A stretch of DNA of 64,000 bases, from contig JBAZMK010000001.1 of the NCBI GenBank assembly GCA_041649755.1, positions 66,826-130,825 on the forward strand, written 5' to 3'. Shown piece after piece: positions 1-64,000 of the stretch. Numbering within the stretch: the stretch's first letter is position 1; every line of letters starts with the position of its first letter. The position numbers and the translations under genes are program-made. The notes beneath the pieces were generated by a model. That model was not told the origin of the DNA and did no database searches. It saw only the letters and a program-made list of their open reading frames with translations. The stretch comes from Candidatus Pacearchaeota archaeon (GTDB lineage Archaea > Nanobdellota > Nanobdellia > Pacearchaeales > GW2011-AR1).

Positions 1-189
1 CTTAAAAATCAGGGATGGAATTCTGAGAAAGTTAATTATATAATGAAAAAATCTTACGGCAAGAATGTTGGTTTGATTGAGATAATTCCTTTCAGCAAGA
101 TTTCTGCATTTTTGAGAAATAGAGAGGCAAAAAATAATTTAAATAATCCAAATAGAGTAGTTGAGTTTCATCCGAGAAACTTTGGGCAG
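1..189 (+). CDS. 3' end of an upstream gene (partial), hypothetical protein
   Basis: Open frame from position 1 to the TAG at 187-189; no recognisable motif. Confidence 0.3.
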
Positions 190-202
190 TAGGCTAGTAA
201 AC

Positions 203-210
203 TTTATAAA
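203..210 (+). promoter_or_regulatory. TATA box (tttataaa) about 25 nt upstream of the EF-2 ATG; would give a leaderless or short-leader transcript
   Basis: TTTATAAA centred 22-29 nt upstream of ATG 232; archaeal promoter geometry. Confidence 0.35.
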
Positions 211-231
211 GCATTTTTTCAATAATTGTTA

Positions 232-2403
232 ATGGCTGAAGATATGACTGTAAAGGTTAAGAAACTACAAAAAGACCCGACTCACATTCGTAATATTGCT
301 ATTTGCGCCCATATTGACCATGGTAAGACTACTTTTTCTGATAATCTGTTAGCAGGGGCAGGAATGCTTTCTGCCGAACTTGCCGGTAAGCAGTGTGCAT
401 TAGACTTTCATGAAGATGAGGCGGCGAGGGGGATAACAATAGATTCTGCCAGTGTTTCGATGATTCATAAATTTGATAATGAAGACTATTTAATTAACCT
501 AATTGATACTCCTGGTCACGTAGATTTTGGAGGAGATGTTACGAGAGCTATGAGGGCGGTTGATGGTGCGATTGTTCTTTGCTGTGCAAGTGAAGGAATA
601 ATGCCTCAGACAGAAACTGTTTTAAGACAGGCTTTGAAAGAGAGAGTAAAACCAGTTTTATTTATTAACAAAGTGGACAGATTAATTAGAGAAGTAAAAC
701 TAACCCCTGAAGAGATGCAAAAGAGATTTATTGATATAATTAATAATGTTAATAAGCTCATATTAAATATTGCTGAAGAAGAATATGGTTCAAAATGGCG
801 GGTTAGTGTTAATGAGGGGAGCGTGGCTTTTGGTTCGGCGTTTCATAACTGGGCATTGAGTATTCCTTATATGAAAAAGAAAGGAATTAGCTTTAAAGAG
901 ATAATTGATGCTTACGAATCTGGGGGGGAGAATTATAAAGAACTCGCGAAAAAGGCTCCTATTCACGAAGTCGTTTTAAATATGGTTATAAGAAACCACC
1001 CTAATCCTAAAGAAGCACAGGATTATAGAATCCCTAAGATATGGCACGGAGATGCTGATAGTTCTATTGGAAAGGATTTAAGGTCTTGCAATCCTGATGG
1101 AGAGGTTGCTTTTGTCCCTATTAAAATTGTAATTGATCCCCATGCTGGGGAGGTTGCTGCGGGAAGACTATTCTCGGGAAAAATAAAACAAGGAGATGAA
1201 CTCCATATGAACATTGCTAATAGAACTGTTAGGGTCCAGCAAGTTTCGGTTTATAAAGGGGCTCAGAGAGTTCAGCTTGATGAAGTCATAGCAGGAAATA
1301 TTGTAGGAATTGTCGGCTTAAGAGATGTTGTTGTTGGAGAGACTGTCTCTAAAAATCCGATTGAGCCTTTTGATGCGATTACTCATCTTTTTGAGCCAGT
1401 TGTTACAAAATCTATTACTGCAAAGAGGACTGCAGATTTGTCTAAATTAATTGAGGTTTTAAGGCAGGTTGGAAAGGAAGACCCGAGCCTTAGAATAGAA
1501 ATCAACGAGGAAACAGGGGAGTCTCTTATGTCTGGTATGGGGGAACTTCATTTAGAGATTATTGAAAACAGAATAAAAACAGAGAAAGGATTGGAAGTTG
1601 AGATGGGTCCGCCAATTGTTGTGTTTAGGGAGTCTGTTGTTAAGAAAAGCGAGCCTGCAGAAGGAAGATCTCCTAATAAGCATAATACTTTTTACCTTAC
1701 TGTTGAACCTTTGGAAGATAAGATTTCGGAAGCAATTGCTGAGGGGAAGCTTCCTGAAGGGAGAATAAAAAAGAAAGATAAAACCTTAGACGAAACGTTA
1801 GTAAAACTTGGAATTACTAGAGAAGAAGCACAGCAGTATAGGGATATTTTTCACGGGAATGTTTTTTTAGATAAGACGAAGGGAGAGGTTCATATTGGTG
1901 AAGTAATCGAACTTGTTTTGGACTCTTTTGAGGAAGTTATGAAGGCTGGTCCTTTGGCACGGGAACCTTGTTTGAGACTAAAAGTTTCTTTGGTTGACCT
2001 TAAACTTCACGAAGATGCAATACACAGGGGTCCTGCACAGGTTTATCCTGCTATTAGGGAATCTGTTAGAGAGGCTTTCGCTAAAGCGGTCCCAGCAATT
2101 TTTGAGCCTGTTCAGGTTCATCAGATTGAAGCACCAAACAATTTTATGGGGGCTGTTACATCGCTTATTTCTTCAAAGAGAGGAAATTTAATTGATGTAA
2201 ATCAGGATGCGGCAATGGTTACTATAAAAGCAGAGATTCCTGTCCAGGAGATGATTGGCTGGACCAGTGACCTTAGAAGTGCTACTGAGGGGCGAGGGGT
2301 TTCCAGTTTAGTTAGTCAGACTTTCAAGAAACTACCTAATGAACTTCAGACAAAGATAATAAGGCAGGTCAGAGATAGGAAAGGTTTGGCAGAAAATCAG
2401 TAA
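232..2403 (+). CDS. fusA: Translation elongation factor 2 (aEF-2)
   Basis: GTPase G1 motif AHIDHGKTT, DTPGHVDF, NKVD; length and domain order of archaeal/eukaryotic EF-2; true start is probably ATG 232 (MAEDMTVK) rather than the TTG at 226. Confidence 0.95.
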   Translation: MAEDMTVKVKKLQKDPTHIRNIAICAHIDHGKTTFSDNLLAGAGMLSAELAGKQCALDFHEDEAARGITIDSASVSMIHKFDNEDYLINLIDTPGHVDFGGDVTRAMRAVDGAIVLCCASEGIMPQTETVLRQALKERVKPVLFINKVDRLIREVKLTPEEMQKRFIDIINNVNKLILNIAEEEYGSKWRVSVNEGSVAFGSAFHNWALSIPYMKKKGISFKEIIDAYESGGENYKELAKKAPIHEVVLNMVIRNHPNPKEAQDYRIPKIWHGDADSSIGKDLRSCNPDGEVAFVPIKIVIDPHAGEVAAGRLFSGKIKQGDELHMNIANRTVRVQQVSVYKGAQRVQLDEVIAGNIVGIVGLRDVVVGETVSKNPIEPFDAITHLFEPVVTKSITAKRTADLSKLIEVLRQVGKEDPSLRIEINEETGESLMSGMGELHLEIIENRIKTEKGLEVEMGPPIVVFRESVVKKSEPAEGRSPNKHNTFYLTVEPLEDKISEAIAEGKLPEGRIKKKDKTLDETLVKLGITREEAQQYRDIFHGNVFLDKTKGEVHIGEVIELVLDSFEEVMKAGPLAREPCLRLKVSLVDLKLHEDAIHRGPAQVYPAIRESVREAFAKAVPAIFEPVQVHQIEAPNNFMGAVTSLISSKRGNLIDVNQDAAMVTIKAEIPVQEMIGWTSDLRSATEGRGVSSLVSQTFKKLPNELQTKIIRQVRDRKGLAENQ

Positions 2404-3032
2404 CTTAATCCTTTTTTCTTTGCGCAACTTGCACAAATTAAGTGTGTATCTTCTAAAGACATATAATACCTGTTCCCTTCCTCTAAAATATCATTGAATC
2501 TTGCCCAGCCTTCTTCTACGGTTAATTCCCCTTCTACAACTTCTTCAGGTATTTTTTCGGCTTCTTCCAGAATATGTGCCCGTTTTTGCCACATCTTTGC
2601 GTGGTAGAGATTTGGTTTTGCTGAACGGGAAATTTTTGCTCCACAAAGGAAACATTTATTTTGTTTCAGAAGAAGCTCTTGCTCTCTTTCTGTCCAACGA
2701 CGCTGGAAATCTACATCTTGAATTAAGTTTTTGTAATTAGCTACTCCTCCAAATCTAAAGAACTTTAGATTAACATTTCCGTTTGGGGACAGGATTACCT
2801 CACCAATTTTTTTAGTGTATCTCCAAATAATAAATTTTTTCTCTTTTCTTGGGGTTGTTACTGGACGACCTATTCTAAAAGATTTTGAGCCAAGAATGAT
2901 TTTACCTATTTGGACGGGGACTTTCTCCCTATTTTTTTGCTTCTTCTCCCTATTTTTTTGCTTTTCTCTCCTATCTTTTTTAGAGATATAACCTGGTTCA
3001 CCTGGGAGAATATCGGGGGTTTTTATTACCAT
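2397..3032 (-). CDS. Hypothetical protein with lysine-rich repeat N-terminus and C-terminal CxxC...H...H...CxxC zinc-ribbon/HNH-like motif
   Basis: Repeats REKQKNREKKQKNREK encoded by a 21-bp tandem DNA repeat; CFLCGAK...NLYHAK...AH...CASCAKK; convergent, overlaps the fusA stop by 7 nt. Confidence 0.45.
   Translation of the reverse strand: MVIKTPDILPGEPGYISKKDRREKQKNREKKQKNREKVPVQIGKIILGSKSFRIGRPVTTPRKEKKFIIWRYTKKIGEVILSPNGNVNLKFFRFGGVANYKNLIQDVDFQRRWTEREQELLLKQNKCFLCGAKISRSAKPNLYHAKMWQKRAHILEEAEKIPEEVVEGELTVEEGWARFNDILEEGNRYYMSLEDTHLICASCAKKKGLSY
2925..2967. repeat. Two-copy imperfect 21-bp tandem repeat (ctatttttttgcttcttctcc / ctatttttttgcttttctctcc) inside CDS 2397-3032
   Basis: Direct reading of the sequence; it encodes the KNREKKQ peptide repeats on the - strand. 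Confidence 0.5.
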
Positions 3033-3078
3033 AATCTCACTAAGAAAAGACGGTTTAAAAAATTGTTGTTCGGAAAAT

Positions 3079-3086
3079 ATATAAAT
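3079..3086 (+). promoter_or_regulatory. TATA box (atataaat) upstream of lysS
   Basis: AT-rich TATA-like octamer about 24 nt upstream of ATG 3107. Confidence 0.3.
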
Positions 3087-3106
3087 AGGGTTTATCTTGT
3101 TTGATT

Positions 3107-4573
3107 ATGGCAGGAAGAAAAGAGCAGATTGTTGGTGAGAGATTGAGAAAAATTGGTGAGTTAAAAATTTCTGGAACTAATCCTTATCCGCAGAGATTTG
3201 AGAAAAAAAATATGATTAGTGAGTGTTTTAAGATTGATAAGAAAGTTAAAACTGCCGGGAGATTAGTTAGTAAGAGAGATATTGGGAAGATTATTTTTTC
3301 AAAGATTCAGGACGAGTCGGGTTCTATTCAAGTTGTTTTGCAGGAAGGCAAGACTAAACAAGAATTTATTGATTTTTTTAAAAGTTATATAGATTTAGGA
3401 GATATTGTTGGGGTTTCAGGAAAAGTGATTAAGACAAAGACGGGGGAGATTTCAATTCTTTGCGAGAAACTTGAACTTTTGAGTAAGTCAGTTTTACCTT
3501 TGCCTGAAAAGTGGCACGGACTTCAGGAAAAAGAAGACAGATATAGGAAAAGGTATCTGGATATGATTGTTAATCCAGAAGTTTTGGAGGTTTTTAAGAA
3601 GAAAAGTGTGATTATTGATACAATTAGAGGTTATCTGAAAAAAAATAATTTTACAGAGGTTGAGACGCCGAATTTGCAGGCAATTTACGGGGGGGCGAGT
3701 GCAGAACCTTTTAGAACTCATTTGAATGCTCTTGATATGGATTTATTCCTTTCAATTTCTCCAGAACTTTATCTGAAAAGACTTATTGTCGGGGGGTTTG
3801 ATAGGGTTTTTACAATTTCAAAGAACTTTAGGAATGAAGGAATTGATGCTACTCACAATCCTGAGTTTACAATGATGGAATTTTATTGTGCTTATTCAAA
3901 TTATGAAAAACTTATGGTTATGACAGAAGAGATGCTGAAACTTATTTTTAAGAATTTGAAAATAAAGGAAGAAATTAAATCAGGAGAGAAGTTAATTAAA
4001 TTTAAGTTTCCGATAAAAAGGGTCAGGTTTTGGGATTTAATTCTTGAAAAGACGGGAATTGACCTTGAGAAAATGAGCGATTTTGATTCGCTTAAAGAAG
4101 AGATTGAAAGAAAGGGGATAAAGGGGGTTGATATTTCAGGGTGCAAACATTACGGAGCTTTGCTTGATGAACTTTATAAAAGGGTTGTAAGACCGAGCAT
4201 CGTTGAGCCTATTTTCCTTACTCATTACCCTGTTGAGATGATTGCTCTTGCGAAAAGAAATGAAGAAAATCCCAGACTCATTAATACTTTTCAATTAATT
4301 GTTGACGGGGCGGAGCTTGTTAAGGCTTATGACGAGTTGAATGACCCTTTTGACCAAGAGAAGCGTTTAAAGGAGCAGGCCGATTTGCTTTGCGAAGGCG
4401 ACAGGGAAGCAATGCCTATGGACATTGATTTTATTGAAGCTTTGAAAACGGGAATGCCTCCGACAGCAGGTTATGGTATGGGGATTGACAGAATTGCAAT
4501 TTTGCTGACCGAACAAGAGTCTATAAGAGATGTTATTCCTTTCCCTTTTATGAAGCCTGAGGTTGAAGATTGA
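3107..4573 (+). CDS. lysS: Lysyl-tRNA synthetase, class II
   Basis: N-terminal OB anticodon-binding region; class II motif 2 FRNEGIDATHNPEFTMMEFY; motif 3 GMGIDRIAILLT; likely start at ATG 3107 (MAGRKEQ). Confidence 0.9.
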   Translation: MAGRKEQIVGERLRKIGELKISGTNPYPQRFEKKNMISECFKIDKKVKTAGRLVSKRDIGKIIFSKIQDESGSIQVVLQEGKTKQEFIDFFKSYIDLGDIVGVSGKVIKTKTGEISILCEKLELLSKSVLPLPEKWHGLQEKEDRYRKRYLDMIVNPEVLEVFKKKSVIIDTIRGYLKKNNFTEVETPNLQAIYGGASAEPFRTHLNALDMDLFLSISPELYLKRLIVGGFDRVFTISKNFRNEGIDATHNPEFTMMEFYCAYSNYEKLMVMTEEMLKLIFKNLKIKEEIKSGEKLIKFKFPIKRVRFWDLILEKTGIDLEKMSDFDSLKEEIERKGIKGVDISGCKHYGALLDELYKRVVRPSIVEPIFLTHYPVEMIALAKRNEENPRLINTFQLIVDGAELVKAYDELNDPFDQEKRLKEQADLLCEGDREAMPMDIDFIEALKTGMPPTAGYGMGIDRIAILLTEQESIRDVIPFPFMKPEVED

Positions 4574-4576
4574 AAT

Positions 4577-4738
4577 ATGGCGTTGGTGATAAAAAGTAAT
4601 ATTAGAAAGTATGTTGAGGCGAGTGTGTCTGACGAGTTTGAGAGGGAATTTGAGAGGAAAACGGAAGAGATGCTGAAAAAAGCTGAAGAACGGGCGAAGG
4701 CTAACGGGCGAAGGACTCTTTTTGCACGAGATTTATAA
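4577..4738 (+). CDS. Small (53 aa) histone-fold-like / DUF1931-like DNA-binding protein; missed by the ORF track (<60 aa)
   Basis: ATG..TAA frame MALVIKSNIRKYVEASVSDEFEREFERKTEEMLKKAEERAKANGRRTLFARDL; pattern VS.D...E.....EEM...A...A...GRRT..A.D resembles the archaeal histone / DUF1931 helix-strand-helix. Confidence 0.35.
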   Translation: MALVIKSNIRKYVEASVSDEFEREFERKTEEMLKKAEERAKANGRRTLFARDL

Positions 4739-4739
4739 T

Positions 4740-5783
4740 TTAGCAGACAACTTTTCCGTTTAAAATTTGTTCTCTTAAATTATTGATTTCTTCTTCTGTT
4801 TTTTTGGCTCTACCCTTGAGTAATTGTTCTAAATCTTTTGATTCTAATTCTAATATTCTCTTTAAATCTTTGAGTTCTCTTACTATCTGTGAAATCTCTT
4901 TGCTTGTAAGATTTAGATGTGATAGGAATCTGTATCCTTTCGGCATTATGTTCTCTTCAACAGGTTTTTCAAATATGAGACGAGAAATTGATTCTAGGTC
5001 TAAAATTCCTTCAAAAGTAAGATTTTCAAGAAGATTTACAGATTTTTTCAAAGATAATATTGAATAATCTCTAAGAAGTTCACTTTTTGTTTTTTCTATT
5101 CCTCTTAGAAGTTCCCTGTATCTCATCTGCATAACATTGCCTTCTTTTCCGAGTTCTGTAAAACTTTTTTTAATTGATTCTGAGATTTTCATTATCATTT
5201 CTGTTCTTTGGAGGACCTTGCAAACATCACCTACGGAAACGAGTTTTGACATTTCAAGGATGTTGAGGGTTCCTAATTGCTCGTCGAAAATTTCCCTTTG
5301 CTTTTCAAGAATCTGAAGGGTTGAACTAATCTCCCTTATTAATTCTTCTGTTGTTTTAAGATAATACTTTGAGTTTTGGAAATAAAGAGTTGTCTTTCTT
5401 TTTCTTTCTGAGATAGCGATGACAAAAGTTTTTGCCTGTTTTGCTATCCTTTCTGCAGCTTTATGGCGTGTTCCAGTTTCGTTAGTGTGTATGGAGTTGT
5501 CGGGAGTCATTAGTACATTTGCATAGAGAATTCTCTTAAAGTCATCTGAAATTATTATCCCCCCGTCCATTTTGCATAGTTCAAAGAGTTTTTGTGCTGT
5601 AAAACGGCAGTTAATCCTGAATCCTCCCTCAAAAAGCCCTTTTTCGTGAAGTTCGGGAGAATCAAAAACAATTATTGCTCCAAGGTCAGACCTTAAAAGG
5701 TCGTCTATCACATTTCTTAGTGTTGTTCCGGGGGAAACTATCTTTATTAAATCTATGAAGTTTTTCTCTTTTTCTGCAACCAT
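4740..5783 (-). CDS. disA: DisA-type diadenylate cyclase (DNA integrity scanning protein family)
   Basis: DAC domain motifs DGAIIV / DGGIIISDD and RHKAAERIAKQ (bacterial consensus GTRHRAA), helical linker and C-terminal helical region; 347 aa. Confidence 0.8.
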   Translation of the reverse strand: MVAEKEKNFIDLIKIVSPGTTLRNVIDDLLRSDLGAIIVFDSPELHEKGLFEGGFRINCRFTAQKLFELCKMDGGIIISDDFKRILYANVLMTPDNSIHTNETGTRHKAAERIAKQAKTFVIAISERKRKTTLYFQNSKYYLKTTEELIREISSTLQILEKQREIFDEQLGTLNILEMSKLVSVGDVCKVLQRTEMIMKISESIKKSFTELGKEGNVMQMRYRELLRGIEKTKSELLRDYSILSLKKSVNLLENLTFEGILDLESISRLIFEKPVEENIMPKGYRFLSHLNLTSKEISQIVRELKDLKRILELESKDLEQLLKGRAKKTEEEINNLREQILNGKVVC

Positions 5784-5805
5784 GGGGAAAACAAGAACAT
5801 CTACT

Positions 5806-5813
5806 ATTTATAA
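5806..5813 (-). promoter_or_regulatory. TATA box (ttataaat on - strand) about 25 nt upstream of the disA start
   Basis: Reverse complement of 5806-5813 gives GTTATAAATAG; distance to ATG 5783 is about 25 nt. Confidence 0.3.
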
Positions 5814-5909
5814 CTTTATGTATCTCTTCGTATTTACTGGAAAATAAGAAAATGAAATTAAGAAATATAGTATAATAATCTTTAAATAAGTTTTATTTTT
5901 AATTTTTAT

Positions 5910-6272
5910 ATGGGTTTATTCAGTCTATTAGAAAATACTTCCAGCCCTTTTGAAAGACGGAGGATTATTGAAAAGTTTTTAGAAACACAAGATTTATCAA
6001 AAATAATTCCTGCCAAATCAGGACTTTCTAAAGAGGATAGTGTTCCTTCAGAAGATCCTCCTTATCGAGGGGATGTAATAACGGTTCTTCCCTTTGCAAA
6101 AGGTGGCAGATATCGAATAAAAGAACCTATAGTAGAAGATGGTATAGTCTATGTTTTGGGTATTGTTCAGCCCCGTAGTCGGTTACTGGTAGTTGACGAA
6201 AAAGATGACCTTTATGTCTTACATAGGGAGGAGATTTATTTCCCTATCCCCTCTAATCACATTTTTATATAA
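5910..6272 (+). CDS. Hypothetical protein (120 aa)
   Basis: ORF with ATG; no recognisable motifs. Confidence 0.4.
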   Translation: MGLFSLLENTSSPFERRRIIEKFLETQDLSKIIPAKSGLSKEDSVPSEDPPYRGDVITVLPFAKGGRYRIKEPIVEDGIVYVLGIVQPRSRLLVVDEKDDLYVLHREEIYFPIPSNHIFI

Positions 6273-6279
6273 GTAAAAG

Positions 6280-6287
6280 TTATAAAA
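6280..6287 (+). promoter_or_regulatory. TATA box (ttataaaa) upstream of kae1
   Basis: Centred about 24 nt upstream of ATG 6308. Confidence 0.35.
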
Positions 6288-6307
6288 CACCTTTTGCTTT
6301 ATTTTCT

Positions 6308-7303
6308 ATGAAATACATCTTAGGAATTGAGAGCACGGCGCATACTTTTGGAGTTGCTGTTGTGGATTTTGGGGGAAAGATTTTGTCTAATGTAAAAGAT
6401 GTTTACACGACTGAAAAGGGTGGGATGATTCCTATTGAAGTCAGAAAACATCACCAAAAAGTCTCTAAAGAATTGTACGAGCGTGCTTTGAAGGAGGCTA
6501 TGATTAACGAAGCGGATATTGAGGCTGTTGCTTTTTCTAATGCTCCGGGACTTGCACCTTGTTTGCTGGAAGGGATGAAATTTTCTAAAGATACTGCGAA
6601 AAAATTAGGTATACCTGTTGTTTGCGTCAATCATTGCATTGCCCATTTAGAAATTGGGGAGACAACTGGGGCAAAGGACCCTGTTCTGCTTTACGCGAGT
6701 GGAGCAAACACACAAGTAATTGCTTATGAGGCTGGGAAGTATAGAGTTTTTGGCGAGACTCTTGATTTAGGGGTGGGAAATTTCATTGACACTATCGCTA
6801 GATATTTGGGGTTGGGTTTTCCTGGTGGACCAAAGATACAAAAGATGGCGGAAGAATATGAAAACAAAAGTGAAATTATTGATTTGCCTTACTCTGTTAA
6901 AGGAATGGATGTCGCATTTTCGGGTTTGCAGACAAAAATCAAGAATTTAGTTGACAAAAAAGAGGATTTAAGGAAGATAGCTTATTCTATGCAGGAAACT
7001 ATTTTTGCTATGCTTGTTGAAGTTGCTGAAAGGGCTCTGGCACACACTGGGAAAAAAGAACTTCTGCTTGGGGGAGGAGTTGCTTGCAACAGCAGATTGC
7101 AAGAAATGTGCAAGAAAATGTGTGATGATAGGGGTGTGAAGTTTTTCTGTCCAAACAGAAGTTTACTTGTGGATAATGCGGGGATGATAGGGTATCTTGG
7201 ATTAAAAATGTTTAAGGAAGGGTTGTTTGAGGGAGATTTAAACAAAGCAGATATAAAACCTAGAGAAAGGACGGACGATGTTGTGGTTGGGTGGAGAGTT
7301 TAG
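6308..7303 (+). CDS. kae1: tRNA N6-adenosine threonylcarbamoyltransferase Kae1
   Basis: ASKHA fold; metal-binding HCIAHLE motif; YASGANTQ; stand-alone, not fused to Bud32. Confidence 0.9.
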   Translation: MKYILGIESTAHTFGVAVVDFGGKILSNVKDVYTTEKGGMIPIEVRKHHQKVSKELYERALKEAMINEADIEAVAFSNAPGLAPCLLEGMKFSKDTAKKLGIPVVCVNHCIAHLEIGETTGAKDPVLLYASGANTQVIAYEAGKYRVFGETLDLGVGNFIDTIARYLGLGFPGGPKIQKMAEEYENKSEIIDLPYSVKGMDVAFSGLQTKIKNLVDKKEDLRKIAYSMQETIFAMLVEVAERALAHTGKKELLLGGGVACNSRLQEMCKKMCDDRGVKFFCPNRSLLVDNAGMIGYLGLKMFKEGLFEGDLNKADIKPRERTDDVVVGWRV

Positions 7304-7336
7304 ATAAGATTATAAATTGTTATTTTTTGTATTTAC

Positions 7337-7576
7337 ATGGAAGATATAATTGCTTTTAGTAGGGTTATGTTGGAAGAGCATGTAAGGCTAATTGGATTTG
7401 AAGATTTAAAATGGTGTCTTTCTGATTCTTCTTGGTGGGGGGAAGGTATTAGAGATATTCTTTATGGTAAACCTAAAAATTATAGTGGGCCCTATGAGGA
7501 TTATGTTGAACCTATTGTTGTTGAAGAAGTGGATAATAAAAAAAATCATTTGTTGTTTAGATGGATTGAAAAATAA
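7337..7576 (+). CDS. Hypothetical small protein (79 aa)
   Basis: ORF only. Confidence 0.3.
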   Translation: MEDIIAFSRVMLEEHVRLIGFEDLKWCLSDSSWWGEGIRDILYGKPKNYSGPYEDYVEPIVVEEVDNKKNHLLFRWIEK

Positions 7577-7669
7577 TCTTGAATGAATAGTTTTATAAAC
7601 TCAAATTTCTCTTTTCTTTCACCAATGATTAACTTTTGGTTATGAGGACTTTGTTCTCAATTAAATAAA

Positions 7670-7954
7670 ATGGCAGAAACATACGATATTATCGAGAAAG
7701 CGTCTAAGACTGGCAAGGTAGACAAGGGTGTGAATGAAGTTACCAAGGCGGTTGAGAGGGGGGTAGCAAAGCTTGTTGTTGTTGCAAAAGATGTTGAGCC
7801 CAAAGAACTTACTCAGCATTTGCCGATTCTTTGCAAAGAGAAAGGAATTAAATTCGCTGAAGTGGATTCCAAGGAAAAACTAGGAATTTGCGCAGGAATT
7901 AGCAGACCAACAACTGCTGTTGCTGTAATCAAAGAAGGCGACGCAAAACTCTGA
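7670..7954 (+). CDS. rpl7ae: Ribosomal protein L7Ae (K-turn binding)
   Basis: NEVTKAVERGVAKLVVVAKDVEP...LPILCKEKGI matches the L7Ae/L30e fold; first gene of the conserved L7Ae-S28e-L24e cluster. Confidence 0.85.
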   Translation: MAETYDIIEKASKTGKVDKGVNEVTKAVERGVAKLVVVAKDVEPKELTQHLPILCKEKGIKFAEVDSKEKLGICAGISRPTTAVAVIKEGDAKL

Positions 7955-7969
7955 TAATTTACTAAGAGA

Positions 7970-8278
7970 ATGGCTAAAGAAAAAAAGGAAAAAGGAAAGC
8001 CTCAGCAGGAAAAGAAACAAGGGGGCTCGAAAGGTTCTGAAAAACTTACTGAAGAAGGTGCTGTTCCAGCAATTGTAGAAGCAATTTTAGGAAGAAGCGG
8101 AACAAAAGGGGAAATCACACAGGTAAAGTGTAAGATTTTACAGGGAAGAAATAGAGGAAAATCTATAAGAAGAAATGTCAGAGGTCCAGTGAGAAAGAGA
8201 GATATTTTGATGCTTAGAGAAACAGAGATTGAAGCACGAAGAATAATGAAGAAAATAAACAAAGGAGCACAGAGTTAA
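7970..8278 (+). CDS. rps28e: Ribosomal protein S28e
   Basis: [40 protein letters not shown] matches the S28e core; lysine-rich N-terminal extension. Confidence 0.85.
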
Positions 8279-8279
8279 G

Positions 8280-8459
8280 ATGCCTGTTTGTTCATTTTGC
8301 AAAAAAAGTTACGAATTTCCACGAGGAACTACTGTAGTTTTAAAAGATGGGAATGTAAAATATTACTGCTCTTCAAAATGCCGAAAGAACGTCAAAATCG
8401 GAAGAGTCGCTAAGAAAGTCAAGTGGGTAAAGAAAGCTAAAAAAGAAAAAAGTAATTAA
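8280..8459 (+). CDS. rpl24e: Ribosomal protein L24e (59 aa); missed by the ORF track
   Basis: MPVCSFCKKSYEFPRGTTVVLKDGNVKYYCSSKCRKNV is the TRASH-like C4 zinc motif of L24e; directly follows S28e as in the canonical archaeal cluster. Confidence 0.8.
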   Translation: MPVCSFCKKSYEFPRGTTVVLKDGNVKYYCSSKCRKNVKIGRVAKKVKWVKKAKKEKSN

Positions 8460-8635
8460 GAAAATCTCTCTAATCTCCCAATTACTCTCCCCCTAATGTA
8501 TACTCTATCCCCATCCGTTCTATATACCTCATTTGTTCTTGGGTTTGTCAAAGTATCTCCCCCCTTAGGGACCACATAAAAAGGTTTTCCATCTATTACT
8601 TTCCTAGTTTTTTCTGTGGTGTTTATGAGTGGCAT
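8456..8635 (-). CDS. Hypothetical small protein (59 aa)
   Basis: ATG..TAA ORF MPLINTTEKTRKVIDGKPFYVVPKGGDTLTNPRTNEVYRTDGDRVYIRGRVIGRLERFS; no family recognised; convergent with L24e. Confidence 0.25.
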   Translation of the reverse strand: MPLINTTEKTRKVIDGKPFYVVPKGGDTLTNPRTNEVYRTDGDRVYIRGRVIGRLERFS

Positions 8636-8696
8636 TTAATATGAAAAAAAGGGTATTATTTAAATTATTGGTATAATCCTTCCTTAGTTATATCCA

Positions 8697-8906
8697 TTAA
8701 GTTTTGACTATCTTGAAACAAACATCTGGACAGATAGTGTAACAATTCCTACAACCCACACATTGTTCTGGTTCTATTAATTGGGGATAATTATAAGAAT
8801 TTTGATTTGTGTCGTTGCCCATTTCTAGAATATTATTAAGACAGTGAGATACACACAGCCCGCATCCCTTACATCTTTCTACATTAATTTCTAAAGACAC
8901 CCCCAT
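8697..8906 (-). CDS. 2x[4Fe-4S] ferredoxin
   Basis: Two CxxCxxCxxxCP motifs (CKGCGLCVSHC, CVGCRNCYTICP). Confidence 0.8.
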   Translation of the reverse strand: MGVSLEINVERCKGCGLCVSHCLNNILEMGNDTNQNSYNYPQLIEPEQCVGCRNCYTICPDVCFKIVKT

Positions 8907-9472
8907 TATAAACCTTCAAGGCTGACTCTTGTCAAAGGTTCCATTTTCTTGTTTCCCCACTTGTCAAAGTAAACGATATTTTCCAAATCAAGTTTTAATC
9001 TCTCTTTTGTTTTAATTTTTGTTTCTATCCCTACGGGAAAAATTCCTTCAACTGAAAGATTTTCCGGGATGTTTAAGACTTCTTTCACCTGTTCATCGTA
9101 GAAATGTCCTACCCAAGTTGTTACAAGACCCTGCTCGGTTAGTGCTAAAAGAAAGTTTTGAATAGAGGCTCCTGCTTGAAGAGAAGAATAACGGATTCCC
9201 CGCTCTCCGTATAGTTTTATCAGTTTTGAATCATCAGAAACCGCAACCACTATATATTGGGCGTTTCCAACAAATTCCTGCTGTGATGCTTCAGAAAGCT
9301 TTCCAATTTTGTATTTGTCCGAAACTAAGATAAATTTCAAAGAAAATTGATTTCCTGCACTCGGACTAAACCTTGTTAAATCAATTGCTCTTATGATTTT
9401 TCTCCAATTAGGGCTTTTATGAGAAAACCTTCTGACACTTTTTCTCTTTTTTATTGCATCGGCAAGTTGCAT
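8906..9472 (-). CDS. Nitroreductase-family NAD(P)H-flavin oxidoreductase
   Basis: N-terminal RKSVRRF motif and the size of the nitroreductase fold; overlaps the ferredoxin start. Confidence 0.75.
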   Translation of the reverse strand: MQLADAIKKRKSVRRFSHKSPNWRKIIRAIDLTRFSPSAGNQFSLKFILVSDKYKIGKLSEASQQEFVGNAQYIVVAVSDDSKLIKLYGERGIRYSSLQAGASIQNFLLALTEQGLVTTWVGHFYDEQVKEVLNIPENLSVEGIFPVGIETKIKTKERLKLDLENIVYFDKWGNKKMEPLTRVSLEGL

Positions 9473-9521
9473 AAATATATCAAATGAGATAACTATAAAA
9501 ATGTTTTGGGATTAAACTTTT

Positions 9522-10022
9522 ATGGAGAAAAAGGTCTGGAAGTTTACTAATCAGAGAGAATTGAATAAAAAAGAGTTTATTAATTACTTTGAAAGGAAAA
9601 TTTTCAGAACTATCCGAAAATATGGAATGCTCCCAAAAGACAGAATTATTTTACTGAAAAAGTCTGACAATTTAAATTATCTTGTTTTGAAAAGAGTTCT
9701 TGGAGGAAAATTTAAGGTCAAGTTTTCTAATAAACCAAATTTTAGTTCTGAAAATTTAAGCGAATGCGCCGAAAGGATTTTTATAAATATTCTTAAAGGA
9801 AAATTTACTGGACCAAAACCAAAAGATAAAATTTCTCGTCCGCTTTATTTTTTATCTGACAAAGAAATTGAACTTTATGCAAAAATTAAAAATATTTATG
9901 GTGGGAAAAGAAAATCTAATAGAAAGATAGGGAAATTAATTGATAAATTTTCAGAAAAAAATCAGGATATTGAGATTAATATAGTCAATGCAATGGAGAA
10001 AATTTTTAGGAAAGATTTATAA
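9522..10022 (+). CDS. Hypothetical protein (166 aa)
   Basis: ORF only; lysine-rich. Confidence 0.4.
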   Translation: MEKKVWKFTNQRELNKKEFINYFERKIFRTIRKYGMLPKDRIILLKKSDNLNYLVLKRVLGGKFKVKFSNKPNFSSENLSECAERIFINILKGKFTGPKPKDKISRPLYFLSDKEIELYAKIKNIYGGKRKSNRKIGKLIDKFSEKNQDIEINIVNAMEKIFRKDL

Positions 10023-10044
10023 TTAGAATTTTGTAAGTATATGG

Positions 10045-10746
10045 ATGTTGGTGAAGCCTTATATAAAAAAATACGGCGAGTTTTCTGGCTTAGTCGCTTG
10101 GATAGTAGACGGCAATTATATAAGAAATAATTTAGAGATTAATTTCACTAATTTTGGTCAGTACCCTCAATTTAAGTTCATCCCCAAAAATGAAATTTGG
10201 ATTGATAAAGAGAGAAGTCCTGGAGAGGAAAAGTTTTTCATAGATTATATGCTTGCACTACATCGCCTTATTTCCCGAGGGATTAAAAAAAAGGAGGCAG
10301 TTGAACTTGCTGAGAAAATAGAGAAAAAAGAGAGGGCAAAAAAAGAATTAATAAAAAAAGAATTCGGTCTAAGCAAAGATTATCCCCAGTTAATTAAGAA
10401 GATTCATAAAAAGAAAATTATTTCTTACAGCAAAAAGATTAAGGTATGGGTTGTTAACGGAGAAATTGTGCGAAGTTTTTTGTTTATAGATTTTACAGAA
10501 GGAGGTCATGATAAGGTGTATTCTTTTATACCTAAGGGAGAGATATGGATTGATGACGACCTTTCGTTAAAAGAAAGAAAATTCGTTCTTCTCCATGAAA
10601 TTCACGAAAGGAATTTGATGGCTAAGGGTATGGAATACGAATCTGCACATAATGATTCAAGCAAAATAGAGCTTTATTGTAGAACGCATCCGAAGGAAAC
10701 AGACAAGAAAATAAGTGCAGAGATTAAGAAACTAAAGTCCAACTAG
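10045..10746 (+). CDS. Hypothetical protein with an internal ~60-aa duplication; second copy carries an HExxH-like motif (LLHEIHE)
   Basis: Repeat 1 VAWIVDGNYIRNN...FKFIPKNEIWIDKERSPGEEKFFIDYMLALHRLISRG aligns with repeat 2 KVWVVNGEIVRSF...YSFIPKGEIWIDDDLSLKERKFVLLHEIHERNLMAKG. Confidence 0.5.
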   Translation: MLVKPYIKKYGEFSGLVAWIVDGNYIRNNLEINFTNFGQYPQFKFIPKNEIWIDKERSPGEEKFFIDYMLALHRLISRGIKKKEAVELAEKIEKKERAKKELIKKEFGLSKDYPQLIKKIHKKKIISYSKKIKVWVVNGEIVRSFLFIDFTEGGHDKVYSFIPKGEIWIDDDLSLKERKFVLLHEIHERNLMAKGMEYESAHNDSSKIELYCRTHPKETDKKISAEIKKLKSN

Positions 10747-12782
10747 ATGTTTCCTCTTTTTAGCAAATCTTTTAGTTTTGCTTCGTTTGCTTCCCTGTCT
10801 TTTATGTTATAAACCTCATAAACTGGGTTTTCCCCAATTTCTTTTAATTTCCTAACTGATAGATCTCTTATTCCTCTTTTCCTTATGTTTTCTGAGACTA
10901 AAATCTTTCCAGAGTCTGAATCTGATATTCTTTTCGCCAGCGAAATTGTGTTTCCAACCCCTGTATACTCAAGTTTACCTTGATTTTTTGATGCGATGAT
11001 GTCCCCTGAATTTACTCCCATGTTGAATTCTATTTTTTCTTTTGACCTTTTATTATATTCACATAATGCCCCCCACAAGGCAAATGCAACTTTTGAAGCA
11101 AGAACTTCATTGGCGTAAGTTTTTGTAACTACTGGTGAAAAAATGATAAAGATGTAATCGCTCTTCCAATCTACTAAACCCCTCTTTGTATCCAAGTCTC
11201 CGATTAACTTTACCAAAGATTCTTTAGCCTGAGTCCCTAAAGTCCCATAATTCTTTATACTTAATGAAATAATTGCTGATGGATATTTCTCTCCCTTTAA
11301 TACTAGGGCTGATTCTGCACCTGATGTTTTTCCCGAGGTTAAATCCAAGGTTTTTTTATCTGATTTACTTTTTTCATATACAATGTCTTCCACTGATTTT
11401 CGCTTTCCTGAACCTCTGAACTTATCCAAAATTTTACTAAGAAAGTTCTTTTCCTCATGATTGTTTTTCTCATTGAGGTTTGTGGTCTTTTGAGATTTTC
11501 TTAACATAACTATTCCTACTCCACCGAATAAAACTATCAGAAATACCCATAAAACAAGATAGTTTCTAAAACTGCCTTTTTCCAAATCATCGATGGAAAT
11601 TGCTCTTCCTGTAAGCAAAACCTGTTTTGACAGGGAGCTTTCTCCGTCTTCAACTAAAACCTCATATTCTCCTTCAGGTGCTCCCAGATTAAACTTTCTT
11701 TGTTCACCCATTTCCATATTTAGATTTAATTCTTTTGTTTCATTTCCTATCTGGACGCTTATAGTCTTGTTGTAACGGGCATTACCAACATTGGTTACGA
11801 TAAGAACGGAACCTTCAATCTCTAAGTTAACTTTTTGAAGTTCTTTCATTTCTATTTCTCTTTCTTCTCCGAGCTTTTCAAAGAAAACTCTTAATTTCCA
11901 GATTCCTGCAGTAGCGTTTGTAGGAAAATTTACTTTAAAATAATCTTTTGTATTCATTAAGACCTCTCTTTCTTCGCCTGAAGGAGAGATTAATTTTCCC
12001 GAAACTTTTCCACTCATTTCTTTTCCCGATTGGTCAAAGACTTCGGCACTTATTGTAAATTCTCCTCCCGGCGTTGCTACATTATCGGATAATGTTAATA
12101 CGAGTGAAGTAGCTACTTGATTTATGTCAAAAGAAATTCTGGACGAACCAGTGTTTAGCCTTCCCTTGCTTCCTAAATCATAAGCAGTTATGTTAAGATA
12201 ATATGTTCCAGCTTCTAATGTTTCAGAAAGACTAAAAGTGTTCATCATCTGCCCAGATTCAACAGCCTTACTAAAGAAGGATGCTTCAGTAACCTCAATG
12301 AACCCATTAAATAAATCCCCATTTGCTTTTACAGCGTCAACCTTTAAGGTTATTGCTTCTTTTGGATTATAAGATTTTTTATCTAGCGTCGGGGTTATAA
12401 AGATTTTATCTGTGATAGTGAAAACTTTTGTAGAGACTGCATTTTGACCTATATAAGCAATAATCTGACAATTTCCTATAATATCTGTTATGTTTTCTAT
12501 CTCAAGGTCTTCCTCATCTAAAATTTTGAAGGGAAGTTCATATACCGAATCTTTCTCTGTCGGAAAAGACCTTGCAGAAACTTTCGCAAGATTAATTGTT
12601 TTGTTGCTACAAACCAAGTCTATGTTAAAATTCCCACTTTCTTCCCCTCTTACTCCACTTACAGTTACATATAATTTATCTTTTAAATTGTATGTTCCTA
12701 AAGGTTCGGAAATAGACATTTCTGCGAAAACTAATGAAGTTAAAAAAAGCATAATAAGTATTAATCCCAATCTCTTTTTCAT
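10743..12782 (-). CDS. Membrane-anchored protein: signal peptide, large extracellular domain, one TM, cytoplasmic class III nucleotidyl-cyclase-like (CHD) domain
   Basis: Signal MKKRLGLILIMLFLTSLVFA; TM YLVLWVFLIVLFGGVGIVML; C-terminal FNMGVNSGDIIAS...YTGVGNTISLAKRISDSDSGKILVSENI matches the CHD consensus (GxhxGxvvaG...Y.v.G..VN.AsR.e....g.I.vSe). Confidence 0.6.
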   Translation of the reverse strand: MKKRLGLILIMLFLTSLVFAEMSISEPLGTYNLKDKLYVTVSGVRGEESGNFNIDLVCSNKTINLAKVSARSFPTEKDSVYELPFKILDEEDLEIENITDIIGNCQIIAYIGQNAVSTKVFTITDKIFITPTLDKKSYNPKEAITLKVDAVKANGDLFNGFIEVTEASFFSKAVESGQMMNTFSLSETLEAGTYYLNITAYDLGSKGRLNTGSSRISFDINQVATSLVLTLSDNVATPGGEFTISAEVFDQSGKEMSGKVSGKLISPSGEEREVLMNTKDYFKVNFPTNATAGIWKLRVFFEKLGEEREIEMKELQKVNLEIEGSVLIVTNVGNARYNKTISVQIGNETKELNLNMEMGEQRKFNLGAPEGEYEVLVEDGESSLSKQVLLTGRAISIDDLEKGSFRNYLVLWVFLIVLFGGVGIVMLRKSQKTTNLNEKNNHEEKNFLSKILDKFRGSGKRKSVEDIVYEKSKSDKKTLDLTSGKTSGAESALVLKGEKYPSAIISLSIKNYGTLGTQAKESLVKLIGDLDTKRGLVDWKSDYIFIIFSPVVTKTYANEVLASKVAFALWGALCEYNKRSKEKIEFNMGVNSGDIIASKNQGKLEYTGVGNTISLAKRISDSDSGKILVSENIRKRGIRDLSVRKLKEIGENPVYEVYNIKDREANEAKLKDLLKRGNI

Positions 12783-12868
12783 TCTTTAAATATGACAAGA
12801 TACTATTTAAATATTATCGTAAAGCAATCTCATAAACAAATTTATAAATGTCGGGGGGTTAGAGTTTT

Positions 12869-13969
12869 ATGGCAAATAAGGTGACTCCGTGGGAAGTTTC
12901 CGGAGAGGTAGATTATGACAAACTTGTGAAAGAATTTGGGACGATTAAGATTTCTGACAAGATTTATGAGAGAGTAAAAAATTGCCATCCTCTTCTTAGA
13001 AGGAAAATCTACTTTTCACATAGAGATTTTGATAGGTGGCTTAGTGCTTTTGATGAAGGAAAAAAGGTTTCTGTGATAACTGGTAGGGGTCCTTCTGAAA
13101 AAATGCATATTGGACATCTTGTTCCTTTGCTTGTGGCTAAGTCACTTCAGGAGAATTTTGACTGCCCTGTTTTTATACCTATTTCTGATGATGAGAAGTT
13201 TTTTGTAAATGAGAATATAACATTTGAGCAGTCTTTAAAGTTCTCTTATGATAATATTTTAGATATCATAGCCCTTGGTTTTGACCCTGAAAAAACATTT
13301 ATTTTTGAAGATTTCGTTTATACAGACATTTACAAGTATGCGGCAAGGATAGCAAAAAGAATAACTTACTCTACGGCTAAGGCGACGTTTGGGCTTTCTC
13401 CTGAGAAGAATATTGGCTGGTCTTTTTATCCTGCAATGCAGGCTGCACATATTCTGTTCCCCCAGTTCTATTTAAAGGAAAAGCACATTTCGGTGGTTCC
13501 TGTTGGAATTGACCAAGACCCTTTTATAAGGTTGACAAGAGATATTGCTAACCATTCTGATTTTAAACTTGAAAAACCTGCGGCGATTCACGCTAAATTT
13601 ATTCCTTCACTATATGGGGGGATAAAAATGTCATCAAGCGGAGAAGGGGTTATCTTCCTTTCTGATGACCCAAAAACCGTAAAGAAAAAAATAAACAAAT
13701 ATGCTTTTTCCGGCGGTCAGGCAACAATTGAAGAGCACAGAAAGAAAGGGGGAAACGCCGAAATTGATGTTTCCTTTCAATATTTAAAAATGTTTTTTGA
13801 ACCAGATGATAATAAACTTGAAGAAATTAAAAAGAAATATGAGTCGGGAAAGATGCTTTCAGGGGAGTTGAAAGGAATTTTAATTGAGAGAATAAATGAA
13901 TTCTTAAAGGAACACCAAAAGAAGAAGAAAGAAGCTGAAAAAAGAATTGACCAGTTTTTGATTAAATAA
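12869..13969 (+). CDS. trpS: Tryptophanyl-tRNA synthetase (archaeal/eukaryotic type)
   Basis: TGRGPSEKMHIGHLVP (HIGH), KMSSS (KMSKS), N-terminal VTPWEVSGEVDYDKLVKEFG typical of archaeal/eukaryotic TrpRS. Confidence 0.85.
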   Translation: MANKVTPWEVSGEVDYDKLVKEFGTIKISDKIYERVKNCHPLLRRKIYFSHRDFDRWLSAFDEGKKVSVITGRGPSEKMHIGHLVPLLVAKSLQENFDCPVFIPISDDEKFFVNENITFEQSLKFSYDNILDIIALGFDPEKTFIFEDFVYTDIYKYAARIAKRITYSTAKATFGLSPEKNIGWSFYPAMQAAHILFPQFYLKEKHISVVPVGIDQDPFIRLTRDIANHSDFKLEKPAAIHAKFIPSLYGGIKMSSSGEGVIFLSDDPKTVKKKINKYAFSGGQATIEEHRKKGGNAEIDVSFQYLKMFFEPDDNKLEEIKKKYESGKMLSGELKGILIERINEFLKEHQKKKKEAEKRIDQFLIK

Positions 13970-13980
13970 CTCTTAAAAAA

Positions 13981-14862
13981 TTAATATTCCTGAATAGAAG
14001 TTGGTTGCTCTTGCTGAGGGGTTTGTTGAACTATTGGTTTTTGGGGTTGTTGAGAGGGCGCTTGTTGAATAGGTGTTGGGAAGCTGGTTACTTCTTCTGC
14101 ACTTTGCTGGGGTTCTACATCTGTATAATCCCCTTCTATCGCGGGAATTTCCCCAATAACAAGCGAAGGGTCAATAACCTCAATTCCTTTTTGCGTTATT
14201 TTCATTCCAATAGCATTCCTCTCGTGGGAGGTTCGTCTCATTTTGGCTATTCTTAAGGCTCTATCTCCAGCTCCAGCGATTCCTGATTCATAAAAAACCG
14301 TAACAGAGTCTGATAAGAATTTTAGCACGTCTGTTTTTGCTAGTTCGCTATTTCCCCCATTCATTTCACTTTCAAGACTTTCATCGGCATAGATACAAGT
14401 CACTTTTAGTCTTTTCATTAAAGAAGATAATTCAAAAATAGTTTGTCTTACTTTTCCGAGGTCGTCAAGATTCATAGCAAGAACTGAGATTGGGTCAAAG
14501 CAAATTCTCCTTATATCATTTTTAGAAATTATTTTAGTCAGTTCTGATTTTAATTCTTCAATTGATGTCTGTGGAGCGAATCTCATAAATTTTATTTTTC
14601 CCATATTATTTAATTTAGTAAAATCCCAGCCGTAAACCATTCCATCTTTTAATATCTCCACGACGTCGGGTTCAAATGAGCAGTAAAGCCCGTTTTCGTT
14701 AAACCTCGTTGCACCATTCCATAAGAATTCTAAGAGAAAAGTAGTTTTTCCTGAACCTGGACCCCCAACAAGAAGATTATCAGAATTTCTTACAAATCCC
14801 CCTTGACAAAGGCGGTCAAAACCCTTTATACCAGTAGGACACCTCTCTATCAAATCACTCAT
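13981..14862 (-). CDS. KaiC/RadA-like RecA-superfamily ATPase with a C-terminal Gln/Pro-rich low-complexity tail
   Basis: Walker A GGPGSGKTTF, Walker B-like CIYADES; tail PQQSAEEVTSFPTPIQQAPSQQPQKPIVQQTPQQEQPTSIQEY. Confidence 0.75.
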   Translation of the reverse strand: MSDLIERCPTGIKGFDRLCQGGFVRNSDNLLVGGPGSGKTTFLLEFLWNGATRFNENGLYCSFEPDVVEILKDGMVYGWDFTKLNNMGKIKFMRFAPQTSIEELKSELTKIISKNDIRRICFDPISVLAMNLDDLGKVRQTIFELSSLMKRLKVTCIYADESLESEMNGGNSELAKTDVLKFLSDSVTVFYESGIAGAGDRALRIAKMRRTSHERNAIGMKITQKGIEVIDPSLVIGEIPAIEGDYTDVEPQQSAEEVTSFPTPIQQAPSQQPQKPIVQQTPQQEQPTSIQEY

Positions 14863-14932
14863 AAAAATAATTATACTTTCTTATTTATAAACCATTCGGT
14901 TAACTTTAAAAAGAATTCTGATATATAATTGT

Positions 14933-16645
14933 ATGAAAATATTAAGTTTGCATTGTGACTATTTGAAATTTAAGCCTTTGAAAAAAGCGATTAAAAATCC
15001 AGAAGAATTGAAAGGTAAAGAAGAGGTCAATGTTAAAGAACCTTTAGGTGTTTTTGTTGCTGTTGAGAAAATTGATGAATTAAACCCTGACAAAGCTTCT
15101 GATGAGCTCGTTAAAAATGTTTTAGAAATTCTAGAAAAAACTGGAGCGAAAAAAGTCGTCCTTTATCCCTATGCCCATCTCTCCTCAAATTTAGCCGACT
15201 CCGATACAGCTCTTCTCGTCTTAATTGAGTCTGAAACTAAATTGAAAAAAAAGAAGATTGAAGTTTATCGTGCCCCTTTTGGCTATTATAAAGAATTTGA
15301 ATTGAAATGTAAGGGCCATCCTCTGGCGGAATTATCAAGAGAAATTGGCGGAGAAGAAAAGGTGATAGAGATAAGCAACAAAAAAGAAGATTATGATGAA
15401 AAAAAACTCTTAAGGCAGATTGCTAAATCAAAACTTGACACTTCAAAACTTAAAGAAAATGACCACAGAATTTTAGGGCAGAAGCTGGATTTGTTTTCTT
15501 TTAACGAAGTCGCACCCGGAATGGTTTTCTGGCATAATAAAGGATTAATCATTTATAACGAGCTTGCTGAATTTTGGAGAGAAGTCCATAGAAGAAATGG
15601 CTATCAGGAGATAAAAACACCTCAGATAATGGATTCAAAGGTTTGGAAAATTTCGGGTCATTGGGACAAATATAAAGAGAATAATTTTGTTACTAATTAT
15701 GAGAATCGGGATTTTCTTGTGAAACCTATGAGTTGCCCTGGCGGATTGCTTGTTTTCAAAAACTCTCCTAAATCTTACAAAGACCTTCCTTTGAGGGTTG
15801 GAGAGCTTGGAGTTGTCCACAGGTGTGAATTATCAGGAGTTTTGGCAGGGCTTTTTAGAGTTATTCAATTTACACAAGATGATGCTCATGTTTTTTGCAC
15901 AGAGGAGCAAGTGGAAGATGAGGTTTCAAAATTGATGGATTTAGTTGATTTTGTATATAAGAAATTTGGTTTTGAATACAAGGTGGAATTGTCTACCCGT
16001 CCTGAAAAAAGGATTGGTGATGAGAAAATTTGGGACTTGTCAGAAAGTATCTTAAAGAAAGTTCTTGAGAAGAAAAAGATTAAATTTAAGATTAACGAAG
16101 GGGATGGGGCTTTTTATGGTCCAAAAATTGATTTTCATTTAACAGATTCTTTAAAAAGAACATGGCAGTGCGGAACTATTCAGCTTGACTTTTCAATGCC
16201 AGAGAGGTTTGAAATATCTTATATTGATAAAGATAATGAAAAGAAACGTCCAGTTATGCTTCATAATGCTATTTATGGCTCATTAGAGAGGTTTGCAGGG
16301 ATACTATTAGAGCATACTAATGGAGCTCTTCCTCTTTGGCTGTCTCCTGTTCAAGTGCGTGTTTTGAGTTTTACTGACAGAAATATAGAAAAGGCAAAAG
16401 AATTTTTTGATAAATTGAAGGAAGAAGGAATTCGGGCAGATTTTGATTTTGACTCAACAACTGTTAATGACAAAGTAAGAAATGCAGAAATGATGAAAAT
16501 TCCTTATATTATAACTATCGGAGATAAGGAAGAAGAAAAAGAGACTCTTGCTGTTCGTGAAAGGGGAGAAAAGAAACTGAGATTTGACGTTAAATTGGAA
16601 GAATTTGTTAAAGAAGTAAAAGAAAAGGTTTCTAAAAGAATTTAG
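14933..16645 (+). CDS. thrS: Threonyl-tRNA synthetase, archaeal type (N-terminal archaeal editing domain)
   Basis: Class II motif 2 HRCELSGVLAGLFRVIQFTQDDAHVF, motif 3 region, C-terminal anticodon-binding domain; N-terminus MKILSLHCDYLKF resembles the archaeal ThrRS editing domain. Confidence 0.9.
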   Translation: MKILSLHCDYLKFKPLKKAIKNPEELKGKEEVNVKEPLGVFVAVEKIDELNPDKASDELVKNVLEILEKTGAKKVVLYPYAHLSSNLADSDTALLVLIESETKLKKKKIEVYRAPFGYYKEFELKCKGHPLAELSREIGGEEKVIEISNKKEDYDEKKLLRQIAKSKLDTSKLKENDHRILGQKLDLFSFNEVAPGMVFWHNKGLIIYNELAEFWREVHRRNGYQEIKTPQIMDSKVWKISGHWDKYKENNFVTNYENRDFLVKPMSCPGGLLVFKNSPKSYKDLPLRVGELGVVHRCELSGVLAGLFRVIQFTQDDAHVFCTEEQVEDEVSKLMDLVDFVYKKFGFEYKVELSTRPEKRIGDEKIWDLSESILKKVLEKKKIKFKINEGDGAFYGPKIDFHLTDSLKRTWQCGTIQLDFSMPERFEISYIDKDNEKKRPVMLHNAIYGSLERFAGILLEHTNGALPLWLSPVQVRVLSFTDRNIEKAKEFFDKLKEEGIRADFDFDSTTVNDKVRNAEMMKIPYIITIGDKEEEKETLAVRERGEKKLRFDVKLEEFVKEVKEKVSKRI

Positions 16646-16725
16646 TTCTATAAGGGGCGACTTAAAACATTAAAAATAGGGGTTCGCTTTTACGCAAGGA
16701 GAATTTTGAAAGAGTAGAGAAAAAA

Positions 16726-17280
16726 TTAAAACTTAACTTGGGGCATCGCTCTCGATTCTTCAGGAATCTGAAGATAATCTTTTTTACCGAACTTGTAAAG
16801 AGAAGCGAACCATTTTCCAGGAATTGTTGTCTGAAGGATATTGTAACTCATTATTCCGTCGTTAAAGTATTGTCTTGCGTAAGCTATCTTGTTTTCAATT
16901 GCGGAAATTTCCTGCTGGAAATGTAAGAAGTTCTCATTTGCCTTAAGATTTGGATAATTTTCTGCGACTGCAAAAAGTCTTCCTAATGCTCCTTCAAGCT
17001 TGTTGCCAGCTTTTATTTTTGACTGCAAATCTTTTGCTCCAATTAAAGATTTTCTTGCGTTCGTTACTTCCGTTATGACTGCCTTCTCATGTTTCATATA
17101 ACCCTTAACAGATTCTATTAAACTTGGAACGAGGTCTGCTCTTTTCTTTAATTGAACATCAATTTGGGCTAGAGAATTATCTATTTGATTAGATAAGGTG
17201 ACAAAACGATTGTAGTATATAAATAGTATTATGGCCAAAACAAGAACTATCCCGATTAATATCCAAATTATGAAAGCCAT
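16726..17280 (-). CDS. LemA-family membrane protein
   Basis: N-terminal TM plus LemA signature YNRFV...QIDVQLKKRADLVPSL. Confidence 0.8.
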   Translation of the reverse strand: MAFIIWILIGIVLVLAIILFIYYNRFVTLSNQIDNSLAQIDVQLKKRADLVPSLIESVKGYMKHEKAVITEVTNARKSLIGAKDLQSKIKAGNKLEGALGRLFAVAENYPNLKANENFLHFQQEISAIENKIAYARQYFNDGIMSYNILQTTIPGKWFASLYKFGKKDYLQIPEESRAMPQVKF

Positions 17281-17301
17281 AACCTCTTCAAGCGGGTTAA
17301 G

Positions 17302-17309
17302 TTTATAAA
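17302..17309 (+). promoter_or_regulatory. TATA box (tttataaa) about 25 nt upstream of the small pilin-like ORF at 17331
   Basis: Read directly from the sequence. Confidence 0.3.
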
Positions 17310-17330
17310 TCTTGTGGGATTAGAAAAGAG

Positions 17331-17501
17331 ATGGTCAGTAAAAAAAGAGCCGTGGCGATTACGATAGGAATTTTAATTATTCTTTTGCTTTTAGCTGCTG
17401 TTGCTTATTTTTCTGGGGTGACTGGAAATGTGATAACAAGCCCTGCAATTATTTTAACGATTTTAAAGAATAACAAAAAGGAGGTAAAATGCATAAGATA
17501 A
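17331..17501 (+). CDS. Small (56 aa) membrane peptide with a class III (type IV pilin-like) signal-peptide-like N-terminus; missed by the ORF track
   Basis: MVSKKRAVAITIGILIILLLLAAVAYFSG has charged residues followed by a hydrophobic helix, like archaeal prepilins; overlaps the start of the ferredoxin gene. Confidence 0.35.
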   Translation: MVSKKRAVAITIGILIILLLLAAVAYFSGVTGNVITSPAIILTILKNNKKEVKCIR

Positions 17502-17671
17502 GTGTTGATAGAAACAAATGTATCGGGTGTGGAGCTTGTGTTGCAACCTGCCCTAAATCTTTTAAGTTAGACGGGGGGAAAGCAAAACCTAAGAAAGCCG
17601 AAGTAGGGGAAATAACCTGTGAAAAAGAAGCGGAAGAAGGCTGTCCTGTTGGTGCTATAAAAGTTATATAG
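17489..17671 (+). CDS. Small 4Fe-4S ferredoxin
   Basis: CIGCGACVATCP plus CEKEAEEGCPVGAI; strong SD AAGGAGGT 6-13 nt upstream. Confidence 0.7.
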   Translation: MHKISVDRNKCIGCGACVATCPKSFKLDGGKAKPKKAEVGEITCEKEAEEGCPVGAIKVI

Positions 17672-17682
17672 CTTTTTAATAG

Positions 17683-18828
17683 TTAATCTTCCTCAATTTG
17701 CGGATATTCGTGCAAATTACCTTCAAAGTTTTTCATTATAACTTTTTTACTATTTATCTCCTGAATATAGTTTGGAATTGCAGGGACCTTTCCACCTCCT
17801 CCAGGGGCATCTATTACATAAGTAGGGACACATAAACCAGAAGTGTGACCCCGGATTGCTTTGTAGATTTCTTGTCCTTTTTCAACCCTTGTCCTAAAAT
17901 GGTTAGTTCCTCTGACTGGGTCTGCCTGATAGATATAATAAGGTCTGACCCTCATACTGACTAACCCCTGCATTAATTCTTTCATAACATTTGGGTCGTC
18001 ATTTACACCTTTTAATAAAACTGTCTGACATCCAACTGGGATACCTGAATCTGCGAGCATTTCACAAGCTCTTCGACTTTCGGGAGTGATTTCGTTAGGG
18101 TGATTAAAGTGGGTGTTGATATAAATGGGGTGATACTTTTTTAGAATATCGCATAATTGAGGAGTTATTCTTTGGGGGAGAACGCAGGGTATTCTCGTTC
18201 CAATACGAATGATAGAGTTTTTACGTTCTTTTAAGATTTTATAAATGGAACTTATTATTCTCTCTAAAATATTATCACTTAGCATAAACGGGTCTCCTCC
18301 GGAAAGTAAAACGTCGCGAATTTCCAAGTGACTTTTTATATAATTCAGGCCTTCAATTACTTCTTTCCATGTGGGTTGTTTGTTGATATCGCCGACCTTT
18401 CTTTTTCGTGTACAGAAACGGCAATACATTGCACATTTATTAGAAACCCTAAATAAAACTCTGTCTGGATATCTGTGGGTTATAAGTGATGGGACATTTA
18501 CTCTTTTTTGATGCTCAGGTTCTTCGTTAAGCGGGTCCTCACAGCCAAAAGAATCAGAAAGTTCTTCTTTAGATGGAATACATTGCTTGTAAATCGGGTC
18601 ATTTTTTTCTTTAATAAGGGAAAGATAATAGGGATTGATAAGGGCAGGATACTTTTTACAAACTTCTTTTATTTCCTGTTCTGGTAGACCTAAAAGGTAT
18701 GAAATTGAACATGGGCTTGAAAGGCTTTTTGACAAGATGCTTTTCCATTCAGGGATAACTAAAGCAACATTATTGGGATTAGGAGGTTCATCCTCTTCAC
18801 ACCCAGAGAATTCTACTATACTGCCCAT
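17683..18828 (-). CDS. KamA-family radical SAM enzyme (lysine 2,3-aminomutase-like)
   Basis: CAMYCRFCTR (CxxxCxxC), PLP-binding and GG motifs typical of the KamA family. Confidence 0.8.
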   Translation of the reverse strand: MGSIVEFSGCEEDEPPNPNNVALVIPEWKSILSKSLSSPCSISYLLGLPEQEIKEVCKKYPALINPYYLSLIKEKNDPIYKQCIPSKEELSDSFGCEDPLNEEPEHQKRVNVPSLITHRYPDRVLFRVSNKCAMYCRFCTRKRKVGDINKQPTWKEVIEGLNYIKSHLEIRDVLLSGGDPFMLSDNILERIISSIYKILKERKNSIIRIGTRIPCVLPQRITPQLCDILKKYHPIYINTHFNHPNEITPESRRACEMLADSGIPVGCQTVLLKGVNDDPNVMKELMQGLVSMRVRPYYIYQADPVRGTNHFRTRVEKGQEIYKAIRGHTSGLCVPTYVIDAPGGGGKVPAIPNYIQEINSKKVIMKNFEGNLHEYPQIEED

Positions 18829-18881
18829 CTAATGATGATAGATACAAATGAGTAAGTTTATAAATATTTCTCTAAAGAGTT

Positions 18882-19292
18882 TTGGTCGTTCAAAAAATTT
18901 ATAAACCTCAGTTAACTATAGTTAACATGTATCTGCTACCTCAGGAAATAGAAGTTTGGTATATCATACCTGCAGTAAGGAAAGAGTTAGCGATGCTTCT
19001 GATTAGTGAATATAGATTAAGTTACGAAAAGACGGGGGACACTCTCGGGGTCAGTAAAGCAGCAGTTTCTCAGTATGTGTCTAATAAAAGAGCTAATAAA
19101 ATTAAACTAAGTGATGAGGTAAAAAAAGAAATTAAAAAGTCTTCTAAAGTAATTTATGAAAACCCCCGAATGGCTGTTTTAGAAATTCAAAGAATTCTCA
19201 AATTTATGAAAGATACGAGCTGTTCTTGTAACGTCTGCAAAAGGTATAATAAAGAAGTAATTAAATATTGCAATTGTGAGCCGAGGTACTGA
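18882..19292 (+). CDS. HTH-domain protein with a C-terminal Cys cluster; candidate regulator of the downstream iscS-iscU genes
   Basis: HTH TGDTLGVSKAAVSQYV; C-terminus CSCNVCKRYNKEVIKYCNC; stop overlaps the iscS start (TGATG). Confidence 0.5.
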   Translation: MVVQKIYKPQLTIVNMYLLPQEIEVWYIIPAVRKELAMLLISEYRLSYEKTGDTLGVSKAAVSQYVSNKRANKIKLSDEVKKEIKKSSKVIYENPRMAVLEIQRILKFMKDTSCSCNVCKRYNKEVIKYCNCEPRY

Positions 19293-20440
19293 TGGTAAAA
19301 GAAATTTATTTGGATAATGCATCTACTACAAAAGTTTTGCCAGATGTAGCGAAGGGAGTTTTAGATGTTCTGACAAAAAATTACGGAAATGCTTCATCAC
19401 TTCATAAAAAGGGTGAGAAAGCAAGGGATATTACTGAAATGACCCGGGAGAAGGTTGCTAAGTTTATTAAAGCGAAGCCTTCTGAGATTATATTTACTTC
19501 AGGGGGGACAGAAAGTAATAACCTTGCGATAAGGGGCCTTGCAAAAGCCAATCCTAAGAAGAAGCATATTATTACTTCTGTAATTGAACATCCTTCAGTT
19601 TTAGAGACTTGCAAAGACCTTGAAGAAGAAGGTTACAATGTTGATTATGTAAAAGTAGACAAAGAAGGAATTGTTGATTTGAAAGACCTGAAAGATAAAA
19701 TTAATGACGACACATTGGTTGTTTCTGTTATGCATGTAAATAATGAAATCGGAACTATCCAACCGATTGAAGAAATTGGTCAAATTTGCAGAGAGAGAAA
19801 AGTTTATTTTCATACAGACGCCGTTCAATCATTTAAAAAATTGGAGATTGACGTTTCTGGAATGAATGTGGATTTGATGTCAGTTTCAGGACATAAGTTT
19901 GGTGCTCCAAAAGGAATTGGTTTTTTATATGTAAAGCAAGGAACGAACATCAAAGGGATTTTAACTGGTGGAGGACAGGAAAAAGGTTTAAGAAGCGGGA
20001 CTGAAAATACTTCTGGAATTGTGGGTTTAGCTGTTGCTTTAGATTTTGATTTTAATAGAGCAGAAATAAGAAAATTAAGAGATAAAATGATTGAGGAAAT
20101 TTTAAAAATTGGGGGAGTGAGAATTAATGGCTCTGTTGAAAAAAGGGTTCACAATAATATTAATGTTTCATTTTTTGGAATAGAGGGTGAGAGTCTTATG
20201 TTATTGCTTAATGAAAAGGGGATATTTGTTTCAACGGGTTCCGCTTGTGCATCCAGTAAACTACGGGAAAGTTATGTTCTGAAGGCTATAGGTGTTGATG
20301 AGATGTATATTAATGGGAGCATTCGGATTACACTGGGGGAGATTACTGAAAAAGACGCCGAAGATGTGGTCAAATGTATAAAAGAGAGTGTAGAAAGATT
20401 AAAAAAAATTAGTCCATTTAAATTTAAGGAGGAAATATGA
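19292..20440 (+). CDS. iscS: Cysteine desulfurase (IscS/NifS class V aminotransferase)
   Basis: PLP lysine motif SGHKFGAPKGIGFLYV; catalytic Cys loop SGSACASS. Confidence 0.9.
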   Translation: MVKEIYLDNASTTKVLPDVAKGVLDVLTKNYGNASSLHKKGEKARDITEMTREKVAKFIKAKPSEIIFTSGGTESNNLAIRGLAKANPKKKHIITSVIEHPSVLETCKDLEEEGYNVDYVKVDKEGIVDLKDLKDKINDDTLVVSVMHVNNEIGTIQPIEEIGQICRERKVYFHTDAVQSFKKLEIDVSGMNVDLMSVSGHKFGAPKGIGFLYVKQGTNIKGILTGGGQEKGLRSGTENTSGIVGLAVALDFDFNRAEIRKLRDKMIEEILKIGGVRINGSVEKRVHNNINVSFFGIEGESLMLLLNEKGIFVSTGSACASSKLRESYVLKAIGVDEMYINGSIRITLGEITEKDAEDVVKCIKESVERLKKISPFKFKEEI

Positions 20441-20631
20441 AGAAGATAACTAAAGAAATGACTTTTGCCGAATTAATTGAAATCAACCCCAAGGCAGCAC
20501 AAGAACTTGCGAGGCGCGGTTTATTTTGTGGAGGCTGTCCAATGGCTCAGTTTGAAACGATTGAAGAAGGAGCGACAATGCATGGGGTTGACGTTGAAAA
20601 ATTAATTAAAGAGCTGAATAAGGGGAAATGA
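20437..20631 (+). CDS. DUF1858-like small redox-disulfide domain protein
   Basis: FAELIEINPKAAQELARRGLFCGGCPMAQFETIEEGATMHGVD matches the hybrid-cluster-protein-associated DUF1858 pattern. Confidence 0.55.
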   Translation: MKKITKEMTFAELIEINPKAAQELARRGLFCGGCPMAQFETIEEGATMHGVDVEKLIKELNKGK

Positions 20632-21278
20632 AAATAACTTCAAATCCTAAGAGAAAAAATATCTTAGACACAATACATTTTGCGGGTAAAGAGATCTTAA
20701 TAAGGAATTTAAGAGGGAAGAAAGATGTCTTCAATCAAATTAAGAAAATTCACCTAGACAATAAAGATAGGCTAAAGGAAACAAAATCTAAATGTGAAGG
20801 AATCTTAAAAGAAAAAGAGAAAAAATTTCTTAATGAACTAAAAACGATTTTTGAAGTTGATTTAAATAATGATAAAATAGTTAATATCAATGCTTTTTTT
20901 GATTACAATATAGCAAATGTAATTGATGGTAAAAATATTTTTATAAATATATGGAGTAAAGATTGGCTGAACTATTTTTTATTTCATGAACTTGTGCATC
21001 TATATTATATTGATGCCTTAGAGAATCTAAAATTTAAAGAGATTAATGAGGCTGTAAAATCTCCTTTAATGGAGGGGATTGATCATTTAATTTTATTTAA
21101 AACCCCGATAAAAAAATTGTTTTTGACCCCAAACTATGAAGATGTTGGCTTTGTCGTAAAAAACAAAAAATTTATGGATGAGTTAGAAGAAAAATGGATT
21201 AATGGACATAGTTTTAACTCTTTCTTGAAAAAAGCCGTTAAAATTCAAAGAAAAACAAAAGGAGTTATAATTTGTTAG
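20628..21278 (+). CDS. Hypothetical protein with an HExxH motif (FHELVHLYY)
   Basis: ORF inside the isc cluster; possible zincin-like motif. Confidence 0.4.
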   Translation: MKITSNPKRKNILDTIHFAGKEILIRNLRGKKDVFNQIKKIHLDNKDRLKETKSKCEGILKEKEKKFLNELKTIFEVDLNNDKIVNINAFFDYNIANVIDGKNIFINIWSKDWLNYFLFHELVHLYYIDALENLKFKEINEAVKSPLMEGIDHLILFKTPIKKLFLTPNYEDVGFVVKNKKFMDELEEKWINGHSFNSFLKKAVKIQRKTKGVIIC

Positions 21279-21279
21279 T

Positions 21280-21657
21280 ATGAAAAACAATGTTTCTTAT
21301 AACGAAAAAGTTCTTGACTATTTCAAAAATCCAAGAAATATGGGTGAGATGAAAGACGCTGATGCAGAGGGGATAGTTGGAAACCCAACCTGTGGCGATG
21401 TGATGAAAATTATGATAAAAATAGAGGGAGATAAAATTAAAGACATTACTTTCCAAACTTTTGGTTGCGCGGCAGCGATTGCGTCTTCTTCTGCTTTGAC
21501 AGAAATTGTTAAGGGTAAGAGTTTAAAGGAAGCGAAGAAGATAACTAACGAAGACGTTGCAAAATATTTAGGACAACTCCCGCCGATAAAAATCCATTGC
21601 TCAAATCTTGCAGCTGACGCGTTAAGGAAAGCAATTGAGAATTGGGAGAAGAAATAA
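21280..21657 (+). CDS. iscU: Fe-S cluster assembly scaffold IscU/NifU-like
   Basis: Three conserved Cys in GNPTCGDVMK, GCAAAIASS, HCSNLAADAL. Confidence 0.9.
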   Translation: MKNNVSYNEKVLDYFKNPRNMGEMKDADAEGIVGNPTCGDVMKIMIKIEGDKIKDITFQTFGCAAAIASSSALTEIVKGKSLKEAKKITNEDVAKYLGQLPPIKIHCSNLAADALRKAIENWEKK

Positions 21658-21728
21658 ATTTTAAAAAAGTAATGAACCTTTCCTCCCTTTTGAAAGGTTC
21701 ATTGAGTATGATTAAATTAATAAATTAT

Positions 21729-21884
21729 TTATCTTTTTTTCTTTTTAGTGGTTTTCTTAGCGGACTTTTTCTTCTTCCTTCCACCTCGAGCCATCACAGC
21801 TTCACAAACATTGCCTGCCCCATCAACGTAGTAAAGGTGTCCAGGCTTTCTTGTGATAACCTTTTTAACAACAATTTTTCCCAT
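21729..21884 (-). CDS. Small (51 aa) basic protein with a strong SD (GGAGGT); missed by the ORF track
   Basis: MGKIVVKKVITRKPGHLYYVDGAGNVCEAVMARGGRKKKKSAKKTTKKKKR; GGAGGTTAAAATG upstream; more plausible than the antisense + ORF at 21642-21920. Confidence 0.4.
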   Translation of the reverse strand: MGKIVVKKVITRKPGHLYYVDGAGNVCEAVMARGGRKKKKSAKKTTKKKKR

Positions 21885-21968
21885 TTTAACCTCCTTTTTC
21901 AATCAATAATGATTAATTAAGTCTCAATTTATATTTAAATGTTTCTATTGTCGTCGTCCTTTTCTCGT

Positions 21969-22262
21969 TCAATGCAAGATCTCCAATAAATATTTCCCTT
22001 TTCCGGAGATATTTAATTTCCAGTTCTTAACGTCAACAAACTTTGTCGCAACAAAATTATCGTCAAGCCAGACTGCCTTGAAAGGTTTGCAGAAAAAAGA
22101 GTGAATAGAAATTTTCTTTTCTCGGTTAAATACAAATAATAGTGGCGGACTTCTACGACGGAACATCAATCCAAGAAATTTTTGAGGAATTGTTTTTAAG
22201 ACTTTCGCGTTTACCGAATGTTTCTTTCCTTTAAACCTATAATTGATATTCTTTAAAACCAT
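21969..22262 (-). CDS. DUF192 (COG1430) family protein
   Basis: GLMFRRRSPPLLFVFNREKKISIHSFFCKPFKAVWLDDN matches DUF192 (GLMxR...FW..N...PLD). Confidence 0.5.
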   Translation of the reverse strand: MVLKNINYRFKGKKHSVNAKVLKTIPQKFLGLMFRRRSPPLLFVFNREKKISIHSFFCKPFKAVWLDDNFVATKFVDVKNWKLNISGKGKYLLEILH

Positions 22263-22648
22263 CCCTTTTCCTCTTTTTTCCTTATAAATTTTTGATAGAC
22301 GTTTTCAACGGAACTTTCGTGAACTTTATCGTGATGAATAAAACCCCCACCGAAAGATTTTGGAATGTGCATTAATTCATGAATCACTACTTTTACTTTT
22401 TCATTATAGGGGAGTTTGTCAAATCTCTCTGAGATTACTTCAATAAGGTAAAATCCTTTTTTTCTTCCCATCCCAATTTGCATCGCTTTTCCAAGGGCAT
22501 GACATCTTGCGATTGTCCTCCTTGCTGAAGAGCCACGACTCCTAAGAAAAGCTACGTGCTCAAGAAAAATGTGGTCCCAATCTAAGTTGTAGATAATTTC
22601 CTCTGCGATTTTTTTTATGTCAGGTGCTTGTTCGTATTTAATTGGCAT
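22253..22648 (-). CDS. Zincin-like putative metallopeptidase (HExxH)
   Basis: VVIHELMHIPKSFGGGFIHHD. Confidence 0.5.
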   Translation of the reverse strand: MPIKYEQAPDIKKIAEEIIYNLDWDHIFLEHVAFLRSRGSSARRTIARCHALGKAMQIGMGRKKGFYLIEVISERFDKLPYNEKVKVVIHELMHIPKSFGGGFIHHDKVHESSVENVYQKFIRKKEEKGWF

Positions 22649-22856
22649 TTTTTACTTCTATGAGTTTATTCTTGGAATTCCGACCTTTCAATAATTTTAT
22701 TTCTGAATTAAAATATTTTTTTAAAAGCCTTAAGAGCTCAATGTTTGCTTTATTGTCTTCTGCTGGTTTTTTTAAAAACACTTTATATTCACTCTCTGAA
22801 ATTTTATGGATTTCTTGTTTTTTTGAATTTGGTCTCACCTTTATTTCAATTTTCAT
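22638..22856 (-). CDS. DUF167 (YggU-like, UPF0235) protein
   Basis: IKVRPNSKKQEI...EYKVFLKKPAEDNKANIELLRLLKKYF matches DUF167. Confidence 0.55.
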   Translation of the reverse strand: MKIEIKVRPNSKKQEIHKISESEYKVFLKKPAEDNKANIELLRLLKKYFNSEIKLLKGRNSKNKLIEVKNAN

Positions 22857-22857
22857 C

Positions 22858-24039
22858 TTATCTAGTGATTATTTCTATTCCATCACGATGTTTTAATGGG
22901 TGGTCTTTGCCTACTGGTTGTTTTGTTCTAACGTCAATCGCTTTGACGAATTTGTCTCCGATATCTGTGTGGAGTTTGTACGCGAAATCTAAAGCGGTTG
23001 AGCCTTTTGGAAGTAAAAAGCAATCTGGTAAAATATTACCTTTACTATCTGCGAGTTTTGCTCCCGCAGGAAAAACCGCAATGTAATTTAGTAATTCAAA
23101 AACTGATTTATCTAAAATCTCTTGAACGCCTGTTGAACCATAAATATCTAAAACATTTTTTTTAATCATCTTCAAGGCTTCTTTCTGTTTTTCATTTACT
23201 CTTTCTTCATTAATTTTAAACGATGAATCGCCTTGAGTATATTCTATCACCCCAGCTTTTGAAGCCTGACGCAATGAGAGTTCAGAGTCCGCTGAACAGG
23301 GGATTATCAATGCAGAAGGAAATTTTGTTTTTAATTCTTGAAGATTTTCTTTCGCATTTTCCTTATCTACTTTATTCGCTGCTATTATCATCGGCTTTGT
23401 CATTTGCCTTATTGTCTTTGTAAAGTTCATTAAGTCCTCTTCTTCCCAGCTTTCTGGATTTTCCCCATTTAATTTTAATTTTATTAAAACTGCTTTTATG
23501 TCGTCTTCTGAAACTTTTAATCCGGAAAATTGTTTTGCAACTACTTTTGCGAAATTTTGTTTGGTTGATTGAATTGAACGAGAAAGCCTATCCCAAACTT
23601 TTTGGAATATTCCCATATACCATTTGTCCAGTTCGCTTTCAAGCATTAAGACATCTTCTATCGGGTCGCCCGTCCCTTCCTTTCCTTCCTTGTCTGTCGT
23701 TCCTGAGATGTCTACTATATGGATAAACGCGTCTGCCTGTCGCAAGTCATCTAAAAATTGGTTTCCAAGACCTTTGCCTTCACTTGCACCTTCCACTAAA
23801 CCTGCAACATCCATTAATTCAACAGGAACAAAGCGGGTTTCGCCGTTGCAAAATCCAGTTCTTGGGTTACATCTTACACCTAGCTCTTTACAAAGTGCCT
23901 TAACTCTAACATAACCAATTCCGTGATTTGGTTTTATAGTTGCGAAAGGGTATGACGCAATAAGAACATCTGCTAGAGTCGTCGCTTTAAAAAAAGTTGA
24001 CTTTCCACATGAAGGTTTTCCAACAAGACCGATTAACAT
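22858..24039 (-). CDS. Obg-like GTPase/ATPase (YchF/Ygr210 family) with a C-terminal TGS-like domain
   Basis: G1 GLVGKPSCGKSTFF, NYPFATIKPNHG, NKVD motif. Confidence 0.85.
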   Translation of the reverse strand: MLIGLVGKPSCGKSTFFKATTLADVLIASYPFATIKPNHGIGYVRVKALCKELGVRCNPRTGFCNGETRFVPVELMDVAGLVEGASEGKGLGNQFLDDLRQADAFIHIVDISGTTDKEGKEGTGDPIEDVLMLESELDKWYMGIFQKVWDRLSRSIQSTKQNFAKVVAKQFSGLKVSEDDIKAVLIKLKLNGENPESWEEEDLMNFTKTIRQMTKPMIIAANKVDKENAKENLQELKTKFPSALIIPCSADSELSLRQASKAGVIEYTQGDSSFKINEERVNEKQKEALKMIKKNVLDIYGSTGVQEILDKSVFELLNYIAVFPAGAKLADSKGNILPDCFLLPKGSTALDFAYKLHTDIGDKFVKAIDVRTKQPVGKDHPLKHRDGIEIITR

Positions 24040-24076
24040 AAATTAGAAAGAAATAACAAGGTTAAAAAGATTTGTG

Positions 24077-24605
24077 TTAAAGTTCAAGTTCTTTGAAGAT
24101 TAGACCTTTTGTAAACTTAAATTTCCCTGTAACTAATTCATTTACTATCTTTTCTTTAAGGGGCTTAAATCCCAGTTTATTATAAATTTCGTTTGCTCTT
24201 TTTTCGTTTGGATCTTTAGAAGTATACAACCTAAGCCATTTTTTATTATCCATCTTAGATAGATTAATAATAAATCCTAATAAATCTCTACCAATTCCCT
24301 CCCCCCTAAAAGAAGGATTAACGCAATACCAACCCAGCCAATAAGCTTCTTTTTCATCATATTTTAAACTATAAAGACCTGTGACTCCAATAACTTTTCC
24401 TTTAGAATCAATGCCGTCCAATATTTAGTAATCACTAAATCAAACCGAGCATATAAAGACTTGTACTTTTCTGGATGTAAACTTGCTTTTAACCACTTCG
24501 GAGGGTAATCCTCATCGGAGGATTTAACACTAAAAACATTAACTAATAATTTCGATGCATCTCTTAAATTTTTTCGGATAAAGGAATAATTCTTATATTT
24601 TCCAT
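24077..24605 (-). pseudogene. GNAT N-acetyltransferase disrupted by two frameshifts (N-terminal segments lie in two other frames)
   Basis: Intact ORF 24077-24421 holds only GNAT motif A/B (RGEGIGRDLL) and starts right after a stop; upstream pieces MENIRIIPLSEKI* and ...DEDYPPKWLKASLHPEKYKSLYARFDLVITKY sit in the other two - strand frames. Confidence 0.5.
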
Positions 24606-24639
24606 CACTTTATAATTAGTAAAAGGTTTTTAGGGTTTA

Positions 24640-24963
24640 CTATATCGCTAAATAAAGAAACTTGGGACCTCCCCAAGTGTGAGGGGAATCCTGTGACCTT
24701 TTAACTGAAGTCAAAACTTTTTTACCTTTTACCATCGCGTCTATTATCCGAATTACCTCCCCTGACAAGCCATTATCTCCTAAAGAACCAATTATATGAT
24801 TATATAAGGCATAATAGGAAACCCAGTTATGTCCATCAAACCCTGCACGCCCAAGAGAAGGGTCAGGAGAATGTATATCATTAAAATCAGGTCTTTCTAA
24901 ATAGTCAATAACCACTTTTTCAATATCAGAATCACTTACAGTTCTACTTCCTGAAGGCTCCAT
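24640..24963 (-). CDS. Hypothetical protein (107 aa)
   Basis: ORF only. Confidence 0.35.
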   Translation of the reverse strand: MEPSGSRTVSDSDIEKVVIDYLERPDFNDIHSPDPSLGRAGFDGHNWVSYYALYNHIIGSLGDNGLSGEVIRIIDAMVKGKKVLTSVKRSQDSPHTWGGPKFLYLAI

Positions 24964-25013
24964 ATAGTTAGATAGTTAGGATATTTTTAAGTATTTGTGT
25001 GCTTAATAAGTAA

Positions 25014-25021
25014 TTTTATAA
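25014..25021 (+). promoter_or_regulatory. TATA box (ttttataa) centred about 26 nt upstream of the tRNA 5' end
   Basis: Canonical archaeal TATA-to-TSS spacing. Confidence 0.4.
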
Positions 25022-25042
25022 ACAATAATTTTGTAGGGTTTA

Positions 25043-25159
25043 GGTGAGCCCGTAGCTCAGCCAGGTAGAGCACTGCTCTTATATGACTGCGATTCAATGA
25101 ATTGTAGATTTTCTTCAGTCGAAGGAAGGCAGGGGTCCTGGGTTCAAATCCCAGCGGGC
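25043..25159 (+). tRNA. tRNA with a 43-nt intron at the canonical 37/38 position; anticodon reads TAT, so tRNA-Ile(UAU)
   Basis: Hand-folded cloverleaf: acceptor GAGCCCG/CGGGCTC, D stem GCTC/GAGC with GG in the loop, anticodon stem CTGCT/GGCAG, T stem CTGGG/CCCAG with TTCAAAT loop, discriminator A, no encoded CCA; exon 1 25043-25080, intron 25081-25123, exon 2 25124-25159. Confidence 0.75.
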
Positions 25160-25162
25160 TCA

Positions 25163-25190
25163 TTCAGTCCTCCTGCCTGGCAGGAGTCCA
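25163..25190 (+). terminator. GC-rich inverted repeat (agtcctcctgcc / ggcaggagtcc) immediately 3' of the tRNA
   Basis: Near-perfect palindrome that is GC-rich against AT-rich flanks; function (terminator or processing signal) inferred. Confidence 0.3.
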
Positions 25191-25328
25191 GCTCACAATC
25201 ATGTCTTGCTTAAAATAGTTTAAATACAAGAGAACGCAAGACCAAATTGTTCTACTCACAATCATGCCTCAAGAGGGCTCGTCTTTCTTAACCCCAATAT
25301 TTAAAAACCAATTTTCAATGATTATTTG

Positions 25329-25895
25329 ATGGGGACTACAAAGTACTTAAGAGAAGCTTGGAAAAAACCAGATGTAAAAGTCCTTAGAGAAAGGATGATT
25401 GAATGGAGAAAAGGCGAATCAGTTGTAAGAGTAGAAAAACCTCTAAGACTTGACAGAGCAAGAAATCTTGGTTACAAGGCAAAAAAAGGAGTAGTTATCG
25501 TTAGGATTAGGATTAAAAGAGGGGGGCACAAGAGAACTAGACCTTACAAAGCGAGAAGGACAAAAAGACTTCATATCAGAAAGAACCTTACTATGAATTA
25601 TAAAGAAATCGCAGAACAAAGAGTTGCGAGAAAATTCACAAATATGGAAGTTTTAAACTCCTATGTGGTTGGAAGAGATGGGATAAATTATTTTTACGAA
25701 GTGATTTTAGTTGACAGAAATGCTCCTGAAATAAAAACAGACAAGGAATTATCAAGATTTGTAAAATCACCAAAGAGAAGGGCTTTAAGAGGTCTTACAA
25801 GTGCAGGTAAAAAAGCAAGAGGGTTAAGAAACTCCCTAATTAAGTCACCAAAAGTTAGACCAAGTCTTAGAGCAAACAGAAGGCAAGGCAATTAG
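25329..25895 (+). CDS. rpl15e: Ribosomal protein L15e
   Basis: N-terminus GTTKYLREAWKKPDV and basic composition of L15e; start likely ATG 25329. Confidence 0.9.
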   Translation: MGTTKYLREAWKKPDVKVLRERMIEWRKGESVVRVEKPLRLDRARNLGYKAKKGVVIVRIRIKRGGHKRTRPYKARRTKRLHIRKNLTMNYKEIAEQRVARKFTNMEVLNSYVVGRDGINYFYEVILVDRNAPEIKTDKELSRFVKSPKRRALRGLTSAGKKARGLRNSLIKSPKVRPSLRANRRQGN

Positions 25896-27745
25896 GAAGA
25901 AATTAATTTTTTCATGTCTTCATTAATAAAATAAGTCGGTTTTTTTCCTGAATAAGTCAAGTGCAGGCAATCTCTTGCTCGTGAAATTGCCACGTAAAAA
26001 AGTCTTTTTTCTTCTTCTTCGCGGTCATAATCGTTTGATTTTATTAATTCAATTGCAGGATTGTCGTTAGCCTTACAAGGAAAATTCTGGTCGTTGCAAC
26101 CCACTACAAAAACTTTTTTTGCTTGGAGACCTTTTATTGAATGAATTGTCGCGAGAAGAACACCTTCTAATGAAAATTCATTTGGTTCTTTCAATTCATC
26201 AGTCTTTATCGTATGAGGAATCTTTTTTTCAACCATAATTTTTGATAGTTCTATAACCTGTCTGTTTGTTCTTGCCAACACAAAAATATCAGTAGGAAGA
26301 AGATTAGAGTTTAATATTTCTTTTATAACATAATTCTTTTCTTCTTCTTCACTATCAAAACCTAAGAGAGTTATCTTCGGGCTTCCTTGTCTATGATTTT
26401 GTAAATCCGGAAGCCCCAAATCTTTTATAGAGTGATTCATAAATTCTACGATTTCTTTTAAGCTCCGGTAATTTTTTGAAAGGTGGATAACTTCTGAACG
26501 ACCAAAATCATCCTCAAAGTTTAAAATGTATTTTATGTCCGAACCGCGCCAGCCAAAAATTGCCTGACGAGGGTCCCCAACTGAAAAAAGATTTTCTGGA
26601 TTTAAAAGTTTAAGAAGTTTGACTTGCATAGCATTTACGTCCTGATATTCATCTACTAAAATATGCTCAAATTTTGGTATGAAAATTTTATTTTTCTCAA
26701 GGAAATTAATCGCATCGATTAATTGGTCTGTAAAATCTCTAAGCCCTTGTGTATCCATATAATCTTTTAAAAGTCTGCTTATTTGATAAACCATTTTAGC
26801 ATTTTGTTTATCTTTTTGTTCAGCTCCCTTAGAAAAATCATAATTCTCACCAGTTACTTTAAAGTATTCAATTACCGAAAAGCAATCATTCATAAAACTA
26901 CTTATAAGTTGATTTGGTGTTTTGAATTCTTTTTGTTTTTTTGAAAAATACTCGTTGACCGCTTCTTCCATATCAATACCAAGAGCTGATAAAGAAATAT
27001 TCATAGCCAAAATTTTGTCGGCATAAGTTATAACTCTTACAGGTTTTCCGTAAACATTATGTCCATATTTCCTTAGGATTTCTTCGCAAAATGAATTAAA
27101 TGTGTGAACATTTATTCCTTCAATGTTTATATTTTTTAATCTCTTCTCCATTTCTTTTTTTGCCTTTCTTGTAAAAGTTATAGCGAGGATTTTATTTGGG
27201 CTTATATTTTTATGTTTGACTAAAAACTCTATTCTTTTAATTAATACAGAAGTCTTCCCAGAACCCGCCCCGGCTACACAAAGAACCCTTTTAGATTGAG
27301 ATACTATTGCCTTTCTTTGTTCGTCGTTATATTTTTTTAGAAAACTACCAAAGCTTTTGAAATAATCTCTTTCTTCTTCGGTTACAAGGCTCTTACTAAA
27401 ATTTAGCTTATATTTCAATTTTTTATTTGTCAGAGTCTGGTGAACTATCTCGTTTTGACCTTTAATTGTTATTCTTAAAACTTTAACGAAACGATTATAG
27501 TCGCTGATTCTTTGTTCAATCATTCCATTTGCGATTAAATTATTTATCTCATTATGAACTTTTTCTTTTTCCCAGTTTAATGAGCCAAAATTTTGAAGTT
27601 CATCAAGACGATTTTTTGTGATAGAGGCATTCTTGTAATTCCCTACTAAGAAATCAACCAATAGATTTTTACCCACTGAAAAAGGAATCTCTATTAAGGC
27701 TTTTAAAATTTTTAGATATCCTAATGAATCCGTCTTTTTTTCCAT
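25892..27745 (-). CDS. UvrD/Rep-family (SF1) DNA helicase with an extra ~150-aa N-terminal domain
   Basis: Walker A AGAGSGKTSVL; motifs II/III (VDEYQD, GDPRQAIFGWRGSD); C-terminal VAISRARD. Confidence 0.8.
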   Translation of the reverse strand: MEKKTDSLGYLKILKALIEIPFSVGKNLLVDFLVGNYKNASITKNRLDELQNFGSLNWEKEKVHNEINNLIANGMIEQRISDYNRFVKVLRITIKGQNEIVHQTLTNKKLKYKLNFSKSLVTEEERDYFKSFGSFLKKYNDEQRKAIVSQSKRVLCVAGAGSGKTSVLIKRIEFLVKHKNISPNKILAITFTRKAKKEMEKRLKNINIEGINVHTFNSFCEEILRKYGHNVYGKPVRVITYADKILAMNISLSALGIDMEEAVNEYFSKKQKEFKTPNQLISSFMNDCFSVIEYFKVTGENYDFSKGAEQKDKQNAKMVYQISRLLKDYMDTQGLRDFTDQLIDAINFLEKNKIFIPKFEHILVDEYQDVNAMQVKLLKLLNPENLFSVGDPRQAIFGWRGSDIKYILNFEDDFGRSEVIHLSKNYRSLKEIVEFMNHSIKDLGLPDLQNHRQGSPKITLLGFDSEEEEKNYVIKEILNSNLLPTDIFVLARTNRQVIELSKIMVEKKIPHTIKTDELKEPNEFSLEGVLLATIHSIKGLQAKKVFVVGCNDQNFPCKANDNPAIELIKSNDYDREEEEKRLFYVAISRARDCLHLTYSGKKPTYFINEDMKKLISS

Positions 27746-27768
27746 TATAATAAATTTTCAGAAGGTTT

Positions 27769-28386
27769 TTAACTTTTGTGCAAGTCTTTTTGTATAATTA
27801 GGTTAATGTTTCTTTCTTCCCAAGATTTTAAAATTTTGAAGCCAATATTTTCTACAATCTCCTCCAGCTCTTTTTTATCATAAATATAAGTATACCTATT
27901 TATTTTGGTTTTTTCTTTAACTGTCCATGGAACAAAACATTCTTTCTCTTTTGACCTTAATCTCGGAGAGTTTTTACCCCAAACAGAAATCAAAGCCTGA
28001 CTTTTTGGTTTTAAAACACGATAAATTTCTTTGATTGTTTCTTCTCTTTTTTTGTCTGAGTCTACACAATGAAGAACGGCATAACAAAGAACATAATTAA
28101 AATAATTATCTTCGTAAGGTATTTTAACGGAGTCTGATTTTTTTAGTTCAATATTTATCCCCTTATTTTTTGCTGAGATTTTCGCGTAATCTAACATTTT
28201 TTTAGAAAAATCTATTCCAAACCATTTTAATCCCTTTATCTTAATAAAATTTCTGCCACTACCACACCCAATATCTAAAACCCTTCCTTTCTTTTCTCTG
28301 AGAAATTTTTCTACGGTGGGCGAAATTTTTGTTCTAAATTCTTTCCAATGCACAGCTATCTCGTTCCAGATTTCTTCTTGATTCAT
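27769..28386 (-). CDS. Class I SAM-dependent methyltransferase
   Basis: Motif I VLDIGCGSG. Confidence 0.75.
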   Translation of the reverse strand: MNQEEIWNEIAVHWKEFRTKISPTVEKFLREKKGRVLDIGCGSGRNFIKIKGLKWFGIDFSKKMLDYAKISAKNKGINIELKKSDSVKIPYEDNYFNYVLCYAVLHCVDSDKKREETIKEIYRVLKPKSQALISVWGKNSPRLRSKEKECFVPWTVKEKTKINRYTYIYDKKELEEIVENIGFKILKSWEERNINLIIQKDLHKS

Positions 28387-28393
28387 AATTATT

Positions 28394-28543
28394 TTAACTT
28401 AAATAACTAGGAATTATCTGTAAAACGCCGTAAATCAATAACCAGATACCAATTGCATAGTTGATTATCTTTGGAAAAATAAGGATAATTAACCCTGCAA
28501 CTATTGCGGTCAATGCACTTAGCGTTAAGATTAGTTCTACCAT
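28394..28543 (-). CDS. Small (49 aa) two-helix membrane protein with an SD (GGAGGT); missed by the ORF track
   Basis: MVELILTLSALTAIVAGLIILIFPKIINYAIGIWLLIYGVLQIIPSYLS; GGAGGTTAAATG upstream. Confidence 0.3.
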   Translation of the reverse strand: MVELILTLSALTAIVAGLIILIFPKIINYAIGIWLLIYGVLQIIPSYLS

Positions 28544-28623
28544 TTAACCTCCGTATTAAACTAAACAGAAGGTTATAAATAATTATCTATAGAATTATAA
28601 ATTGATTTGGAATAAAAAGATAT

Positions 28624-29973
28624 ATGATTAAACCAACGAAAACCATTTCAGGGGTTGCGCCTGTTGCTGTAATGCTCCCACCTAGAAAGTGTCCTCATGG
28701 GGCTTGCCTTTATTGTCCAACGCTTAATGCCCCCCAATCATATACTCCTGAAAGTCCTGCCGTTCTTAGGGCAAAATCCTGCGATTATGACCCGTATAAT
28801 CAGGTTAGGGCAAGAATAAAAATGCTGAAAGAGATGGGACATTCCGTGGGGAAGATAGAACTTATAATTATGGGGGGGACTTTTCTCGCTTATCCGAGAG
28901 ATTTTCAGATTGATTTTATAAAAAGTTGTTATGATGCCTTAAATGAAAAGAAATCTAAGTCGCTTGAAAAAGCGAAGAAATTTAATGAAACAGCAAAATA
29001 CCGATGTACTGCGCTTTGTATTGAAACTCGTCCAGATTTTTGTACTGAGGTGCATATAAAAGATATGCTTATGTTTGGAGCTACAAGGGTTGAATTGGGA
29101 GTTCAGGCAATAGATGATGAAATTTATGTTAAAGTTAACAGGGGACACAGAGTTTCAGATGTTATTGGGGCAACAAGAAGGTTGAAAAAAGCAGGATTTA
29201 AGATAGGATACCACTTAATGCCCGGAATCCCGGGGAGTAATGTTAAAAAGGATTTGAAGATGTTTAAGAGAATATTTTCTTCAAAAGACTTCAGACCAGA
29301 CCAAATTAAAATTTATCCCTGTCAGGTTTTGAAAGGGTCTGGATTAGAGAATCTTTATTATAATAAAGAATATGTTCCCTATACAAAAGAAGATACAAAG
29401 AGGCTTTTAATAAAAATGATGAAGTTAACTCCGAGATACTGCAGGATAATGAGAATAATGCGTGAGATTCCTCCGTTTTATTTAGTCTCTGGGATAAAAA
29501 ATATTGATTTAAGAAAGGAAGTTGAAGAAGAAATAAGAAAGAAAAAATTTAAAATAAAAGAGATTCGGTTTCGGGAAATTGGTTTTGCTTTAAGAGATAA
29601 GAGAGTTATTAAAGGAAATTTAGGAATAAGAGTTAAAAAATATTCTGCTTCCGATGGAAAGGAGTACTTTATAGAGGCTGTGAATGGCGATGACCTCCTT
29701 TTTGGGCTTCTTCGTTTAAGAATTGAAAAAAAAAGAAAACTTCCTGCAATGATTAGAGAGTTGCATGTTTATGGACCTACATTAGACGTAGGCAAGAAAG
29801 CAACAGAAGAATATCAGCACAGAGGCCTTGGAAGAGAATTATTAAAGAAGGCGGAGTCAATAGTTAAAAGAGGAAGTGTAAAGATAATCGCAGGAGTTGG
29901 TGTTAGAGAGTACTATAAGAATTTTGGATATAATTTAGATAAAGAAGGAATTTATATGGAAAAATTACTCTGA
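28624..29973 (+). CDS. elp3: Elp3 homologue (radical SAM + GNAT; tRNA wobble uridine modification)
   Basis: Radical SAM cluster CPHGACLYCP, TRPD motif, C-terminal GNAT domain (HRGLGRELL). Confidence 0.9.
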   Translation: MIKPTKTISGVAPVAVMLPPRKCPHGACLYCPTLNAPQSYTPESPAVLRAKSCDYDPYNQVRARIKMLKEMGHSVGKIELIIMGGTFLAYPRDFQIDFIKSCYDALNEKKSKSLEKAKKFNETAKYRCTALCIETRPDFCTEVHIKDMLMFGATRVELGVQAIDDEIYVKVNRGHRVSDVIGATRRLKKAGFKIGYHLMPGIPGSNVKKDLKMFKRIFSSKDFRPDQIKIYPCQVLKGSGLENLYYNKEYVPYTKEDTKRLLIKMMKLTPRYCRIMRIMREIPPFYLVSGIKNIDLRKEVEEEIRKKKFKIKEIRFREIGFALRDKRVIKGNLGIRVKKYSASDGKEYFIEAVNGDDLLFGLLRLRIEKKRKLPAMIRELHVYGPTLDVGKKATEEYQHRGLGRELLKKAESIVKRGSVKIIAGVGVREYYKNFGYNLDKEGIYMEKLL

Positions 29974-30126
29974 AGGTTTTCTATAGTCTATAGGGTCTGC
30001 TTCTGATACTTCAAATATTCTTACTTTGTAAGGAGCGTAGTTTGGGCAAAATCTATTCCCCTCGTCTGGGATGCAATGTGGACAAGTCCCCTTTAGGTAA
30101 CCTAAACAATGTTCAATCGTTTTCAT
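29965..30126 (-). CDS. Small (53 aa) Cys4 zinc-ribbon protein; missed by the ORF track
   Basis: MKTIEHCLGYLKGTCPHCIPDEGNRFCPNYAPYK...; convergent with and overlapping the elp3 stop. Confidence 0.35.
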   Translation of the reverse strand: MKTIEHCLGYLKGTCPHCIPDEGNRFCPNYAPYKVRIFEVSEADPIDYRKPSE

Positions 30127-30143
30127 ATTAGATTCTAATTTAT

Positions 30144-30662
30144 TTATCTTCCTTCAATTTGTAAGAATGCCTTTATTTCATTTACAAGAGTTTTTGTTTT
30201 GCTTTCAAGTCGGTCTTCATATTCTTCAATTGTTGTTCTAATAATATACTTCTCATAAATCCCCCTCATAAATTTCCACAAGGGTTTTTTCTCCCAGCTA
30301 TCTTCATAGTCCCTTACAATATTCGCCTTTATAGTAATCTTAACCTCTCCTTTGTTTGTGCTTTCTTTTTTGCCTTCCCTTTCTATCTCCGCATCTTTCA
30401 TCCCGATTATATGCCAACTTACTTCAACAAGATTCTTAAAATAATCCGTAACCTTCTTAGAAGCTTCCCATTTAAGGATTATTTCTTTTCCTGCACTAGA
30501 AACTTTCTCTGTATACTCTTTTTCTTTGATGTTATATCCTTCGTCTTCAAACCAATTAAAACAGAAATTATAAAGTTCTGTATAATTCCAGTAGCCTTTT
30601 TGTTTAATACTCTGGTTATATACCTCACTCTTTTCTGCCATTGTCAATATAAATACATTCAA
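30144..30662 (-). CDS. Hypothetical protein (172 aa)
   Basis: ORF only. Confidence 0.4.
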   Translation of the reverse strand: MNVFILTMAEKSEVYNQSIKQKGYWNYTELYNFCFNWFEDEGYNIKEKEYTEKVSSAGKEIILKWEASKKVTDYFKNLVEVSWHIIGMKDAEIEREGKKESTNKGEVKITIKANIVRDYEDSWEKKPLWKFMRGIYEKYIIRTTIEEYEDRLESKTKTLVNEIKAFLQIEGR

Positions 30663-30682
30663 TATATAAATGTTTTGAGTTC

Positions 30683-33199
30683 TTAATTTTTACAGGATAA
30701 AGCCCCAACTGCGACGCCTGGTTTCCCGTTAACACTTCCATCGCAGGCGGAACTCGACATCATCGGATGATACGCACTAGTCAGATTAATCCTATGAGGG
30801 CTTCCGTAATCTCCTGATGCTCCAGTAGAAGGATACTGGAAACTATAAGTGTCAAATAAATCCCCTCCAATAAAAAATTCTTCTGAATTTTCAAAATAAT
30901 CTGGGTCACTTGTAGCACCATTAGTGTCTGTGAGAATTTTGGAATTACTATTTAAGTCACTTTCTCCAAGCCAGCCTCCTGCAGACGAGCCTGCCCACAC
31001 ACTATAGATTATATTTCTATCTTCGTTTATACTTGCAAGATCTCCTGAGATCATCCCTGCAACAATATTATCGTAAAAATAAATTGAATTTTTATCGGAA
31101 TTCGTTGCAAAATAGAGATTAACTCCCCCAGAATATCTCCAACTATTTGTTTGAGGAGGATTTTCTCTCCATCTCCCTATTATAGTATTATTCCTAAATG
31201 TAAAATTATGACCCATGTCTGAAAGCCAAACTGTATTTATGTTTACACTATCATAAATCAAGTTACCCTCAACAATCATATTCGAATAACCAATCTCTTC
31301 ATAAGTTCTGTCATAGAACATTAGTGCGGAGGACCTACCAAAACCATGAAATATGTTGTTCCTAATAACAAACGGCTGCCCCCTAACTTCAATAGAAGAA
31401 CCATGAAAGTCTCCCCCAATAGTCTGATAATAAACCTCATTTCCTTCAATCAACACAACATCATCTTTTATTCCTTCAATAGCCATACCTGATTCTGCAA
31501 TGTGGTGAAAGTAATTATTTCGAATAATGATTCCTTTTTTATAACCCCCATCTATACCTACCCCTCTTATAACCCCTGTAATTTCACAATTTTCTACAAC
31601 TATCTCTTCTCTATCATTATTGTCAGAAATATCTCTTCTTGTTATAATCCCACTATAATCCCAAGAACTCCTAGGAAAATTGTCCTCGCCATTTCCCTCT
31701 AAATACATATTCTTAAAATGAAGATTATCAGAATCTCTAATTAAAATCAAGTGGCTTGCAGTTGTTCCTCCATGAACGACGTGCAGACCATCAAACTCAG
31801 CGTATCTATGAATATCTCTACTGAAACCTATACCTGTAAAAACAGGAGGATTGCTGGAAGACTCCGCCTTATAAACAACTTTTCTATCCCAGCCAAGTCT
31901 ATTAATATTACTACTAAATCCTACACCACCATAATTTCCTCCCTTTAATAAGAAAGTAATCATCTCATTAAGGTGAGAATCTGCATAACTTATTGCTTCG
32001 CTCATACTAAATTCATTACCTACCGTTCCTGTATGGCTTCCAGCCCCAGTTAGGGAGACATAAAAAATATCCCCACTCCCCTGAACAACACACTGTCCAT
32101 TAACACAAATTTCTCCTGAAGAGCAAGTTTGTCCGTTTGTTCTGTCCAGACACCCATCACTCCCTAGAATGCAAGTGTACGGCGTATTGCCTTCGCAGAA
32201 ACTTCCTGCAGAAGAACATCCTGCGTCATTAGTACACTCAAGGATTACACATTGTCCGTTAGAATCGCATTCTTCACTGACTCCGCATCCTGGAGGACAA
32301 GTTCCCCCGCAACCATCATCACCACACTCTTTACCCGAACAAGAAGGAACACAAGTTTCGTCTGTCACAACCAGATTTCCTGAAACAACTTCTTCACTCC
32401 CTTGATTGCTTAACTCGGCTTCAAAATGATAAGTCCCTGTTTGAATGACTCCGTCCTGCCTTTGACCAGCAACCCAGTTCATTGAAGTGCTTGAAATACC
32501 GACGAACACAATCTGATTAAACCAGTTGAAAGGATTCCAGCTTAATTCTCCTTGTTTTATAATCACATAATTAATTAACTCATTCTGACAATTACTTCCT
32601 TCTACGATTAGTCTAACAAAACTTTCCTTGGTAGCCGAAGAAGTGTTCCAGTAAGTAGTTGTTAAATCACATTCTCCCGTTCCTCCAGAACTTCCGCCTG
32701 AACCGGACGTAGAAGGTGAGATGTATCCTCCTGAAGGATTTTTCGTCGACAAATCTTTCTTAGGAATCTTCTCTATTACAAGTTCGCTTAAGACTCCACT
32801 TTCACTTCCACCCTCATAAACTGCAATAAGCTTAACAACTAAAAGTTCGCCATAAGAAGAATAATTTGTGAAGTTAAAATTGTAGACTTTCTTTTCATTT
32901 AGGCTGATAATTTCTTCTGATCGATAATAGAGGTTATCGTTTTCCATTTCAAATATCAGCCTAAATCCTGCAATTTTAGCTTCGTCGACTCCCCGTTTTA
33001 TCTGGATTTCAGCCAGCCGATTTTCTGAGTCCCACGCCGTATAACCACTACTCACTATTTCAAGACTGACCATTGCTTCAAATGAAGACAAATCTTTTAG
33101 CATCGGCAGAACAACGAGCCAAAGTATACTTATCGCCGCAATCGTGATAAGAATTATAAGAACTGTAGCAATAACTTGTGACACTGCCCTCTTTTTCAT
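30683..33199 (-). CDS. Large secreted protein with an archaeal type IV pilin-like (class III) signal peptide, a Cys-rich module and parallel beta-helix (PbH1) repeats
   Basis: N-terminus MKKRAVSQVIATVLIILITIAAIS (prepilin-like); Cys-rich CVPSCSGKECGDDGCGGTCPPGCGVSEECDSNGQCV...; beta-helix repeats NNYFHHIAESGMAIEG, IEGNEVYY, IRNNIFHG, VEGNLIYD. Confidence 0.65.
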   Translation of the reverse strand: MKKRAVSQVIATVLIILITIAAISILWLVVLPMLKDLSSFEAMVSLEIVSSGYTAWDSENRLAEIQIKRGVDEAKIAGFRLIFEMENDNLYYRSEEIISLNEKKVYNFNFTNYSSYGELLVVKLIAVYEGGSESGVLSELVIEKIPKKDLSTKNPSGGYISPSTSGSGGSSGGTGECDLTTTYWNTSSATKESFVRLIVEGSNCQNELINYVIIKQGELSWNPFNWFNQIVFVGISSTSMNWVAGQRQDGVIQTGTYHFEAELSNQGSEEVVSGNLVVTDETCVPSCSGKECGDDGCGGTCPPGCGVSEECDSNGQCVILECTNDAGCSSAGSFCEGNTPYTCILGSDGCLDRTNGQTCSSGEICVNGQCVVQGSGDIFYVSLTGAGSHTGTVGNEFSMSEAISYADSHLNEMITFLLKGGNYGGVGFSSNINRLGWDRKVVYKAESSSNPPVFTGIGFSRDIHRYAEFDGLHVVHGGTTASHLILIRDSDNLHFKNMYLEGNGEDNFPRSSWDYSGIITRRDISDNNDREEIVVENCEITGVIRGVGIDGGYKKGIIIRNNYFHHIAESGMAIEGIKDDVVLIEGNEVYYQTIGGDFHGSSIEVRGQPFVIRNNIFHGFGRSSALMFYDRTYEEIGYSNMIVEGNLIYDSVNINTVWLSDMGHNFTFRNNTIIGRWRENPPQTNSWRYSGGVNLYFATNSDKNSIYFYDNIVAGMISGDLASINEDRNIIYSVWAGSSAGGWLGESDLNSNSKILTDTNGATSDPDYFENSEEFFIGGDLFDTYSFQYPSTGASGDYGSPHRINLTSAYHPMMSSSACDGSVNGKPGVAVGALSCKN

Positions 33200-33273
33200 T
33201 TTATTTTTTAGGACAAGGAGTTTAAATAACTAACGGTAGGTAAGTTTAAATTCGTTCATGCCTTGAGAGTTTT

Positions 33274-34053
33274 ATGGTAAATATAAAACTCGGCCCCGCA
33301 GGATTGGGTCCTGTAAGTGAAGCTTTTTCTAATCTTGAGGAGATTTATAATAAGGGGCTGCAAGCTTGTGAGACTGAGTTTGTCAGACAAATTTATATAA
33401 AAAAAGAAGACGCGATAGAAATAGGGAAAAAAGCAAAAGAATTGGGAATAGTATTGTCTATTCATGCACCTTATTATGTCAATCTTAATTCAAAGGAAAT
33501 TGAAAAAGTAAATGCAAGTAAAGAGAGAATATTAAAATGCTGTGAAATCGGTCAGTATTTGGGTGCTAAACAGGTTGTTTTTCATCCAGGTTATTATGGA
33601 GACCTTTCAAAGGAAGAAACTTTCAAGAACATAAAAGAAAGGATAACTGAGATGATGGAAGTGATTAAGAAGAATAAATGGGATGTAGAGATTTGTCCAG
33701 AGACTATGGGAAAAGTAAATGTTTTTGGTTCAATCGAAGACATTTCTAATCTTGCTAAGGAAACAGGTTGCAGTTTTTGTATTGATTTCGCACATATTTT
33801 AGCAAGATACAAAGAAAACAAATTTGATGAAATTGAAAAATTTTTCCCACAAAAAAGATGGCATTGTCATTTTTCAGGAATTGAATACGGAGAAAAAGGT
33901 GAGAAAAAACATCTTGTGACCAGCGAAGAAAATTGGAAAGGGCTCTTTAACTTTTTGAAGAATCTTGACAAAGAGATTGTAATAATTAACGAAAGCCCCC
34001 GAAGTTTAGAAGACAGTGTTAATGGTTTAAAAATCCTGAATAAGATGGATTAA
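33274..34053 (+). CDS. nfo: AP endonuclease, endonuclease IV family (xylose isomerase-like TIM barrel)
   Basis: IHAPYYVNLNS, HPGYYG and metal-ligand His/Glu/Asp pattern of Endo IV. Confidence 0.75.
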   Translation: MVNIKLGPAGLGPVSEAFSNLEEIYNKGLQACETEFVRQIYIKKEDAIEIGKKAKELGIVLSIHAPYYVNLNSKEIEKVNASKERILKCCEIGQYLGAKQVVFHPGYYGDLSKEETFKNIKERITEMMEVIKKNKWDVEICPETMGKVNVFGSIEDISNLAKETGCSFCIDFAHILARYKENKFDEIEKFFPQKRWHCHFSGIEYGEKGEKKHLVTSEENWKGLFNFLKNLDKEIVIINESPRSLEDSVNGLKILNKMD

Positions 34054-34290
34054 ACTTATGGAGTTAGCAGAACTGACGAAGTCTCTTGCAACCTGAGTTA
34101 AGTACTTTTCATCTTCTTCTGAAATTGGACTTTCCCTACAATGCAAAACTTCTTCAGCAAATTGTTTCACACTAAGTTCTCTTCCGCATTCTGGACATTT
34201 ATGATGCCCTGTTGGTAATCTTATTAGAGGATTCCCCTCGTTAGGACATAAATATCTTTTTTCATTAATATGTTCATCTACAGGACTCAT
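34027..34290 (-). CDS. Small zinc-ribbon protein
   Basis: CPNEGNPLIRLPTGHHKCPECGRE. Confidence 0.4.
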   Translation of the reverse strand: MSPVDEHINEKRYLCPNEGNPLIRLPTGHHKCPECGRELSVKQFAEEVLHCRESPISEEDEKYLTQVARDFVSSANSISLIHLIQDF

Positions 34291-34583
34291 TTTATTCCGT
34301 TCTCTTTTTTTAAATCTTCTTTTTGGTCTTTCTCTTCCTGAATCATTCTCTCACGAAGTTCACTTATTCTTTCAAGAGTCCTTCTGGCTTTTTCTGGGTC
34401 ATCTCTTGCAACATTTAATACATAGAGAATTTTTCTAAGAATGTCATCGTATGATTCTCGTTTGTGCTCTCTCAACTTTTCAATACGATTTTTTGTTTCT
34501 TCAAGTAACTTTATCGTTGTTATCTTGTTATCCTCATTGGACAATTTTTTATTACTCATTTTTACAATATTTAGTATACGCAA
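34287..34583 (-). CDS. Small coiled-coil protein, possibly RHH-like
   Basis: ORF; TIKLLEETKNRIEKLRE pattern; charged. Confidence 0.3.
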   Translation of the reverse strand: MRILNIVKMSNKKLSNEDNKITTIKLLEETKNRIEKLREHKRESYDDILRKILYVLNVARDDPEKARRTLERISELRERMIQEEKDQKEDLKKENGIK

Positions 34584-34677
34584 GTATACTTTTTAAACTT
34601 TTTCGTCCTTTAAAAATTACAACAATGCCAAGGTTTAAATACTTATTTTCTTAATTATAAGTAACTAAATTGGTAAA

Positions 34678-35868
34678 ATGAAAATGAAAAGAAATTTGCT
34701 TTTTGTTCCTTTTGTTGCAGTTTTAACTCTTTTAATGGTAAGTGTTTCATCTGCATCTGAGCTTGCTTCTGACTTAGAAACAAGCTTTAATGGAGTAGAT
34801 CTGGACTCTTATACTGTAATGTCCGGTATGACTGGCAATACAGTTCCTGTAAAAGTTACATTTACTGCATTAGAAGATATGAGTGAAGTAAGAGTTCATA
34901 TCAGAATGGAAGGACATCGTGAAGAAGTTTCCACTTCAACAGCAAGATTTGATATTGTTGATGGAGTTACATATACAAAACTTCTAAACTTAAGGCTTCC
35001 TAGTGATGAAAAAGATTTGACAAGAGAGTATACTCTTTATGTTGAAATCTCTTCAGCAAAAGACAGAACAGAAGAAGAATACACAATTCAAATGCAAAGA
35101 GAATCCTATCAGCTTGATATCCTTGCTATTGATTGCAATTCACTGGTTTCCGCGGGCGAAGTTGTTCCGGTAACAGTTGTTGTAAAAAATACAGGTTATA
35201 ATGATGCTGATGATGTCTTCATTACAGCTTCAATTCCTTCACTGGATCTTTCAGCAAGGACTTATGTCGGTGAATTAGTTTCCACTGATGAAGATGATGA
35301 AGATGATGAGGTTTCCGTTTCCAAGACTTTGTATATCAAAGTTCCTGAAAACGCTCAAGGCACTTATGAACTTGAAGTTTCGGTATATAACCTAGACTCA
35401 AAAACAAGTGCAAAGAAATTGATTAGTGTTTCTGAATCTGGTGCGGTTAGTGTTTTAACTGCAGTTAAGAACAAGGATCTAAAGGCCGGAGAAACAGTCA
35501 CATACGAGTTGATTTTAATCAATTCTGGTGAAAATGTAAAAGCTTTCAACATAAAGGAAGTTTCCGGAAGCGATTTAACTGTATCCGTTCCTTCAATAGT
35601 TGTTGTTGGACCGCATTCAAGTGAAACCGTTTCTATTGTTGTAACAGCTTCTGACTCTGCTTCTATTGGAACATATACATTCACAATAGAAGTTGAAGGA
35701 AAACAAACTGTCTTCGGTGCAAATGTAATCGGGACATCTGTATCCAATTCTGTTGTCGCTTTGACTGTGATATTGGTTATAGTTTTTATCGTTCTGCTTG
35801 CAGTTTTGATAATCCTCTTAACTAGAAAGGAAAAACCAATCGAAGAAGTAGAAACAAGCTACTATTAA
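34678..35868 (+). CDS. Secreted surface protein with repeated Ig/CARDB-like beta-sandwich segments and a C-terminal TM anchor
   Basis: Signal MKMKRNLLFVPFVAVLTLLMVSVSSASE; acidic DEDDEDDE stretch; C-terminal TM VVALTVILVIVFIVLLAVLIILLTRKEK. Confidence 0.55.
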   Translation: MKMKRNLLFVPFVAVLTLLMVSVSSASELASDLETSFNGVDLDSYTVMSGMTGNTVPVKVTFTALEDMSEVRVHIRMEGHREEVSTSTARFDIVDGVTYTKLLNLRLPSDEKDLTREYTLYVEISSAKDRTEEEYTIQMQRESYQLDILAIDCNSLVSAGEVVPVTVVVKNTGYNDADDVFITASIPSLDLSARTYVGELVSTDEDDEDDEVSVSKTLYIKVPENAQGTYELEVSVYNLDSKTSAKKLISVSESGAVSVLTAVKNKDLKAGETVTYELILINSGENVKAFNIKEVSGSDLTVSVPSIVVVGPHSSETVSIVVTASDSASIGTYTFTIEVEGKQTVFGANVIGTSVSNSVVALTVILVIVFIVLLAVLIILLTRKEKPIEEVETSYY

Positions 35869-36037
35869 ATTATTTTTTAATTTCCTCTTTATTTTTTATG
35901 AGGATTTTTCTTTTTAAAAAAGTTTAAATTTAAAAAAATTGAGATTATATGAATATTTTTTTACTTGACAAAAACCCTGAAAAGTGTGCGAAATACCATT
36001 GTGACAAACATGTCGTGAAAATGATACTTGAAAGTGT

Positions 36038-36259
36038 GTGATTGAATATAATATTTTTAAAAAAGTTGGGTATTGTTACTTTTTTATAGATAATTGGATT
36101 TTAATGAATCAATTGCTGAGACAAGTTAAGGAAGGAATTGAATATAAAGTAAGTACCCCTGAGGGATTGAGAGATTTCGAGAGAAGGTATCAAATGGCTG
36201 TTGCAGAAATTGATGCGGTTACGGCAAGGTATGTTGCAAGAGTTGAATTTGGGAGATAG
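36038..36259 (+). CDS. Hypothetical small protein (73 aa), low confidence
   Basis: ORF in a convergent intergenic gap. Confidence 0.2.
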   Translation: MIEYNIFKKVGYCYFFIDNWILMNQLLRQVKEGIEYKVSTPEGLRDFERRYQMAVAEIDAVTARYVARVEFGR

Positions 36260-36265
36260 TTTAGT

Positions 36266-39124
36266 TTAAACTTTTAGACTGATAATTTTAGATATGTTTT
36301 CCTGCATTGAAACTCCATAAAGACTCGTTGCCTCAGATATTAGCGTGTCATTGTGGGTGATAATTATATACTGACCACTTTTAAGATATTTTTTTATCAT
36401 AGCTGCAAGAAGTTCTGAATTGTGTTTATCAAGAGCAGCATCAATTTCGTCAAAAATGTAAAACGAATAGGGGCGGTATTCCTGTATAGCAAAAATCAAT
36501 GAAAGGGCAACGAGAGTTTTTTCTCCGCCTGAAAGGCTGGTTATATCAAAATATTTACCTCTTGAAACTTTAATGAGAATATTTATTCCTGCGTCAAAGG
36601 GATTCTTTTTATCTTCAAGTTCAAGGAATATTTCTCCTTTTTTAGAAAGTTGTTTAAAATTTCTTGTAAAGAGTTCATTAACTGAATTAAGTGTTCCAAG
36701 AAAAGCCTTTTTCTTTTTCTTATCTATTTCACTGATAATTTTTTGAATTTTCTCTTTTTCATTCTCTATTGTTTCAACTTTTTGTTTTATAGATTCGCAC
36801 TGCTCGGCGACTTTATCAAAGATTTCCAACGCCCTCATATTAACATTCCCTAACTGAGATATTCTAAATTGAGCTTTTCCAAGCCGTTCTCTAACCTGTT
36901 CAACAGGAATCTGTAAAATTTCAATGTCTCCGAATTCAACTAATTCATTCTTTAACGAATCAATTTGTGCTGAAAACTGGGCTTTTAAAATTTTATTGTT
37001 ATTTACCTTTTCTTCAAGGTTCCTGACAGTATGTTGCAAACCTATAACATCTGTTTCTATTACTTTCTGCTGGTCCTGTACTTCGTTTCTTTGCGAGAAA
37101 AATTTCTGAAATTTCTCGTATAATTCCTGCTCTTCTTTTTCTTTTTTCTCAAGAATCTTCTCTTTATCGGAAAGTATAACCTCAATCTTTTTTAACTCTA
37201 TTGAAGAATCTTCTATATCTCTTTCTATCCTCTTTAATTCTACATTAATTCTATTTATTTCACGCTGTTTCAAAGAAACCTCTGTGTCAAAATCAGTATC
37301 TTTAAAAGACAATTCCTGTATTTTCAACCTGACCTCATCATAATTTTCCTCAACATCTTTAATCTTTTCAAATTCTTCTTTTAGTGAATGAATTTTCTCT
37401 TTTTTTCCTTTAATAATTTCTTTCGAATCTTCAATTTCTTTTCTTATTAATTTAGCCTGATTTTGTTTTTCCGTGACGTTCTTGATTTTTATTCTATCAA
37501 TATCTAATTCGTTAATTTGTTTGCTTAATTTAAAAATTTCCTCTCGGAGACTATTTATCTCTATTTGGTATTTTTCTTTAAGAATTTCATTTTCTTTTAA
37601 TTCTTTTTCTGCTTTGTCTATTTTTTCCTTCGATTCAACCGAAATTTTATGTTTGTGGTCTGAACTAACTTCTTGTTTGCAAATAGGGCAATTTTCCAAA
37701 TTTATAATATCTCTTCTTAATTTTTCTTCTTTTGATATTCCTTCTTCAAGTATAGCATTCTTTTTTTCAATAGTTAATATTTCTTTCTCTATTTTAGAAA
37801 AAGTCATTTCTTTTTCTTTTATTTCTGTAGTCTTTTTTTCTTTTAATTTATCAACGGCATCAAGGGATTTTTCATATTTTATTTCTTGGTTTAACTCGTT
37901 AATATTTTTTTCTATGAGCTTTATTTCCTGCTCAGATTCTTTTATGAATTTCTCCTTTTCTTCTTTTATACTCTCCTGAGTTGAAATGTCTGCCTTAAGA
38001 ATATAAAACTTTCTTCTTTGTTGTTCAAGCTTGTCAAATTTTTCCTGAAGAGTCTTTGATATCTCCTGCTGTTTTTTTATCTCAGGGGAATTTTTCTGAA
38101 GGTTTGAAATCTCCTCGTTAAGTTTCTCAATTTTTTCTTTATAATATAATAATCTCTCGTTGCCTTGATTTTTCCTATTTTCATGATTTTCATACTTAAC
38201 TCTAAGTCCTGCGAGTTCTGCTTTAAGGTCGGAGATTTCTCTATGAATTTCGTCCTGCTCACTACTTGACTGAATCTTTTTATTGATAATCTGTATTTTT
38301 CCCTGAAGTTCTTCAACTTTTTGATTCTTTATTTCAATATCTTTTTTAATTTTTTCTACGTCCTTTTCTATGTTTTCTATAGCCCTATCAACACCCCATA
38401 TTTCTTTTTCTTTTTCTTTGAGATTTTTAAAAAGAAGAGTCGCTTTACATTTTTTAATCATTTCTTCAAGTTTTTGATGAGAAATCGCTTCTTGTCTTTC
38501 TTTCTCAAGATTTTTAAGAAAATTGCTCCTCTCTTTAAGAACTGCTGAAACTTCTTTCAATCTTTCCTCAGTTTTTTCAAGTTCTCTTAGGCTTTTGTGC
38601 TTTCTAGTTTCATAAATTGAAATTCCTGCTACCTCTTCTATTATCTGTCTTCTTTCTTCTGAAGTTGATTTAACAAGTGACTGGATTTCTCCCTGTAAAA
38701 CAATGTTAAAGCCATTTGGGTCAATTCCCCCTTGAGCAAGGAGCTCAATTAATTCCTGTCTTGATTTAGTTTCTCCGTTTATTTTATAGATTGACTGACC
38801 ATTTTTTCTTACAATTCTCTTAATCGTAACCTCCTTAGAGTCTATTCCAAAGGTTTTATCTTCATTGTCAAAAATCAACTCTACAAAAGCCTCGTTTGAA
38901 CCCTTGTAAATTTTGTTCCCAGAAAAAAGAAGATTCGCTGCTCTTGCCGCACGAATTGACTTTATAGAGAGTCTTCCTAAAACAAAACAAAGTGCATCTG
39001 TAATATTTGATTTTCCAGAACCATTTGGACCGACAATAACATTCATAGCGTTTTCAAAAGGAATCTCGGTTTTTCTTGCAAAACTTTTAAAGCCCTGCAT
39101 CACCATTTTTTTTATGTAAGTCAT
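36266..39124 (-). CDS. SMC-like coiled-coil ATPase with a Rad50-type CxxC zinc hook at the coiled-coil midpoint instead of a hinge
   Basis: SMC-type N-terminus FKSF...GPNGSGKSN..DALCFVLG; signature LSGGEKTLVALSLIFAIQ; D-loop DEIDAALD; ENCPICKQ near aa 478 of 952; no hinge-like Gly-rich domain. Confidence 0.8.
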   Translation of the reverse strand: MTYIKKMVMQGFKSFARKTEIPFENAMNVIVGPNGSGKSNITDALCFVLGRLSIKSIRAARAANLLFSGNKIYKGSNEAFVELIFDNEDKTFGIDSKEVTIKRIVRKNGQSIYKINGETKSRQELIELLAQGGIDPNGFNIVLQGEIQSLVKSTSEERRQIIEEVAGISIYETRKHKSLRELEKTEERLKEVSAVLKERSNFLKNLEKERQEAISHQKLEEMIKKCKATLLFKNLKEKEKEIWGVDRAIENIEKDVEKIKKDIEIKNQKVEELQGKIQIINKKIQSSSEQDEIHREISDLKAELAGLRVKYENHENRKNQGNERLLYYKEKIEKLNEEISNLQKNSPEIKKQQEISKTLQEKFDKLEQQRRKFYILKADISTQESIKEEKEKFIKESEQEIKLIEKNINELNQEIKYEKSLDAVDKLKEKKTTEIKEKEMTFSKIEKEILTIEKKNAILEEGISKEEKLRRDIINLENCPICKQEVSSDHKHKISVESKEKIDKAEKELKENEILKEKYQIEINSLREEIFKLSKQINELDIDRIKIKNVTEKQNQAKLIRKEIEDSKEIIKGKKEKIHSLKEEFEKIKDVEENYDEVRLKIQELSFKDTDFDTEVSLKQREINRINVELKRIERDIEDSSIELKKIEVILSDKEKILEKKEKEEQELYEKFQKFFSQRNEVQDQQKVIETDVIGLQHTVRNLEEKVNNNKILKAQFSAQIDSLKNELVEFGDIEILQIPVEQVRERLGKAQFRISQLGNVNMRALEIFDKVAEQCESIKQKVETIENEKEKIQKIISEIDKKKKKAFLGTLNSVNELFTRNFKQLSKKGEIFLELEDKKNPFDAGINILIKVSRGKYFDITSLSGGEKTLVALSLIFAIQEYRPYSFYIFDEIDAALDKHNSELLAAMIKKYLKSGQYIIITHNDTLISEATSLYGVSMQENISKIISLKV

Positions 39125-39148
39125 AGATTTTACAAGAATAAAGAGTTT

Positions 39149-39811
39149 TTAAGGATTATCAAATAATTTACTCTGTCTATCTTTCTTTACTATTCTAATG
39201 ATTGTTTCCCATGAAAACCTAATTGTGTGACTGTATTTTGAATTATTATGGTTTCCTCTGATGAACTCTTTTGTTTTGGGGTCAGAAGGGTAACCGCTTC
39301 CAAAATCCACTTCAAGTTCTTTTTTCAACCTAGCGATTTCTTCTTCGCGTTTTTCTTTAGCTATAATCGATGCGGCTGAGACAACTAGGTGGTTTACATC
39401 TGCTTTGTGTTCGCAATACATCTTTATAATTTCGGGCTTTTTTAGGAGTTTTGAAACATCTCTCCCCCAAGAAGAAAGATTAACGGAAGGACAGTCAACA
39501 ATAACATCAATAGGTTCTGAAATACTTTCTGTAAGTTTATTTATTATTTTTGCAGCTTTTATAGCCTCTAAATAATTTAGATTATCGGATTCGTCTATCT
39601 CTTTAGGATATGTTACTTCTATGTGGCTCTTAAACTTTTTCTTTATTTTGTCTCCAATTTCTTTTCTTTTTTTTGGAGTAAGGAGTTTGGAATCTTTGGC
39701 TCCCCATTCTTTCAAAATTTTTTTATCTTTTTCTTCTATAAGAACTCCTGCAAGAATCATTGGTCCAATCACTGGACCCCTCCCAGCATCATCAATACCT
39801 ATAATCTTCAT
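39149..39811 (-). CDS. rnhB: Ribonuclease HII
   Basis: GIDDAGRGPVIGPM catalytic motif. Confidence 0.9.
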   Translation of the reverse strand: MKIIGIDDAGRGPVIGPMILAGVLIEEKDKKILKEWGAKDSKLLTPKKRKEIGDKIKKKFKSHIEVTYPKEIDESDNLNYLEAIKAAKIINKLTESISEPIDVIVDCPSVNLSSWGRDVSKLLKKPEIIKMYCEHKADVNHLVVSAASIIAKEKREEEIARLKKELEVDFGSGYPSDPKTKEFIRGNHNNSKYSHTIRFSWETIIRIVKKDRQSKLFDNP

Positions 39812-39862
39812 AAAATAAAAAGAAAGGAAGAGTTTATATTGTTTCTCATATTTTAATAAATT

Positions 39863-40642
39863 TTAAACAGATAATTTAAAAAACAAATTCTTCAAAAACA
39901 ATAAAATTCCTAAGGTGATTATTGTAAATCCAACTAGTTTATTTAATGTTTTTTCGTCTAATAAATTAGCAAATTTTGATGCAAAAATTGCCCCAATTAT
40001 TCCACCCCCTGCTCCGATAAATAAATAAGGAATTGAAAAAGGCATATTTACATAATGAGCAATTCCCCCGAATAATGCAATAAATATCATTAGAAAAACA
40101 GAAGTCCCGATTGCTTCGTGAGTTTTATAATCTAAAATAATCACAAGGGCTAATAAAATCATTATTCCACCCCCTGCCCCAAAAAATCCTGCGATTGTTC
40201 CGATAAGCAAACCTACTAAAATTAAAGAAAGGGTTTTATATTTTTCAAAAAAAGGAATATGTTTTTTAGTAGAAATATTTTTCTTCTTCTTTATCATAAT
40301 GGATAAACCAGCTAAAATGATTCCTATCCCTATGGCTAAACCTAAATTGTCAGAAGTAATGTTCTTAGAGAAATAACTTCCAATTAAAACAGCAACCAAA
40401 GAAGAAATTAACAAAATTAAACTTGGTTTTATTTTTATTCTTCCGTTTTTATGATAAATCAATGTTGCAAATAGAGAGGCAAAAACATCAATTGACAATG
40501 CGATTCCAATTGCTAAATAAGCGGGATAATCTAGGAATACAATAAGTAATGGTGCGGCGACCATTGCAGCACTAGCACCAACTAAACCCGTTACAATTCC
40601 TGCTCCAATTCCTGCGAGTAAAAGAATAATTATTTCTAACAT
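39863..40642 (-). CDS. TSUP (TauE/SafE) family membrane transporter
   Basis: Two homologous halves with the GxGGG motif, about 8 TM segments. Confidence 0.75.
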   Translation of the reverse strand: MLEIIILLLAGIGAGIVTGLVGASAAMVAAPLLIVFLDYPAYLAIGIALSIDVFASLFATLIYHKNGRIKIKPSLILLISSLVAVLIGSYFSKNITSDNLGLAIGIGIILAGLSIMIKKKKNISTKKHIPFFEKYKTLSLILVGLLIGTIAGFFGAGGGIMILLALVIILDYKTHEAIGTSVFLMIFIALFGGIAHYVNMPFSIPYLFIGAGGGIIGAIFASKFANLLDEKTLNKLVGFTIITLGILLFLKNLFFKLSV

Positions 40643-40707
40643 TTTTCCTTATTAAAAAACAACCTGAAGATCAAATAAGTTTGTTTTTCTGAATTACCAT
40701 TCTCAGA

Positions 40708-41409
40708 TTAATATTTTTCAATTTCTTTTCCACTTAACTTGACAATTTTTCCTTTTTCAAGAATACCTGCATCAAACCTCTCAATAGAATAATCATCGCC
40801 CTGAATCTCCTTAAATATTTTAAAGATTATTTTGATTGCCTCTTTTATTGTTAGGTTAGATTTATATTCCTCTCTTAATCTTGCTTTTATCTTGTCGTCG
40901 TTTTCGCCTATTGCGTTTGCTTTGTATTTTAAGTAATTTCCCGTAACATCTGTAGTGAACAAAACTGGTTTGTCTTCAATACCTGCAAACATCATTGAAA
41001 CCCCAAAAGGTCTCGCTCCACCATACTGAGTAAATTGCTGTTTAATATCTGCTATGTCCTGAACTATAGATTCTGTGCTTGCTGGGGAGTCATAGGTTAC
41101 CCGATGTTGCTGTGCTAAAACTCTCGCCTTTTCAATTAAAACTCTGGCGTCCGACATAACCCCTGCTGAAACCGCAATTATATGTTTATCAATTTCATTA
41201 ATCTTGTTAGCCGATTCTTCAACGATTAATTTATCTTTTTGCCTTCGGTCAGAGATAATCACTACTCCTTCCTTGCAGACTATCCCAACTGATGAAGAAC
41301 CTAGACGGATTGTTTTTTCAGCATATTCAACTTGAAGTATACGTCCGTCTGGAGCGAACATCGTCGCGGCTCGGTCATAGCCCATTTGTTGGTGTTGTAT
41401 GTCTTCCAT
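40708..41409 (-). CDS. psmA: Proteasome alpha subunit
   Basis: YDRAATMFAPDGRILQVEYA alpha-subunit N-terminal signature. Confidence 0.9.
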   Translation of the reverse strand: MEDIQHQQMGYDRAATMFAPDGRILQVEYAEKTIRLGSSSVGIVCKEGVVIISDRRQKDKLIVEESANKINEIDKHIIAVSAGVMSDARVLIEKARVLAQQHRVTYDSPASTESIVQDIADIKQQFTQYGGARPFGVSMMFAGIEDKPVLFTTDVTGNYLKYKANAIGENDDKIKARLREEYKSNLTIKEAIKIIFKIFKEIQGDDYSIERFDAGILEKGKIVKLSGKEIEKY

Positions 41410-41446
41410 ATTAAAGAATATTATAATTAATTATAAGACAACCTTT

Positions 41447-41749
41447 TTAAGATTTTCTATGTTTTTTGGACAGCCCTTTTATAGTTCCACTGACTTTTTC
41501 AATAGAAATCCCTGCAAGGGCAAGTCCTGCTCGGACATCTTCCAGAGATTCTCTAAGACAACTTCCTATAATCTTACCCCGAAAATCTTTTAATCTAATC
41601 TCTGTATAACCTGACTTAGCAAAACCAAGAATGCCAAGATAGTCAAGAAGTGCCTTTCTTACTATGGTTGACTCAAGAGTATCTAAGACTAAATATCTTC
41701 TTTTATCTCTTTGAGAGGGTTTTAGCTTTAACTTTTTTACTTTTTCCAT
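41447..41749 (-). CDS. pop5: RNase P protein component Pop5 (Rpp14 family)
   Basis: RDKRRYLVLDT and KVSGTIKGLSKKH match archaeal Pop5. Confidence 0.75.
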   Translation of the reverse strand: MEKVKKLKLKPSQRDKRRYLVLDTLESTIVRKALLDYLGILGFAKSGYTEIRLKDFRGKIIGSCLRESLEDVRAGLALAGISIEKVSGTIKGLSKKHRKS

Positions 41750-44324
41750 AGGAATATGTAGTCTCTTTTCTTTTAATTCTTTTCCATCTAAAGAAAAAAA
41801 GCAAGATTATCAAAAGAATAATAAACAGAAAATAGAGTGATTCACTCATGGGTTCTTCTTTGGGGATATTTTGTATTTCTTCTTTTTTTGTTTTAGGTTC
41901 TACTCTAATCTTCTCATATATCCTTTCTAAAACTACAACCGCTTTTTCTAACTCAATCTTTTCTAACGCTACTTTTAAATCATAATATTCTATGGAACTT
42001 AGATTAACTTTCCTTTCTTCGCCGATGTTTAAAGTTAGATTAATTGGGGAGCTTTGAATTAAGATTCTCGCCTGATTCTCGCCGATTTCAAGAACTCGGA
42101 TGCTATGAGAATTATTATTGAGACTAAAAGAGAACGTTTCTCCTGTTTTTAGGCTTTTTTTTGTAATCTCTCCTTGCTTAATTTCTATTACAGGGGGTGC
42201 TCCTGAAGTTGTCCCGGTGCTTCTGCTTGAGCCTCCAGAACCAATATATGTTGAAGCGAGTGTTGTAAAACTTCCAGAATCATTTACACAATTTTCTGCC
42301 CTGTCACAAGAAGTAATAATATAATTATAGGTTGTTGAAGAAGAAAGACCAGTCAATGCAAATGAATGTGTAGTGTTATACTCTGAAAAACTGCCTCCGA
42401 TATCCACAGAAGAATTCGCGGGCTCACTTGTTCCCCAAGTTATTACAGCCGAAGAGGAAGTTATACTCTCTTCATTCAGAGAACTTATTTGTGGGGAAGT
42501 TGCATCAAAGATAATCGTATGGTTAGAAGTTGCAAAAGAGTAATTTCCTCCTTCGTTATAAGCTAAACAGTTCCAAGAATAATTGCCTTCTTCAGTAAAA
42601 TTTGAGGTGAATATAGTTTGATTATCTGTACCAGAAATATTTTCAAAAGAAGATTTTATTTCATTACTCTCGTTATTCCAAAGATAAAATGTGACATTCG
42701 TGAGATTATAATTTTCATAGGAGAATAATTGGCACGTGAAGTTAGTTTCATTATTTTTTGTGTATGTGTTATTTAATGGTGAAGATAAATTTACTAAGAT
42801 GCCTTTAGAGGTGAAAGTAAAGTTTGAAGAAGAAAAACCTAAGTTGTCCTTTTCATCGTAGACAAAACAATTCCATTCGTAATCCCCTAAGGGGATATTG
42901 ATTATATCAAAAGAAGTTTCATTCTGGGTTCCTGTCAAATTTTTTGTTTCATTGTAATAAAAACTGCTTTCATTCCATATTTTGAGAGTGATATTTTTTA
43001 ACTGCCAGTCTGTTGCGTTGCAGGTAAAGGTTTTATTTCCAGATAAGTTTACTTCATTGTTTTCCGGGGAAACAAGGTATACCTCTGGCTGAATGTTATC
43101 TAAAAATAGTATTGCGGAGTATACGTCAATTCTTGATAGATTATTTGTTATAAAATTTATTGAGTATCCGGTTAAATTAAGGGCTTCTAATATCTCGTTC
43201 TGTGTTTTTTCTGGTAGCAGACTTTTTATTAAACCTATTGAACCTGCAACTAGGGGGGTGGACATTGAAGTTCCGTCGGCAGAAGCATATCCATTATTTA
43301 GATAGGAGGAAGTTATATTTGAACCTGGGGCAGCGATATCCACCCAGCTTCCATAATTAGAGAAGTTACTCTTTAAGTCAGAAGCATTAGTTGCTCCGAC
43401 AGAGAGTACATTATCATACGCTGCAGGATAAGTTAAGGTGTTGGTATTTTCATTTCCTGCCGCTGCAACCAAAATTATCCCTGCATCGTAAGCGTCCTGT
43501 AATACTTCTTCTATTCCTGAAGAAGAGGATGTTGCTCCAAAACTCATAGAGATTATATCTGCTCCATTGTCTATTGAATAGTTAATTGCTTGGATAATAG
43601 ATGGGGTTTGCAACGACCCCCTCCCTAAGATATCTCTGTACCCTGCTCTTAATACCATAATTTTACAATTCGGACAAATCCCAGATATCCCTATAGAATT
43701 ATTTGTTTTTGCTGCTGCAATCCCTGCACAATGAGTCCCGTGACCATACAAATCAATTGGATTACTATCTGTTTCATTGCAATCTTCGTTTAAAGAAGAA
43801 CACTCAGATTCGTCCTGAACGTCTACAAAATCGTAACCTATTATGTCATCTATATATCCATTTCCATCATCATCATAGCCGTTAATAGTTTCGTCAGTGT
43901 TATTCCAAATGTTATCCTCTAAATCCGAATGGTTCCATTCAACTCCTGTATCAATAATTGCTATAACAACCGACTCATTTCCTTTTGTTAGGTTCCAACT
44001 CTCTTCGGAAGAGATTTTTTTAAGATGCCATTGAAGAGAATAATATTCATCATTAGGTGTCCAGAAAGTATGGTAAATATAATTGGGCTCTGCATAGAGT
44101 ACATCTTCTCTTTTAGAGTATTCTTCTGCCTTTTCTTTTATATCTAAAACTTCCAAGTTTTTTATTTTACTCTCGGTTTTAATTGATGGGGCATCAAGTT
44201 TACGCACTTCTAAAGAGCCGTTTTTGTATTTGACGAATATTTCATTAGGAACATACTCCCCACTTCCATAAACAAAGCTACAAAATAAAATCCCAAAAAA
44301 GAAAATAATCAAAACTTTATTCAT
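41703..44324 (-). CDS. Secreted subtilisin-like (S8) serine peptidase with Ig/Fn3-like repeats, heavy NxS/T sequon load and a C-terminal TM anchor
   Basis: Catalytic triad motifs AIIDTGV (Asp), HGTHCAGIAAA (His), GTSMSTPLVAG (Ser); likely start at MNKVLIIFFFG (44324); C-terminal TM plus KR tail. Confidence 0.85.
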   Translation of the reverse strand: MNKVLIIFFFGILFCSFVYGSGEYVPNEIFVKYKNGSLEVRKLDAPSIKTESKIKNLEVLDIKEKAEEYSKREDVLYAEPNYIYHTFWTPNDEYYSLQWHLKKISSEESWNLTKGNESVVIAIIDTGVEWNHSDLEDNIWNNTDETINGYDDDGNGYIDDIIGYDFVDVQDESECSSLNEDCNETDSNPIDLYGHGTHCAGIAAAKTNNSIGISGICPNCKIMVLRAGYRDILGRGSLQTPSIIQAINYSIDNGADIISMSFGATSSSSGIEEVLQDAYDAGIILVAAAGNENTNTLTYPAAYDNVLSVGATNASDLKSNFSNYGSWVDIAAPGSNITSSYLNNGYASADGTSMSTPLVAGSIGLIKSLLPEKTQNEILEALNLTGYSINFITNNLSRIDVYSAILFLDNIQPEVYLVSPENNEVNLSGNKTFTCNATDWQLKNITLKIWNESSFYYNETKNLTGTQNETSFDIINIPLGDYEWNCFVYDEKDNLGFSSSNFTFTSKGILVNLSSPLNNTYTKNNETNFTCQLFSYENYNLTNVTFYLWNNESNEIKSSFENISGTDNQTIFTSNFTEEGNYSWNCLAYNEGGNYSFATSNHTIIFDATSPQISSLNEESITSSSAVITWGTSEPANSSVDIGGSFSEYNTTHSFALTGLSSSTTYNYIITSCDRAENCVNDSGSFTTLASTYIGSGGSSRSTGTTSGAPPVIEIKQGEITKKSLKTGETFSFSLNNNSHSIRVLEIGENQARILIQSSPINLTLNIGEERKVNLSSIEYYDLKVALEKIELEKAVVVLERIYEKIRVEPKTKKEEIQNIPKEEPMSESLYFLFIILLIILLFFFRWKRIKRKETTYSYGKSKKVKAKTLSKR

Positions 44325-44745
44325 TCCAGACAACCCCACATTTTCCGTCGATGAAATCGCAGTAGCCAGCCCCACAATCCATTGTTCCGGCGCGACATTC
44401 CATTGTACAGAAAATATCTGAGCAGTTTGGAGCTAAATCTTTTTGAACACAGGAAGTTGCGTGACAGCACTGTGCAGGTACACATTCTATTTCGCTATCA
44501 AGTTCGCATTCCCTTTTAAAAAAAGCCCACTCTTCACATTCTTCTCCTGACGAAGAGACACAATAACCAACCTGTCCTTCTTCTTTTTCACGAATTTCTA
44601 ATTCATGCCCTCGAGATATACAATATTCTGACGCAGGGTTAGCTATTTGATTAGCCGAGTTTTTTAAATCAAAAATAAATAAACTAATTCCTGTTAAAAT
44701 TAGCGCCCCTAATGCTATTGCTAAAACCAATATCTTTTTGTTCAT
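44317..44745 (-). CDS. Small secreted Cys-rich protein (12 Cys) immediately upstream of, and overlapping, the S8 protease gene
   Basis: Signal/TM MNKKILVLAIALGALILTGISLFIF; 12 Cys in about 110 mature residues. Confidence 0.5.
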   Translation of the reverse strand: MNKKILVLAIALGALILTGISLFIFDLKNSANQIANPASEYCISRGHELEIREKEEGQVGYCVSSSGEECEEWAFFKRECELDSEIECVPAQCCHATSCVQKDLAPNCSDIFCTMECRAGTMDCGAGYCDFIDGKCGVVWNE

Positions 44746-44793
44746 TGAAGGTTAACATATTTAAAGGTTAAAAATATTGCTATTTAAAGAGAC

Positions 44794-46125
44794 ATGGTAA
44801 AAATTCACACGGTCGGCGGTTTCTCGGAAGTTGGAAAAAATATGGTAGTCGTTGAACTAGAAGAAGACGCTTTTATTTTTGACGAGGGGTTTTTTCTGCC
44901 CGCGATAGTCTCTGTGCAGGAAAGAGACAAGATAATGACTGAAAAAAGGCTTCGTTCGGTTAGTGCAATTCCTAATGATTCTTCAATCAACAAGATTCGC
45001 CATAAGATACGGGCTCAATTTATTGGTCACGCACACCTTGACCATGTTGGAGCAGTTCCATTTATGTCAGACAAGTATGATGCGCCAATATTTGCTACAC
45101 CATTTACGGCTCAGGTGCTTGGGTCTTTATTAGCAGACAGCGATATAGTTCTAAGGAATAAGATTTATGAAATAAAACCTAATACTGCTTTTTATATTCA
45201 GGGAAAGAACAGAAAATATAGGGTGGATTTTATAAATATAACCCACTCTACTCTTCAGACGGCAATGATTGCGATACAGACTCCTAAAGGGAGTATCCTT
45301 TATGCTAATGACTTTAAACTTGACGAGACACCTATTTTAGGGTTAAAACCTAATTATAAAAGACTCAGAGAAATTGCCAATGAAGGAGTTTTGGCTTTCA
45401 TTGTTGACTCTCTTTATTCTGGTTCTGAGAGAAAAACACCTTCTGAAAAAATCGCCCGAGCCCTTTTGCAGGAAGTACTAACGCCCTTAAAAAATAAAAA
45501 AGATGGAATAATTGTGACTACATTTTCTTCTCACATCGCCCGTTTAAAAAGTATTATAGATTTTGGAAAACAATTAGACAGGCAGGTTGTTTTTTTAGGA
45601 AGAAGTCTGGATAAATATTCTAATGCCGCAAAAAATGCCGGGCTTGCACCTTTTTTAAATGATGTTAAAATTTCCAAGTACAGAAGGCAAGTTGAAAAGA
45701 CTTTAAAAGATGTTGAAAGGAGAAGAAAAGATTTTCTTGTTGTATGCACAGGACATCAGGGTGAGCCTGGTTCTATTCTTGAAAGGCTCTCAAGAAATCA
45801 GCTTCCTTTCAGGATTGGAAGAAATGACAATATTGTTTTTTCTTCAAGTGTTATCCCGACAGAAGTTAACCGAGAGCAGTTTGCTAAGATGGAAGCAAAA
45901 ATTAAAAAAAGCAAACCGAGAATTTTCAGGGACGCTCATGTTTCAGGACACGCCGGAAGAGAAGACCTTAGAGATATTATGCAATTAATTTCACCTCAAA
46001 ATGTAATTCCTTCACACGGAGGTCTTGACAAAACTAAACCCATGGCTAACCTTGTAAAAGAACTCGGATATCACTTAGGTAAGCAGTGTCACTTAATGCA
46101 GGATGGAGGTGTGCTAAAGTTATGA
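44794..46125 (+). CDS. Beta-CASP metallo-beta-lactamase-fold ribonuclease (archaeal RNase J-like)
   Basis: HxHxDH motif GHAHLDHVGAVP plus downstream beta-CASP His/Asp motifs. Confidence 0.75.
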   Translation: MVKIHTVGGFSEVGKNMVVVELEEDAFIFDEGFFLPAIVSVQERDKIMTEKRLRSVSAIPNDSSINKIRHKIRAQFIGHAHLDHVGAVPFMSDKYDAPIFATPFTAQVLGSLLADSDIVLRNKIYEIKPNTAFYIQGKNRKYRVDFINITHSTLQTAMIAIQTPKGSILYANDFKLDETPILGLKPNYKRLREIANEGVLAFIVDSLYSGSERKTPSEKIARALLQEVLTPLKNKKDGIIVTTFSSHIARLKSIIDFGKQLDRQVVFLGRSLDKYSNAAKNAGLAPFLNDVKISKYRRQVEKTLKDVERRRKDFLVVCTGHQGEPGSILERLSRNQLPFRIGRNDNIVFSSSVIPTEVNREQFAKMEAKIKKSKPRIFRDAHVSGHAGREDLRDIMQLISPQNVIPSHGGLDKTKPMANLVKELGYHLGKQCHLMQDGGVLKL

Positions 46126-46487
46126 TGGAAGAAGTAGATTTTAGCGGAGCTATAAAGAATGGTCTGGAAAGAGGGGGGTCTTTGGAGGAGATAAAGGATT
46201 CTTTAATTAATTCGGGTTATGAACGTGAACAGGTGAATCGTGCTATTCAAGGAATAAACCTTAATTCTTTGGGATACATTAAAAAGTCTCCTTCTAATGA
46301 AGATTCAGGATTTGATTATCCTCCGCAAAAATTTCCTCCTCTTACAGGAAATATTCTTGTCAAACCTAAAAAAGCTCCTAAACGGAGTAAAATTGCAATA
46401 ATTATTCTGATTTTACTGATTATCGGGGGGGTTTTAGCATTCGTATTTAAAGATTTTTTATTGGACTTTATAAATGATTTGTTATAG
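46122..46487 (+). CDS. Hypothetical protein with a C-terminal TM segment
   Basis: ORF; start probably the ATG overlapping the RNase J stop (ATGATGG); TM IAIIILILLIIGGVLAFVF. Confidence 0.4.
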   Translation: MMEEVDFSGAIKNGLERGGSLEEIKDSLINSGYEREQVNRAIQGINLNSLGYIKKSPSNEDSGFDYPPQKFPPLTGNILVKPKKAPKRSKIAIIILILLIIGGVLAFVFKDFLLDFINDLL

Positions 46488-47037
46488 TATGGCAGAAATT
46501 TATTCTCCTTCAGAAGACTCTTACTTCTTTTCTGAATTTCTTAAAGATTGGTTAAAAAAATATAAAAATAAAAGTTTTAGTTATCTTGATATGGGGACTG
46601 GGAGTGGGATTTTGTCTGAAGTTGTTTCAAAGTTTACCGAAAAGAAGAATATTTTGGCGGTTGATATTAATCCTTCGGCTGTGAAATTTGTCAGAAATAA
46701 AGGGTTTAATTCTATTAAGTCTAATCTTTTTGAGAAAGTTGGGGGAAAATTTGATTTAGTTACATTTAACGCACCTTATTTGCCAGAAGATTATAGAGAA
46801 CCTAAAAGTTCTCGTGTTGCTACAACAGGAGGTAAAAAAGGCGACGAAATATCTTTAGAATTTTTAAAACAGGTTAAAAATCACCTTAATAAAAATGGAA
46901 GAGCTTTTTTGCTCATTTCATCACTCACCCCAATGAATAGAATAAAAAAATTCAACGGGAAAATTGTTGCAAGGAAAAAATTATTTATGGAGGGCCTGTT
47001 GCTCATTGAGTTTTCTATTCCTTATTCTTTTAAATAA
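46474..47037 (+). CDS. HemK/Mtq2-like N5-glutamine (or N6-adenine) methyltransferase
   Basis: DMGTGSGIL motif I and NAPY (NPPY-type) motif IV. Confidence 0.7.
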   Translation: MICYSMAEIYSPSEDSYFFSEFLKDWLKKYKNKSFSYLDMGTGSGILSEVVSKFTEKKNILAVDINPSAVKFVRNKGFNSIKSNLFEKVGGKFDLVTFNAPYLPEDYREPKSSRVATTGGKKGDEISLEFLKQVKNHLNKNGRAFLLISSLTPMNRIKKFNGKIVARKKLFMEGLLLIEFSIPYSFK

Positions 47038-48414
47038 TTTAAGATTCTGACCAAAAATTTCATCCCAAGTCATTGTTTTTCCTTTTTCCCGGGCGTTATC
47101 CCTATGAAGCTGGAGAGTTTCAGGGTCTTGGACGTATTTTACCATACAATTAGCTAATTGTTCTATTGTCTGAGAACCCTTGTCACAATCTACAAGCAAT
47201 CCTCTCGCATTTGGGTCTTTCATTCCGATAATTTCTCCTTCTGAGGGCATTTTTAAATTTAAAATGTCTTCAATTGAACCTGAGTTCCCCGGAGAAAGCA
47301 CTTCACAGGCGTGCCAAAATTTAGAAGAGATAGGCGCTCTGCCATGACCTATTGCTTCAACGATTTGACCACTAGAGATTTGTTCGACGCCCTTATACGC
47401 AAAGACAGGAACGTCTCCTCCTGCAAAGGTTCCTGAATACTCTTCTTCACTTAATGGTCTATAAGCAAACATAATCCCATGGGAATTTTCTCTTGTTTTT
47501 CTTCCTATATTTCTTAAGAAAGAGATTTCATTAAAGGGGTCTTCTGGGTTTAATAATAATCTTGAATTCAATAAGGCTCCTCTACTTTGTTCAACAAATT
47601 CCTCAAAGGAGGGGTTTCTTTCAAAGTCAGGGTGACTTTTACCTCGGATAATTAGCCTTGTTCTCGCTTTGGAGCCTTGTTGAGTTAATTCATCGACCAT
47701 CTTACGATAAGCAGGAACAGTATAATCAAAGATTCCTTTCCCCGAGGAAATCAGACCAGGTAGAACAAAAGTGAAAACATCTTTATCAATAGACCAGCTC
47801 TCTTTTATTTCTGCACATTCTTCAGTGGTGTAGGAATCCATCCTAACCCCATGTTCAATATGTTCTATGAGGTTTTCATCAATATCCAGAGAGTATACAT
47901 CTGAAGAGAGTATTCTTTTTCCGAGAGAGGAAAGAACTATTGTTGCGTCACTTTTCTCAACGAGACCTCTTGTAACTTCTTTTAAATGAGGGGTTGGATT
48001 AGATAAAATTGTGTGAAGGGTTGTCACAATATATAATAAACCTTTTTTAAATGCAGGAGTTTCTCTTAAAGTGTCTAAAAAAGGACCATAATTATTCTCT
48101 GTTGCCCAATTTCTTCCTCCCAATCCAAATTCATGATTTATATCTACAACTGTAGGAATCCTGCCTCGGCTATTCTTTTCTAAAGCTCTCTGACCTATAT
48201 CCTTTGCTGCAGTTATCCAAGAGTTTTTATCTTCCTGACGAATAACAAGGTCTACTAAAGAGTCATAAGAGTGATGCCCATCAATCGCCGCAACATTTAT
48301 AGAACCAATTTCTGAGGTATACCTTTGTGTACCTTTAAGTTTATTCTCTGCATATGTTCCAATCCCACATAATCTTGGGGGAAAACTGCTAACAACCCTA
48401 ACATTATATTTCAT
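46981..48414 (-). CDS. Hypothetical protein with a GT4-glycosyltransferase-like N-terminus
   Basis: N-terminal VVSSFPPRLCGIGTYAENKL resembles the GT4 N-terminal motif; remainder unassigned. Confidence 0.35.
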   Translation of the reverse strand: MKYNVRVVSSFPPRLCGIGTYAENKLKGTQRYTSEIGSINVAAIDGHHSYDSLVDLVIRQEDKNSWITAAKDIGQRALEKNSRGRIPTVVDINHEFGLGGRNWATENNYGPFLDTLRETPAFKKGLLYIVTTLHTILSNPTPHLKEVTRGLVEKSDATIVLSSLGKRILSSDVYSLDIDENLIEHIEHGVRMDSYTTEECAEIKESWSIDKDVFTFVLPGLISSGKGIFDYTVPAYRKMVDELTQQGSKARTRLIIRGKSHPDFERNPSFEEFVEQSRGALLNSRLLLNPEDPFNEISFLRNIGRKTRENSHGIMFAYRPLSEEEYSGTFAGGDVPVFAYKGVEQISSGQIVEAIGHGRAPISSKFWHACEVLSPGNSGSIEDILNLKMPSEGEIIGMKDPNARGLLVDCDKGSQTIEQLANCMVKYVQDPETLQLHRDNAREKGKTMTWDEIFGQNLKLFKRIRNRKLNEQQALHK

Positions 48415-48416
48415 TT

Positions 48417-49511
48417 TTAAGGTGACAAACAGACACTTTTAAACTTTTCTACAGGTATACAGCTTAATGCGAGACCATAAGAAAGCAAAGATTCTGCCCC
48501 ACAATTTTTATTTACCGAATCTGGACCGGTTATAGCATCGTATACCGCACCACTTTCTTTTATCATTCTCATTTTAGCAGAGTTTTTACCTAAAAACCAA
48601 TTAAAAGCATAATTCATATAGTTAAGATATCTTTTATCTCCAGTGTTTAAATAAGCATCTCTACACGCTTCAACCATGACTCCCGCTTCAATTGTTTGTT
48701 CGTCGTAAACCGCCCTTTCAAAACCTTTTCTAAACCATTGCGTTTCAGTAGGATTTGTCGCAGGATTCCCATTTCCAACTGCGTGGAATACGCCTTCAAA
48801 GTCAAAAAGATTCTGAATGAGAAAATCTAATGACAGAAGCCCCATTTTTTTATATTCTTCTAAACCCAACTTTTTTCCCAGAAGGATCATTGACTGAGGA
48901 ATTCTTGCTACACAGTAAGTATACTCGTTACCAAATCCTTTCCAATCCTCTGTTGAGTTATCCATAAATCTTCTTTCAAGTTCTTTTCCTACCCTGTTAG
49001 CAAGAAGTCTAATCTTGGACTGCCCTTTTTCAGAGGTATACTTTGAGAGTGCAATCCCTAGTAAAGCAAGACCCATAGGATGGTCAACCGCTTCGGTATT
49101 TTGAAGAGAGTTTAAAAAAAAGTTTCTTGCAGAATCTCTGTCAGAATAAGTTGAATGAGAATACTCTGTTAAAGCCCACAATACCCTGCCGTAACAATCC
49201 TGCAAAGAAGAGGGATTATCTCTTACGCCCCTCTTTCCAAACTCTCCATTCAACATACGATAGTTTTCAAACCATCCATCAGCTCTCTTTGATTCGTACA
49301 GATTCCTGATAAAAATGTCTGAAAGGACTGGCACCTTAGTTCTGTTTGAGACTCTGGACAAGAATATTTCTGCTCTTGCGGTGTCATCAATGCTGAATGG
49401 AACAGAAAAATCCTTTTTTTCTCCCTTAGAATGCTGAGCTACCCCATATTTTGAAGTTGTTTCTTTCAGCCGTTTGATTACTTTTTCTATTGTCATTATG
49501 AAAGGGGTCAC
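48417..49511 (-). CDS. Hypothetical protein, possibly (alpha/alpha)6-barrel glycoside-hydrolase-like
   Basis: Weak resemblance only (QDCYGRVLWAL, VGNGNP); adjacent and co-directional with 46981-48414. Confidence 0.3.
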   Translation of the reverse strand: MTPFIMTIEKVIKRLKETTSKYGVAQHSKGEKKDFSVPFSIDDTARAEIFLSRVSNRTKVPVLSDIFIRNLYESKRADGWFENYRMLNGEFGKRGVRDNPSSLQDCYGRVLWALTEYSHSTYSDRDSARNFFLNSLQNTEAVDHPMGLALLGIALSKYTSEKGQSKIRLLANRVGKELERRFMDNSTEDWKGFGNEYTYCVARIPQSMILLGKKLGLEEYKKMGLLSLDFLIQNLFDFEGVFHAVGNGNPATNPTETQWFRKGFERAVYDEQTIEAGVMVEACRDAYLNTGDKRYLNYMNYAFNWFLGKNSAKMRMIKESGAVYDAITGPDSVNKNCGAESLLSYGLALSCIPVEKFKSVCLSP

Positions 49512-49606
49512 CTCTCACAATAGAGATTATAAACAAAGGGTGCTTTTAAATCTATTCAAAACTCTACCATAATTATCTTTATATATGATTACTAAATTTA
49601 AGGGTT

Positions 49607-50797
49607 ATGGTAAAATTTGCTCATTTAGCGGACTGCCATCTTGGGGGGTGGAGACAAGAGGAACTTATGACTCTGAATTTCAGGTCTTTCCAAAAGATAA
49701 TGGAAATTTGTATTGAAGAAAAGGTAGATTTTATACTTATTTCGGGGGATTTGTTTGATTCGGCGTACCCTTCAATAGAAATTTTAAAGGAAACTTTTGC
49801 GGAGTTTAAAAAAATTAGAGACGCGGGAATTCCAGTCTATCTAATTGCAGGCAGTCATGACTTTTCTGCTTCTGGAAAGACCTTTCTTGATGTTTTAGAA
49901 AAAGCGGGTTTTTGTAAAAATGTAGAGAAATTTGAGGTTCAAGAAGACGGGAAGATAAAACTCTTGCCTTCTTTTTATGAAGATATTGCGATTTATGGTT
50001 ATTCGGGAAGAAAATCTGGGCTTGAAGTAGATTTTTTAAAAAAGGTTTTTCTTGATTCTATTCATCCTTTTACTATTTTTATGATTCACACAACAATTCA
50101 CGATATTGTCGGAAATCTTCCTGTGGACTATGTTGAGAGAAGAGACCTTCCCCTAGCGGACTACTATGCTATGGGTCATATCCATCAGGTTTTTGAGATT
50201 AGAGAGAAAAATTCTGTGTTTGTTTATCCTGGACCTGCATTTCCCAATAACTTTCAGGAATTGGCAGACTTAAAATGCGGAAGTTTTCAAATTGTTGAGG
50301 TTAATGGAAAAGTAAAAACGAGAAGCATAAAGATCCCCCTTAAAGAAGTGGCTTATCTTGAAATAGAAATTCAAAACGGGCTGACCGCAACAGAGAAAAT
50401 TATTGCTGAGATTGATAAATTAAACCTCCGAGATAAAATATTTTTATTAAAAATCTATGGAACTCTTAGTGAAGGAAAGACGGGCGACATACATTTTAAT
50501 GAGATAGAGGAATTTGTTAAGAAGAAGGAAGCGTACTCTTTTTTAAGGAATATATCTTCTATAAAAATAAAAGAAGCCGATTTTGAAATATCCCCTGAAC
50601 ATGAAAATGTTGAGGATTTAGAGAAAAAGATTGTTAGGGAATATTCTTCTAAAAATCCCGGGGATTTTAATAAATATTTACCCCGCTTGTTAGAGGCTCT
50701 GGCTATTGAAAAAAAAGAAGACGAGAAATCTGTAATTTTTGAGGAAAGATTATACTCTGAATTAAAAGACGTCCTCGACCTCGCAAAAGTTCTATGA
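49607..50797 (+). CDS. mre11: DNA double-strand-break repair nuclease Mre11
   Basis: Phosphoesterase motif I FAHLADCHLG, GDLFD, GSHD, MIHT, GHIH. Confidence 0.9.
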   Translation: MVKFAHLADCHLGGWRQEELMTLNFRSFQKIMEICIEEKVDFILISGDLFDSAYPSIEILKETFAEFKKIRDAGIPVYLIAGSHDFSASGKTFLDVLEKAGFCKNVEKFEVQEDGKIKLLPSFYEDIAIYGYSGRKSGLEVDFLKKVFLDSIHPFTIFMIHTTIHDIVGNLPVDYVERRDLPLADYYAMGHIHQVFEIREKNSVFVYPGPAFPNNFQELADLKCGSFQIVEVNGKVKTRSIKIPLKEVAYLEIEIQNGLTATEKIIAEIDKLNLRDKIFLLKIYGTLSEGKTGDIHFNEIEEFVKKKEAYSFLRNISSIKIKEADFEISPEHENVEDLEKKIVREYSSKNPGDFNKYLPRLLEALAIEKKEDEKSVIFEERLYSELKDVLDLAKVL

Positions 50798-52851
50798 TAA
50801 TAAAAAAATTGCATCTGGAGAATATAAGAAGCTACGAAGAAGTTACAATTGAATTCCCGAAAGGTTCACTCCTGTTATCAGGAGATATTGGTTCAGGAAA
50901 GACATCAATCCTCTTAGGACTGCAGTTTGCGTTATTTGGTCTTCAGCCTGGTCAAAAAAGCACCTCTCTTTTAAGACAAGGAAAAGACGTGGCTTATGTT
51001 TCATTAGAAATTGAGATTGATGGAAAAGAAATAACACTTGAGAGAACTATGAAGAGAAGTAAAAACGGAGGGATAACGCAAGAGGCAAATATCATAACAA
51101 TAGACTCTTCCAGAGAAGAACTTTCAACTTCAGAAATGAAAGACAGAGTAATGAAACTTCTTAACTATCCTAAAGAATTTGTTAAAAAGTCCAACCTTCT
51201 TTATAAGTTCACGGTTTACACCCCCCAGGAAGAAATGAAGTCAATAATTCAAGAAAGAGCCGAAATAAGGCTTGATATTTTAAGACACATTTTTGGTATT
51301 GACCGATATAAGAGAATAAAAGAAAATACACAGATTTTTTTGCAAAAGATAAAAGAGGTCACAAGAATAAAAGAGATTCTTGCTTCTGAACTCAATTTAA
51401 TAAAGGAAAAGCTTAACATAGAAAGTGAGAAAAAAATTCTTCTTGCAAGAGAAGTAAATAACCTCAATATTGAGTACCAAAAATTGATGGAAAAGAAAGA
51501 TGAAACAAAGATGAAACTTGAGTTTTATCAGAAAAGTCTAGAAGAAAAAAGAGAACTTGACTCAAAGATTTCAAATCTTGAAACGTTAATCCTCGGAAAA
51601 AAAGATTTAGAGAATAAGATAAAAAAGGAAATTTTGATTATGCAGAAACAAATTGAGGAAGAGGTAGATTTCTCTGAAGAGAGATTAAGGGCAACAATGG
51701 CTTTGTTAGATAAACACAAGTTTCTTCTTGAAGAAAAAAATGTTTCTTTTTTAAAAATAAACTCCCAGATTTCTGTCCTTAAAGCGAAAAAAGAAGAATT
51801 ACTTGGTCTGAAAGAAAAAGTTGAATCTTTAGAGAATTGTCCTACTTGCTTTCAGGTTGTAAGTTTAGAACACAAAACAAAAATTTCCAAGAGGACCCAA
51901 TTTGATATAGAGGATATTGATAGAGAGCTGGACTGCAAATTAAAAGAGAGAGAGTCTCTGATTAAAGAAACAGAAAATGAGAAAAGGCTTATACAAGAGT
52001 ATGAAGAAGATGTAAATTTAATGCAACGGAATAAGATTAAATTTGAACATCAAAATGAGATTAAAATAAGATTAAAAAGCGAGGCATTTATCCTTGATAG
52101 AACCTACAATGAAATTGAAGGATTAAAAGGACAAATTGAAGTATTAAAATCAAGACTTGTTGATTATTTAAAGTCTTATGAATTATTTGAGGGAGTAAAA
52201 AAAGAATTCGAAAATGGAGAAAGAATTGTCAGAAATTTTGAAATAAATCTCGCTGAAAAAAATAAAGAACTTGAGATTTTAAAGAGTCGGCTTGAAGAAC
52301 TTCAGAAGGATATTGAAGACAAAAGCAAGTTCAGGGAACAGGCACAATATCTGAAAGGTCTGCAAGACTGGATTGAAGAGAAATTTCTCTCGCTTATTGT
52401 TTTAACTGAAAAAAATGTTATGGTTAAACTACGGGAGGAGTTCTCTTATATATTCGGTGAGTGGTTTTCTGTTCTTGCCCCTAATTCTATTTCTGTCAGA
52501 CTTGATGAAGATTTTACTCCAATTATCACAAATCAGGATTACGAAATTGATTATGACTTTCTTTCTGGCGGGGAGAGAACCGCTGTAGCTTTGGCTTATC
52601 GTCTTGCACTTAATCAGGTTTTGAATTCCATCCTTTCCAGAATTAAAACCAAAGATTTGTTAATTTTAGATGAACCAACAGAGGGTTTTGCGTCAGAACA
52701 GCTTGACAAAATGAGAGATATTTTTGAACAATTAAATATGGAACAAATAATTTTAGTGAGCCACGAACAGAAAATTGAGGGTTTTGTTGACCATGTGATT
52801 AGGATAAGAAAAGACGGAACCAGCCAAATAGACCAACCAAAATCCTTTTAA
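50794..52851 (+). CDS. rad50: DNA repair ATPase Rad50 (short, 685 aa) with a CPTC zinc hook
   Basis: Walker A GDIGSGKTS; zinc hook LENCPTCFQ at the midpoint; signature LSGGERTAVALAYRLAL; D-loop LILDEPTEGF; start overlaps the mre11 stop. Confidence 0.9.
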   Translation: MIIKKLHLENIRSYEEVTIEFPKGSLLLSGDIGSGKTSILLGLQFALFGLQPGQKSTSLLRQGKDVAYVSLEIEIDGKEITLERTMKRSKNGGITQEANIITIDSSREELSTSEMKDRVMKLLNYPKEFVKKSNLLYKFTVYTPQEEMKSIIQERAEIRLDILRHIFGIDRYKRIKENTQIFLQKIKEVTRIKEILASELNLIKEKLNIESEKKILLAREVNNLNIEYQKLMEKKDETKMKLEFYQKSLEEKRELDSKISNLETLILGKKDLENKIKKEILIMQKQIEEEVDFSEERLRATMALLDKHKFLLEEKNVSFLKINSQISVLKAKKEELLGLKEKVESLENCPTCFQVVSLEHKTKISKRTQFDIEDIDRELDCKLKERESLIKETENEKRLIQEYEEDVNLMQRNKIKFEHQNEIKIRLKSEAFILDRTYNEIEGLKGQIEVLKSRLVDYLKSYELFEGVKKEFENGERIVRNFEINLAEKNKELEILKSRLEELQKDIEDKSKFREQAQYLKGLQDWIEEKFLSLIVLTEKNVMVKLREEFSYIFGEWFSVLAPNSISVRLDEDFTPIITNQDYEIDYDFLSGGERTAVALAYRLALNQVLNSILSRIKTKDLLILDEPTEGFASEQLDKMRDIFEQLNMEQIILVSHEQKIEGFVDHVIRIRKDGTSQIDQPKSF

Positions 52852-52873
52852 ACCAATTTTCTTAAGTATATCT

Positions 52874-53128
52874 ATGGAAGTTAAAATAATTAAAGATGAA
52901 AAGAATGAACTTGATATAGAGTTGGATAACCTTACAGTTGCAGAGCTTTTGAGAGTTTATCTAAATAAAAATGATGTTAAGATGGTTGCTTGGAAAAGAG
53001 ACCATCCTACAAAAAACCCTGTTTTACATATAGAAGCAGACAATCCGAAAAAGGCTTTAAAGAATTCAATAGCCCAGATAGAAAAAGAGATAGAATCTGC
53101 ATTAAAGGAATTTAAAAAATTAAAGTGA
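52874..53128 (+). CDS. rpoL: DNA-directed RNA polymerase subunit L (Rpo11)
   Basis: Size and pattern NELDIELDNLTVAELLR...HP...P.LHIEAD of Rpo11/RpoL. Confidence 0.65.
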   Translation: MEVKIIKDEKNELDIELDNLTVAELLRVYLNKNDVKMVAWKRDHPTKNPVLHIEADNPKKALKNSIAQIEKEIESALKEFKKLK

Positions 53129-54133
53129 ATTTTTTCTTTTGTTCTTTTTTGCTTCTTTTTTGCTTCTCACTAAAAAGTATATTATTATTATGTCAAGAAC
53201 TATTAAAGAAGTCAGGGTTACTATTGCTCCTCTGAATTTTTTCTCGCTTCCTTCAAGAACAAAGAAAGAGTATGAACCCGTCGCTATGTTTTCTCCATAA
53301 GAGGCTTTTAGATAGAGAACATATTGACCTGGAGGGAGGTCTCTGGGGATGCTTAAACCCCTTACTAATTCAAGTTTATCTTCTATTGCGATGCTTTCCT
53401 CTTTAAATGTCAAAATGTTACCATCAAAATCTTTTATAGCATAATAAAAGAAAACATCTATGCCTTTTAAGTGCCCCATATTTGTAAGGTTAAAACTCAC
53501 TTCAACTTTTTGACCAGAATAAACATAATCCTCTGTCAACTCCCCACTGACATCAAATAAGGGGGACCTTTCTTTAATATTAATTAAAACATTTATATAT
53601 TTAGTTAGGTTCCCTGATTTTACATTTATTTTTCCAGTATAAACTTCGGGTATTTCTTTATCTTCTGCAAAAACCGTAACGCCTATGTTTTTGATTTCCT
53701 GAGGGCTTAGACTAAATTTTTCTTCACTTAAAAACAAAAATTTTTCAAGGTTATGTGAAAGAGTTATGCTTTGCGAGTTATTTCCGGTGTTTTTCACTTT
53801 AATAGACCCGTTTGCTGTTTCTCCCTGCTTAATAGAATAATATAGGAAGTTCTTGTCTAATTCAAAATTGGAGATGCTCAATGGGGGTCCTACGCTAATC
53901 CCTCCGCTAGGACCTCCCCCTTCAGGAATATCGGGTGCTGGGGGGGCAGGACATTCACCACAATCTTCTTGACAAGAAGTACAATTCTCGTTCCACTCAC
54001 AAACACCATTCCCACAAACTCCGGGAATTGAGACTCTTGAAGGGGTCTGAACAGCATATCCGACATATCTTATTGTAAATACGGAAAGAAGACCTAATAA
54101 TAAAAAAACAACCAACCAAGATTTATTTTCCAT
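53120..54133 (-). CDS. Secreted surface protein: Cys-rich N-terminal module, Pro-rich linker, CARDB-like beta-sandwich, C-terminal TM plus Lys-rich tail
   Basis: Signal MENKSWLVVFLLLGLLSVF; CGNGVCEWNENCTSCQEDCGECPAPPAP; TM IVTLTSLIVLDIIIIYFLV + KKEAKKNKRKNSL. Confidence 0.55.
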   Translation of the reverse strand: MENKSWLVVFLLLGLLSVFTIRYVGYAVQTPSRVSIPGVCGNGVCEWNENCTSCQEDCGECPAPPAPDIPEGGGPSGGISVGPPLSISNFELDKNFLYYSIKQGETANGSIKVKNTGNNSQSITLSHNLEKFLFLSEEKFSLSPQEIKNIGVTVFAEDKEIPEVYTGKINVKSGNLTKYINVLINIKERSPLFDVSGELTEDYVYSGQKVEVSFNLTNMGHLKGIDVFFYYAIKDFDGNILTFKEESIAIEDKLELVRGLSIPRDLPPGQYVLYLKASYGENIATGSYSFFVLEGSEKKFRGAIVTLTSLIVLDIIIIYFLVRSKKEAKKNKRKNSL

Positions 54134-54153
54134 AGAAAATTGTAAGTAAAATA

Positions 54154-54816
54154 CTATTTATTTCTTTTCAATTTTTTCTTTCTGACAATTTTCCTTTTAA
54201 TCTTTCTTTTTGGCATTGATTGCGTGATAGAAGTCGGGGATTTATTATAATTTTTACGAACAAGGAATATTATTATAATAAGAGAGACTACAGCAATCAG
54301 GATATAAAGGGCGGTAAGGTCTCTTCCAGATGAATTACAAATTACTTTGATTCTTAAGGGGGCAGAAACTACCATCTGAGTGGCTGAACCTCCAGAATTA
54401 TCTATTTCAGAGGGATTTGCTACTGATTTAACCATTACTTCGCCAGAGAAGATTTTTTGTTCCTCAGAACATTCTTGTTTACATAATGTCCCTAAAAAAC
54501 AATCTTTTTCGTATACCTGGGGAACTTCAAAGCAAAATTCTATAGGTATCGCACTACCACTCGGGGTATTTGCAGGGATTAATTTTGTTTCAGTTTCCTG
54601 AAAAATCAAGACCTCTTTCAATTCTTCTGATAACTCAATCACTACATAGCTTTCTGTGGGCCAGGGATTATAAACTCCATAGCTTACACAGGCTTTACCA
54701 CCCTCCTCTAAGACAATTGACTCTTTTTCCCACTTAATTCCAACACCTGCTAACGAAAGTGGAACTAAAGATAAAATCCCTAAAATTAACCCTGCTAATA
54801 TCACCTCTTTTTTCAT
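54154..54816 (-). CDS. Secreted surface protein with C-terminal TM plus Lys-rich tail
   Basis: Signal MKKEVILAGLILGILSLVPLSLA; TM ALYILIAVVSLIIIIFLV + RKKKLKRNK. Confidence 0.5.
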   Translation of the reverse strand: MKKEVILAGLILGILSLVPLSLAGVGIKWEKESIVLEEGGKACVSYGVYNPWPTESYVVIELSEELKEVLIFQETETKLIPANTPSGSAIPIEFCFEVPQVYEKDCFLGTLCKQECSEEQKIFSGEVMVKSVANPSEIDNSGGSATQMVVSAPLRIKVICNSSGRDLTALYILIAVVSLIIIIFLVRKNYNKSPTSITQSMPKRKIKRKIVRKKKLKRNK

Positions 54817-54817
54817 T

Positions 54818-55402
54818 TTATTCGCAATTTCCTCCTGTAATTACTCCCTTAAAATAGACTGTATTATTATATGTTCCTACTGGTTGTGCTGCAGGGATAT
54901 CCAACCAAAATCGGTAATAGAAATTACTTCCTTTCTCTATATCCACTCCTGACTTAACATAACTCTTTGTAAGTGAAACTTCACTCGCTACGGCAGGCGT
55001 ACCTGCATCTGTTGTTGTGGAATTTGCGTATGTTTGATTACCCACTCCAATAATCTCCAGTTCCTGACTCATCAGGTCTTCATTTGCTTTAATGCACAAA
55101 TCCACATTAGAATTACTATCGTTTGAAACTTCAATATACATTGTACTTCCACTGCTCCCCCCATCATGATTATGGGTTGCGTTCACATTTGTTCCAGGTA
55201 ATTCATTTATTGTTCCAAATAAGATTCCTTCGCCTAAGTTGCTTGACATCTGGATTGCCAAATAAGAAGTGATTGTAACATTTGAAACTGCAGAGCCCTC
55301 TGTAACGTATCCTGTCATTCCGATACTTTGCAAGAGAATCATTGAAATGGATAAAACTAATAGAATTCCGAAGAAAACAATAAAGAAATTATCTCTTTTC
55401 AT
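54818..55402 (-). CDS. Secreted protein whose C-terminal ~100 aa is homologous to the C-terminus of the giant protein 55439-61207
   Basis: VDLCIKANEDLMSQELEIIGVGNQT...YYRFWLDIPAAQPVGTYNNTVYFKGV aligns with VDVYLKANSDLMTADLDTLGIGNET...IYLKFFLSAPPAQPAGVYNNSLLFKAV. Confidence 0.5.
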   Translation of the reverse strand: MKRDNFFIVFFGILLVLSISMILLQSIGMTGYVTEGSAVSNVTITSYLAIQMSSNLGEGILFGTINELPGTNVNATHNHDGGSSGSTMYIEVSNDSNSNVDLCIKANEDLMSQELEIIGVGNQTYANSTTTDAGTPAVASEVSLTKSYVKSGVDIEKGSNFYYRFWLDIPAAQPVGTYNNTVYFKGVITGGNCE

Positions 55403-55438
55403 AGTACTTATTGAATCTTTTTATTTATAAATCTTTTG

Positions 55439-58400
55439 TCAAGGAGTCTGGCCGTGAGGAACTGCTTTGAATAAAAGAGAGTTGTTGTAAACTCCTGCCG
55501 GCTGAGCGGGGGGTGCACTCAAGAAAAATTTCAAATAGATGACGCTTCCATCGCCAAGATTGTCTCCTATCTTATTATCATAATCTGTTGTAAGACTATA
55601 TTTAGTTTCACTTGGAACGCTCTGATTATCATAACTATACGAAAAAGTTTCGTTTCCGATTCCAAGAGTATCTAAATCAGCGGTCATTAAATCTGAGTTT
55701 GCTTTTAAGTAAACATCTACGCCAGAACTTAAAGTAGAGATATTTATGTAATAATCTGTTGAGCCTTCGCCATTATTCCCTTCTGCCGACTGATTGAATA
55801 TGGGTAAGGAAGAGATTGTCCAATTTATCTTATCATTTAGCTTATCAGAGAAATAAATCGCTATTCCTTCTTCTGCAGATTGTATTGTTAAATTCCATTC
55901 TCCCGTCGCATTAGAGATATCTAGATTAGAAGTTAAATTAGCAAACGCATAAAAACTATGTGTATTACTCGCCTCTCCTGTTGCGTTTACCCAGAAAGTT
56001 ATCGTCTCACTCTGTCCTTCGGTCAATGAAGAAGTTGTCAAAGGATTTGAACTTGCATTTGTGTAGAAAGGCGTTCCAGAATTAATAGGAATTAAACCTG
56101 AGGAGTATAAGCTTGTGTTGATTGTTTCACAATTCCCTTCAAGACAGGTCACATTTAAGGTTACATTAAAAAATTCGTTTTGTGTTATATTAATATTCTC
56201 TGTCGGATATAAAACCTCTAACCCTATTAAAGGAGTTGAATTAACAAAGAAAACAACGGATTCCGTATCGTTTAAATTTCCTGCAGTATCATTACAATAA
56301 GCATAAATTGTGTAAGTATTGTTTGATGATATAGAATAAGTTGAATTGAACACTAAATTATCTGTGGTGTCCATTGAAAAGTTTGAGGTTCCGTTTCCGA
56401 ACCAGCAAGTTCCTTCTTCGTTGATTGTAAAATTCACCACGATAGAAGTTGTTGAATAAGAGTATGTTTGATTTAGTGGAGAGTTTATTGTTACAGAAGG
56501 TGGAGTTGCATCCATTCCACTAATTGTTACCGTTCTCATTTCAGTTTCATTCACATTCCCAGCCATATCTTGTGTGTATGCTTTGAATGTGTGTGTTCCT
56601 TCTGCTAAACTTGTGAAGTTATGGTAGGAGTTTCCGCTCCAGACAGTTAAGTTTCCTCTTTTTACTAGTATAATATGGTTTGGAACAGTTACATCGTAGA
56701 TTCTTCCATTGTAATTCTCTTTTGTTATGTTTTTTATTTTTATTTCTCTGCCTTTTTCATCTAAAAATACCAAATTATCTGTATTTTTATTGCCTTTTTC
56801 AATTTCAGAGTATAATTCAGAGATTTTTATTAGGTTGAAATTGTTTAGTTCTTCCCTACCAAAAGGTTTAAATACTTTATTTGTATGCAAATAAGATAAA
56901 TAATTACTTTGTAAATCCAAGATGGGAACAATCACTCTATCTGTGCCTGATGAATTGAAGTCTGAAATGGATAGTACTGATTTTATTAATTGGTCTTCAG
57001 TAGCAAGAAGGGCATTTTTGGAGGTACTCAAGGATGTTAAAAAATTAGAATTATTAAAGAAACTTAGAGAAATTTCTGAAATATCTGATGATGACAGAAG
57101 AGAGATTAAAGATTCTCTTGTCAAAGAAGTAGTGGATTCTGTTGAAAAGGTTTCTAAAGACTTAAAGTCCGGCAAGATCAAGCCGAAAAGCTTAAAAGAA
57201 TTCAATGCATTCTGTGAGTCATGAATATTGATACTACCCTTATTGATGATACTCTCATCAAGCTTAGAAAAAAAGATTTGACTCTTTTTAGGGCTCTTCA
57301 AAAGAAAATCTGCCAAATTGCCCAACTCGATTGGGATTCCCTTCAGCATTTCAAAAATTTGAGGGGGAGCCTTAAAGACTATAAGCGAGTCCATGTTGGA
57401 AGTTACGTCCTTATTTTCAAGGTAGAAAGAGAGGTTATTATCTTCGCCAAATTTGTCCATCATGACGAGGCTTACTGAGCCGCGCTTTTCTTTTTTATTA
57501 GAATAAGCAACATAAACTTTATGCTCAGGTGAAACGAGCAGGCTTCCTTTTTCTTCATCATAATTTTCAGTTTCAATTCTGTACATTTCTTCATTTTCAT
57601 GTGCAAAATCCTGTTTTTCAGTTGGTTTTTGCCATTCAGTTTCTCCTGAATTTGAATTAAGAGTGAGGATTTCATCCTCTAAACTTACATTTGAAAAATG
57701 TTTCCAGCCAGAATCAGTCATAACTTCTGTTTCATTATCAAAACAGTATTTTGTACTCTGGTTTGCGTATAATGCCTGAATTTCTTCAGCAGATAAACTT
57801 CTATTAAATATCATTACATCGTCGATGGAACCGTTGAAACTTTGACTATTATCTGATTTAGAACCTATATTAGCAGTATTCAAGTTTATTGGACGTCCAC
57901 TAAAAGCATAATAGCTACCTCCATATTGCCCATTTAAATACAGAAATATGCCACTTTCATTATTGATTACTACAAGATTATTCCAAGTATCTTCTGTAAT
58001 AACTGGACCATTAATATTAATATTAGGTCCATCAGAATCCCATCTAACCCGCACAATATCATCGTCTGACCACCTAATAAAAGCACTAGGATAGCCAGTT
58101 CCTGCAAGATTAAATAAGTAATTATCAGTTCCATCATTTATTGCTTTAAACCAAAGCGAAATGGTAGAATAAGTATATGAAACACTAGGTCCAGCAACAT
58201 CAACATAATCCCCATCTCCATCAAACTCAAACCCCTTCCCTAGTTTTCCAGCAGTTGTTTGTTTTGCATCCCCTTGTTTTGTTCCATTGTTGCTTCCAGT
58301 ATAATCTACCACTGTTGTTCCATTAAAGTCATCCATCCTCCACCATCCTACTAATGAATTATCAAAGTCAATGAATGTGCTTATGTTGCTATTTCCTCTT

Positions 58401-61207
58401 CCAATATCACTTGCCGAAACATTCACAAAAATAAAGTCATCACTTGTAACATTCCCTTCTTCAAGCGTCGGGGGAACAAATTCTATTAGAGGTTTCATAT
58501 CTTCTTCAAATTCCCACCCCAATCTAGGGTAATCATTTCCATCATCAATAAACCAAGTTTCATTTACATAATCGCCTTTTTCTGCAATGTTCCAACTTGC
58601 TGTTGTAAAAGTAGATATGTTTTGCATTTGTGCTGTTGTTTTTCCTATTGCGTCTCCTCCTCCTGTTGATTGTCCAGATGATTCAGTGTCCCAAAAAGAA
58701 TTTGTATCTATCCCTTGGTCTAACCCAACAAAACCTTTATCTGTTGGGTCATCTGTTCCTTCATAATGAACTGAACCTGTTGAATAAGATTTATTAATCC
58801 TGCCCACATAATTCCTTCCAGCAAAACCCCCATTAGCTGTTGAAGTTCCTGAAATACGGGTAACACTTCCAGTAGAGTAGGAATTTGAAATATTTGATCC
58901 ATCACTCATCCCAACAAATCCCCCTATGTAATAAGTCCCCGAGGAATTTCCTTTTGCGTAACAGGAATCAACCATTATATTAATACTATGACCTATAAAC
59001 CCCCCGTTTGTCTCTACACTTCCAGAAACATTTCCACTTGACCAGCAATTAGTAATATAAACAGAGGCATAATTTGAATTAGCATACCCTACAAGACCCC
59101 CTAAGTACGAAGTCCCAGAAATATTACCTATGAAATAACTATTTGTAACATTGCCTGAACGAAGATAACCAATTAAACCCCCTACCCATTGTCCTGTACT
59201 AGATACTAAGCAAGAGGAATTAGAGGAGGTTATAGAACTAATATAAGAAGGATAAAAAGAACCCACTAATCCCCCTGCAGTTCCTCCTGTAGATGTAATA
59301 GCCCCGCTTGACCAGCAGTTTGCAATAGAGACATTATTATACCCATTACCTAATATTGCCCCAACATCAGCCTTTCCCGTAACATCACAATCAATAACCC
59401 CTAAATTACTGACAGAGCCTCCATTAATCCTCCCAAACAAGCCCTGATAATCCGTTCCGCTTCTATTAGTATATAGATTACTGATTGTATGATTTTGTCC
59501 GTCAAAAGTTCCTGTAAATGTAGCAATAGGCAACCAACCAGCACCTGTTGTAAACGCTTCCATATTGTCACAATTTTCATAGGAATCGCAATCGCTAAAA
59601 TTTAAATCTCTTAAAAGAATATAAGAAGCAGATAAATTATTTCTTGTTTCGTTTAAGTCTTCAACTGAGTTAATTTCTATTGGTGGGTCAATAACATAAT
59701 CATATTCTATATCCCCAAAACTTCTCAAGTCAAAAGTATCCTGTTCTCCTTCAAGTTCAGTAAGATAAATTTTATACTCTCCTCCCTCATAGATATTATC
59801 AAAAACTGCTAGTGTTTCGTTATTATCTTTTTCGTAAACTTTTACATTTCCAGAATCGTTACTTCTTGCATAAATTGTAATATCTTTTTCATTTGTCAAA
59901 TTCTCTTCAAAAGTCACTCTCAAATATTCTCCATTGGGAATCAAAACATAACTGCCGTCTAATCCTTTCACACTTTCGTAAACATCTTCTAAGAATGTGT
60001 AATTTTCATCTAAATGTTCTGCTTTGGTTATTTCAATTATCTCAAATGTCGGGTCAAGTTCAATAATCTGTCCAATTTCGGTTTCCTCTGAACTAAAATC
60101 TCTTTCTATATAGACGGTTACTATATTTTCATAGAATAATTCTTCTTTAGGACCTTTTACTTCTTCAACAACCCGCGAAGTGACGCCAGAGATAAACTTT
60201 ATTACCGAGCCTGTTATGTCGCCTTCGTTAGAGACCTCTTCTCCCCCGTTAGATTCTTCTGTAAAATTTTCTTCTAAATCCTCAGAAGTATTATCTTCTT
60301 CTAAACTATTTTCTTCGGTTTCTTCATCAGGCAAGAGTTCTTCAACCGAATCTAAAGAAAGATTTTCCATATTCCCCTCTTCGGTTATGTTTGAAGGTTC
60401 TTCTGCAGATAAATTCTCTGTTAGTTCTGTTAAGTTTTCTTCTTCGGTTAGGTTCTCTAAAAAGCCTATACCTGTTTCGTTAGCAGTTACATTCTCTTTT
60501 TCTTCTGTGAAGTTATAATCTTCTTCTAATTCAGATGAATTATCTGTTAATTCTGTTAGGTTTTCTTCTTTAGTTATGTTCAGCTCTTCCGGTATAAATT
60601 CTATTTCAGGAAGACCAATTTTGACATTATAACCCTGCCCTTCTAAATCGCTAAAAGAGATTATAGACCTCCCGATTTGAAGCGTGCTATCATTAATAAT
60701 TTTAATAGTGAGACTGGAGGTTACGTCAATTTTAGCTGAAAAATTTAACTCATTTAACTGGATATAATAACCCCACTTGTACTTTTGTTCTTCTTTCGTG
60801 TCCTCTTCAACTTTTATATCAAAATCTTCAGCCGGAGCCACTGATGAATCCGCAATCTCTTTTAATTTTTCTGAGAGATTCTCAGGATTTTCATTTAAAA
60901 CCCCTTTATTTTTATTAATCTCCTCAACAAAATCGCTGTGATTCAGCAAATCAAAGTAAATTCTTATCATTCCTTCTTCAAGTTCAAAGTCCATTCTTTT
61001 ATTTTTATTAAAGCTTCTAACTTCTCCCATAAATTTTGAAGGTTCTTTAATTTCCAGTTTTGAAGAGTCTTTTTCTATTCTTGTTTCAACAACCTCATCA
61101 GAAATTACATATCCTACGATAGAATTGTTAGAAATTAAAATAAGAAGAAAAAGTAAAAGGAAAAATCCTATAATAATTTTATACCTCTTACCGCCATTAA
61201 TTCTCAT
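55439..61207 (-). CDS. Giant (1922 aa) cell-surface protein: signal/TM, acidic sequon-rich region, GLUG-type Gly-rich repeats, LamG (ConA-like) domain, Hint/intein-like domain, Ig-like domains, shared C-terminal module
   Basis: N-terminal KRYKIIIGFFLLLFLLILI; dozens of NxT/S sequons; repeats GG[LF][VI]G every ~20 aa (GLUG-like); LamG motif LWFKA...IDDVMIFNRSLSAEEIQALY; Hint blocks CFDNETEVMT, GSLLVSPEHKVYV, RIYDVTVPNHIILV...GNS. Confidence 0.8.
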   Translation of the reverse strand: MRINGGKRYKIIIGFFLLLFLLILISNNSIVGYVISDEVVETRIEKDSSKLEIKEPSKFMGEVRSFNKNKRMDFELEEGMIRIYFDLLNHSDFVEEINKNKGVLNENPENLSEKLKEIADSSVAPAEDFDIKVEEDTKEEQKYKWGYYIQLNELNFSAKIDVTSSLTIKIINDSTLQIGRSIISFSDLEGQGYNVKIGLPEIEFIPEELNITKEENLTELTDNSSELEEDYNFTEEKENVTANETGIGFLENLTEEENLTELTENLSAEEPSNITEEGNMENLSLDSVEELLPDEETEENSLEEDNTSEDLEENFTEESNGGEEVSNEGDITGSVIKFISGVTSRVVEEVKGPKEELFYENIVTVYIERDFSSEETEIGQIIELDPTFEIIEITKAEHLDENYTFLEDVYESVKGLDGSYVLIPNGEYLRVTFEENLTNEKDITIYARSNDSGNVKVYEKDNNETLAVFDNIYEGGEYKIYLTELEGEQDTFDLRSFGDIEYDYVIDPPIEINSVEDLNETRNNLSASYILLRDLNFSDCDSYENCDNMEAFTTGAGWLPIATFTGTFDGQNHTISNLYTNRSGTDYQGLFGRINGGSVSNLGVIDCDVTGKADVGAILGNGYNNVSIANCWSSGAITSTGGTAGGLVGSFYPSYISSITSSNSSCLVSSTGQWVGGLIGYLRSGNVTNSYFIGNISGTSYLGGLVGYANSNYASVYITNCWSSGNVSGSVETNGGFIGHSINIMVDSCYAKGNSSGTYYIGGFVGMSDGSNISNSYSTGSVTRISGTSTANGGFAGRNYVGRINKSYSTGSVHYEGTDDPTDKGFVGLDQGIDTNSFWDTESSGQSTGGGDAIGKTTAQMQNISTFTTASWNIAEKGDYVNETWFIDDGNDYPRLGWEFEEDMKPLIEFVPPTLEEGNVTSDDFIFVNVSASDIGRGNSNISTFIDFDNSLVGWWRMDDFNGTTVVDYTGSNNGTKQGDAKQTTAGKLGKGFEFDGDGDYVDVAGPSVSYTYSTISLWFKAINDGTDNYLFNLAGTGYPSAFIRWSDDDIVRVRWDSDGPNININGPVITEDTWNNLVVINNESGIFLYLNGQYGGSYYAFSGRPINLNTANIGSKSDNSQSFNGSIDDVMIFNRSLSAEEIQALYANQSTKYCFDNETEVMTDSGWKHFSNVSLEDEILTLNSNSGETEWQKPTEKQDFAHENEEMYRIETENYDEEKGSLLVSPEHKVYVAYSNKKEKRGSVSLVMMDKFGEDNNLSFYLENKDVTSNMDSLIVFKAPPQIFEMLKGIPIELGNLADFLLKSPKKSQIFFSKLDESIINKGSINIHDSQNALNSFKLFGLILPDFKSLETFSTESTTSLTRESLISLLSSSDISEISLSFFNNSNFLTSLSTSKNALLATEDQLIKSVLSISDFNSSGTDRVIVPILDLQSNYLSYLHTNKVFKPFGREELNNFNLIKISELYSEIEKGNKNTDNLVFLDEKGREIKIKNITKENYNGRIYDVTVPNHIILVKRGNLTVWSGNSYHNFTSLAEGTHTFKAYTQDMAGNVNETEMRTVTISGMDATPPSVTINSPLNQTYSYSTTSIVVNFTINEEGTCWFGNGTSNFSMDTTDNLVFNSTYSISSNNTYTIYAYCNDTAGNLNDTESVVFFVNSTPLIGLEVLYPTENINITQNEFFNVTLNVTCLEGNCETINTSLYSSGLIPINSGTPFYTNASSNPLTTSSLTEGQSETITFWVNATGEASNTHSFYAFANLTSNLDISNATGEWNLTIQSAEEGIAIYFSDKLNDKINWTISSLPIFNQSAEGNNGEGSTDYYINISTLSSGVDVYLKANSDLMTADLDTLGIGNETFSYSYDNQSVPSETKYSLTTDYDNKIGDNLGDGSVIYLKFFLSAPPAQPAGVYNNSLLFKAVPHGQTP
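56922..57224 (+). CDS. Ribbon-helix-helix (CopG-like) antitoxin
   Basis: N-terminal beta-strand/helix TITLSVPDELKSEMD..INWSSVARRAFLEVL; acidic C-terminal half; stop overlaps the toxin start (ATGA); lies on the strand opposite the giant gene. Confidence 0.6.
   Translation: MGTITLSVPDELKSEMDSTDFINWSSVARRAFLEVLKDVKKLELLKKLREISEISDDDRREIKDSLVKEVVDSVEKVSKDLKSGKIKPKSLKEFNAFCES
57221..57478 (+). CDS. RelE/ParE-family toxin (85 aa)
   Basis: C-terminal GSLKDYKRVHVGSYVLIFKVEREVIIFAKFVHHDEAY matches the RelE/ParE consensus (G.l.g.yRlRvGdYRiiY.v.d...v.il.i.hRkd.Y). Confidence 0.7.
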   Translation: MNIDTTLIDDTLIKLRKKDLTLFRALQKKICQIAQLDWDSLQHFKNLRGSLKDYKRVHVGSYVLIFKVEREVIIFAKFVHHDEAY

Positions 61208-61247
61208 TATAATAAAGAGAAATTATATTATTTAAAAGTTCTCAAAA

Positions 61248-61538
61248 CTATTTTTCAAACTTGCTTATTCTTTTAAGGTTAGTGAAAGGGAAAGGTCTTT
61301 CATTGGTTGTAAAAGTTATATACCTGTAAAACCTATAAGACTCCGAACTCCAGTATTCACAGAATTCTGCTAAATCTTTACTTCTTTTTCCCGAGAACAA
61401 AACTATGAAAAGGTGGACTATTGCTAAGATTCCGATAAGATAAGCCCAAGCCCATAGAATTATCCCTGTGACTATTAAAACTAAAATTCTCCATAGGATT
61501 TCCATTCTTTCTAAATCTTCTTTTTTATTTTTTACCAT
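61248..61538 (-). CDS. Small two-TM membrane protein (96 aa)
   Basis: ORF with two hydrophobic helices. Confidence 0.4.
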   Translation of the reverse strand: MVKNKKEDLERMEILWRILVLIVTGIILWAWAYLIGILAIVHLFIVLFSGKRSKDLAEFCEYWSSESYRFYRYITFTTNERPFPFTNLKRISKFEK

Positions 61539-61607
61539 TAAAGCCTTAATTAAAGGTTATTTAAATAATTAACTAAACATATAAATTGTTAAAAACTTTA
61601 GATATTT

Positions 61608-62354
61608 TTGATAAAGATGAAAGAAACCAGAATTTCGTCGGGCTCTTATGATTTGAATAAGTTTCTTTATGGCGGTTTTGAAACAGATATTATTACGACT
61701 TTTTATGGACCGGGGGGTTCTGGGAAGTCTAACTTTTGTGCGATTGTTGCAGTTTCACAGGCAAAGAAAGGAAATAAAATCATTCTAATTGACAGCGAAG
61801 GCGGTTTTTCAATTGACAGATTTAAACAAATTCACGGGGGGACTAAAGAAGAGGTTGAAAAAGCTTTGGGGAATATCTTGTTGCTGAAACCAACTTCATT
61901 TGAAGAACAAGAGAAATCGTTTGAAACGCTTTTAATTCACACTAAGAAAGGAGATGTTTCTCTGATAATTGTAGATAGCATCGCTATGCTTTATCGGCTG
62001 GAGCTTGGAGGAGCGATAAGTTCAGGAGACAATAAAAAAATTTCAGAAGTTAACAGAAAGCTTGCGCGACAATTAAGGGTACTAAACGAAATATCCAGAA
62101 AGCAAAATATTCCTGTCATAGTCACCAATCAGGTATATGCTTCATTTACTCAAAATGAGGAAGACAAGACAATTGAAAGGCAAGTTTCAATGGTCGGTGG
62201 GGATTTGTTAAAATATTGGAGTAAGTGCTTGATTGAGCTTCAAAACTTCCGCGGACGGAGAAAGCTGATTTTAAAAAAACACCGCTCACTTCCTGAGAAA
62301 GAGCTTTTTTTTGAGATAGTTAATTCAGGTATAAGGAAAAAAGGGCTATTTTAA
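61608..62354 (+). CDS. radB: RadB-like RecA-superfamily recombinase paralogue
   Basis: Walker A GPGGSGKSNFC, Walker B IIVDS, about 240 aa. Confidence 0.75.
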   Translation: MIKMKETRISSGSYDLNKFLYGGFETDIITTFYGPGGSGKSNFCAIVAVSQAKKGNKIILIDSEGGFSIDRFKQIHGGTKEEVEKALGNILLLKPTSFEEQEKSFETLLIHTKKGDVSLIIVDSIAMLYRLELGGAISSGDNKKISEVNRKLARQLRVLNEISRKQNIPVIVTNQVYASFTQNEEDKTIERQVSMVGGDLLKYWSKCLIELQNFRGRRKLILKKHRSLPEKELFFEIVNSGIRKKGLF

Positions 62355-62393
62355 TACAATAATCTTTAAATAAAACAACTATCTTTATATTTT

Positions 62394-62768
62394 ATGGAAG
62401 AGGTTAGAAATCGGCTTATAGAAGACCTTGAGAAAAGAGGGCTTATGCCTGTTTTGGGTTTACATATATTTGAATTGCCTAAAGATGTAAAAGCTAAATG
62501 GGTACAAAATCATAGAAGGGGTATGGGTAGTTATTACTCAAATGAAGGACGGATTATTCTTGAATGTAACTTCGGACTAGAAGAGGGTTTAAGAAGAGCA
62601 ATGAGGTATATTCATGATTATGGAACGATGACAGATGAACAGATTATAGATTTATATATCAGAGAAATGAATATAAGTGGACAAGAATTAAGAGAGGAAT
62701 CGAAATTTTTAGCGGGTTGCGAAGAGGAATCAATGAAAAGAACAGGAGATAGAGTCATTATTACATAA
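62394..62768 (+). CDS. Hypothetical protein (124 aa)
   Basis: ORF only. Confidence 0.4.
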   Translation: MEEVRNRLIEDLEKRGLMPVLGLHIFELPKDVKAKWVQNHRRGMGSYYSNEGRIILECNFGLEEGLRRAMRYIHDYGTMTDEQIIDLYIREMNISGQELREESKFLAGCEEESMKRTGDRVIIT

Positions 62769-62782
62769 TTAGATAGATTAAT

Positions 62783-63094
62783 TTATGTCCTATATCTCTC
62801 AGAAAACCTCACTGCACCATCCACGACATCTCTTGTAAATTCTAATTGTGTATCTAAAAGATAATGAGAATCTCCTTTTCTATGTAGATACTTTAAGTCT
62901 CCATTTTCAAAATCTACATGTATTGGAAAACCACTTTCTTCGTCAACTGTTCCTTCAAGAGTTGTAAGCCCTTCTCGTTTTCCCGAAATTAACTGCCCGT
63001 CTTCCATTAGAATGAAGTCGCCCAAATAGGGGCGTCCATTTTCTTCAGAAGAATTTTCCAAGGTCAAATGAACATTGCAAACTGCCGATTCCAT
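62783..63094 (-). CDS. Hypothetical protein (103 aa)
   Basis: ORF only. Confidence 0.4.
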   Translation of the reverse strand: MESAVCNVHLTLENSSEENGRPYLGDFILMEDGQLISGKREGLTTLEGTVDEESGFPIHVDFENGDLKYLHRKGDSHYLLDTQLEFTRDVVDGAVRFSERYRT

Positions 63095-63196
63095 AAAAGT
63101 ATCTGCTCTGATTTTATTTAAACTTTTTTATAGTCATCAATCTGTTATTCTTTTTAGTCAGTGAAAATATAAAAACCCTTCTTTAATGGTATTGCT

Positions 63197-64000
63197 ATGG
63201 TTAAAGGCAAGACTACCTTGATTATTACAGAAAAACCTCAGGCAGCGGCAAAAATAGCTCACGCTTTAAGTGACGGAAAAGATGAAAAAATAAACTCAAA
63301 AGAGAAGGTTTCTTATTATGAGTTTTATAAAAACAACAGAAGATATGTTGTCGGGTGTGCTGTCGGACATCTTTACGGCATTACTCAAACCGCCCCTAGA
63401 GGGACTTTTCCAAATTTTGAAGTTGAGTGGCGACCTACATTTACAAATAAAGGTAGTGCATTTACAAAGAAGTATTTTGACTTACTGAAGAAACTTGCGA
63501 GAGAATCTGATGAGTTTATTGTTGCAACAGACTTTGATGTTGAAGGGGAAGTTATCGGCTGGAATGTTGTCCGTTTTATATGTGGAAAAAAAGACGCAAA
63601 AAGAATGAAGTTTTCATCGTTGACTAATGAGGCATTGACAGAAAGTTTTGAATCAATTCTGCCTACGATTAACTGGGGTGCTGCTGTTGCCGGGGAAACA
63701 AGACACTTAATTGACTGGTTTTACGGAATAAATCTTTCAAGAGGGTTGATGAAAGCTCTTTCAAAAACGGGCGCATTCAGAATTCTTTCAATCGGAAGAG
63801 TCCAGGGTCCTTCTTTAAAAATTGTTTATGACAGGGAAATGGAGATTGAAGCTTTTAAGTCTGAACCTTTTTGGCAGATTTTCCTTCAAGTTAAAGACAT
63901 AAAAAATCAGAAAGTTGAGGTTAAGTTTCCTAAAGATATATTCAAGGAATCTGAATTGTTAAAGTTTAGGCATCTTAAAGGAAAGAAAGGGGTCGCATCA
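63197..64000 (+). CDS. DNA topoisomerase type IA (Toprim N-terminus), 5' partial; continues beyond the window
   Basis: MVKGKTTLIITEKPQAAAKIAHAL (Toprim EKP motif), Toprim acidic pocket FDVEGEVIGW; open to the window end, so not in the ORF track. Confidence 0.75.
   Translation, partial: MVKGKTTLIITEKPQAAAKIAHALSDGKDEKINSKEKVSYYEFYKNNRRYVVGCAVGHLYGITQTAPRGTFPNFEVEWRPTFTNKGSAFTKKYFDLLKKLARESDEFIVATDFDVEGEVIGWNVVRFICGKKDAKRMKFSSLTNEALTESFESILPTINWGAAVAGETRHLIDWFYGINLSRGLMKALSKTGAFRILSIGRVQGPSLKIVYDREMEIEAFKSEPFWQIFLQVKDIKNQKVEVKFPKDIFKESELLKFRHLKGKKGVAS

Follow-up and report, generated by a model that had tools for sequence, protein, structure and literature searches.

The archaeal proteins described as making cyclic di-AMP (c-di-AMP) are the DAC proteins of the DacZ/CdaZ group (PMC6741144, PMC10249747, PMC12699388), and reviews assign archaeal c-di-AMP almost wholly to these enzymes in the Euryarchaeota (PMC10249747, PMC6741144). 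A 2025 study reported that dacZ is absent from DPANN and inferred that adoption of the messenger is restricted to the Euryarchaeota (PMC12699388). Within the literature covered, the only archaeal c-di-AMP phosphodiesterase described is the TrkA_N-DHH-DHHA1 enzyme of Pyrococcus (PMC12699388). DisA is overwhelmingly bacterial, according to a census (PMC12901056) and to reviews (PMC10249747, PMC6741144), and our full-text literature search found no paper on DisA in Pacearchaeota, Woesearchaeota, Nanoarchaeota or DPANN.

Here we analyse a disA gene in a 64-kb stretch of DNA (the window) from the Pacearchaeota, which belong to the DPANN archaea (Nanobdellati). Its product of 347 aa has the same three domains as the bacterial DisA proteins of T. 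maritima (TM0200, PDB 3c1y), B. subtilis and M. tuberculosis (Rv3586, PDB 9y4s), which are ~357-360 aa long, and it is 33% identical to that of T. maritima. The catalytic D-G, T-R-H and S-x-R elements are common to all. There are also clear differences. The bacterial proteins have RHR where the archaeal clade has RHK, and the usual DGA where the window DisA has DGG. They have a second HhH hairpin and a basic C-terminal domain, whereas the archaeal clade lacks the hairpin and is approximately neutral in this region. The bacterial gene is often found beside radA/sms; the archaeal relatives have instead a downstream gene for a RecJ-like DHH/DHHA1 protein. Lastly, the window disA has an archaeal host and a putative archaeal BRE/TATA promoter. 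The archaeal DacZ/CdaZ proteins (H. volcanii HVO_1660, M. jannaschii CdaZ and P. yayanosii PyaDAC) have the DAC domain in common with the window DisA, but place it at the C-terminus behind a PK_C-like N-terminal domain, without DisA linker or HhH, where in the window protein it is N-terminal.

The explanation that we favour is that this is a functional archaeal DisA, acquired anciently and inherited vertically since, which forms part of a divergent subfamily and would serve mainly as a c-di-AMP synthase. We put the probability of this joint explanation at about 0.85.

The disA gene and its product

The ORF begins with ATG and occupies exactly the position at which it was first noted. The features of the gene are as follows, in coordinates of the whole stretch.

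4740..5783, minus strand: disA coding sequence, 347 aa plus stop codon (ORF; NCBIfam DisA equivalog; AlphaFold2 model; dN/dS)
5373..5708, minus strand: DAC (diadenylate cyclase) domain, residues 26-137 (Pfam PF02457, 78.7 bits, E = 3.5e-22; aligns with the DAC of T. maritima DisA)
4974..5360, minus strand: DisA-linker helical domain, residues 142-270 (Pfam PF10635, 96.1 bits, E = 2e-27; long helices in the model)
4743..4946, minus strand: C-terminal helical domain, residues 280-347, equivalent to DisA domain 3 with degenerate HhH (full-length superposition; no GhG hairpin)
5559..5567, minus strand: catalytic DGG motif, D73-G74-G75, equivalent to DGA D75-G76-A77 of T. maritima DisA (alignment of 51 archaeal orthologues)
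5460..5471, minus strand: T105-R106-H107-K108 nucleotide/phosphate-binding motif, TRHR 107-110 in T. maritima (same alignment)
5805..5820, minus strand: putative archaeal BRE/TATA promoter, CATAAAG-TTATAAATA (sequence reading; conservation in archaeal loci)

The protein is a full-length DisA, and is neither DacZ nor a stand-alone DAC. It matches the NCBIfam DisA equivalog NF010009 with 321.1 bits (E = 9e-96) against a cut-off of 201 bits, residues 4-342 aligning with positions 4-353 of the 357 in the profile. The best solved relative is T. maritima DisA (3c1y, E = 1e-55, residues 8-337), followed by the DisA entries 9y4s of M. tuberculosis and 7y0d of M. smegmatis, the species being taken from Foldseek. 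An AlphaFold2 monomer model built from 66 homologues has a mean pLDDT of 91, and superposes on M. tuberculosis DisA 9y4s with a TM score of 0.85 and on T. maritima 3c1y with 0.84, over ~348 columns. The linker is modelled as long paired helices at 145-178 and 184-226. By comparison, the match to the haloarchaeal DacZ model NF041371 is 16.6 bits for a cut-off of 430, and the CdaA, CdaS and CdaM NCBIfam models score 20-27 bits for cut-offs of 189-225 (for CdaA, TIGR00159, 26.2 against 188.8). The latter group, diadenylate cyclases of the membrane or of sporulation, has the DAC fold in common with the window DisA, at a Foldseek TM of ~0.65-0.7 in the DAC domain only, and CdaA has N-terminal transmembrane helices ahead of a C-terminal DAC, while the window protein has neither these nor YojJ-type N-terminal helices. 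The initial annotation of this DNA had called the gene a DisA-type cyclase distinct from DacZ, and that assignment stands. Of the architecture described at the same time, the N-terminal DAC, the helical linker and the C-terminal helical domain are all present, while the canonical second HhH hairpin is gone.

The two strings that had been taken as DAC motifs, DGGIIISDD and RHKAAERIAKQ, correspond to residues 73-81 and 106-116. We aligned them in 51 archaeal orthologues together with T. maritima DisA and five bacterial DisAs. D73, G74, R106, H107, S125 and R127 are invariant in the archaeal orthologues, and T105 is 90% conserved; the same conservation of the catalytic residues is found in 66 database homologues. 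The motif residues on which the assignment had been made to depend, D73-G74 and R106-H107, are thus unchanged throughout. The residue equivalent to D73 is altered in D75N, an inactive mutant of T. maritima DisA (PDB 4yxm). Of the archaeal orthologues, 80% have Ala at position 75, where the window DisA has Gly. At position 108 the archaeal sequences have Lys in 92% of cases and all the bacterial ones compared have Arg, so that on the alignment RHK is a signature of the archaeal clade rather than a defect. Both G75 and K108 appear to be conservative changes adjoining catalytic residues.

Could the protein nevertheless be a catalytically dead scaffold of the DisA type, retained for a structural role or for binding DNA or protein? 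Both DGG in place of the usual DGA and RHK in place of the bacterial RHR lie beside catalytic residues, the window contains no phosphodiesterase or receptor, and c-di-AMP signalling based on dacZ is reported to be absent from DPANN (PMC12699388). Against this, the clade shows little or no variation at the seven residues D73, G74, T105, R106, H107, S125 and R127, the change of Arg to Lys is conservative and fixed clade-wide, and Gly75 is the less common alternative to Ala. The DAC motifs are among the best-conserved columns, and comparison with the three closest relatives gives dN/dS values of 0.035-0.062, about 0.04, showing that disA is under strong purifying selection. We regard a dead scaffold as highly improbable.

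The TATAAA of the window starts 29 nt upstream of the disA ATG and is preceded by an A-rich, BRE-like stretch. TATAAA is found exactly at -29 in 38 of 52 archaeal disA loci, the window included, and all but two of the 52 have a TATA-like hexamer between -40 and -22. The spacing of this putative promoter implies a leaderless or near-leaderless disA mRNA.

Archaeal context and history of the gene

The contig is clearly archaeal, as had been proposed from the outset. It carries genes for EF-2, Kae1, ThrRS with the archaea-specific editing domain, L15e, L7Ae/S28e/L24e and proteasome alpha, and also for a Rad51-type recombinase, Mre11/Rad50, SMC and RNase HII. The GC content is even at about 35% over the window. 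A 117-nt tRNA in the window is matched by Rfam, where ARAGORN found no tRNA anywhere in the window; ARAGORN probably missed it because of an intron.

The annotation of this disA is already public, an identical protein in NCBI being entitled 'MAG: DNA integrity scanning diadenylate cyclase DisA [Candidatus Pacearchaeota archaeon]' and encoded on a 203,764-bp contig. What we provide is confirmation and context rather than discovery.

How old is disA in these archaea? The best 120 database clusters are 64-91% identical to the window protein and nearly all are of 347 aa, those with names being Pacearchaeota, Nanoarchaeota or archaeon. Among GTDB species representatives, at least 52 of the Pacearchaeota, Woesearchaeota and Nanoarchaeota have a disA orthologue with 53-77% identity, and the next matches are bacterial (Cetobacterium 38%, Atopobiaceae 31-33%). 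An exhaustive search of the representatives adds sequences of 40-51% identity from Woesearchaeota (PIN77897.1), Nanoarchaeia (HKL23657.1) and further Pacearchaeota. A more distant DisA cluster bears the name Candidatus ainarchaeum. In a neighbour-joining tree, which is coarse, the DisA proteins of Pacearchaeota and Woesearchaeota form one clade, with a sister group composed of P0137, P0139, P0142, P0143, P0162 and P0191. The gene order is also shared, with a divergent kae1-disA pair in about 25 archaeal loci. A small ORF lying between these genes at 5910-6272 was considered as a part of the system and rejected, since it is not conserved in other loci.

The overwhelmingly bacterial distribution of DisA (PMC12901056, PMC10249747, PMC6741144) might suggest that the gene came by recent transfer from bacteria, or that a bacterial contaminant or chimera has entered an archaeal bin, and the labels 'Patescibacteria group bacterium' (locus L048), 'Proteobacteria bacterium' and 'Methanococcoides sp. 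SA1' each occur once among the relatives. Yet the best bacterial sequence reaches 38% identity, compared with 53-91% among more than 50 archaeal species. There are archaeal genes on both flanks, in contigs of 99-204 kb from independent samples, the GC content is uniform, and both the kae1-disA synteny and the TATA box at -29 are conserved. The Kae1 encoded by L048 itself shares 63% identity with the archaeal Kae1 of the window, so that on this evidence its 'Patescibacteria' label is a binning or taxonomy error. Recent transfer and contamination are effectively excluded.

On these sequence comparisons disA is long resident in the archaea, having been inherited vertically since the ancestor of the Pacearchaeota/Woesearchaeota radiation. 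The gap between 53-77% identity for the archaeal orthologues and 38% for the best bacterial sequence, the shared kae1-disA pair and TATA element, and the dN/dS of about 0.04 all indicate that any transfer from bacteria would be ancient; the source of the ancestral gene was presumably bacterial. The horizontal acquisition raised in the initial annotation therefore survives only as an ancient event. Routine vertical presence across the clade had been named there in advance as the outcome that would lower the novelty of the finding but leave the annotation standing, and this is what the distribution, gene order and promoter conservation indicate. With a public annotation as well, the novelty of the window disA in itself is low.

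The C-terminal domain and the neighbouring genes

The C-terminal domain superposes on DisA structures within the full-length Foldseek match, but its sequence has diverged. The window reads DLEQLLKGRAKKT at the position of DLKKVEGIGEKRARAI in T. maritima, and in most relatives LEPILKNRA is found there. The archaeal clade has lost the second HhH hairpin, which reads VEGIGEKRA in T. maritima; the archaeal version is three residues shorter and without G-h-G, and in the model of the window protein one continuous helix, the last of DisA, spans residues 315-341 where the hairpin would be. Of 87 bacterial-type representatives, 61 have the motif G[IVLFMA]G within their last 75 residues, compared with 1 of 51 and 0 of 13 sequences in the archaeal clade. 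The mean net charge of the same 75 residues is -0.4 in the archaeal clade and +3.6 in the bacterial-type representatives. No Pfam HHH family matches the window DisA or four other archaeal DisAs even at E ≤ 1, while four of four bacterial-type representatives and one sequence of the sister group match HHH_2, HHH_5 or HHH. Thus a profile search for the three DisA elements finds the DAC and the DisA-linker but not the HhH. A first HhH-like element is kept in the archaeal C-terminal domain, and the fold of domain 3 is retained, so that some residual DNA binding may persist.

The initial annotation had offered coupling to DNA-integrity scanning as one of two readings of the archaeal protein. In its fullest form this would be a classical DisA as in Bacillus or Thermotoga, where branched or stalled-fork DNA switches off c-di-AMP synthesis and so provides a link to a checkpoint. 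All three domains do superpose on those of DisA structures (TM 0.84-0.85), and the threshold of the NCBIfam DisA equivalog is passed. The window also encodes Mre11/Rad50, a Rad51-type recombinase, a UvrD-like helicase and Endo IV, though none is adjacent to disA, and the operon partner found in the relatives, described below, has a RecJ/Cdc45-like DHH fold, which is one of DNA metabolism. However, the second hairpin is replaced by a continuous helix across the whole clade, the Pfam HHH signal is missing where the bacterial controls are positive, the last 75 residues are about neutral, and RadA/Sms is not nearby. Given the loss of the hairpin, the lack of a Pfam HHH match and a C-terminal domain that is no longer basic, bacterial-type scanning by the archaeal DisA looks doubtful, and we consider the classical mode unlikely. 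The earlier proposal of a coupling to DNA-integrity scanning gains no firm support from these data.

RadA/Sms is a known partner and regulator of DisA in bacteria, and the radA-disA pairing is typical without being strictly defining. Among 28 bacterial disA loci, 15 encode the RadA/Sms motif KNRFG a short way upstream, on the strand of disA. The motif was not found in the window, nor at the upstream same-strand position in any of the 52 archaeal loci. Clustering of the neighbours reveals a different companion in the archaea. A gene for a DHH/DHHA1 protein of ~345 aa lies directly downstream of disA in 45 of the 52 loci, and the intervals between the two genes, mostly -6 to +2 nt, indicate an operon that would be translationally coupled in most relatives.

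The partner matches Pfam DHH and DHHA1, and its DxD, D, DHH, D and GGGH motifs are all invariant. Its sequence profile is closest to those of archaeal RecJ, GAN and RecJ2 (E = 4e-12 to 3e-8), with TmPDE at E = 0.08. It scores 48-60 bits against RecJ family models that have a cut-off of 360, and is ~100 aa shorter than RecJ proteins. The structural model (pLDDT 93) is best matched by RecJ-Cdc45 of M. thermautotrophicus (TMq 0.70), with further matches to RecJ2, the cores of bacterial RecJ and a PAP phosphatase; the structures of GdpP, Rv2837c and TmPDE are absent from its top 50 structural matches. From sequence and model, the partner is a RecJ-like DHH/DHHA1 protein that may be a nuclease or a c-di-AMP/pApA phosphodiesterase.

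At the place of the partner, the window and the contigs of relatives with 85-91% identity carry a 53-aa ORF in convergent orientation, together with a class II LysRS. The partner has no tblastn match in the whole 64-kb window, nor is it found in the 5 kb beyond the window start (ENA contig L081). In the closest species representative (L001) the DHH gene is present in the same assembly on another contig, between rpS12-rpS7 and the deoxyhypusine synthase gene, the arrangement seen in GCA_964611235.1. The module has thus been split by rearrangement rather than lost, at least in that representative, and we infer the same for the genome of the window. LysRS lies within a few kb of disA in Atopobiaceae too, and we considered a co-transfer of lysS and disA; this was rejected, since LysRS adjoins disA only in the sublineage of the window.

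Other parts of a c-di-AMP system were sought in the window. Searching every ORF of at least 120 aa with Pfam, we found no phosphodiesterase of the DHH/DHHA1 or HD type and no RCK_C, CBS, PII or USP receptor, and Rfam gave no c-di-AMP (ydaO/kimA) riboswitch in the 64 kb. The search for a c-di-AMP phosphodiesterase and receptors advised in the initial annotation was therefore negative within the window. The CHD-like protein at 10743-12782 had been taken as a further sign of a rich second-messenger repertoire. It exceeds the Pfam Guanylate_cyc cut-off of 21.9 with 22.1 bits, for a partial domain, and 67 of its residues align with an adenylyl cyclase C2 domain at E = 0.02. As a cyclase homologue it is a marginal sequence match, and it does not bear the weight placed on it. 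A homologue of the CHD-like protein with 29% identity is located directly upstream of disA in another Pacearchaeota locus (L045).

c-di-AMP in the DPANN archaea

How might the archaeal DisA work? Homology to the T. maritima and M. tuberculosis proteins makes it most likely that the helical linker mediates assembly into an octamer, in which paired N-terminal DAC domains would face each other and condense two molecules of ATP into cyclic di-AMP. The residues expected to take part in the condensation are D73/G74, T105-R106-H107-K108 and S125/R127. The gene would be transcribed from its own putative archaeal BRE/TATA promoter, and would descend from a disA that an ancestor of the Pacearchaeota/Woesearchaeota radiation took up long ago, presumably from bacteria, with vertical inheritance afterwards. 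DisA would serve mainly as the c-di-AMP synthase of the cell, and its C-terminal domain probably modulates the output through a protein partner or nucleic acid, not by classical DNA scanning. The RHK signature, the loss of the second HhH hairpin, the non-basic C-terminus, the lack of radA and the DHH/DHHA1 partner together favour this reading of a protein that is mainly a synthase and is regulated in a non-classical manner. Its octameric state, enzymatic activity and mode of regulation, and the processes under c-di-AMP control, are set out here as what would be expected of such a protein.

A further proposal, which we put forward tentatively and hold to be somewhat unlikely, is that the archaeal proteins constitute a distinct DisA subfamily without classical HhH scanning, whose gene is paired with that of a miniature RecJ/Cdc45-like DHH/DHHA1 protein in a two-gene module, and that this module is split in the lineage of the window. 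The partner could then be the missing DPANN c-di-AMP/pApA phosphodiesterase, or a replication or repair nuclease that is tied to c-di-AMP. The RHK signature, the lost hairpin, the absence of radA and the unlinked RecJ-like partner seem to us modestly interesting, sequence-derived leads at the level of the clade.

Experimental work on archaeal c-di-AMP has so far been confined to the Euryarchaeota and DacZ. Our analysis indicates that an intact cyclase of the DisA type, with its own putative archaeal promoter, is a stable part of the genomes of a large DPANN radiation, and it is thus very likely that these reduced, probably symbiotic cells make c-di-AMP. The messenger in such minimal archaea may bear on the control of ion and osmotic balance or of DNA metabolism. 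The conserved disA-DHH/DHHA1 operon is a candidate either for turning over c-di-AMP or for connecting DisA with replication or repair. If true, the reading as a two-gene module would add to the range of c-di-AMP signalling a superphylum described in the recent literature as lacking it.

A phosphoesterase gene adjoining disA in related archaea

In 45 of the 52 related archaeal disA loci a gene encoding a DHH+DHHA1 phosphoesterase of ~345 amino acids lies directly 3′ of disA and in many cases overlaps the disA stop codon. These genes fall within the range of loci L002 to L052, for example:

L003:7038-8099, DHH+DHHA1 gene
L002:7217-8263, DHH+DHHA1 gene

By both profile and fold the protein is nearest to the RecJ/Cdc45-type proteins, yet it is ~100 amino acids shorter than these and scores far under the RecJ family cut-offs. 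The gene was not found within window 1-64000, and the lineage of the window has disA without the adjoining DHH+DHHA1 gene. In the assembly of L001, the closest species representative, it is located on a separate contig (L089), flanked by rpS12-rpS7 and the gene for deoxyhypusine synthase.

The lysyl-tRNA synthetase and small reading frames flanking disA

The immediate surroundings of disA (window 4740-5783, minus strand) contain the following features, listed together with the LysRS gene of L001.

Window 3101-4573, plus strand, class II LysRS, convergent to disA and before orf211 and EF-2
Window 4577-4738, plus strand, 53-aa ORF between the stop codons of LysRS and disA
Window 5910-6272, plus strand, 120-aa ORF between disA and kae1
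L001:4376-5857, minus strand, archaeal class I LysRS (TIGR00467, 470 bits)

The class II enzyme is found at the syntenic position in the window and in its 85-91% identical relatives, whereas in L001, the next closest species (DisA 77% identical), that position is occupied by the class I enzyme. It looks as though one class has been displaced in place by the other.

The 53-aa ORF is likewise called as a gene in contigs L083 and L085, and has weak, sub-threshold similarity to DUF1931 (E=0.009) and to histone-fold families (E=0.05). The 120-aa ORF has no Pfam match and no homologue among the 52 related GTDB loci, and is called in L081 and L082, contigs of identical sequence. It is a lineage-specific insertion into a disA-kae1 divergent promoter region that is otherwise short.

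Database labels and other features of the window

The DisA of L048 (JBNMFJ010000005.1) and of the database proteins P0088 and P0089 is clearly of the Pacearchaeota type, and the L048 Kae1 is 63% identical to that of the window. In public records, some contigs or proteins with such a DisA go under the names 'Patescibacteria group bacterium', 'Methanococcoides sp. SA1' or 'Proteobacteria bacterium'; these labels are probably binning or taxonomy errors.

Elsewhere in the window there are three further features.

Window 10743-12782, minus strand, CHD-like protein, 679 aa (Pfam Guanylate_cyc)
Window 22253-22648, minus strand, PhageMetallopep protein, 131 aa (Pfam, 75.7 bits)
Window 25046-25162, plus strand, tRNA, 117 nt (Rfam, 56.7 bits)

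The CHD-like protein, proposed initially to act in second-messenger signalling, scores 22.1 bits, barely above the Guanylate_cyc threshold of 21.9, and cyclase domains align to only ~67-90 of its residues. A homologue (29% identical) is encoded directly upstream of disA in another Pacearchaeota locus (L045:3440-5407). The tRNA was not detected by ARAGORN; its length of 117 nt suggests an intron-containing archaeal tRNA. The PhageMetallopep family comprises putative phage metallopeptidases, and the match may be a trace that a virus or mobile element has left on the archaeal contig.

Follow-up and report, generated by a model that had tools for sequence, protein, structure and literature searches.

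A gene of Candidatus Pacearchaeota encodes what is probably a membrane protein linking the cell surface and the cytoplasm, with a stalk of macroglobulin (MG)-type domains on one side and a non-catalytic cyclase homology domain (CHD) on the other. We document its architecture, fold, homology, residue substitutions, and conservation pattern, both for the gene in the window (the whole 64-kb stretch of DNA that was analyzed) and for its relatives, a family that comprises at least 241 clusters (50% identity) and occurs only in DPANN archaea of the Pacearchaeota/Woesearchaeota type. Overall, the protein is a real, lineage-specific, receptor-like protein with a predicted pseudo-cyclase function. It is identical to an NCBI entry named [quoted passage not shown] and NCBI already applies the label "adenylate/guanylate cyclase domain-containing protein" to the family automatically. 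When we searched the literature for pseudo-cyclases and Pacearchaeota cyclases, we found no paper describing the family. The features of the gene and its surroundings are listed in Table 1.

Table 1. Positions of the gene, its encoded domains, and adjacent features within the window
Feature	Coordinates	Strand	Basis
Complete coding sequence, 679 aa plus TAG stop	10743..12782	-	ORF list; NCBI protein identity
Putative signal peptide, aa 1-20 (MKKR n-region, hydrophobic core, VFA/E)	12723..12782	-	Hydropathy; N-terminal pattern shared across the aligned family
Ectodomain (aa 21-403) with about four macroglobulin (MG2)-type beta-sandwich domains in tandem	11574..12722	-	AF2; Foldseek; Pfam MG2 in relatives
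One membrane-spanning helix, aa 408-427 (YLVLWVFLIVLFGGVGIVML), with RKSQK after it on the cytoplasmic side	11502..11561	-	Hydropathy
Cytoplasmic linker, aa 428-488, Lys/Ser-rich, poorly conserved	11319..11501	-	Family alignment; hydropathy; AF2 model
Degenerate class IIIb CHD, aa 489-660, including the family-specific AES-LVLKGEK lead-in	10803..11318	-	Pfam; hhalign; AF2/Foldseek; family alignments
Family-specific conserved C-terminal helix, aa 661-679 (DREANxAKLKDLLKR)	10746..10802	-	Family alignment; AF2; hhalign
TATA-box-like archaeal element TTTAAATA, about 25 nt upstream of ATG	12804..12811	-	Sequence reading
Divergent neighbor, class I tRNA synthetase of Trp/Tyr type (PF00579)	12869..13969	+	Context

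Topology, ectodomain, and genomic context

Hydropathy analysis of the 679-aa protein detected only two hydrophobic segments, at aa 1-26 and aa 404-431, and exactly two such segments were also present in 159 of 183 full-length relatives. The first comprises MKKR, an h-region, and VFA/E and resembles a signal peptide, with cleavage inferred at VFA/E. The second is a transmembrane segment whose cytoplasmic flank bears Lys and Arg, and aa 21-405 contain every one of the six N-X-S/T sequons as well as the invariant pair Cys58/Cys105. The protein is thus, as predicted from these features, a type I single-pass membrane protein with the ectodomain outside the cell and the CHD in the cytoplasm, in agreement with the initial annotation, which had proposed a signal peptide, an extracellular region of about 400 aa, and one transmembrane segment.

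The ectodomain is about 380 aa long and was modeled by AF2 with a pLDDT of 89.4. Its best Foldseek matches were the MG arrays of C3, C4, C5, and alpha2M (E about 2e-11); an ice-binding adhesin was also among the fold matches, and Pfam MG2 was matched in 20 of 38 family members. Macroglobulin-type beta-sandwich modules are generally used to bind proteins or surfaces. The likeness to the alpha2-macroglobulin/complement C3 family, including bacterial ECAM/YfhM, lies in the fold of the beta-sandwiches and in Pfam MG2, whereas here there are only about four domains, without a thioester domain, bait region, CUB, or receptor-binding domain, and the global TM to that family is low because the domain arrangement differs. 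The protein is not itself an alpha2-macroglobulin/complement thioester protein, given that the thioester motif CGEQ is absent from its sequence, that Cys occurs only at positions 58, 105, and 574, and that it is too short to contain a TED.

Between the membrane and the CHD lies a linker of variable length (31 to 98 aa in 80 of 81 homologs), which is followed by the short conserved AES-LVLKGEK motif before beta1. The AF2 model has a pLDDT of <50 over aa 474-494, including the modeled part of the linker, which is probably flexible or disordered and offers no obvious rigid path for transmitting a signal from the membrane.

The gene is flanked by one convergent and one divergent gene, and the position of the TATA-like element suggests a leaderless or short-leader monocistronic transcript. 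Divergent pairing with TrpRS is kept in most related loci, where conserved neighbors on alternating strands encode aminoacyl-tRNA synthetases and a KaiC-like ATPase. We rejected an operon-based inference of function, since synteny conserved on alternating strands gives no sign of co-transcription or functional linkage. A Pycsar-type defense cyclase (PycC) was likewise rejected: PADLOC returned no match for the protein or its downstream neighbor, and the neighbors are housekeeping genes.

Relationship of the cytoplasmic domain to class III cyclases

The initial annotation had assigned a CHD to the C-terminal region, and this assignment stands on several kinds of comparison. The Pfam profile PF00211 (Guanylate_cyc) matched aa 546-635, corresponding to profile positions 62-153 of 183, with an E value of 1.3e-4 and 22.1 bits; as a single-sequence score this is just over the gathering cutoff of 21.9 and marginal by itself. 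The same profile was matched by 32 of 38 homologs (best E 8e-7), and hhalign against six canonical bacterial CHDs gave a probability of 96.8% and an E value of 3.9e-10 over 164 columns. The family profile in turn matched Cya2 (2w01) at 2.7e-5 and CyaB (3r5g) at 1e-4. The AF2 model of the cytoplasmic domain is of moderate confidence (pLDDT 76, pTM 0.70), and the top 50 Foldseek matches in the PDB were all catalytic domains of class III cyclases (E as low as 4e-12, prob 1.0). Judged by these profiles and the model, the C-terminal domain is truly homologous to class III CHDs, and this relationship is secure despite the marginal Pfam score of the single sequence.

The closest known counterparts are the bacterial class IIIb cyclases Cya2 of Synechocystis (2w01), CyaB of P. 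aeruginosa (3r5g), and CyaC of Spirulina (1wc0), which have the same fold (Foldseek E 3e-11 to 3e-10, TM about 0.6 to 0.68) and are the best sequence-profile matches of the family. Shared with them are GE(K/R) before beta1, GG, GxHxG, YTxIG with the class IIIb Thr, AxR, and VSe. Identity to these enzymes is only about 17 to 19%, and the family differs from them in four replaced residues, namely the first metal-binding Asp (Me1), the purine-binding Lys, the transition-state Asn, and the Arg of beta4, as well as in having the AES-LVLKGEK lead-in and an extra conserved C-terminal helix. This helix falls beyond aa 661, where the profile-profile alignment to canonical CHDs stops, and it is well conserved within the family (L670 98%, R676 96%).

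In layout, the protein resembles the receptor-type guanylyl cyclase GC-A/NPR-A (9bcv, 9bcs), whose cyclase domain is among the Foldseek matches and which also combines an extracellular domain, a single transmembrane segment, and a C-terminal cytoplasmic CHD. In contrast to GC-A, a kinase-homology domain is absent here, neither a coiled coil nor a signaling helix is evident, the ectodomain is an MG-type beta-sandwich array rather than periplasmic-binding-protein-like, and the catalytic residues are degenerate.

Catalytic positions and conservation across the family

We mapped the catalytic positions by profile-profile alignment. The hhalign mapping agrees with HMMER alignments to Cya2 and CyaB and fits the secondary structure of the model, in which S508 lies at the end of beta1, D542 in the beta2-beta3 turn, and S614 and R618 on alpha4. 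Me1, the Asp of FxDIxGFT at the end of beta1, corresponds to Ser508 (in LS508IKNYGTL), whereas the second metal-binding Asp (Me2), in the GD of the beta2-beta3 turn, is kept as Asp542. At the purine-binding Lys/Glu, four residues before the second Asp, there is instead a 1-aa deletion near D538/W539; the residue flanking this gap, D538, is D, E, or N among close relatives. The transition-state Asn on alpha4 is replaced by Ser614, and the phosphate-binding Arg of the RxGxHxG strand (beta4) is also missing. The transition-state Arg is kept as Arg618, and R or K occupies this position in nearly all relatives. Thr607 aligns with the Thr of DYTxIG in canonical sequences. Class IIIb is defined by Thr in place of the substrate-binding Asp (PMC2613629), and with Thr607 as its mark the domain is, on this alignment, a derivative of the class IIIb subtype.

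These replacements extend throughout the family. Among close homologs (n = 81), Me1 was Ser in 51, Lys in 11, Asn in 8, Ala in 4, Arg in 3, His in 2, and Val in 1, and never Asp or Glu; the transition-state Asn position was never Asn (n = 80), Thr607 was present in 80/80, and Me2 was Asp or Glu in 76/80. Among 215 wider relatives, Me1 was Lys in 106, Ser in 61, Asn in 17, Arg in 11, Ala in 8, His in 7, and Glu in 2, Me2 was acidic in 73%, the transition-state position was Asn in 16, and Thr607 was kept in 198. Arg was found at the RxGxHxG position in 0/215, and the full canonical residue set occurred in no member of the 215. The initial annotation had noted that the first metal-binding Asp seemed substituted, which is borne out by an acidic residue there in 0/80 close and 2/215 wider relatives. 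A salt bridge in place of the metal site was also considered and rejected: a basic Me1 showed no positive association with an acidic Me2 (odds ratio 0.24, n = 215), and the negative trend is confounded by phylogeny.

We regard the losses of Me1 and the purine-binding Lys as decisive. Loss of the Asn alone is no proof of inactivity, because Ma1120 is active with Ala at that position (PMC4215837). Given that Me1, the purine Lys, and the transition-state Asn are replaced family-wide, a pseudo-cyclase or regulatory role is the best reading, as the initial annotation had suggested, and we infer from the sequences that the domain is non-catalytic. Since this protein keeps Me2 (D542), Thr607, and Arg618, it may still bind a nucleotide to some extent or carry out a residual or unusual reaction. 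An active nucleotidyl cyclase with a non-canonical center would use, for example, one-metal chemistry with D542 and E490, E498, D538, or E559, and it would mean that DPANN archaea have a receptor-type cyclase that makes a cyclic nucleotide. The three kept residues, the strong purifying selection on the domain, the working cyclases that lack canonical residues (Ma1120 again, which does without the Asn), and the fact that the makers of archaeal cAMP are unknown (PMC10249747) speak for it, but we consider it very improbable in view of a Me1 that is non-acidic in 213/215 relatives and Lys in about half of them, a Me2 that is non-acidic in 27%, and the absence of the purine Lys and the beta4 Arg. 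In addition, mutation of both metal Asp residues abolished the activity of Slr1991, a class IIIb cyclase (PMC2613629).

Class III cyclases act as dimers that share residues across the interface, and CHDs without the metal-binding Asp residue(s) are known as non-catalytic partners in the mammalian adenylyl cyclase C2 domain (1azs_B, 1cul_B) and sGC beta1 (3uvj_B, 4ni2_B), entries of which are among both the sequence and the fold matches. The protein might accordingly be the degenerate half of a heterodimeric cyclase, as in C1/C2 or sGC alpha/beta, with its partner CHD encoded elsewhere in the genome. Its residues match neither half, however: without Me1 it is not C1-like, and whereas C2 and sGC beta1 give complementary Lys, Asp, Asn, and Arg to the catalytic subunit, this family is without the Lys and Asn and has no evident partner. 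Searching all six-frame ORFs of the window with canonical and family HMMs detected only this gene, which removes a complementing CHD nearby from consideration, and a single family copy was present per representative genome at 52 of 53 loci (one MAG has two copies). We therefore hold a heterodimer half to be extremely unlikely.

Conservation outside the catalytic positions indicates what selection has maintained. Mean column identity is about 62 to 63% in the ectodomain and the cytoplasmic domain alike, which argues for purifying selection on both ends of the protein. Several non-catalytic residues of the CHD are near-invariant (N558 in 213/215, N577 in 212/215, T553 in 206/215, and K617 in 190/215), so selection acts on a non-catalytic function, and drift at the catalytic positions while others stay fixed is what marks a pseudo-enzyme that has been repurposed. 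Sequence change in the protein is much faster than in its housekeeping neighbor (at locus L051, TrpRS is 74% identical and the receptor 37%). This rate, the variable and probably disordered linker, and the typical use of MG and Ig-like arrays in adhesins and surface proteins, with an adhesin among the fold matches, would also suit a chiefly structural surface protein or adhesin, in which the MG stalk is functional and the CHD only oligomerizes or anchors, without sensing or signaling. We judge this unlikely, given a cytoplasmic domain that is as conserved as the ectodomain and near-invariant CHD residues that are polar or charged (N558, N577, T553, K617, K499, and E490), which favors a specific binding site over a mere oligomerization plug.

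Proposed function and significance

The explanation that we favor, a surface stalk joined to a pseudo-enzyme module, would work as follows. Outside the cell, the protein displays its MG domains; inside, the flexible linker leads to the class IIIb-derived nucleotidyl cyclase fold. With Me1, the purine Lys, the transition-state Asn, and the RxGxHxG Arg lost, NTP cyclization is most likely impossible, and the CHD may have been kept as a module that probably pairs two chains in the manner of CHDs. A surface or pocket that is conserved, strongly basic, and non-catalytic (K499, K510, N511, K534, T553, N558, N577, K603, Y606, T607, and K617) would bind an anionic ligand, possibly a nucleotide in metal-free form, or a cytoplasmic partner protein, and binding there would couple cell-surface events to the cytoplasm or the reverse. 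The protein may also have a role in host contact. A bolder extension, which we think decidedly unlikely, is a new DPANN-wide signaling or adhesion receptor in which what is left of the cyclase active site, rich in Lys and devoid of metal, binds a nucleotide or another anionic metabolite, perhaps host-derived, and so links contacts of the MG stalk to the cytoplasm; its radical variant is a non-canonical cyclase that would be the first identified archaeal source of a cyclic nucleotide.

According to reviews, archaea very rarely possess class III cyclases. Archaeal cyclic-nucleotide signaling is poorly understood, and reviews state that no archaeal enzyme has been identified that makes, degrades, or binds cAMP (PMC10249747); here, a large conserved family derived from class III cyclases is found in genome-reduced DPANN. 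The degenerate residue pattern means that the cyclase label of the family in NCBI is no evidence that these archaea make cAMP or cGMP. That such very small genomes have kept so large a gene speaks for an important role, plausibly on the cell surface, the site at which DPANN and their hosts interact. Should ligand binding persist in the degenerate pocket, this family would provide a clear prokaryotic case of a pseudo-cyclase receptor of the homodimer type.

Topology and ectodomain of the receptor-like protein

The receptor-like gene, which starts with ATG, encodes a protein of 679 aa; on the opposite strand it is overlapped only by short mechanical ORFs (60 and 99 aa), and public databases contain an identical protein on a 203,764-bp contig. 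The window has a G+C content of approximately 34%. We detected only two hydrophobic segments in a Kyte-Doolittle scan. Residues 1 to 26 (MKKR, a hydrophobic core, then VFA before E) are signal-peptide-like, and residues 404 to 431 comprise the core YLVLWVFLIVLFGGVGIVML followed by RKSQK. Residues 21 to 403 lie outside and residues 428 to 679 in the cytoplasm, irrespective of whether the N-terminal segment is cleaved or serves as an N-in anchor. The placement of all six N-X-S/T sequons within residues 21 to 405, the location of the sole invariant Cys pair of the family (C58/C105) in the outward part, and the presence of exactly two hydrophobic segments in 159 of 183 full-length relatives all agree with this topology. 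The layout proposed in the initial annotation, an extracellular region, one transmembrane segment, and a class III nucleotidyl cyclase homology domain (CHD) inside rather than outside the cell, is thus borne out.

The AlphaFold2 model of residues 21 to 403 (pLDDT 89.4) is all-beta, with about four beta-sandwich domains. Its top Foldseek matches in the PDB (E approximately 2e-11 to 5e-10) are macroglobulin-type (MG) domain arrays, from complement C3/C4/C5, alpha2-macroglobulins, and CD109 as well as from E. coli ECAM; the domains are arranged differently, which keeps the global TM low. Among 38 family members, 20 match Pfam MG2 (PF01835), at best with 9e-8. The receptor has three Cys in total and no thioester motif or domain. 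In 80 of 81 homologs, the linker from the transmembrane helix to a conserved AES-LVLKGEK motif spans 31 to 98 aa, and it is poorly conserved; we saw no kinase-homology or HAMP domain in it and no clear coiled coil. The overall layout resembles that of receptor guanylyl cyclases, but these have kinase-homology and helical transducer modules, neither of which is evident here, and a different ectodomain.

A degenerate cyclase homology domain

Matched as a single sequence, the receptor barely exceeds the Pfam threshold for PF00211 (22.1 bits against 21.9, E 1.3e-4, profile positions 62 to 153 of 183), and phmmer matches it to AC2-C2 in the PDB at E 0.02, whereas the family-level signal is solid. 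PF00211 was matched by 32 of 38 aligned homologs (best 8e-7), and the family profile matched Cya2 (2w01, 2.7e-5) and CyaB (3r5g, 1.1e-4) in the PDB, along with Ma1120, sGC beta1, and AC2-C2. Aligned by hhalign to six bona fide bacterial CHDs taken from plasmids, family alignment A2 covered the whole domain (164 columns, probability 96.8%, E 3.9e-10). The AlphaFold2 model of residues 474 to 679 (pLDDT 76.3, pTM 0.70; <50 for its first 21 residues, 474 to 494) has the order beta1-alpha-alpha-beta2-beta3-alpha3-beta4-beta5-alpha4-beta6-beta7-beta8 plus an extra C-terminal helix. This conserved helix (residues ~663 to 676; L670 98%, R676 96%) lies beyond the alignment to canonical CHDs. Foldseek returned 175 PDB matches to the model at E <= 1e-3, and all of the best 50 (E 4e-12 to 4e-9, probability 1.0, TM ~0.6 to 0.68) were catalytic domains of class III cyclases. 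By sequence and modelled fold, the domain belongs to the CHD superfamily, as the initial annotation had proposed, and is of class IIIb ancestry; NCBI's automatic annotation already recognises the CHD itself.

We mapped catalytic positions by hhalign profile-profile alignment, backed by HMMER alignments to Cya2 and CyaB and by the modelled secondary structure, and counted residues among 81 close homologs and 215 wider relatives.

Residues at canonical CHD positions in the receptor and its relatives
Position	Receptor	Close homologs	Wider relatives
First metal Asp (Me1)	Ser508	S51 K11 N8 A4 R3 H2 V1	K106 S61 N17 R11 A8 H7 E2
Second metal Asp (Me2)	Asp542	D61 E15 N3 G1	Acidic in 73%
Purine-binding Lys	One-residue deletion adjoining D538	No Lys	No Lys
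Class IIIa Asp/IIIb Thr	Thr607	80/80	198/215
Transition-state Asn	Ser614	Asn in none	Asn 16/215
Transition-state Arg	Arg618	R70 K9	R108 K102
Arg of RxGxHxG strand	Asn587		G/N/S, Arg in none

The suspected substitution of Me1 was confirmed, with an acidic residue in only 2 of 215 wider relatives. Of six residues expected in a competent cyclase, the receptor lacks three (Me1, purine Lys, and transition-state Asn) and keeps three (Me2, Thr607, and Arg618), and none of the 215 relatives combines the canonical set. Thr in place of the substrate-binding Asp partly defines class IIIb (PMC2613629). Loss of the transition-state Asn is not decisive by itself, because Ma1120 with Ala at that position is active (PMC4215837); the argument for a pseudo-enzyme rests on the losses of Me1 and the purine Lys. 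The Slr1991 metal-site mutant D137A/D181A has no catalytic activity (PMC2613629), and we consider a non-canonical but active cyclase very improbable. The domain might instead form the half of a heterodimeric cyclase that does not catalyse; it lacks residues from both halves, however, in contrast to the degenerate halves found in mammalian ACs or sGC, and the window contains no second CHD ORF. We regard this as the remotest of the readings. A metal-mimicking salt bridge between a basic Me1 and an acidic Me2 was also considered and rejected, as no such pairing was found among the 215 relatives.

While the catalytic positions drift, another, largely polar/basic set is strongly constrained: N558 (213 of 215), N577 (212), T553 (206), K499 (194), K617 (190), E490 (189), N511 (186), K534 (185), E559 (181), and K510 (175). 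This pattern is expected of a CHD kept for non-catalytic use. The ectodomain and cytoplasmic domain are conserved equally (mean column identity 63% and 62%). It seems unlikely that the protein is only a structural adhesin in which the CHD serves as an oligomerisation plug. More likely it is a receptor-like or adhesin-like membrane protein of type I with a class IIIb-derived cytoplasmic CHD predicted to be a pseudo-enzyme; the pseudo-cyclase reading of the initial annotation is the best supported, given the family-wide loss of Me1 and the purine Lys. Such a domain would probably dimerise like other CHDs, and its conserved basic/polar site is a putative binding site for an anionic ligand or partner protein.

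Distribution and genomic neighbourhood

A word-indexed search yielded 81 full-length homologs (36 to 100% identity), and when 1.84 billion cluster representatives were searched exhaustively with a profile, 241 clusters scored E <= 1e-30 and 579 scored E <= 1e-10. The best 150 are all proteins of ~630 to 850 aa with the C-terminal domain, or fragments of such proteins. GTDB species-representative genomes contain 53 loci, all but two labelled Pacearchaeota, Woesearchaeota, Nanoarchaeota, or 'archaeon'. The exceptions, L049 (Patescibacteria, 3.4 kb contig) and L061 (Izemoplasmatales, 2.1 kb contig), are probably binning errors rather than transfers to bacteria, because their contigs are very short (2 to 3.5 kb). 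The MAG CSMAG_2002 carries two copies on separate contigs (L011 and L055, 53% and 49% identical to the query); these are genuine paralogs unless the bin is mixed.

Features of the window around the receptor-like gene
Feature	Position	Strand	Remark
Convergent ORF	10045-10746	+	233 aa
Receptor-like gene	10743-12782	-
Divergent intergenic region	12783-12868		86 bp
TATA-like box TTTAAATA	12804-12811	-	~25 nt from its ATG
Palindromic TATA-like box TTTATAAA	12841-12848		~25 nt from its ATG
Synteny block	12869-16645	Alternating	Receptor-like gene, divergent synthetase, KaiC-like ATPase, ThrRS
KaiC/RecA-like ATPase	13981-14862	-	PF06745, E 6e-49
tRNA match	25046-25162	+	117 nt

A Trp/Tyr-type tRNA synthetase gene lies <=3 kb upstream in 40 of 55 loci, divergent and mostly ending ~90 nt from the receptor start, and a KaiC-like ATPase is next in 30 of 55. 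The conserved block was observed among loci L001, L003, and L010 to L062. At L051, L047, L053, and L058 the synthetase is 74 to 77% identical to that of the window and the receptor only 37 to 49%; judged by sequence identity, the receptor is evolving far more rapidly than its neighbor. An editing domain specific to archaea (PF08915) in the ThrRS is in keeping with a DPANN archaeon as the source. The TATA-like boxes suggest that the receptor and synthetase mRNAs are leaderless and, together with the alternating strands, point to separate transcription units that share conserved synteny, not to an operon; no signs of co-transcription were seen in the block.

The convergent ORF lies downstream of the receptor-like gene and overlaps its stop codon by 4 nt. 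It is an internal tandem duplication of an ~80-aa module (copies 37% identical, E 8e-16), with an HExxH-like HEIHE motif in the second copy that is degenerate in the first, and it has no Pfam or PADLOC match. PADLOC likewise returned no defence-system match for the receptor. The ATPase has a ~60-aa Gln/Pro-rich low-complexity C-terminal tail and a weak, probably meaningless PADLOC match to mad8 (E 1.2e-3). The Rfam tRNA match (56.7 bits, full model 1 to 71), for which ARAGORN reported no tRNA, is probably an intron-containing archaeal tRNA.

We found no publication on the receptor family, nor on its degenerate site or MG-stalk architecture. The family reveals no radically new principle, and it calls for caution, in that its cyclase annotation should not be taken to show cyclic-nucleotide synthesis. 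We see the receptor as a well-supported DPANN surface protein of predicted function, present across the lineage and probably important.

Follow-up and report, generated by a model that had tools for sequence, protein, structure and literature searches.

The tRNA gene and its genomic setting

The window analysed here, by which we mean the whole stretch of 64,000 nucleotides whose positions are used throughout, carries an intron-containing tRNA gene at 25046–25162 on the forward strand. The Rfam tRNA model RF00005 scores 56.7 bits over this interval (gathering score 29; E = 1.4e-9 in the 64-kb window); the alignment covers model positions 1–71 of 71 and places a 44-nt insertion within the anticodon loop. 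With introns allowed, ARAGORN calls one confident gene in the window, a tRNA-Ile(tat) with a 43-nt intron. The same program run without intron mode returned no tRNA; this negative was discarded as a limit of the tool, because the gene carries an intron and the intron-mode run recovers it. The initial annotation had located the gene at 25043–25159, and it was right about the gene but not about its ends, as that interval begins 3 nt before the gene and ends 3 nt before its discriminator base.

The 5' exon (25046–25083, forward strand; tRNA positions 1–37) is delimited by the Rfam alignment, the intron-mode call of ARAGORN and the covariation of the cloverleaf, and comprises the acceptor strand GAGCCCG, the D arm, the anticodon stem strand CTGCT and the loop nucleotides C32, U33, U34, A35, U36 and A37, the last of which lies at 25083. 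The anticodon TAT (UAU in the transcript; positions 34–36) occupies 25080–25082 on the same strand according to both ARAGORN and the Rfam alignment, and it is invariant in 26 of 26 distinct homologous anticodon arms. The 3' exon (25127–25162, forward strand; positions 38–73), defined by ARAGORN, the Rfam alignment and cloverleaf covariation, begins with A38 at 25127 and continues with the anticodon stem strand GGCAG, the variable loop GGGTC, the T arm CTGGG-TTCAAAT-CCCAG, the acceptor strand CGGGCTC and the discriminator A73. CCA is not encoded, and TTC lies directly 3' of the gene.

Removal of the intron leaves a 7-nt anticodon loop, CUUAUAA, in which U33 and a purine at position 37 are present and whose CTTATA portion is invariant across 26 distinct homologues. 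Spliced homologues share a consensus cloverleaf of 23 pairs (RNAalifold, 17 distinct sequences), and in 12 of these both partners have changed. The canonical cloverleaf proposed in the initial annotation is thus borne out by the agreement of Rfam and ARAGORN and by this covariation, and the proposed identity as an AUA-decoding tRNA-Ile with a UAU anticodon is upheld by the intron-mode call, the Rfam alignment and the conservation among homologues. Candidate isoleucine identity elements, by comparison with E. coli (A73, C4–G69 and U12–A23), are all present in the window tRNA and serve as a lead. At one homologous locus, L060, an adjoining tRNA-Val shares the same acceptor stem, and the isoleucine assignment therefore rests on the anticodon.

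Upstream of the gene, a TATA-like box, TTTTATAAA, was read from the sequence at 25014–25022 (forward strand). Its centre lies about 28 nt upstream of the first nucleotide of the mature tRNA, close to the distance of about 26 nt that had been given for a TATA box before, and it has a purine-rich, BRE-like stretch on its 5' side. At the corresponding offset of −33 to −25, most loci of the family have TTTATATA or TTTAAATA. The box fits an archaeal TATA promoter and is presumably active.

The window is archaeal, encoding aEF-2, a threonyl-tRNA synthetase (ThrRS) with the archaeal editing domain and the ribosomal protein L15e. NCBI lists its proteins (MFA5060759, MFA5060786 and MFA5060793 among those of the bin) under Candidatus Pacearchaeota archaeon, on a contig of 203,764 bp, and the same DNA is present in the metagenome assemblies ERZ27247363 and SRR8542065. 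The neighbours of the tRNA gene are housekeeping genes, namely those for L15e, a YchF-like GTPase and aminoacyl-tRNA synthetases. Two further genes bear on tRNA modification: that for Kae1, the catalytic subunit of KEOPS, at 6308–7303, and that for an Elp3 homologue at 28624–29973 (TIGR01211, 538 bits), 3.5 kb downstream of the tRNA gene.

AUA decoding in the host

AUA and AUG are the sole purine-ending codon pair of the standard code that is split between two amino acids, and the usual solution is a modified cytidine, which is lysidine in bacteria and agmatidine in archaea. The demand for AUA decoding in the host is high. Of the 17,643 codons in 44 window ORFs, 539 are AUA (30.6 per 1000). 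This makes it the ninth commonest codon, with 34% of all isoleucine codons and nearly twice the frequency of AUG. Because AUA is used this heavily in a genome of 34.5% G+C, an efficient dedicated AUA decoder should be indispensable.

Besides tRNA-Ile(UAU), the only tRNAs encoded in the window and its flanks are tRNA-Gly(CCC) and tRNA-Thr(GGU). No tRNA(CAU) was found in the window and about 15 kb of flanking sequence, and no TiaS-type domain was found in window ORFs of at least 120 aa or in the called genes of the 10-kb flanks. EndA and RtcB were likewise absent from the window ORFs of at least 120 aa and from the 10-kb flanks. As the search for TiaS and tRNA(CAU) spanned about 79 kb of a genome of probably 0.6–1 Mb, TiaS-independent decoding is something we infer, and we do so because of published precedent: ARMAN-2, -4 and -5 possess a tRNA-Ile(UAU) but neither tRNA-Ile(CAU) nor TiaS (PMC3239211), and Nanoarchaeum and Korarchaeum encode UAU without TiaS (PMC3575796, PMC3895270, PMC6000648). 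By this analogy, the tRNA-Ile(UAU) of the window most likely replaces tRNA-Ile2(CAU) together with the agmatidine synthetase TiaS.

The main competitor to replacement is a supplementary role, in which the organism would also have kept TiaS and tRNA-Ile2(CAU) and AUA decoding would not be TiaS-independent. Such an arrangement would suit the high AUA demand, it has a parallel in some Firmicutes, where tilS coexists with a tRNA-Ile(TAT) gene (PMC3575796), and the missing components could be encoded beyond the window and its roughly 15 kb of searched flanks. We nevertheless consider it unlikely: in every archaeon studied, that is, ARMAN-2, -4 and -5, Nanoarchaeum and Korarchaeum, a UAU anticodon goes together with the loss of TiaS and tRNA-Ile(CAU) (PMC3239211, PMC3575796, PMC6000648), DPANN genomes are strongly reduced, and the TiaS domain is absent from the window ORFs of at least 120 aa and the called flanking genes.

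Intron and splice motif

The intron occupies 25084–25126 on the forward strand and is placed at the canonical 37/38 position by ARAGORN and by an exon-matching parse. Homologous introns in the window's family range from 43 to 121 nt and lie at the same position. A 43-nt intron after position 37 had been described in the initial annotation, and this insertion point is reproduced by ARAGORN and by the Rfam covariance model. The splice junction can also be drawn one base to the left (an A|A ambiguity), which leaves the mature sequence unchanged.

In its strict form, the archaeal bulge–helix–bulge (BHB) motif follows a 3-4-3 rule, with two 3-nt bulges on opposite strands, a 4-bp helix between them, a further helix on either side and the splice sites inside the bulges (PMC3239211). 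The junctions of the window gene form a near-strict 3-4-3 hBHBh' motif with one non-Watson–Crick pair. Its 5' half (25078–25089, forward strand), a hand model tested on the homologue alignment, consists of the central-helix strand C32–A35 (25078–25081), the bulge U36 A37 | U (25082–25084, with the cut after 25083) and the inner-helix strand GACTG (25085–25089). Its 3' half (25116–25127, forward strand), which follows from the exon-matching parse and the homologue alignment, consists of the inner-helix strand CAGTC (25116–25120), the central-helix strand GAAG (25121–25124) and the bulge G A | A38 (25125–25127, with the cut after 25126). The outer helix is the 5-bp anticodon stem CUGCU/GGCAG and the inner helix is the 5-bp GACUG/CAGUC. 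The central helix pairs C32–G, U33–A and U34–A and contains an A35·G mismatch (G25121). The placement of the cut within each bulge is assumed; it yields the published canonical intron length of 25 nt in the Micrarchaeota locus L063.

To test the model, we used 33 archaeal homologues with an intron, taken from GTDB genomes and metagenomes, which provide 26 distinct anticodon arms; the alignments left out the Aenigmatarchaeota loci L050, L067 and L103 (long or multiple insertions), the partial locus L123 and the contig-end locus L102. Under the model, 90.4% of the cells are paired, compared with 33–47% when the 3' partners are slid by 1–3 columns. Both partners have changed in nine of the pairs, and the covariation score of the real alignment was not attained in any of 500 shuffles. 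The central helix is 95% paired among the homologues, and both the outer and the inner helix show both-side changes, the latter in all five of its pairs. An RNAalifold consensus of 16 family members, which is compatible with the BHB, retains the anticodon stem and 3 bp of the inner helix together with a nested hairpin, termed hp1 below. Most homologues carry UAAG opposite C32–A35 and so form four Watson–Crick pairs, and the G opposite A35 is a feature that the window shares with its nearest relatives (L015, L036, L124, L130 and L142). The BHB at the exon–intron junctions, whose evaluation the initial annotation had suggested, is therefore found in near-strict 3-4-3 form and covaries in the homologues. 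Because of this BHB pairing and covariation, and of the compensatory changes in the cloverleaf of the homologues, we regard the intron position and the UAU anticodon read from the sequence as secure.

Placement or processing of the intron at some other site, by which the mature anticodon would not be UAU and the tRNA would be another isoacceptor, is very improbable. It could draw on the mismatch in the central helix and on the fact that the thermodynamically preferred fold of the precursor lacks the BHB. Against this, ARAGORN and the Rfam model put the insertion at 37/38 independently of each other, the sole ambiguity is the 1-nt A|A shift that keeps the mature sequence the same, the 3-4-3 geometry and the CTTATA loop are invariant in the 26 distinct homologues with covarying flanking helices, and any other cut would break the 7-nt anticodon loop or the 5-bp stem.

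Hairpins within the intron

Two hairpins are predicted within the intron. The first, hp1 (CUGCGAUUC / GAAUUGUAG; 25087–25107, forward strand), was obtained with both RNAfold and RNAalifold, is nested inside the inner helix and has changes on both sides in six of its seven pairs in the RNAalifold consensus of the 16 family members. The second, hp2 (UUUCUUC, loop AGUC, GAAGGA plus A38; 25110–25127, forward strand), comes from the minimum-free-energy fold. In it, the pyrimidine-rich strand UUUCUUC (25110–25116) complements GAAGGA|A (25121–25127), that is, the central-helix strand, the bulge and nucleotide 38, so that the predicted hp2 excludes the BHB fold and would sequester the 3' splice site. 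When run without constraints, RNAfold gave no cloverleaf for the precursor; such a result is uninformative where an intron is present, and constrained folds were therefore used. With the cloverleaf enforced in RNAfold, the fold with hp1 and hp2 reaches −44.4 kcal/mol and the BHB fold −37.2 kcal/mol, a gap of 7.2 kcal/mol. The gap in favour of hp2 ranges from 1.6 to 11.2 kcal/mol within the window's family and from 0.1 to 1.7 kcal/mol in the Micrarchaeota and Altiarchaeota versions.

Hairpins resembling hp2 are found in most members of the window's family and are absent from the Micrarchaeota, Altiarchaeota and Asgard versions. Their strand pairs differ between subgroups (UUUCUUC/GAAGGAA, AUUCUUC/GAAGAAU, UUCUUAG/CUAAGAA, CUCACU/AGUGAG and CUCUCU/AGAGAG) and, as sequences, look compensatory. 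Shuffles of individual sequences gave p of about 0.04–0.08 for the best cases, a common-column covariation test across the family failed because the register of the hairpin differs between subgroups, and hp2 is absent from the RNAalifold consensus of the 16 family members. For these three reasons, hp2 is kept here as a lead and is not claimed as a structure. Possible explanations are a folding trap, a property of the intron after its excision, and a side effect of two strands that both have to match one purine-rich segment.

A more far-reaching model, which we hold to be quite doubtful, is that the strand at 25110–25116 acts in the Pace- and Woesearchaeal introns as a decoy that vies with the anticodon loop for the bases around the 3' splice site (25121–25127), locks the precursor in an unsplicable form and makes splicing conditional. 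Such a decoy could keep the anticodon loop free until an intron-dependent modification of U34/U36 or A37 has taken place, in the manner of yeast Pus1, and conditional splicing would, if this were true, explain how UAU avoids AUG in the Pace-/Woesearchaeal family. To our knowledge, intron-dependent modification of the anticodon is undocumented for archaea. In a search with Rfam over 24800–25500 (E up to 1), the only RNA family recovered was tRNA, with no other family in the intron or trailer, and no box C/D-like motifs were seen by eye in either.

Distribution of UAU genes

A pattern scan of the GTDB species representatives for the D arm and the CTTATA loop returned at least 119 loci. Among the matches listed, at least 21 are archaeal, and they belong to Nanoarchaeota, Pacearchaeota, Woesearchaeota, Micrarchaeota, Aenigmatarchaeota, Iainarchaeota and Altiarchaeota, to three bins labelled 'archaeon' and to one bin of Promethearchaeota (Asgard); at least about 98 are bacterial, mostly from CPR/Patescibacteria and Streptomyces. 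An insertion after position 37 is present in 16 of the 21 archaeal matches listed, and the other five are intronless. Among the matches listed, the closest homologues of the window tRNA belong to bins that are labelled as Woesearchaeota, Pacearchaeota and Nanoarchaeota (L102, L036, L015 and L105). A pseudogene or integration-site remnant, that is, a decaying or mobile-element-borne tRNA copy in place of a working AUA decoder, is hardly credible here, for although several homologous loci have a 15–18-nt copy of the tRNA 3' end 77–96 nt downstream, as in an att-like integration footprint, neither another copy of the gene nor a repeat of its 3' end occurs in the window, the four stems are all intact in a gene that scores well above threshold, homologues differ by compensatory substitutions and have kept the promoter box, the gene lies among housekeeping genes, and no other AUA decoder was seen in the window and flanks. 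The 3'-terminal 22-mer of the tRNA had no match in a viral contig collection. We conclude that the locus is probably a functional, single-copy archaeal gene for a minor tRNA-Ile(UAU) of Candidatus Pacearchaeota (DPANN).

The statement in the initial annotation that an encoded UAU anticodon is known only from a few lineages is outdated, as the matches listed include at least seven named DPANN groups, one Asgard bin and many CPR bacteria. The host itself, being a Pacearchaeota member, falls within the DPANN radiation related to Nanoarchaeota, a lineage that was already named there. A 2018 survey of 167 archaeal genomes, which included almost no DPANN genomes, reported UAU from Korarchaeum and Nanoarchaeum alone (PMC6000648). 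In our literature search combining DPANN with agmatidine, agmatinylcytidine or TiaS, no paper was found that makes the link for DPANN as a whole. The scan suggests that in much of DPANN and CPR the UAU solution is general, well beyond two or three genomes.

Comparison with known systems

The nearest described counterpart is the tRNA-Ile(UAU) of ARMAN-2 (Micrarchaeum), whose precursor has a 25-nt intron at 37/38 and underwent correct cleavage in vitro (Fujishima et al., 2011; PMC3239211). Like the window gene, it belongs to a DPANN archaeon, encodes UAU directly and has a 37/38 intron in an hBHBh' motif in which C32–A35 pair with the 3' part of the intron, and it is likewise presumed to be the sole AUA decoder, replacing TiaS and tRNA-Ile(CAU). 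The Micrarchaeota homologues in our set (L023, L063, L066, L080 and L120) fit the BHB model, with an intron of 25 nt in L063. The window version differs from that of ARMAN-2 in its longer intron (43 nt) with the conserved internal hairpin hp1, in the A·G mismatch in place of one of four Watson–Crick pairs, in the competing hp2 (with a gap of 7.2 kcal/mol compared with 0.1–1.7 kcal/mol in the Micrarchaeota and Altiarchaeota versions) and in an acceptor stem that starts with GAGCCCG and not with GGGCCY.

Nanoarchaeum equitans and Korarchaeum cryptofilum resemble the window in encoding a tRNA-Ile(UAU) and, by their published descriptions, lack TiaS, and the Korarchaeum gene also contains an intron (PMC6000648); they differ in being thermophiles of other lineages. 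Eukaryotic tRNA-Ile(UAU), in which pseudouridylation that depends on the intron yields a ΨAΨ anticodon, has the same anticodon and a 37/38 intron as well. The eukaryotic endonuclease measures the distance from the mature domain without reading a BHB (PMC3239211). Among bacteria, the tRNA-Ile2(UAU) of Mycoplasma mobile and of CPR lineages is comparable in that UAU replaces a modified-cytidine system in reduced, AT-rich genomes. The bacterial genes differ in that they lack an intron, work with a bacterial-type IleRS and replace TilS.

Proposed maturation and decoding

From the sequence and these parallels, we infer that the window tRNA is transcribed, spliced, charged and used in decoding along the following lines. 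Transcription would start from the TATA/BRE promoter and be followed by end processing. The archaeal splicing endonuclease would then cut at the two bulges, after A37 (25083) and after 25126, an RtcB-type ligase would join the exons, and CCA would be added post-transcriptionally. A37 is probably converted into t6A by KEOPS. IleRS would charge the tRNA with isoleucine, and AUA would be read by pairing of U34 with A.

The scheme also calls for a means of avoiding the misreading of AUG. In haloarchaea, a U34 mutant of tRNA-Ile carried cnm5U, bound AUG and AUU in addition to AUA, and was a poor substrate for IleRS (PMC3895270). Since this mutant misreads and is poorly charged, a UAU anticodon would be expected to work only with an adapted IleRS and adapted decoding machinery. 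In M. mobile, U34 is reported to be unmodified (PMC3895270), and both IleRS and the ribosome are adapted (PMC3575796). In yeast, the intron of pre-tRNA-Ile(UAU) is required for the formation of Ψ34 and Ψ36 by Pus1, which is thought to stop the reading of AUG (PMC9602550, PMC3895270). Candidate mechanisms for the Pacearchaeota tRNA are modification of U34 involving the Elp3 homologue, pseudouridylation, and discrimination by the ribosome as in M. mobile. The predicted Elp3 homologue shows that a U34 pathway of the xm5U type exists in the organism, which does not imply that it acts on tRNA-Ile(UAU).

Significance for annotation and genome reduction

The tRNA-Ile(UAU) described here is a new example, from a lineage not yet discussed in this respect, of a kind of tRNA that was described between 2003 and 2011. 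The gene is ordinary for its own lineage, and it leaves the known mechanism unchanged. An encoded UAU anticodon marks lineages that have dropped the modified-cytidine system, and the window gene adds Pacearchaeota to the archaea that use the UAU solution. Because the scan lists UAU genes in DPANN groups, an Asgard bin and CPR bacteria, this solution is less rare than the initial annotation had assumed, and it bears on how genome reduction is thought about. The scan and the gene are also of use for annotation, because intron-blind tRNA finders miss such a gene and AUA then seems to have no decoder; standard tRNA software in archaeal mode would annotate it.

Predicted intron hairpin at the 3' splice site

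Folding of the intron-containing tRNA-Ile(UAU) predicts a hairpin (hp2; window 25110-25127) in which UUUCUUC pairs across an AGUC loop with GAAGGA and A38, and the bulge-helix-bulge fold that is competent for splicing is 7.2 kcal/mol less stable than this predicted alternative. As modelled, hp2 would bury the 3' splice site. Hairpins of this kind, with differing sequences, are found in most pacearchaeal and woesearchaeal homologues and in none of the other DPANN versions.

tRNA-Ile(UAU) in other archaea and in bacteria

Outside DPANN-type homologues, a 3.7-Mb scaffold of a Promethearchaeota metagenome-assembled genome (locus L020, JBGLND010000001.1) encodes a tRNA-Ile(UAU) whose 37/38 intron is 41 nt long, and eukaryotes likewise have a tRNA-Ile(UAU) that is interrupted at this position. 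The T loop of the tRNA from this Asgard-lineage bin is unusual (GGGATCGAGGCCC). In the tRNA-Ile(UAU) genes of the Aenigmatarchaeota loci L050, L067 and L103, which were mis-called by ARAGORN and did not fit the exon-matching parse, the insertion that follows position 37 is far longer, at about 60-130 nt. A second insertion appears to be present in the T arm of L067.

In bacteria, the GTDB species-representative scan (L003-L121), whose bacterial counts are to be read as 'at least', returned intronless tRNA-Ile(UAU) genes that are very common in CPR/Patescibacteria among the matches listed; many Streptomyces among the matches listed also carry an intronless gene, with the copy at L004 located on a plasmid. 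At two patescibacterial loci (L008 and L093), a truncated 5' half that extends through the anticodon loop is followed, after a gap of some 50-110 nt, by a complete copy; part of the gene is here duplicated in tandem.

Repeats and spacer sequences next to the gene

The 3' end of the tRNA is repeated downstream of its own gene at five homologous loci (L015, L036, L130, L136 and L139), 77-96 nt past the gene, and upstream at two others (L125 and L132), 24 nt before it. The copies are 15-18 nt long and exact, except at L130, where the copy is imperfect, with one mismatch in the last 14 nt. These att-like direct repeats suggest that small elements have repeatedly been integrated or excised at the tRNA-Ile(UAU) gene. 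L130 looks like L142, another near relative of the window tRNA, with an insert of this kind added. The window itself has no att-like repeat of the tRNA 3' end.

The 163-nt spacer between the window tRNA and the L15e gene (25163-25325) starts with a G+C-rich hairpin (CTCCTGC at 25170-25176, GCAGGAG at 25180-25186) and contains two copies of the 12-mer CTCACAATCATG, one at 25192-25203 and one at 25255-25266. Over roughly the first 25 nt, the spacer is similar to the trailer of L130, the closest homologue, with an alignment score of 39 against a mean of 22 and a maximum of 45 for shuffled sequences. No Rfam family matched the spacer.

Neighbouring genes

Genes for two enzymes that modify anticodon loops lie near the tRNA. 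One, 3.5 kb downstream of it, encodes an Elp3 homologue (28624-29973, + strand; TIGR01211, 538 bits), and the other encodes Kae1, a subunit of KEOPS (6308-7303, + strand). Elp3 is associated with xm5U-type chemistry at U34, and KEOPS/Kae1 with t6A37. Three aminoacyl-tRNA synthetases are also present in the window (a class II D/K/N type, a class I W/Y type and ThrRS). A DisA-type diadenylate cyclase with a DAC domain and DisA linker (4740-5783, - strand), a checkpoint or c-di-AMP protein that is typically bacterial, is carried by this archaeal genome. About 6 kb past the right end of the window, a reverse-transcriptase (RVT_1) gene (16082-17185 of L143, the DNA extending beyond that end) lies near tRNA-Gly(CCC) and tRNA-Thr(GGU).
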